Positions 1 to 64,000 of a stretch of 64,000 nucleotides of DNA are shown piece by piece. The notes beneath the pieces are model-generated. The model saw only the letters and a program-made list of their open reading frames with translations. It was not told the DNA's origin and did no database searches. Position 1 is the first letter of the stretch. Each line of letters opens with the position of its first letter. The position numbers were made by a program, and so were the translations under genes. Source of the DNA: Eledone cirrhosa (Eukaryota). The DNA lies in contig OZ024746.1 of the NCBI GenBank assembly GCA_964016885.1, positions 53,444,001 through 53,508,000 of the forward strand, written 5' to 3'.

Positions 1-18592: not shown

Positions 18593-19323
18593 GTGAAGGA
18601 CATATAAACTATATATTATGTTTCCTGAATTGTGAAAATGGTGGTGTATACAAAAACCATAACATTATTTTGCTTCTCATTTATAATATTTCTCTGCACA
18701 CAAGCTTCTTTATCATACACAAAAAATACTTTACCACTACAACCTCCATAATACTCTTGATTACCCGCTTAAAGTGCTTGTATTGCATATAAAACCTTGC
18801 CGCACAATAATCATATATAAATAAGACACACGTGCATGCCTCACGTGTAACCATTGCATGCAATAACTACTACAACTGACTAACAAACTATCCTCTTGCA
18901 TTATCTTCGTAAACTGCCGATGTATTTTAATTTTAATTTTGCTTCGATTCTGTTTTAATATGATTTTAATTTTTGAATTTAAATTGCCATGCAAAAATAA
19001 TATAATGGTTGTCACCACACTGTGCATCAATATATACAAATGTATCTGTATGTCTCTTGTGTTGGAAAGGAGGTCATTTATGTAAACAAACATTGAAAAA
19101 TTGCTCCAAAGACTCCTAACCTCGGTTTGCATGAAACAATTGTAAGCTAATAAATGGTTTGAACAGAACTTTGATTCATGTGAATTCTATATAACTGCTC
19201 TGCAGAACAACTGATGTTATTACATTGAGCTATTTATCTTACTGGTAATAAGGTAGTAATATATTACTGTCTTTCAATGTTTAGGGTTTAAAATATATAT
19301 AACATAAATGGTATCCTTAATAC
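18590..19323 (+). mobile_element. Family D pLTR-like element with degenerate hammerhead at 19101-19149
   Basis: Homologous to 15502-16103; core is CCAAAGA (G5A) ...GAAACAATTGTAAGC; flanked by (TA)n. Confidence 0.7.
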
Positions 19324-19364
19324 TATATATATATATTTTTGATATATATATATATATATATATA

Positions 19365-19403
<39 letters not shown>

Positions 19404-19635
19404 ATATATATATATATATATGATATATATATATATATATGATATATATATATATATATATATGATATATATATATATATATGATATATATATATATATA
19501 TATATGATATATATATATATATATGATATATATATATATATATATGATATATATATATATATATATGATATATATATATATATGATATATATATATATAT
19601 GATATATATATATATATATGATATATATATATATA

Positions 19636-19709
<74 letters not shown>

Positions 19710-19817
19710 TTATATATAATATATATATATAATATATATATATAATATATATTATATATAATATATATATATAATATATATATATAATATATATTATATA
19801 TAATATATATATATAAT

Positions 19818-19912
<95 letters not shown>

Positions 19913-19920
19913 TATATAAT

Positions 19921-20013
<93 letters not shown>

Positions 20014-20065
20014 ATATATATATTTATATATATATATATATATTTGATATATATATATATATATT

Positions 20066-20170
<105 letters not shown>

Positions 20171-20200
20171 ATATATATATATATTTGATATATATATATA

Positions 20201-20388
20201 TAGTAATAATAATAAATTTGAAGACTAAAATCCAAAGAGGGCTCGATAAGGATAAATATATATCAAATATATAAGAACCGTAGAGCAAATATGCGTTTAC
20301 AGATTGACTTTGTTAGTTTCAGAAGATCCCGTTAAGGGTGAAAGTAGCGATTCTTTGCTTAAACTTTAATCTGTTATTTAATAAATAT
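20201..20388. mobile_element. Family H element: inverted 3' piece plus direct piece with hammerhead-like core at 20320-20355
   Basis: 20201-20290 matches 55007-55097; 20292-20388 matches 55913-56010. Confidence 0.7.
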
Positions 20389-20436
20389 ATATATTTATAT
20401 ATATATATATATATATTTGATATATATATATATATT

Positions 20437-20530
<94 letters not shown>

Positions 20531-20584
20531 ATATATATATATAGATAGATATTTGATATATATATATATATATATATAGATATT

Positions 20585-20623
<39 letters not shown>

Positions 20624-20962
20624 TATTTGATATATATATATATATAGAGATATTTGATATATATATATATATAGAGAGAGAGAGATATTTGATATATATA
20701 TATATATATATATTTGATATATATATATATATATATTTGATATATATATATATATATATATTTGATATATCTATATATATATAGAGAGAGAGATATTTGA
20801 TATATATATATATATATATATTTGATATATATATATATATATATTTGATATATATATATATATATATATTTGATATATCTATATATATATATATTTGATA
20901 TATCTATATATATATATTTGATATATATATATATATATATTTGATATATATATATATATATT

Positions 20963-21023
<61 letters not shown>

Positions 21024-21030
21024 ATATATC

Positions 21031-21063
<33 letters not shown>

Positions 21064-21064
21064 T

Positions 21065-21113
<49 letters not shown>

Positions 21114-21227
21114 ATATATCTATATATATATATATATATATATATATTTGATATATCTATATATATATATATATATATATATTTGATATATCTATATATA
21201 TATATATATATATATATATTTGATATA

Positions 21228-21277
<50 letters not shown>

Positions 21278-21314
21278 ATATATATATATATATATATTTG
21301 ATATATATATATAT

Positions 21315-21353
<39 letters not shown>

Positions 21354-21567
21354 TATTTGATATATATATATGATATATATATATGATATATATATATATA
21401 TATGATATATATATATATATATGATATATATATATGATATATATATATATATGATATATATATATATATATATGATATATATATATATATATGATATATA
21501 TATATATATAGGATATATATATATATATATTATATATATATATATATAGGATATATATATATATATA

Positions 21568-21604
<37 letters not shown>

Positions 21605-21763
21605 ATATATATATATATATATATGATATATATATATATATGATATATATATATATATATGATATATATATATATATGATATATATATATATATATGATA
21701 TATATATATATATATGATATATATATATATATATGATATATATATATATGATATATATATATA

Positions 21764-21812
<49 letters not shown>

Positions 21813-22404
21813 ATATATATATATATGATATATATATATATGATATATATATATATGATATATATATATATGATATATATATATATATATGATATATATA
21901 TATATGATATATATATATATATATGATATATATATGATATATATATATATATATGATATATATATGATATATATATAATATATATATATATATATGATAT
22001 ATATATATGATATATATATGATATATATATATGATATATATATATGATATATATATATGATATATATATATGATATATATATATGATATATATATGATAT
22101 ATATATTATATATGATATATATATATGATATATATATATGATATATATATGATATATATATATATGATATATATATATATAAGATATATATATATATATA
22201 TGATATATATATATATATATATGATATATATATATATATGATATATATATATATATGATATATATATATATGATATATATATATGATATATATATATATG
22301 ATATATATATATATGATATATATATATGATATATATATATGATATATATATATATATATATTTATATATGGTTAAAAGAATAGAGGTGTAACAAACAAGT
22401 TATT

Positions 22405-22762
22405 ATATATTGGTAAACGGAATAGAAAATGCTGACAAATTGTTCACAGTTGAAAAATGGTTTAATTAGGAATAAAAGAGTATTAGTAATTGTATGGATT
22501 AGTATTCAGTTGTGGTTTTAAGTTTTTAAGTTTTTACAGGTTGCGCATTTCTAAATGCTTTTCAAAAATAACACTCTATCTCAAAATTATTTTTGAAAAG
22601 CATTTAGAAATGCGCAACCGGTAAAAACTTAAAACCACAACTGAATACTAATCCATACAATTACTAATACTCTTTTATTCCTAATTTATTTTATTCCTCT
22701 TTTATTCCATTTTTCAACTGTCAACAATTTGTCAGCATTTTCTTTTCCGTTTACCAATATAT
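22405..22762. mobile_element. Foldback element, family E (arms ~22405-22571 and ~22587-22762)
   Basis: Long inverted repeat with a 15-nt spacer; a single-arm copy lies at 32776-32948. Confidence 0.85.
22590..22627 (+). ncRNA. Hammerhead-like motif, U3-A8 / C13 variant (family E)
   Basis: TTT TTGAAAA GCATTT-AG-AAATGC GCAA CCGG TA AAA. Inverted copy at 22531-22568; third copy at 32795-32832. Confidence 0.55.
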
Positions 22763-22871
22763 TTATATATATATATGATATATATATATATATTTGATAT
22801 ATATATATATATATGATATATATATATTTATATATTTGATATATATATATATATGATATATATATATTTAT

Positions 22872-22906
<35 letters not shown>

Positions 22907-23513
22907 GATATATATATATATATATATTTGATATATATATATATATATATTTGATATATATATATATATTTGATATATATATATATATATATTTGATATA
23001 TATATATATATTTGATATATATATATATATATATGATATATATATATATATTTGATATATATATATATATATTTGATATATATATATATATCTTGATATA
23101 TATATATATTATTTGATATATATATATTTGATATATATATATATATATTTGATATATATATATTTGATATATATATATATATATGATATATATATATATA
23201 TTTGATATATATATATATATTTGATATATATATATATATTTGATATATATATTTGATATATATATATATATTTGATATATATATATATTTGATATATATA
23301 TATATATTTGATGTATATATATATATTTGATGTATATATATATATTTGATATATATATATATATGATATATATATATATATATGATATATATATTTGATA
23401 TATATATATATATATATATATTTGATATATATATTTGATATATATATATATATTTGATATATATATATATATATTTGATATATATATATTTGATATATAT
23501 ATATATATATTTG

Positions 23514-23544
<31 letters not shown>

Positions 23545-23843
23545 ATATATATATATATATATATATATTTGATATATATATATATATATATGATATATAT
23601 ATATATTTATATATATATATTTGATATATATATATATTTATATATATATATATTTATATATATATATATATATATTTGATTGATATATATATTTATATAT
23701 ATATATATATATTTGATTGATATATATATTTATATATATATATATATATATTTGATTGATATATATATTTATATATATATATATATATTTGATTGATATA
23801 TATATTTATATATATATATATATATTTGATTGATATATATATT

Positions 23844-23892
<49 letters not shown>

Positions 23893-24589
23893 ATATATTT
23901 GATATATATATATATTTATATATATATATATATTTGATATATATATATATATATATATATTTGATATATATATATATTTATATATATATATATATTTGAT
24001 ATATATATATATTTATATATATATATATATTTGATATATATATATATTTATATATATATATTTGATATATATATATATGATATATATATATTTATATATA
24101 TATATATATTTGATATATATATATATATATGATATATATATATATATAATGTATATATATGATATATATATATATATATTTTTTTTTCTCTCTCGTCTAC
24201 GATTTCACAGAACTTATGTTTACCGAATTCGCATACCAGACCCCTTCTTCCTCCCGTTAGACCTGTGCGAAATTCCTTCCTTGCTCACATTTCAACCAGG
24301 TTTGATGGTCTTTATTCTCTCGTTCACGATTTCACAGAACTTAAATTCATAGAAATCTGGGACTTGTCTCCTTCTTCCTCACTTTCTGTTGCTTCACCAT
24401 TTTGTTTGTTTACCCTCGTGTCCCCTTTTATTTACGTGTCCCAACGACTTTTTTTTAGCCGTTGCTCGCACCAACCGGAGGTATATGGTCTTTAAAGCGA
24501 TGAAATGCCTATGATAGTTGGAAGATCACTGATGAAGGACAAACTTTTTTCATATGTAACCTATTTGCAACTCCGCAGCGCCCTTATTA

Positions 24590-24624
<35 letters not shown>

Positions 24625-24692
24625 ATATATATATACATATATATATGATATATATATGATATATATATATACATATATATATGATATATATA

Positions 24693-24739
<47 letters not shown>

Positions 24740-24746
24740 ATATATA

Positions 24747-26887
24747 TCATCATCATCATCATCGTTTAACGTCCGTGTTCCATGCTTGCATGGGTTTGGA
24801 CGGGAGTTTTCCCACTTGAGGCAAGAGTGGTTGTCTTGCTCGCATAGGACTGTCTGGCGGGTTTTCTACAGTTCGATGCCCTTCCTAACACCAACCACAT
24901 TTACAGTGTGGGGCTGGGAGGTTTTTACTGTGTTGCCTACACGGCCACATTACAGCGTGGACTGTCTGGCAGGTTTTCTACAGCTGGATGCCCTTCCTAA
25001 CACCAACCACATTTACAGTGTGGGACTGGGAGGTTTTTACCGTGTTGCCTACACGGTCACATTACAGCGTGGACTGTGTGTTTTTTTGTCTTGACACCTA
25101 CACGATCTCATTTGTTTCGGCCTGGATTTTGTGGCACCAGCATAACTTTACATTGAAAGGGGCAGTGTGGATGGGGTGAGGGTGGTGGGACGGGGGTGTA
25201 TTTTGTTAGAGATGCCTACTGACTGTAGTAGGTTTTACTTTGTATTTAGGTAACGCGGGTCTTCTCTATTATTGAGTACCGCCAAAGCTCTCAGTCCAGT
25301 GACATTGTCTTGGAGAGGTGTAAGTGTATGAGGTCGGAATTTATCAGCTCGTCCCAGGTTTTTCTGGGTCTGCCTACTCCGTGGCTACCGTCTATCTTTA
25401 TTGCCCTGCACTTTGTTATACAGCTGTCGTCTTTCATGCGCATCACGTGACCATACCAACGTAGCCTTCTCTCGAGTTAACAACATCTGATCCCTCTTAT
25501 TTCTAATTTTTTTCCATGGGCAGCCGGTCTTGAACTCCACTGTTATAGCCTGAAGGGCAATATAAATAGTAGGGGCTCAGAACAGAGCACTGATGTACAC
25601 CAACTTTTACATTAAACTCATCACTATATTCGTTGTTAATTCTAACCTTGCTGACTGTTTCTTTATACATGGCTTGTATAGCTCTCACAACCCATTCGTC
25701 AACACCTAGTTTTCTAAGAGCCCACCAGATAATGGAGCGGGGGACTCTGTCGAAGGCTTTCTCCAAGTCAACAAAAGCTAAGTATAGGGGTTTACTTTTA
25801 GCTAGGTACTTCTCCTGTAGTTGTCGTACAATGAAAAGAGCGTCTGTGGTACTTTTGCCTGACACAAACCCGAACTGCATTTCATCTAGATCAATTCTCT
25901 CTCTGATTAGTTGCGCTATTACTTTTTCCGTGACCTTCATGACCTGGTCGATTAATTTAATGCCTCTATAGTTACTCCTATCTAGGGCGTCTCCTTTACC
26001 CTTGTAATAGTTAATGATGATGCTGCTACGCCAGTCCTTCGGAACAACCCCATTCTGTATGACTTGGTTTACTATCCGGGTGACCATGGTGTGTCCCACC
26101 GTTCCAGAGGCCTTCAGCATCTCAGCGACTATTTCCGAGGCCCAGCCGCCTTACCCGTCTTCATATCTTTGATTGCCTTACTTATTATACTACCTTCAAC
26201 TAACACTGCTGGTCCCTCTATTGGATCCTCTGGGGGAGACTATCCTTCTCCCATTTATTCTCCTCATTTAGTAGCCTCTCGAAGTGACACTTCCAAGCGA
26301 CCTTCTTATCAGCGTCAGTGATGGCGAGTACACCATCATCATTTAGTACACACTCCTCCCCAACAATATCACGGTTTTCCTTGACACATTGCCTAGCAAT
26401 CCTGAACACCTCACGTTTTTGGTCCTCGCGTTGTAGAACATGCTTTCCTCTGCTTCCTTTCTTGCAAAGTACACTTGTCTCCTAGCCACTTGATAGTCTT
26501 CTCTACTTCCCCCATCCCGCCATATTTTCCAAGCCTGCTTTTTGGCCTTAATCGACTCCTCCACCTTACTGTTCCACCACCATGTTACTCTCCTCCTGCC
26601 TATAGGCCTGCTCCGGCCACAGACTTCGTCTGCCGCCATCAGCAGGTTTGCTTCCAGGAATATTGTCCAACTCTAAATGCTCTTCCTTACTGTCGAAAGC
26701 ATCAAGTAATATGCTTTGAAATTTATTTCTGGCTGTGGGGTCCTTTAGCTTCCATATTTTTCTCTTGAGGATAGTCCTCTTCTGCTGTCGAGTACGTCTC
26801 GTCCTGACTATGAGGTCGCTAATTATCAGTCTATGTTGGGAGGTGCATTCTTCATGGGGGAGGGATTTAGTGTTTACAACAGTCACT
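24747..26887 (-). mobile_element. RTE-clade LINE copy 2, 5'-truncated, internal deletion removing YADD
   Basis: Same family as 16419-18542. Reaches the APE C-terminal SQHRLI motif, has QFGF and DLEKAFDRV, a duplicated ~110-bp unit in the 3' UTR and a (GAT)n tail. Confidence 0.95.
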
Positions 26888-30073
<3,186 letters not shown>

Positions 30074-30690
30074 TACTCTTTTACCTGTTTCAGCCATGCT
30101 GGGGCACCGCCCTTGTTGCTACACATTTTATCTCCAGCCTGTATAGGTTGGCCACTGGTGTAAGAGGAGTTTGTTGCTGCTGCCCTTAGGTTTCCCTCGT
30201 GTCTTGCTGTGCGCTCATCCGGGATCCTGGATAACAAGGTGTCGAGATGTTTCTTAAAGACATCCACCTCCACGTCATGCAAATCTCTCAGATGCCTCGG
30301 CAGCCTGTTGAAGAGTTGAGGGCCTTGAATCCCAGGCTATTGCAATACCTGCTCCTTATTCTAGATGTGGAAGACGGGACCTTTGGCACCACACAGTGAC
30401 GTCCTGTTCGACGGTTGGTCCAGCTCCCAATGCCAAAGTTTGGAGCTAGTCCCTCCAGGACTTTCCACATGTAGATCACTGCGTATCTCTCCTGTCTTCG
30501 CTCCAAGGAGTAGAGGTTCAGCTCCTTCCACCTCTACCAGTAGCTTGTCTCCCTCATCTTGGGAATCCTCTTGGTGTAGCTTCGCTGGATTGCTTCAAGC
30601 TCCGTAGTTAGTTTGACACTATGGGGTGACCACAACAGGAGCAGTAGTCCAGGCAGCTTAGGACAAAAGTCCTCCAAAGTGTCAACATGG
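30074..30690 (-). mobile_element. CR1/L2-group LINE, 3' end (cut by assembly gap)
   Basis: TLWRTFVLSCLDYCS..WSPH..LEAIQRSYTKRI...LNLYSLERRQERY...FKKHLD; 3' end GGCTGAAACAGGTAAAAGAGTA runs into (TA)n. Confidence 0.85.
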
Positions 30691-30890
30691 NNNNNNNNNN
30701 NNNNNNNNNNNNNNNNNNNNNNNNNNNNNNNNNNNNNNNNNNNNNNNNNNNNNNNNNNNNNNNNNNNNNNNNNNNNNNNNNNNNNNNNNNNNNNNNNNNN
30801 NNNNNNNNNNNNNNNNNNNNNNNNNNNNNNNNNNNNNNNNNNNNNNNNNNNNNNNNNNNNNNNNNNNNNNNNNNNNNNNNNNNNNNNNNN
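30691..30890. other. Assembly gap (200 N)
   Basis: Run of n. Confidence 1.
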
Positions 30891-31337
30891 TACATATACA
30901 TATATATATATATACATATACATATATATCATATATACCATATACATATATATATATAAAGTATATATACATATATATAGTACATATACATATATACATA
31001 AACATATACTATATATACATATATACATATATAATATATATACATATATATATTATATATACAATATATATAATATATATATAAATATATATATATACTA
31101 TTTATATATACATATATATATACATATAAATATAATATACATATATATAATATACATATATATACATATATATATACACATATATATGATATATACAGTA
31201 TATATATAGATACATATACATATATATACATATATATATATTACATATACATATATATACATATACATATATACATATATATATATATACATATATATAC
31301 ATATATATATATACACATATACATATATACATATACA

Positions 31338-31375
<38 letters not shown>

Positions 31376-31462
31376 CCATATATATAAATATATATATATA
31401 TATATACATTATATATATATACATATATATATATATCTATATATCTATATATATATATATAC

Positions 31463-31493
<31 letters not shown>

Positions 31494-31501
31494 ATATATA
31501 C

Positions 31502-31558
<57 letters not shown>

Positions 31559-31869
31559 CTATATATATATATATATATATACATATATATATGTAGAAAA
31601 CCCGCCCGACAGTCCACGCTGTAATGTGGCCGTGTAGGCAACACGGTAAAAACCTCCCAGCCCCACACTGTAAATGTGGTTGGTGTTAGGATGGGCATCC
31701 AGCTGTAGAAAACCCGCCAGACAGTCCTATGCGAGCAAGACAACCACTCTCGCCTCAAGTGGGAAAACCCCCGTCCAAACCCATGCAAGCGTGGAACACG
31801 GACGCTAAACCCGATGATGATGATGATACATATATATATATACATATATATATATATACATATATACAC

Positions 31870-31900
<31 letters not shown>

Positions 31901-32013
31901 CATACATATATATATACACATATATATATATATATACATACATATATATACATATATATATACATATATATACACATATATATATATACATATATATATA
32001 CATATATATATAC

Positions 32014-32046
<33 letters not shown>

Positions 32047-32147
32047 CATACATATATATATATACACATATATATACATATATATATATATACATATATA
32101 TATATACATATATATATATATACATAATTATATATATTTATATATAC

Positions 32148-32190
<43 letters not shown>
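30891..32190. repeat. (TA)n/CA compound microsatellite
   Basis: Direct reading of the sequence. Confidence 0.95.
31593..31826 (+). mobile_element. RTE LINE 3' UTR fragment
   Basis: Reverse complement closely matches 24750-24980; ends in (GAT)n. Confidence 0.9.
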
Positions 32191-32192
<2 letters not shown>

Positions 32193-32775
32193 GTACAATT
32201 TAAAAAAATATGATCAACACTAATGTGTTTTTTATTTTGCAAAATGACAATAATTTTTTAGCCAGAGAGTAATACCTTAATTCAAATACATATAGTCCGC
32301 CTGTATCGATCTAGAAAATATTAAATATTTAATCTATACTTACAGACGTAAAATGGCAACTGCCTGGTGCCTAGACAAGTTTAAATTTCAAAATTCCAAC
32401 CTTTTCAGCAGATCGGTCGGAACTTCAAAACATAAACCTGTTTCACAAGGGATGGTATACTAATGAAATAATTAATTAATTACGGAACAACTATTTATAA
32501 AATAATTATTAGTGAAGTAATCAATTTTCTGTGATTTTCAATAGGCACCCAGATAAATTATAGTTACTTCTCTTAAGATAAGAATCTTAAGACTGACCTG
32601 TCGCAAGCCTAATACATGTGCTTTTGCACACGACCTTCTCAGCATTCTGGCTCATATCCATGGCGCTAGAAATAACAGCCGTAAATATGGGATTATGAAT
32701 TCAGCTCTACCGAAGGAGCAGATTTATTTCAATTTAGTTCAATATAGTCAGCTCTGATCAGAGCAAAGAACACGG

Positions 32776-32948
32776 ACACTCTATCTCAAAATTATTTTTG
32801 AAAAGCATTTAGAAATGCGCAACCGGTAAAAACTTAAGACCACAACTGAATACTAACCCATAAAATTACTAATACTCTTTTATTCCTAATTAAACCATTT
32901 TTCAACCGTGAAAAATTTGTCAGCATTTTTTATTCCGTTTACCAATAT
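32776..32948 (+). mobile_element. Family E single arm with hammerhead-like motif at 32795-32832
   Basis: Matches 22571-22762. Confidence 0.8.
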
Positions 32949-32954
32949 ATATAT

Positions 32955-33106
32955 GTGTGGCTGAGTGGTTAGAGAATTGGATTCGCAATCGTAAGGTTGT
33001 GAGTTCGATTCCTGGACCAGGCGATGCGCTATGTCCTTGAGCAAGACACTTTATTTCACGTTGCTCCTTCAACCAGGAGTTGCGACCGATAGATAGTATT
33101 AGCAAT
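32955..33106 (+). mobile_element. SINE family B variant, truncated at the PLE junction
   Basis: TGGCTGAGTGG, GAGTTCGATTCC, CCTTGAGCAAGACACTT; the homologue at 58205-58430 continues past this point. Confidence 0.8.
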
Positions 33107-34017
33107 TTTATTTTTCCTCATTTACTCTGTAACCCAGTATGAATCAATTTGTATATATTGTTTATTCTAAATGTTAGTACATTGTTAACATATTATCATA
33201 TTATTATTGTGACATCTATATTGTTTGTGTAAATTAACCGGGATTATCTATTATATTGAATTATATAATTTTATTGTTTATTATTTATTATATGTGTTTC
33301 TTGTAATTATATCATATTATTACCTCATGTATATTGGGTAGATGTATTGGTATTATTATTATTATTATTTTCACTCTTATCATGCTTATTTTTATATTTT
33401 TTTATATTCAAACTCCTAATAAGGTTTAATTTGTGTAGTTGAAGATAGATGTGCGTATTGTTGTATGTGTGTGTGTGTGTGCGTGTGCGCACATATATAC
33501 ATGTACATATTGTACCTTTTGATTTTTATTGTAATTTTAATGTTGGTAAAGGTATATTATTATAATGTATTATATTATATTACATTGTGTTATATATAAT
33601 TCCTGCTCTATATAACCACCTTTGTTTAGCTTTAGGTTATTTGCTTTGGACTATATTTGTAATATGGTTCTTAATGTTATATACATCCTTAGTTATTCTT
33701 ATTATATATTTTTATTATTTTTATTTTTATTTTTATTATATATTTTTGCAAGACTTTAGTGTATGTACACTCCATATTCTTCGGAGCTTCCGGCTTGTAT
33801 CTGCCGATATTACTTCTTGTTGTTTTAATTGCCCTGATGAGTCCTTAATAGGACGAAACATTGTCGGCTAATAAAAACTTTTGATGTATTAAAGGCTTCT
33901 TTGTTTTACTTTCTTAATTTTTTGGCTGTTTAACTGCATTGAGCTATACCTTTTACTGTCATTTCTATAATACGAAGAGGGTGTTTAACTCCAACACGCT
34001 CCAGTATTTTAATCCTT
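33104..34017 (+). repeat. PLE1 5' pseudo-LTR
   Basis: Nearly identical to 37922-38839. Confidence 0.95.
33822..33878 (+). ncRNA. Type I minimal hammerhead ribozyme (PLE1 5' pLTR)
   Basis: GCC CTGATGA GTCC-TTAATA-GGAC GAAAC ATT GTC GGC; predicted cleavage after C33865; AATAAA follows. Confidence 0.92.
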
Positions 34018-34093
34018 GTCACTGCTCCCGACCGGTTGAGCTTACTCACATATATACTGGTATTTTGGCCTTTATATATATTTATCTGACAGT

Positions 34094-48318: not shown

Positions 48319-48322
<4 letters not shown>
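48175..48322 (-). mobile_element. SINE family A, diverged
   Basis: GACTGGTACTT...AGGATGAAAGACAAAGTTGACCTCGGCGAGATTTGAATTC. Confidence 0.75.
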
Positions 48323-48353
<31 letters not shown>

Positions 48354-48658
48354 TTATTGTTATACTTGGGGAGGGTCATATTTGTGTAATATTGCCAGAA
48401 TTAATAACAGAACACACTCACTGTTTGGTTGGTTTTCGCTTCTTGCTTCTGTGTCTTTTATATCGGTAATCTAACTTACTCGGTCCTCAATGTTGCCATT
48501 GACTGACCGACGGTCAAAAATAATACAGATACAATATAGACACAAACACATATATATAGTTTATCATAAATCTTTCGTTGCACATCTGCAACATCGTCAG
48601 TGGTGTTATCGTTTCCTCCTGTTGTATTATATGTCTACGCCATTTTAATTCATCGCCG

Positions 48659-48704
<46 letters not shown>

Positions 48705-49244
48705 GTATTTATTCCCTTAAATGTATGTGTTTGCGTTTCCCCTAAAGTGTGTGTGTTTGGTACGTTATATATTTAAAAGAAACCAACATAAACAAAACGG
48801 GAATTTGGAGGTGAGTTGTTGAAAGGGTATATGCTAGGTGGAGGGAAGTACAGTAAGTAAGGTAGTGGTGGTGGGGACTTGAATTTAAGGATGAGGTCAG
48901 TAGATCTAGGTCGAGTGTAGGAAATTTGGAAAGGAGGCTGGAAGAGAAGAATGGGGAGTGGGTAGATAGATGGAATGAAGGGATACTCTTTAAGGGTAGA
49001 TTTTAATGAATGGGTAAGGAAGGGCTGAGAATTGGAACACATGCATACAAACTCACATTCAGATACAGATAGACAGAGATACAGACACACAGACAGATAT
49101 ATACAAACAGGCACACGCCTGTACATTGAAGTGGGCGTAACAAGAGGTACAAAAAGTTTGTGAGGAAGACAAAGTGTGTCTGTGAAAGAGAGAGAGGAGG
49201 GGCGATAACACATGCAAAAATATATAGATGAATAGATACGTAAA

Positions 49245-49282
<38 letters not shown>

Positions 49283-50179
49283 CTGTGTGTGTATGATCGG
49301 CTCTTTTCTGAAATCCTGATGTGTGCAGACGAGTTGGGAGACCAACTATCACAGTGACGGCTGTTCTTGAAGAAGACACCGGGTCGAAAGCAGGGGAAAT
49401 TCAGTCAGGGTGGTCTGAAGGAAGAACTTTGTCATAGCACCGGTAACGAATGTGTGTGTATGTATGTATTATGTATATATATATATTCCGATGATTTGAT
49501 CAGAGACACACACTGTATTTAAGGTCCAGTGACGTAATTTCGAGTGATCAGCGGCCGCTAGACTCACCTGATCAATGAAACAATTGTTAATACTGTAAAT
49601 AAAACCCTTTTGTACAGCCGACCATGTTATTCTTCACTCTTTCACTATATATATATAAGAAAATGAGGTTTTTTATTAAAAAAAAACGAGATGTCCTACA
49701 CCGGTGAAAATCTAAGGAAAAGAAATGAAAAATGAAACTGAAGTCTTTTTAAGAATATGTATTTATTTCCTTTACCGGTTCTTACGCTTTTCAAAAGTAT
49801 AATTGAGATGGAGGGTTTGTGGTTTATACAAAGAGAGAGAGAGGGAGGAAAAAGGTTCATAGATAATTGACAGATAGCGAGACATATATACTAGAGATGG
49901 ATCGATCGATAGACATATCGAAACAAAGAGAGGAGGAGGTGGAGTAGAAATGGGTGGACATAGGATACACACGTACATACACGCACTTGTAGATAAATAA
50001 GTATACATGCATGCATGAGATTCCATCTAATGAAGCTTAGAGTACATGCTCTTTGCTGAAATATTCTGGCCATGTTGTAAAAGATTACATTTTTTACACA
50101 ATATTTTTTTTCTAAGTATTGAATACTTTCTGTTTGCTTGGTACTGCTACAATCACCAGATCAGAGCCCAGCACGCACA

Positions 50180-50490
50180 CAGAGTCGGATTTAATGGGGG
50201 CAAAGGAGGCAATTTCTCCGGACTCTCTGCAGTGTGTGTGTGTGTGTGTGTGGGGGGGGGGGTTACCAACGATGGCCGTAGAAATTTATTTGTGCCCTCA
50301 GATGAGCTCTTTAGTTTGAGGGTGGTTAGAACTTTTGGAATTTAATACCTGTATGTATAACTTTTCAATTCCAATTACTTGCGCCTAGCTGACTTTGATA
50401 TGCAAAAATTGGAGGGGGGGGGGGGGGTCTGTGTATTCTAATTTTTGTGTATGAAGTACCAACCCACCCCCAGGTCTTAATCCAACCCTG
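50180..50490. mobile_element. hAT-type MITE
   Basis: Ends CAGAGTCGGATT / AATCCAACCCTG; imperfect 8-bp TSD CACGCACA / CATACACA. Confidence 0.6.
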
Positions 50491-50608
50491 CATACACACA
50501 CACACACACATATATATCAAATGTGAAATGCGTGCATATCTAGTATAGGCACATATGGTAGACATATATTATATGCACCTGCCTGACATTGGGAGCAAAT
50601 AATTGTAA

Positions 50609-50659
<51 letters not shown>

Positions 50660-50691
50660 AGAACAAAAGATGGTTAAAAGAGTTCCATGTA

Positions 50692-50758
50692 TTTTATTAT
50701 GCGCATTTCAAAAACAAATATCATCATGCAATAATATTTGTGTTTTCATCAGATAAAA
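50692..50758 (-). ncRNA. Type I hammerhead ribozyme (PLE2 3' pLTR)
   Basis: TTTTAT CTGATGA, long stem II (ACAAATATTA/TGATATTTGT), GAAA TGCGCA TA ATAAAA; palindromic stem III, AUA site. Confidence 0.85.
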
Positions 50759-51035
50759 CAGGAGGTTAAAAAACACTTGTGGATAGTTCAGTTTTAAATC
50801 AACATATGAGAAGTAGTTTGATGTGTGATATTGGGAAAAATATTTTATTTAGAGGGGGGGGGGGTGAAAAAAAGGAGATGAGAGTGAAGGTGGAGAGGGA
50901 GGAGAATAATGAGGAAGGATGAGATAGGAGGAGAGATGGGTGATAGAGAGAGAGAGATAGCTTTTATAACTGAGAAAGATATATTGTTTTACATAGAGAG
51001 GTTGAAAACCGTTGGAAGATAATGTATAAATTAAA

Positions 51036-51612
51036 AGAATTTGAAAATTAACGAAGAGAAAAATAATGTAAAGTTAAGGTTTGTATATTGAGGGGTTTGA
51101 TAATATGTGCGAAGAAAAAAGAAAGAGTTAATATGTATTGAGAATAATGAGTTAGATGATAGGGAGAAAAGAATAATGAATTGAGGATGAATAATCTGAC
51201 GTAAAAAAAAATGTGTATGTTTACGAAGGATTTTTACAAGGTGATATAGAGTAAGAATGTGTTGTATTATGTAATAATTGATTCTATGTTAGGCAAGAGT
51301 GAGAAAAGGTACAGATTAGGGGTTATATATTAGAAGAGAAGAAAAGGAAGTGATAAATATGGGTGATGTAGAAAGAGTAAACAAGTATTATAGAATTTGA
51401 AAATTAACGAAGAGAAAAATAATGTAAAGTTAGGGTTTGTATATTGAAGGATTTGATAATATGTGCGAAGAAAAAGAAAATGTTAATATGTATTGAGAAT
51501 AATGAGTTAGATGATAGGGAGAAAAGAATAATGAATTGAGGATGAATAATCTAGCGTCAAAAAAAATGTATATGTTTACGAAGGATTTTTACAAGGTGAT
51601 ATAGAGTAAGAG
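51036..51612. repeat. ~220-bp direct duplication in PLE2 3' UTR (51036-51256, 51393-51612)
   Basis: AGAATTTGAAAATTAACGAAG...GTGATATAGAGTAAGA occurs twice. Confidence 0.85.
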
Positions 51613-51744
51613 TAATGAGTAAACAAGTATTATAGAATGTATAATAACCTTTGAAATAAGGTAGAAAGATGGGTATATTTTTAAAAGAAGTGTATATATA
51701 TGTGCCTTTGAGAAAAAGATTCTAAATTGATAAAGAATTGAATA

Positions 51745-54140
51745 TTAGCTGTATACTTTGTGAAATGTTTTATGGAATTTATGCAAGCAGATAGAAAATA
51801 AGTCAGTGCGTCTATTTATTATAGAATCTAGATTAGAGATAATGGTAAATTTTTCATTTAGACAGAGATTGCAGATTTTAGATAGAGAACTGTTCAAGTA
51901 TGAAAACGCAGAAGAAACCTTCTTCCAAAAGATGCTATGCTATATTTAATGTTTTTGTCTTTCAAGGACCATATGAGTTCTGAGAGAGCCGTGTTGGTTC
52001 TTTTAAGTTTGTATTTAAAAGACGAATGATGGTTATAAAGACAAGCTTTAAAAGAGGTGGAAGTGGAGCCAAAATAGGTGAAGGAATTGGTGTCAGTTAT
52101 AACTTTACATTCGTAAATTAAGTTTTTATCAAGACAGTGGTTGTTGAGAGGACATTTATTTTTAATAGGGCAATTGCAATTGCAATTAGAGAGATTATTA
52201 ATGAGTGACCTAGTGTTATCTATAGAAGGAATTGGATTGGAGAAGTTGTTTGCGATGGGAATAATAGTTTCTTGATTTAGAATGGGATTATGAACATTTA
52301 GCGAAGTTGTGTTTGACGTTGTATTTGGGTTTGTAGAAATTAGCCTAGGGTTTACAATGACGTCGGGAGTACTATTATTATGAAATTCAGTGTTGGAAGG
52401 AAGAGATTTAGTATTTAGTATTTTATTGTTGTGTTTAGAGATAATGTTGGAAATGTTGGAGGATGTAGAATAAGAAAATTTTATGGTGTGTTTGTTAAAT
52501 ATTTTACTATAGATATGTGAGGGAGGGAAGCATTTATTTAAGGCACTAAAGAATAATTTAGGAATATTGTTATTAATAGAGATGGAGAAAGGAGCATTAT
52601 ACCAGATTATGTTTTTGTATCTAGGTCTTTTATTAAAGTTATTGGAATGATCATGATTAATTATTCTACTGTAATTTCTTCTAGAATTTGTTTCTTTACT
52701 ATATTTGATTTTATCAGGATAGCCGGCTTTAGAAAGCGTGTTATTATAGTAATTGGCGTTAGCATCAAAGATGTTTTTATTAGAAGATAGGTTAGATATT
52801 CTTTTTCCAATATTACTAACTATAGCATTCTTGATATTAGTAGGATGGTTAGATTTAAAGTTAACATAATTTAGGTTCTCATTGTTTTTATGGTAAGGGT
52901 AATATAGGCCAGTGTCAAGATTAAGAGATACATCCAAGAAATTAGCTAGTTTGATACTGTTATCAAATTCAATTTTTAGGTTATGTTGGTTAAAGAGATT
53001 ACGTATATTGTTCTTAATAATATTAAGGTTAACTATATTGCAATTTAAGATAGTAAAGAGTCCATCGTCACGATAAATTCCACCGCGAAGTTGAGGAATT
53101 TTCCGACTCAAAGAGTTCAAAATAAAGATACCAATTAAATCAGTCAATTGGGATGAATCGGATGCTCCCATTGGGATGTCAAAGTTGTTAGAGGTATCGG
53201 CTCTGGTCCAATATTCGTTGTTGAACTCTAGGATGGTTTTACGTGCGGTGAGAATGATGTGAAGTTCATCTGTGGTGATGTCAGAATATTTAAGTGCGAA
53301 AGATAGAGCATTATTGAGAAGTGAAGGCGAAATGGAGGAATAGTAGCTGGCAATAAAATTGAACAAATTTTAGTTTGTTTTTATTATTCAATTTGTTGAA
53401 CCAGCTAATCACTTCAGAAGTACCAAACCATAAATTTAGGTTCAAAGAAGAGCAATTAGAACGAACCTGTGGGATAATTCTATCCAAGATGGCTTTACTA
53501 ACAACCCCCAGATCAGATTTAGAGGGGCGATTAATCTAACAGGTAGTTCAGTGCGAAAATTGTTTTTGTGATCATTGAGATTTATCCTCGGAGTTCTTGG
53601 GAGGAATGGTTCTGTCTTTTTTTCAATGCCAAGTTTTGACATAATCTCAGAGGCTTCAAGGTTTATGTATTCTAAATTTTCATGGTTGGTTTTACGATAT
53701 TTTTTCCTAAGTTCCTTTAGGATAAGGTTGTTATAATTATCCTTGGAAATACCATATAAGTTATTGGTTTTGTCAGAGTGGACTAAAACATTTTTTGAGG
53801 AATTTAGGTTAGAAATTGTGTTCTTGAGATTTACAAGGTGCTCTTGTCCTTTGTAAGGGTATCTCTTGAATTTAAGATTTTTTATTATTTTAGTTAACTC
53901 TTCCTCGAATTGCACTAGATTTTTGTTGGAAGGAGGATTTCTTCTAGAATTAAATAGATGATCGAGGAAGTTATGTTCTTTGGTATAGAAGTTCCCTTTT
54001 AGGCGCTGGTCATAGAAATAGGCTGTCCATCTAAGTCTTCTTACGAAGGAGTCAGTTTTTTCAATTAGAAGTTTGGTGAATTCAGATTTACCAGGTATAG
54101 GAATGTCTTTAGTTGAATTGGTTATGTTGTAATAATCCAT
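51745..54140 (-). pseudogene. PLE2 RT/GIY-YIG polyprotein, three frameshifts
   Basis: RRLRWTAYF, SDKT, PMGASDSSQ, GGIYRDDG, WYNAPF, CNCxxxxxCPLxxxC, NLIY..TYFGST, CNLC. Lesions at ~53522, ~53356 (loses the Asp of FDI) and a 5-bp duplication at 51934-51943. Confidence 0.92.
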
Positions 54141-54352
54141 GTTGTAGAAGAAGAAAGAAGTAAAAGACCACCAAAAGGTATCCAATATGAGAGTAAGCGC
54201 TCAACCGTTAAGGAGCAAGTTAATGTAGGAGGTGAGTTTTATTGTAATACAATAAAGCAATGCAGATATCGGATGAGAAGCACTCTACAGTTTGTAGGAC
54301 TGGAGTATACATAATATATAAGAACAAAAGATGGTTAAAAGAGTTCCATGTA

Positions 54353-54419
54353 TTTTATTATGCGCATTTCAAAAACAAATATCATCATGCAATAATATTT
54401 GTGTTTTCATCAGATAAAA
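54353..54419 (-). ncRNA. Type I hammerhead ribozyme (PLE2 5' pLTR)
   Basis: Identical to 50692-50758. Confidence 0.85.
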
Positions 54420-54542
54420 CAGGAGGACATGATATGAAGGTTAAAAAACACTTGTGGATAGTTCAGTTTTAAATCAACATATGAGAGTTTAAAACTGAAC
54501 TATCCACAAGTGTTTTTTTAACCTTCATATCATGTCCTCCTG

Positions 54543-54609
54543 TTTTATCTTATGAAAACACAAATATTATTGCATGATGATATTTGTTTTTGAAATGCGC
54601 ATAATAAAA
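54543..54609 (+). ncRNA. Inverted hammerhead copy with G5U core mutation
   Basis: CTTATGA instead of CTGATGA; the rest is identical. Confidence 0.75.
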
Positions 54610-54734
54610 TACATGGAACTCTTTTAACCATCTTTTGTTCTTATATATTATGTATACTCCAGTCCTACAAACTGTAGAGTGCTTCTTATCCGATATCTGC
54701 ATTGCTTTATTGTACTACAATAAAACTCACCTCC

Positions 54735-54804
<70 letters not shown>

Positions 54805-54807
<3 letters not shown>

Positions 54808-55000
54808 ATAATTGTTTCTACTATTGGCACAGGGCCAGCAATTATTCCAGTGTATTACTGGTACTTTATTTTATCGACCCCGTAAGGATGAAAGGTAAAG
54901 TTAACCTCGGCAGGATTTGAACTCAGAATGGCAAGGGCCGTAACTCTATGCGTCAAAGCATGGCGTCCGACCCTCTACCGATACTGCCAATCCATCGCCC
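54805..55000 (-). mobile_element. SINE family A
   Basis: Full-length match to other copies. Confidence 0.85.
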
Positions 55001-55006
55001 TATATA

Positions 55007-56010
55007 TAGTAATAATAATAAATTTGAAGACTAAAATCCAAAGAGGGCTCGATAAGGATAAATATATATCAAACCTATAAGAACCGTAGAGCTAATACTT
55101 ATTAAAATAACAGATTAAAGTTTAATCAAAGAATCGCTGCCTTCACCCTTAATGGGATCTTCTGAAACTAACAAAGTCAATCTGTAAACGCAGAAGTGGA
55201 TATATCAAAAAACGTTGCAACCGGAGGAAGACAGGAAGACGATACTTTGGTTCGTGGAAACGTTCCCTGGCAAAGAACGGGAAAAAACGAATATAATACG
55301 TCATTAATAGGAGCGGTGAAAAACAATTACACGCAAAGACAGAACCACGTTTATGGTATAAAAGAAGTCGTAGACTAATGTTCTCTTAGATGGTTCATAG
55401 AGACGTTCTCTGGCAAAGAACGGAAAAAACGAAGATAATACGTCATATGTGGAACGTGGAGAACAATTGCACGCAAAGACAAAACCACGTAAATGGTATA
55501 ACTGAAGTCGTAGACCAAAATTCTAACTAGGAAACCGAAAGAATCTCCGCTTCAGAGTTAAGAATAAAGTAAAAAATACAATACAGAGGTAATAGAAATT
55601 AAATAAATACATACACGCATGCAAATACGTACATACACAAGCATACGCGAAAACACTTGCCATAGGTATACAAAACCACGCACATATAAATATCTGTGTG
55701 TGCGTGTATACAAATAAATAAATAAATAAATAAACGTATATAAAAAAATACGTATATAACAAACGTGGTTCTGTCTTTGCGTGTAATTGTTTTTCACCGG
55801 TCCTATTAATGACGTATTATATTCGTTTTTTCCCGTTCTTTGCCAGGGAACGTTTCCACGAACCAAAGTACCATCTTCCTCCGGTTGAAACGTTTTTTGA
55901 AATATCCACTTCTGCGTTTACAGATTGACTTTGTTAGTTTCAGAAGATCCCGTTAAGGGTGAAAGCAGCGATTCCTTGCTTAAACTTTAATCTGTTATTT
56001 TAATAAATAT
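55007..56010. mobile_element. Family H foldback element (arms ~55099-55352 and ~55761-56005)
   Basis: Long inverted repeat, internal ~125-bp diverged tandem (55253-55376, 55392-55515), TA flanks. Confidence 0.8.
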
Positions 56011-56723
56011 ATATATAGACAATTTTGTAACCAAACTCCGCTTTGGTTATTTTGGAGTGGTTTATTTCACACACACACGCACGCACACACACATGTTTAT
56101 ATATACGTGTGTATTAACCATTAAACAATATAAGCACGTGCTTAGGTCACCAAAGGAAAGGAAGATGGCGAGGAAGTAGGTGGCGTAGCAGTGTTTTCCA
56201 GTGTTATGAATTATAATATTTTTTACTTTTACTCTCAAATGCTAAAAATGTGTACCATCTCCTAACCATTTACGCGAAGGCCCGGCCCGTGGGTTAGTGT
56301 GTTGAGTTCACAATCATAATGTTTTGTGTTCATTTTGGGCCAGAGTAACACGCTGTGATTTTGAGCATGGCACTTTTACGTGGCTTTTCATGATAGGACT
56401 GGGACATCTACCATTAAAATACCTGAGATATGTTCTACGTGGTTACAACCTCGTAAGAAACCAGCTAAACGTACATAGGTGCGAATTGTAGCAACAGCAA
56501 TATCATAAAACCGGGATCCCTATCATTAAAACAGCCAAGAAACCTATAAAATACAACCTCGTATGAGGGCAAACAAACATACCTACGTGTTAGCTGTAAA
56601 TTTCGTTTTCTCTTTTATAAATTTAATGAGTCACACACACACACGTCAGGGTCGATTCAGTTGGAAACTGATTAGACCATTACTCAACAGAGTACTCGAT
56701 ACTTGGCTTAGTAGAGTATGTTG

Positions 56724-56761
<38 letters not shown>

Positions 56762-56835
56762 TTGTATCCCGGGTTCAATCGGGGATAACCACAGTAAGTA
56801 AGGTACTCAATACATAGCAGAGTATAAATATTTAA

Positions 56836-56940
56836 TATAGAAATGGCTTCTACACTACCAACACTGTTTTATTCGAAGGGCTTTCCTGATGATTTCCTTC
56901 GAATGAAACAGTTCTAGTCATGTAGAAGCAATTTCTATAC
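56836..56940. repeat. ~105-bp hairpin element with hammerhead-like remnant
   Basis: TATAGAAATGGCTTCTACA/TGTAGAAGCAATTTCTATA and ACTGTTTTATTCGAAGG/CCTTCGAATGAAACAGT arms; CTGATGA...GAAAC inside. Confidence 0.6.
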
Positions 56941-56972
<32 letters not shown>

Positions 56973-57220
56973 TATGGCCGTTACTCTATGCTAATGTATA
57001 ATATTATCAACAACAATGATATAAACATATATTTAACGTGATCGTGGCGGTCTGTCCTTGGGGGACACTAGAAGAAAACTGATCTTTTTAATCTGTTATA
57101 TTATGTTGTGCACCCATTGTTTGGCTGTGATTAGGGCATATATGGGTCTTAATCTGGCTCTGACCTATATGCATGTATTCATATGTACTCATATTTACAT
57201 ACGTGCATACATTATATATA

Positions 57221-57696
57221 ATTGTTTCTACTTTAGGCACAAGGCCAGCAATTACCCAGTGAATTACTGGTACTTTATAATGTAGGTGGATTGGCAGAAT
57301 CAGTAGAGGGTCGGACGCCATGCTTGACGCATAGTTACGGCCCTTGCCATTCTGAGTTCAAATCCGGCCGAGGTTAACTTTGCCTTTCATCCTTACGGGA
57401 TCGATAAAATAAAGTACCAGTAATGCACTGGGTAATTGCTGGCCTTGTGCCAAAAGTAGAAGCAATTATATATAAAATAGGGCGGGGGATTGGCAGTATC
57501 GATAGAGCGTCGGACAACATGCTTCGCAGCATAGTGTTACGGCCCTTTACATTCTGAGTTCTAATCCCGCCGAGGTTAGCTTTCCCTTTCATCCTTACGG
57601 GGCCGATAAAGTACCAGTAATGCACTGGAGTCGATTTCATCGGCTATCCCCTCCCCCTTCAGATTGCTGGCCTTGTGCCTAAAGTAGAAACAATTA
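57221..57696 (+). mobile_element. SINE A cluster: inverted 3' tail (57221-57277) plus copies at 57284-57468 and 57479-57696
   Basis: Motif matches to family A. Confidence 0.85.
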
Positions 57697-58015
57697 TATA
57701 TATAGTGTAGGTTGTTAGGATCTATTAGCTCAATGGCTGAAACCCTTAGCTAGTGACAGAGAGATAGAAGGTTCGGCCACTGGCAACGTTTTTCTGTCTA
57801 TATGGGGTATTTACCCGATTTTCTAAGCATTTTATAGCAACCGACTCTGTTGACAGTTATTTTCCTGCGTCTGAGCATATTACATATCACTATGAACTTC
57901 ATAAACGCTCAGCGTTCCGGAAGTTCTAACCTTGCATACAATGTTTGTTTATATATATATATACACATGTATATTATACATACATATACACGCATATGTA
58001 TGTACACACAAATAC

Positions 58016-58199
<184 letters not shown>

Positions 58200-58204
58200 T
58201 GTGT

Positions 58205-58430
58205 GTGTGGCCGAGGGGTTACAGAATTGGATTCGCAATCGTGAGGATGTGGGTGCGATTCCCGAACCGGGCGATGCGTTGTGTCCTTGAACAAGACACT
58301 TTATTTCACGTTGCTCCTTCTACCTGGAGCTGCGACCGATAGATAGTGTTAGCAATTGGAAAGACCAATGGAAACATTGCTTCCTCGGTCCGATTTGACG
58401 AAAGATTTGTCGATATATGAGTCTTTGTTG
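58205..58430 (+). mobile_element. SINE family B variant
   Basis: Homologous to 32955-33106, with a longer 3' part. Confidence 0.75.
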
Positions 58431-59094
58431 TGTATGTATGTGTATATATATATATATATATCATAGATTGTGTTATAATGTAAAAATAGTCTTTTACAAT
58501 TAAATAGCTCAAAGAAGGGAAACTTTCCAAGCCGTCTAATATAATTGGATATATGAGAGGGATGAACACAGATATAAGTATACATGTGTTCCAATTGCAA
58601 ATGACCAAGTTAGCTAGGTTGAAAAATACTAATTTAAAACAATATGGTTTGCCTGACTCGATTTAACGTAATAAATCAATAAAAATAACAAACCTATATC
58701 GGGCAATAGCCTTTGATACCTGGACAGACCCAAAATCTGTTTCGCAAGAATTATAAAGTGAAAGCCAGAATTCCTGTGCTCATCTGTGGGTATCCAGGAA
58801 AATTCGTACCTTTCACTTCAAAGGATCTAAGAAGACTGAGAGATATGCTGATATAAACGCACATGTTGCAGTGCCTAGCGCGTCTCATACTCATGCCGCT
58901 AAAAATAGCAGCTGGGTTTATGAGACTAAGGTTAGCTCTACACATGGAGCCGAGAATATCATAGATTGAGTTAATTAGATGCAGGCCGAGGTTTTAGGTC
59001 GGGTCACCTGGATGAGGGTGTATGCTAAAAGAAACCGAAACATATAATTACTTCAGGATATAGCACTGATGATGTGTCCAAGTATAGGCATCTG

Positions 59095-59273
59095 CAGTGC
59101 CGGATTTACCATTGTGCTTAGGTATGCTTAAGCACAGGGCCCCGTTGGTCAGGATAGTGGTTGGGCATCTTCCTACCCCCACCCCCACAAAAAAATTTAC
59201 GATGAATTTTTCAAATGTTTGGGGCCTCCTAACTTAACTAGCACAGGGCCTCATTTGTCCTAAGTCCGCCCTG
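59095..59273. mobile_element. hAT-type MITE inserted in a ~95-bp degenerate tandem repeat (59000-59475)
   Basis: Ends CAGTGCCGGATT / AGTCCGCCCTG; TSD GGCATCTG / GACATCTG. Confidence 0.75.
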
Positions 59274-59644
59274 GACATCTGTAGACAGGTCACCCGCATC
59301 AGGGTAAGATCCTCAGAAATACTCAGTGACTCCACAATACAAAAGAGATCATGTGTCCAAGAATCTGCATTTGAAGTCGATCACCTGGATGAGGGTGTAT
59401 GTTGTAAGATCATAAGCACCAAGTGATTCCAGGTTACAACATTGATAATGTGTTCAAAGTTGTCCATCCGTGGAGGTGTGAGAACAACTTGTCTACTCGT
59501 CACGTCAAAAACGACGACAGTTTTATACATGATAAACAATGGTACGTCCGTTCAAAACGACAAGTGAAGATTAAATATTTATTATTTTGTGTTTTTTAAT
59601 AAAACATTACACTTCGTTCTCAGCTAAAAAGCCGAAACCAAAAA

Positions 59645-60050
59645 AATTGACTCGACAAAATGCACCCAGTTTAGCATTGGTGACTCGAGAAAAAGCGCCC
59701 AGCTCAACCTTGGTGACACGTAAAAAAGCATCCAGTCCACACTGGTGGTTGTGTTCGTGTCACGACAAAAAGCATCCAGTCCATATTGCTGGTTGTGTTG
59801 GTATCACGACAAAAAGCGCCCAGTCCACATTGTAAAGTTGTCGTATTAGTGTCACAACAAAAAGCACCATGTCCACACTGCAAATGTAGTTGGCGTTAGG
59901 AAGGGCATCCAGCCGTAGAAACCAAATCAGAAACAGTTCTATATGAGTAAGACACAGTATCCTGATCTGACTTGTCCCACAACAGGACAACACGTCTAAC
60001 CCATGCTAGCGTGGAAAAATGGACTTTAAACGACGACGATGATAATGATT
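59645..60050 (+). mobile_element. RTE-tail SINE/LINE 3' end with an expanded internal unit
   Basis: About six copies of CACGACAAAAAGCACCCAGTCCACA-like unit, then TTGGCGTTAGGAAGGGCATCCAGCCGTAGAAA...ACCCATGCTAGCGTGGAAAAATGGAC and a GAC/GAT tail. Confidence 0.75.
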
Positions 60051-61259
60051 AATGGATATTTACGTTGAGGTTCGGCAAAAATGAGTCACAACGGTGTATA
60101 AAAACATACAGACACTTGAGCTTTCAAAATGATACCTACGTTTTAAATCTTGTAATAGGCTTATTGATTCAATGAAAATGAAAGTGTCATTTTACTTATA
60201 TATTACAACTCCAACACCGATTTTCATGTACCGTTGGATGCAGACGCATGCCAGGAGTTAACAAATATTCAAAAACAAATAAATTTGATTCTCTAATGTA
60301 AGACGTTTAATGAGTTATGCTCCAAACAGCATCTTAATAGTGAGAATGTTAGTTATATTACTAAATCCTTCCAATTTCTTAATTTTGTTTTCCTAAATTA
60401 ATTGTAAACTGTTGCAAGGACACTTCCTATAGTTTCATTAGAAATGTTGTAACGAAAAGGTATACATGTATACATGTATACATGTATAAATGTATACATT
60501 TATCGAAAATCCTTCCATAGTAATTTTCTGTAAAAATCTTTGTTAAATCATACTCGGAATATGAGCATGATAATGAGATAGGTTATCATATTATTAAATC
60601 CATCCATATGTTTTATGCTTATCAAACTTAATTGAAAAGAGAAAGTTATATAAATAAATCCCTTCTGATTTTCAAAATTATTTCAAAATTATAGACAGTC
60701 TTTCGTTAGAAATATAGTAACGAAAGTTTTAAAATATTTTTCTTTTGTAAAAACAGTCCATTATAATTTTATGTACGGACTAGCTTAATAACAAGGAATC
60801 TAGTTATTTTAGTAAATCTTTCCAAATCCTTGATTATTTTCCAAAGGATTTGAAAGCCATAGGTAGTCTCTTTCATCATTAGAAATATGGTAACAAGAAG
60901 ATTAACTAAGCTGCAGCCATTTTACTTTCTTTTAGCAACGTTAGTCATGAAACTAGCAATGAGTCGTCGGTTTAGAGGTTGGGGTACTTTACATAGCTTC
61001 TAAGCAGACGATCTAAATACTGAGAATAGAACTGGCCCCAATAAGTGCGTATGTATGTATGTTCTGGTTTTATAATTTTATAAATTTTTACCAATAGAGA
61101 GAGAGTCGGTTTCTAACATAGATACAGGACTCTCTCATTGGAATTTAAACATCAACTAGGTAGATATGTATGCATGTCTGCATGCATGCATGTGTATGTG
61201 TTGAGTTATATGTGTGCATGTGCATATGCTTTGTATGTGTACATGTGTATATGCAGTTA

Positions 61260-61378
61260 TTCGATGCAGAATTTTTAGAATGTTATACATATTTTTACTG
61301 TTCCATTAATGGATTGTACTTGTAATCTCATAACTAGTCGTTTTCTTTCTGTTTCTGTGAAACCCAGCTTCTCAAGAA
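61260..61378 (-). mobile_element. 3' fragment of the RLE-type LINE
   Basis: Diverged match to 62910-63019. Confidence 0.6.
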
Positions 61379-62522
61379 GTATGTATGTATGTGTGGATGT
61401 TTGTATGTATGTTTGTATGAATTTATGTATGTGCACAAGCATGTAAACCTTTCTATGTGTAAATCTATATATTTTGACTTCAGTCTAAGTTCATATACAT
61501 ATGTTTGTATGTCTATAAGTATGTATTTCAGTATAAGGATGTGTGTAGTACGTGTGTAAATGTATGTATGTTTGTACATTTGTATGAATGTGCGTATCTA
61601 TGTACATATGTATGTCAATGCAAATATGAATCTGTATGAATCTGACTTCTGTCTATGTTCATACATATATGTTTCTGTCTATAAGTATGTATATCAGTAT
61701 ATCTATGTATGTGTGAAATCTGTTTTGTCTTCTGTCTATGGTCATATACATATGTTTGTATGTCTATAACTATGTATATCAGTATATGGATGTATGTACG
61801 TGTGTAAATGTATGTATGTATGTATGAATGAATGTACATATGTATGTAAGTGCATATGTGAATCTAGTTTGTCTTTTGTCTATGTTCATATACAAGTTTC
61901 TGTGTCGATAAGTGTATGTATGTATGTATGTATATAGAAATAGACAGGCTGGATACCCGATTGCGCGGTTAAACCACTGGGAGTGAAGGACCTCTAGCCT
62001 TTGTCAGGGCATTCTTCTAGAAGGTAACTCAGGAAACTGGCATAACTCCGATATAAAACCTACGGCTCAGTAGTTACCGATGATGTTGATCTTTTCTTCT
62101 TTTCGGGTTATAACTACTGTCGCTCAGACAGTGGGATTGGCTCAGTGCACAGTCTTTCCTCACTTTAACAAAAATATTCACGCACAGGCATTGCACGATA
62201 GCATTAGTTAGTAATTATTAATAATGTTATATCGTGCAATGGCCATACTCGATAACGAGAGGGCAGCCATCATGTATGTATGTAAGCATGAATGAATCTG
62301 TGTTTTGATTTATCCATATATGTATACATATATATCTATATATATTCTAGGTTTATTATTTTGTAAATTTGCTAATAAAGAAATCATTATTTTATAAATT
62401 TTTACCAACAGAGAGCCAGTTTTTAACATAGATACAAGACTCCTTCATTGGAATTTAGTCAACATCAATTAGGTAAATATGTCTGTGTTTGTGTGTGTAG
62501 ATGTATGGATGTTATTTCGTCT

Positions 62523-62850
62523 ACGTGGCTCAGTGGTTGGAGCATTGTTCATGCAATCATGAGGTTGCGAGTTCAATTCTTGGACCCAGAGATGCATTGT
62601 CTTTGAGCAAGGCACTTTATTTCATGTTGCTCTAGTTCACCCAGCTGTAGAAATAGGTTGTAATGTCACTGGTGCCAAGCTGTATCAACCTTTGCCTTTC
62701 CCTTGGATATCATTGGTGTCGTGGAGAGGGAAGACTAGCATGCATGGGTGACTGCTGGTTTTCCACAAACAACCTTTCCTAGATTTGTGTCTCCGAAGGG
62801 GAACTTTCTAGGCACAAATCCCATAGTCATTTGTGACTGAAAGGGCTTTA
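62523..62850 (+). mobile_element. SINE family B variant
   Basis: TGGCTCAGTGG, GAGTTCAATTC, TTGAGCAAGGCACTT. Confidence 0.75.
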
Positions 62851-62907
62851 AAAGGACCTGTATGAGTACATGTACATATTTCTGTATCTATACGTGTGTG
62901 TATGTTA

Positions 62908-64000
62908 TTAGATGCTAAATTTCTGAAATGTTTTACGTTTCTTTCCAATTCCATTAATGGACAGTACTTGCAACTTCCTAACTGTTATTTCTGGTTCTGT
63001 GAAACCCACCTTCTCAAGATTTGTACCGAGGCAGTTAATAACATACCCAAGTGCCCTAATGACCAGAGGTACAAATCTAAAGGTGTAATCAGGGAGGAAT
63101 ATCTGTAGATACCTCATTAGTTCAGCATAAATATTCCCCCTTTTTGCTAAATGTTTAACATTATATTAATATCTGCTGGACATGCATATTTTTTCTATCC
63201 CATATCACTGAATTGTTTATGTTAACATAACAAACAATTGTGAAACATTCCACTGATACTTTTTCATATTATGTGTGCCCTCAATATCGCTGTGAAGGTG
63301 CATGGCTTAGTGGTTAGAGCATTGGGCTTGCAATCGAAAGGTTGTGAGTTCAATTCTCGAAACGGGTGATGTGTTGTTTCCTTGAGCAAGACACTTTATT
63401 TCACGTTGTTCCAGTTTACTCAGCTGAAGAAATGAGATGATAGGACTGGGGTCCCTATCATTAATTCACCCAAGGCACCTCCAACGAGATATGCCTTGTC
63501 ACACACAACATCGCTGTGACAATTTATATTTTCATCGTCAGTACTTTTTTTTCGATAGATTGTATTGTATAGTGTTTTGGTCATTACATCATACCTCATA
63601 GACAGATAGTAGTGTGATGACATCTTTGGACAGTTGCTTACGATGTGAGGACATCCTTGATGTTTATTCCACAGTATCTGCATGTGTTTGTTTTGCTTGC
63701 ATTCCTATGCCTTTTGTGCATCAGGTGTTCCATTATTATTGCTGTTCTTAGATTGCAAAACTTATCCTTCAAAGTGAGAATTAATATACTGGTTACTGGG
63801 CTAAGATAGACAGCTTTGCTTATCTAGATTGCTTTTACTTTGAAGATTTCTGGCAGCAGAGCTATGCATAACTTCTGATAAGCGTGGTTTTCATCCATGG
63901 TTTCCTTGCGGTATTACTTCGCAATTTGCCTGGGTGTGTGTTTTTGGTTATCAAGCAGGGAATATTTATCAAGAAGTTCCTTACCAACTTTCATGATGTT
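62908..64000 (-). mobile_element. Degraded R4/Dong/NeSL-type non-LTR element (zinc knuckle and restriction-like endonuclease end)
   Basis: HIVSNCPKMSSHYYLSMRYD (zinc knuckle and RHD-like), CPADINI, YAELMRYLQ..FVPLVIRALG. Confidence 0.75.
63296..63505 (+). mobile_element. SINE family B inserted in the RLE LINE
   Basis: tRNA head and CORE-like body; 14-bp TSD CAA(T/C)ATCGCTGTGA at 63282-63295 and 63506-63519. Confidence 0.9.

Follow-up and report, generated by a model that had tools for sequence, protein, structure and literature searches.

The two Penelope-like elements (PLEs) of the window, the 64,000-nt stretch of Eledone cirrhosa DNA analysed here, carry a short motif that is duplicated in tandem, with both copies (A and B) lying between the hammerhead ribozyme and the ATG in PLE1 and in PLE2. 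We consider it likely that these copies, each placed ~6 nt past a site at which inserted elements end, are signals that probably form bulged hairpins, are predicted to bind the RT/EN, and would set the starts of target-primed reverse transcription. Direct support comes from the duplication of the motif, its conservation and covariation, the two classes of ends and their register, the (TA)n that follows the ends, and the pairing of one A end with one B end in inverted insertions. The best reading of these sequences, we infer, is twin priming, in which two RNA docking sites would fix where target-primed reverse transcription begins on each of the two target strands.

By the features listed for the Hydra clade in the sections of Craig et al. 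2021 (PMC8557442) that describe it, PLE1 and PLE2 are Hydra-clade PLEs and new members of that known clade. The preliminary description had called them Naiad-like, a label that we drop as the EN is C-terminal and the RW, DKT and CxCx5C motifs, the hammerhead and the (TA)n fit the Hydra clade. A Naiad element needs an N-terminal GIY-YIG, a C-terminal RT and no canonical hammerhead; here the domains come in the opposite order and the pLTR has a hammerhead. The ORFs of both window copies are broken, and intact relatives exist elsewhere in the 3.0-Gb E. cirrhosa genome. These relatives have a single ORF encoding an RT followed by a C-terminal GIY-YIG domain, with YRDD at 357/360 and YxGST at 693/780. 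The N-terminal RW(K) motif reads RWR and RWT at 37-38, its R and W being invariant and its third residue variable among 22 relatives, and DKT (instead of DKG) lies at 123 and 129 in the intact relatives. The CxCx5C linker is CNCx5C in both, CxxC is CNLC in both, and CxH was found in the PLE2 relative and in the window PLE1. The intact relatives of the PLE1 and PLE2 proteins are 42.5% identical over 751 positions, and a Pfam scan of the proteins matched no family. The sequence (TA)3 occurs within 14 nt of the end in 40/42 PLE1 and 55/61 PLE2 terminal copies. The PLE1 hammerhead matches RF00163 with an E value of 4.3e-6 and 31.7 bits, which is below the gathering score of 34, and that of PLE2, with a core at 50752 and a long atypical stem II, is a candidate ribozyme. 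The features of the two elements in the window are:

33107..34017, + strand: PLE1 5' pseudo-LTR (pLTR), 5'-truncated, with 7 differing columns relative to 37924-38839
33828..33872, + strand: PLE1 type I hammerhead ribozyme in the 5' pLTR (Rfam RF00163); the core of a second copy is at 38654
33924..33944, + strand: PLE1 motif A in the 5' pLTR, its 5' arm 2 nt short relative to the 3' copy and relatives
34024..34041, + strand: PLE1 motif B, made up of GCTC, upper stem, TT bulge and GAGC
34094..36774, + strand: PLE1 ORF for RT and C-terminal GIY-YIG, in three frames in the window copy; intact relatives have 891-896 aa
38745..38766, + strand: PLE1 motif A in the 3' pLTR, intact
38830..38839, + strand: PLE1 3' end, an End B equivalent to 34017 and 6 nt before motif B, then (TA)n
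50652..50811, - strand: PLE2 long arm, 3' pLTR end, which stops at End A, then (TA)n
51894..54140, - strand: PLE2 ORF for RT and GIY-YIG, broken; intact relatives have about 800 aa
54199..54216, - strand: PLE2 motif B
54282..54306, - strand: PLE2 motif A, with an ACTC/GAGT lower stem, a compensatory change from GCTC/GAGC
54488..54739, + strand: PLE2 inverted short arm, which holds motif A (54656-54680) and stops at End B, 54739, then (TA)n

The motif has the consensus RCTC-Y..R-TH-GAGY-RC, the shared core being RCTC, a variable stem-loop closed by Y..R, a 2-nt bulge (TT, TC or TA) and GAGY, usually followed by ACT. The strings first reported are present at 34021-34053 (+) in PLE1 and at 54220-54185 (-) in PLE2. 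They lie 40 and 44 nt before the ATGs at 34094 and 54140, in agreement with the ~40-45 nt given originally, and terminal copies do stop at 34017=38839 and 54223=54739, where (TA)n comes next. Both of these window ends are exactly 6 nt upstream of GCTC. Of the GCTC/GAGC stem thought to enclose a near-palindrome, the stem stands and the near-palindrome proves to be a variable upper stem. The copy first reported in each element is B; the upstream copy A was overlooked, along with the second class of ends. Motif A is 90-101 nt upstream of motif B in the PLE1 and PLE2 families, and the 3' TTACTCNCATAT part of the motif is common to these two families only. In a comparison of the regions upstream of PLE1 and PLE2 (493 and 340 nt) the motif was the best local match with a score of 35, which none of 500 dinucleotide shuffles reached (maximum 34, mean 23.4). 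Once the motif was masked the best score was 22, equalled by 350/500 shuffles; at this chance level the flanks of PLE1 and PLE2 do not align, and the match is therefore not mere general relatedness.

Conservation was evaluated in metagenome contigs scanned with a 16-protein alignment, from which the best 80 of 352 confirmed loci were taken. Among these, 17 junctions combined a hammerhead core with an identifiable start of the ORF, or 15 with near-duplicates removed. A strict pattern, which was refined after viewing the very sequences scored, gave 28 matches in the 15 non-redundant hammerhead-to-ATG spacers, two of these being extra or overlapping matches. Within this sample of the best 80 of 352 loci, 14/15 junctions had a strict match and 12/15 had at least two, junction L237 being the sole one of the 15 without. 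The same pattern averaged 0.135 matches in 200 shuffles (maximum 3), none on the reverse strand, and 1 in 20,962 nt of ORF sequence. A looser pattern with a downstream ATGG had 1,144 matches in the E. cirrhosa genome versus 8 for the reversed pattern, and among the 30 loci fetched from this looser set are additional Hydra ORF starts as well as several tailed A-type copies. Among the Hydra consensi in the published material of PMC8557442, we recognised by eye two motif copies in Hydra-1_Ajap, a single copy in Hydra-2_Ajap and in Hydra-2_Amil, and motif variants in Hydra-1_Obim and Hydra-1_Crog; in this material the consensi carrying the motif come from sea cucumber, coral, octopus and copepod. 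Three 9-mers from the 3' half of the motif occur 6 times in the supplement of PMC8557442, 4 times in Hydra consensi and 2 times elsewhere, and nothing was found in its Naiad or Chlamys consensi, where line breaks could mask matches. A scan of IMG/VR gave no relative. The motif is thus present in families other than the two that first revealed it, both in the metagenomic Hydra junctions and in published consensi, spanning numerous lineages of marine animals, and it is kept across proteins about 31-40% identical. In most families motif B is 31-59 nt from the ATG.

Paired changes within the motif suggest that the RNA of each copy probably forms a hairpin with a bulge. For 57 distinct copies from the + strand of the best 80 of 352 loci, two or three of which are probably chance ORF matches, Watson-Crick pairing at the first, second and third upper-stem positions occurs in 50, 38 and 31 copies, compared with permuted expectations of 28.1, 15.9 and 14.8 (5,000 permutations, none as high). 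The outer pair, scored in 53 copies from the E. cirrhosa genome near a hammerhead core, is G-C in 22, A-T in 28 and mixed in 3, with a Fisher p of 0.0055 for the copies collapsed to 20 types. In a 36-row alignment, three rows of which are misaligned, pairing holds for 94.4% of cells and the score for covariation reaches 0.393, compared with 0.173 when shuffled and at most 0.149 when slid, this score and the covariation counts ignoring the relatedness of the copies. Thermodynamic folding gave z scores of -2.78 and -1.35 for the motif A copies of the window's two elements. For motif B alone the values were -0.06 and +0.51, no better than shuffles, implying that it would need protein for stability; many B copies have 1-2 upper pairs only. 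Rfam 15 contained no family for the A/B motif when window 33700-34150, L180, L218 and L231 were searched, with weak matches only (E of at least 0.8). As far as sequence can tell, the evidence would fit RNA hairpins and single-stranded DNA hairpins alike.

Inserted copies were compared in three families of the E. cirrhosa genome, and in all three the copies stop at either of two sites, one about 6 nt before A and the other about 6 nt before B, with (TA)n following. The copies were gathered via anchors upstream of both motifs (11,095 and 5,678 anchor matches in the genome for two families), together with earlier ORF-start loci that inflate the read-through class only. The 58 PLE1 copies comprised 42 terminal copies (19 A and 23 B) and 16 read-through copies. 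Here 16/19 A ends were at 6 nt, and of the B ends 17/23 were at 6 nt and 3 at 7, with 3 variant copies showing the same junction by eye. For PLE2, the 67 copies divided into 31 A, 30 B and 6 read-through. The B ends fell within 4-9 nt in 29/30 copies (17 at 6), and at the A ends the aligner overran into TA-rich sequence, the first mismatch by eye being at -4, which is compatible with 6. The third family had 60 copies (30 A, 28 B and 2 read-through), whose ends, judged by eye, precede the motifs by 3-7 nt. Metagenomic terminal copies were few and agreed with this register, clearly for L203, L235 and L244 and by eye for others. The pile-up of ends just upstream of the motif that the preliminary description anticipated is thus present in PLE1, PLE2 and family 3. 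Its proposal of a cis RNA signal is borne out in the tie to the site where copying starts, and docking of the RT/EN stays a putative role. The commonest bases at -9 to -3 before the motif are alternating T and A, such that a nicked (TA)n strand could anneal there.

Tail-out inverted pairs were selected on position and strand, ahead of any reading of their ends. An A end was combined with a B end in 21/23 pairs of one set (binomial p 3.3e-5 vs 50%) and in 20/21 pairs of the other, a total of 41/44 with the remaining 3/44 being A+A or B+B. The automatic end caller had returned 39 A+B and 5 same-type pairs, with L145 and L166 assigned as A+B by eye. Since A and B ends are about equally frequent, only half of the pairs would be A+B by chance. 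PLE2 in the window is itself an A+B pair, its long arm ending at A (50652 = 54313, 6 nt before motif A and TA-ambiguous) and its short inverted arm at B (54739). Among the 44 pairs, upstream reach is greater for the A arm in 9 and for the B arm in 10; in 20 the two arms are within 30 nt of each other. In eight of the nine pairs with the further A arm, that arm is shorter than one unit (one pair, L139, is a three-piece locus), and in about 8 pairs each arm thus has sequence missing from the other, so that neither arm is a fold-back copy.

This asymmetry weighs on the alternative that fares best, in which priming would occur once, at one hairpin, and the cDNA would then fold back and copy itself, the other motif acting as a DNA hairpin that marks endonuclease resolution. 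Such a route likewise predicts A+B pairs, it is in keeping with the 20/44 pairs of equal upstream reach and with the clustering of inversion points near a CATATG palindrome, and its two elements, self-priming and EN-mediated resolution, have been proposed for PLEs in the relevant passages of PMC3846280 (self-priming on an antisense template) and PMC8557442 (tail and inversion ascribed to endonuclease properties). However, in 8 pairs the A arm has upstream sequence that B lacks while the B arm has the tail that A lacks, the longer arm varies (9 A vs 10 B), and arms of equal reach would likewise result from two RTs running off one RNA 5' end. We therefore regard fold-back as unlikely. The arm limits themselves cluster near CATATG in the PLE2 family and in family 3, with no such cluster in PLE1; measured from motif B, the positions are -265/-266 for PLE2 and -325 to -348 for family 3 (L127-L173, L287-L331). 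For PLE2, 14/63 arm limits are within -261 to -270. Either the 5' end of the RNA or a point of switching could underlie this cluster.

The pairing bears equally on a possible role of the hairpins as signals for RNA processing or termination, with the RNA being cut or ending 6 nt before A or B and being primed at its 3' end. Priming at the RNA 3' end is the mode used by R2. While this would account for a pair of sharply defined ends, each at a set distance from a signal downstream, RNA 3' ends formed independently should combine at random, in contrast to the A+B pairing of 41/44, and the related Poseidon RT starts internally regardless of the 3' end in the assays described in PMC11167929, making this explanation improbable. 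We give slightly less credence still to the motif being an internal promoter or a translation signal, with ends lying nearby for some other reason such as TA microhomology. The position of motif B 31-59 nt before the ATG in most families, the T/A-rich bases preceding the motifs and the internal promoter of Penelope noted in PMC8557442 are all compatible with it, but it leaves unexplained the A+B pairing and why A and B share a 6-nt register, even for PLE1 ends that have little TA homology, and the covariation speaks for a strand that folds. The motif may nonetheless have an additional function in expression beside end-setting. Finally, although PLE1 and PLE2 are relatives, leftover similarity from common descent is a very improbable source of the motif, as the flanks score at chance level and the motif persists across proteins about 31-40% identical.

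On the reading of twin priming from two docking sites, the transcript would carry hairpins A and B, and the protein, probably as two units, would bind both. The GIY-YIG domain would nick both strands of a (TA)n tract, and each 3' end would pair with the UA-rich stretch immediately 5' of a hairpin, priming cDNA there, so that the bound hairpin would not be copied. Two cDNAs of independent length would then be joined head to head to give the inverted pLTR, with the A-to-B interval, about 50-100 nt here, forming the 'tail' on one arm only. This would explain both the 'tail' and the inverted pLTR of PLEs. As the bound hairpin would not be copied, the full A+B site would be regenerated only from tandem, read-through or circularised transcripts; circular templates have been proposed from the hammerheads in the pertinent section of PMC4209133. 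It is conceivable, and we advance it tentatively as something short of an even prospect, that PLEs in general use a dimeric, telomerase-like RT/EN, two tandem RNA sites and programmed twin priming, with each subunit priming one target strand at a constant distance upstream of its site, the spacing of the sites equal to the tail length and the inverted pLTR made from the two cDNAs. If so, a ~100-nt two-hairpin RNA tag would be enough to write upstream RNA into (TA)n. The origin of the inverted pseudo-LTRs and one-sided tail of PLEs has been a question for two decades, and passages in PMC11167929, PMC8557442 and PMC3846280 call for a mechanism. This origin becomes directly testable through a specific RNA signal and two rules, one for the 6-nt distance and one for the pairing, and the motif also marks exact boundaries of Hydra elements, which is useful for annotation. 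PLE RTs are the sister group of telomerase, so that a hairpin that would fix the template start is relevant to how RTs acquired the use of an internal template.

Several further features were observed in the window. A probable end of another Hydra family, with motif A and a tail and then (TA)n at 19197, lies at 19050-19280 (+), an End-A copy of family 3 is near 15210 (15330-15210, -), the end of a further probable Hydra family is at 48600 (-), and hammerhead-like cores in an inverted arrangement are near 47771/47946 (47750-47960, both strands). A miniature inverted Hydra-type insertion without an ORF at 56750-56960 looks like another A+B pair, one arm having a hammerhead core at 56886 (+) and ending in (TA)n and the other having motif A (56823-56803, -) plus a short tail. 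Motif A with a tail also occurs alone between microsatellites at 40095-40180 (+) and 56725-56630 (-); these pieces begin 6-14 nt before the motif and are possibly B-primed cDNAs halted at the A site. An abundant, dispersed SINE-like repeat of about 190 nt is found at 54806-54994 beside the PLE2 end, with further copies in the window at, for example, 2825-3007, 42391-42578 and 47154-47337. Fragments of LINE-type RT ORFs at 16800-17468 (-) and 25503-26120 (-) are presumably RTE-like. Outside the window, an abundant family (L267, L269, L275, L277, L279, L282 and L285) has both motifs, A with a long inserted loop; its first ATG opens no Hydra-like ORF, and it would be non-autonomous or have a long leader.

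Known systems offer partial parallels. In LINE/SINE 3' stem-loops and the R2 3' UTR a cis RNA structure recruits the RT/EN, and these signals sit inside the copied region, upstream of a 3'-terminal start, whereas the putative docking motif here is outside the copied region. In L1 twin priming the second target strand primes on the same RNA to give an inversion, with starts at variable places, while both starts are fixed here. A search of literature that was largely open-access found no description of the motif, and neither the A+B rule nor a duplicated RNA signal that defines the ends seems to have been described so far. PLEs are treated for their hammerheads only in the relevant text of PMC7229834, PMC4209133 and bioRxiv 10.64898/2026.07.22.740005, and are named in a reference only in that of PMC5737381. 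The closest relatives, the Hydra clade as set out in PMC8557442, share the domain order, the RW, DKT, CxCx5C, CxxC and CxH motifs, the hammerhead in the pLTR and the (TA)n targeting, and the sections on this clade describe no motif at the ends of Hydra elements. The tails are about 50-100 nt here compared with 30-40 in those sections, and the element units are 3.9 and 4.7 kb compared with the under-3-kb norm given there.

The nearest functional parallel is Poseidon_Ac, for which the relevant sections of Frangieh et al. 2024 (PMC11167929) report in vitro internal RT initiation at two sites matching genomic ends, the interval between the two starts being equal to the genomic tail. In the same sections both target strands are cut and extended, RNA downstream of the starts is required and a dimer is predicted. 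Close to the RT starts, the Poseidon_Ac RNA (PMC11167929) shows GAAAG twice by eye, 34 nt apart and each time followed by ACAAC; as read from machine-extracted text of Figure S1, this may faintly hint at a duplicated signal with tail-length spacing. In contrast to the present elements, in which the signal lies upstream of the ATG, the Poseidon_Ac starts are inside the ORF and are associated with an 'AC-rich stem loop', and in those sections the inversion is left unexplained. They define no conserved or duplicated binding motif, whereas the Hydra elements described here carry a duplicated signal that is conserved clade-wide.
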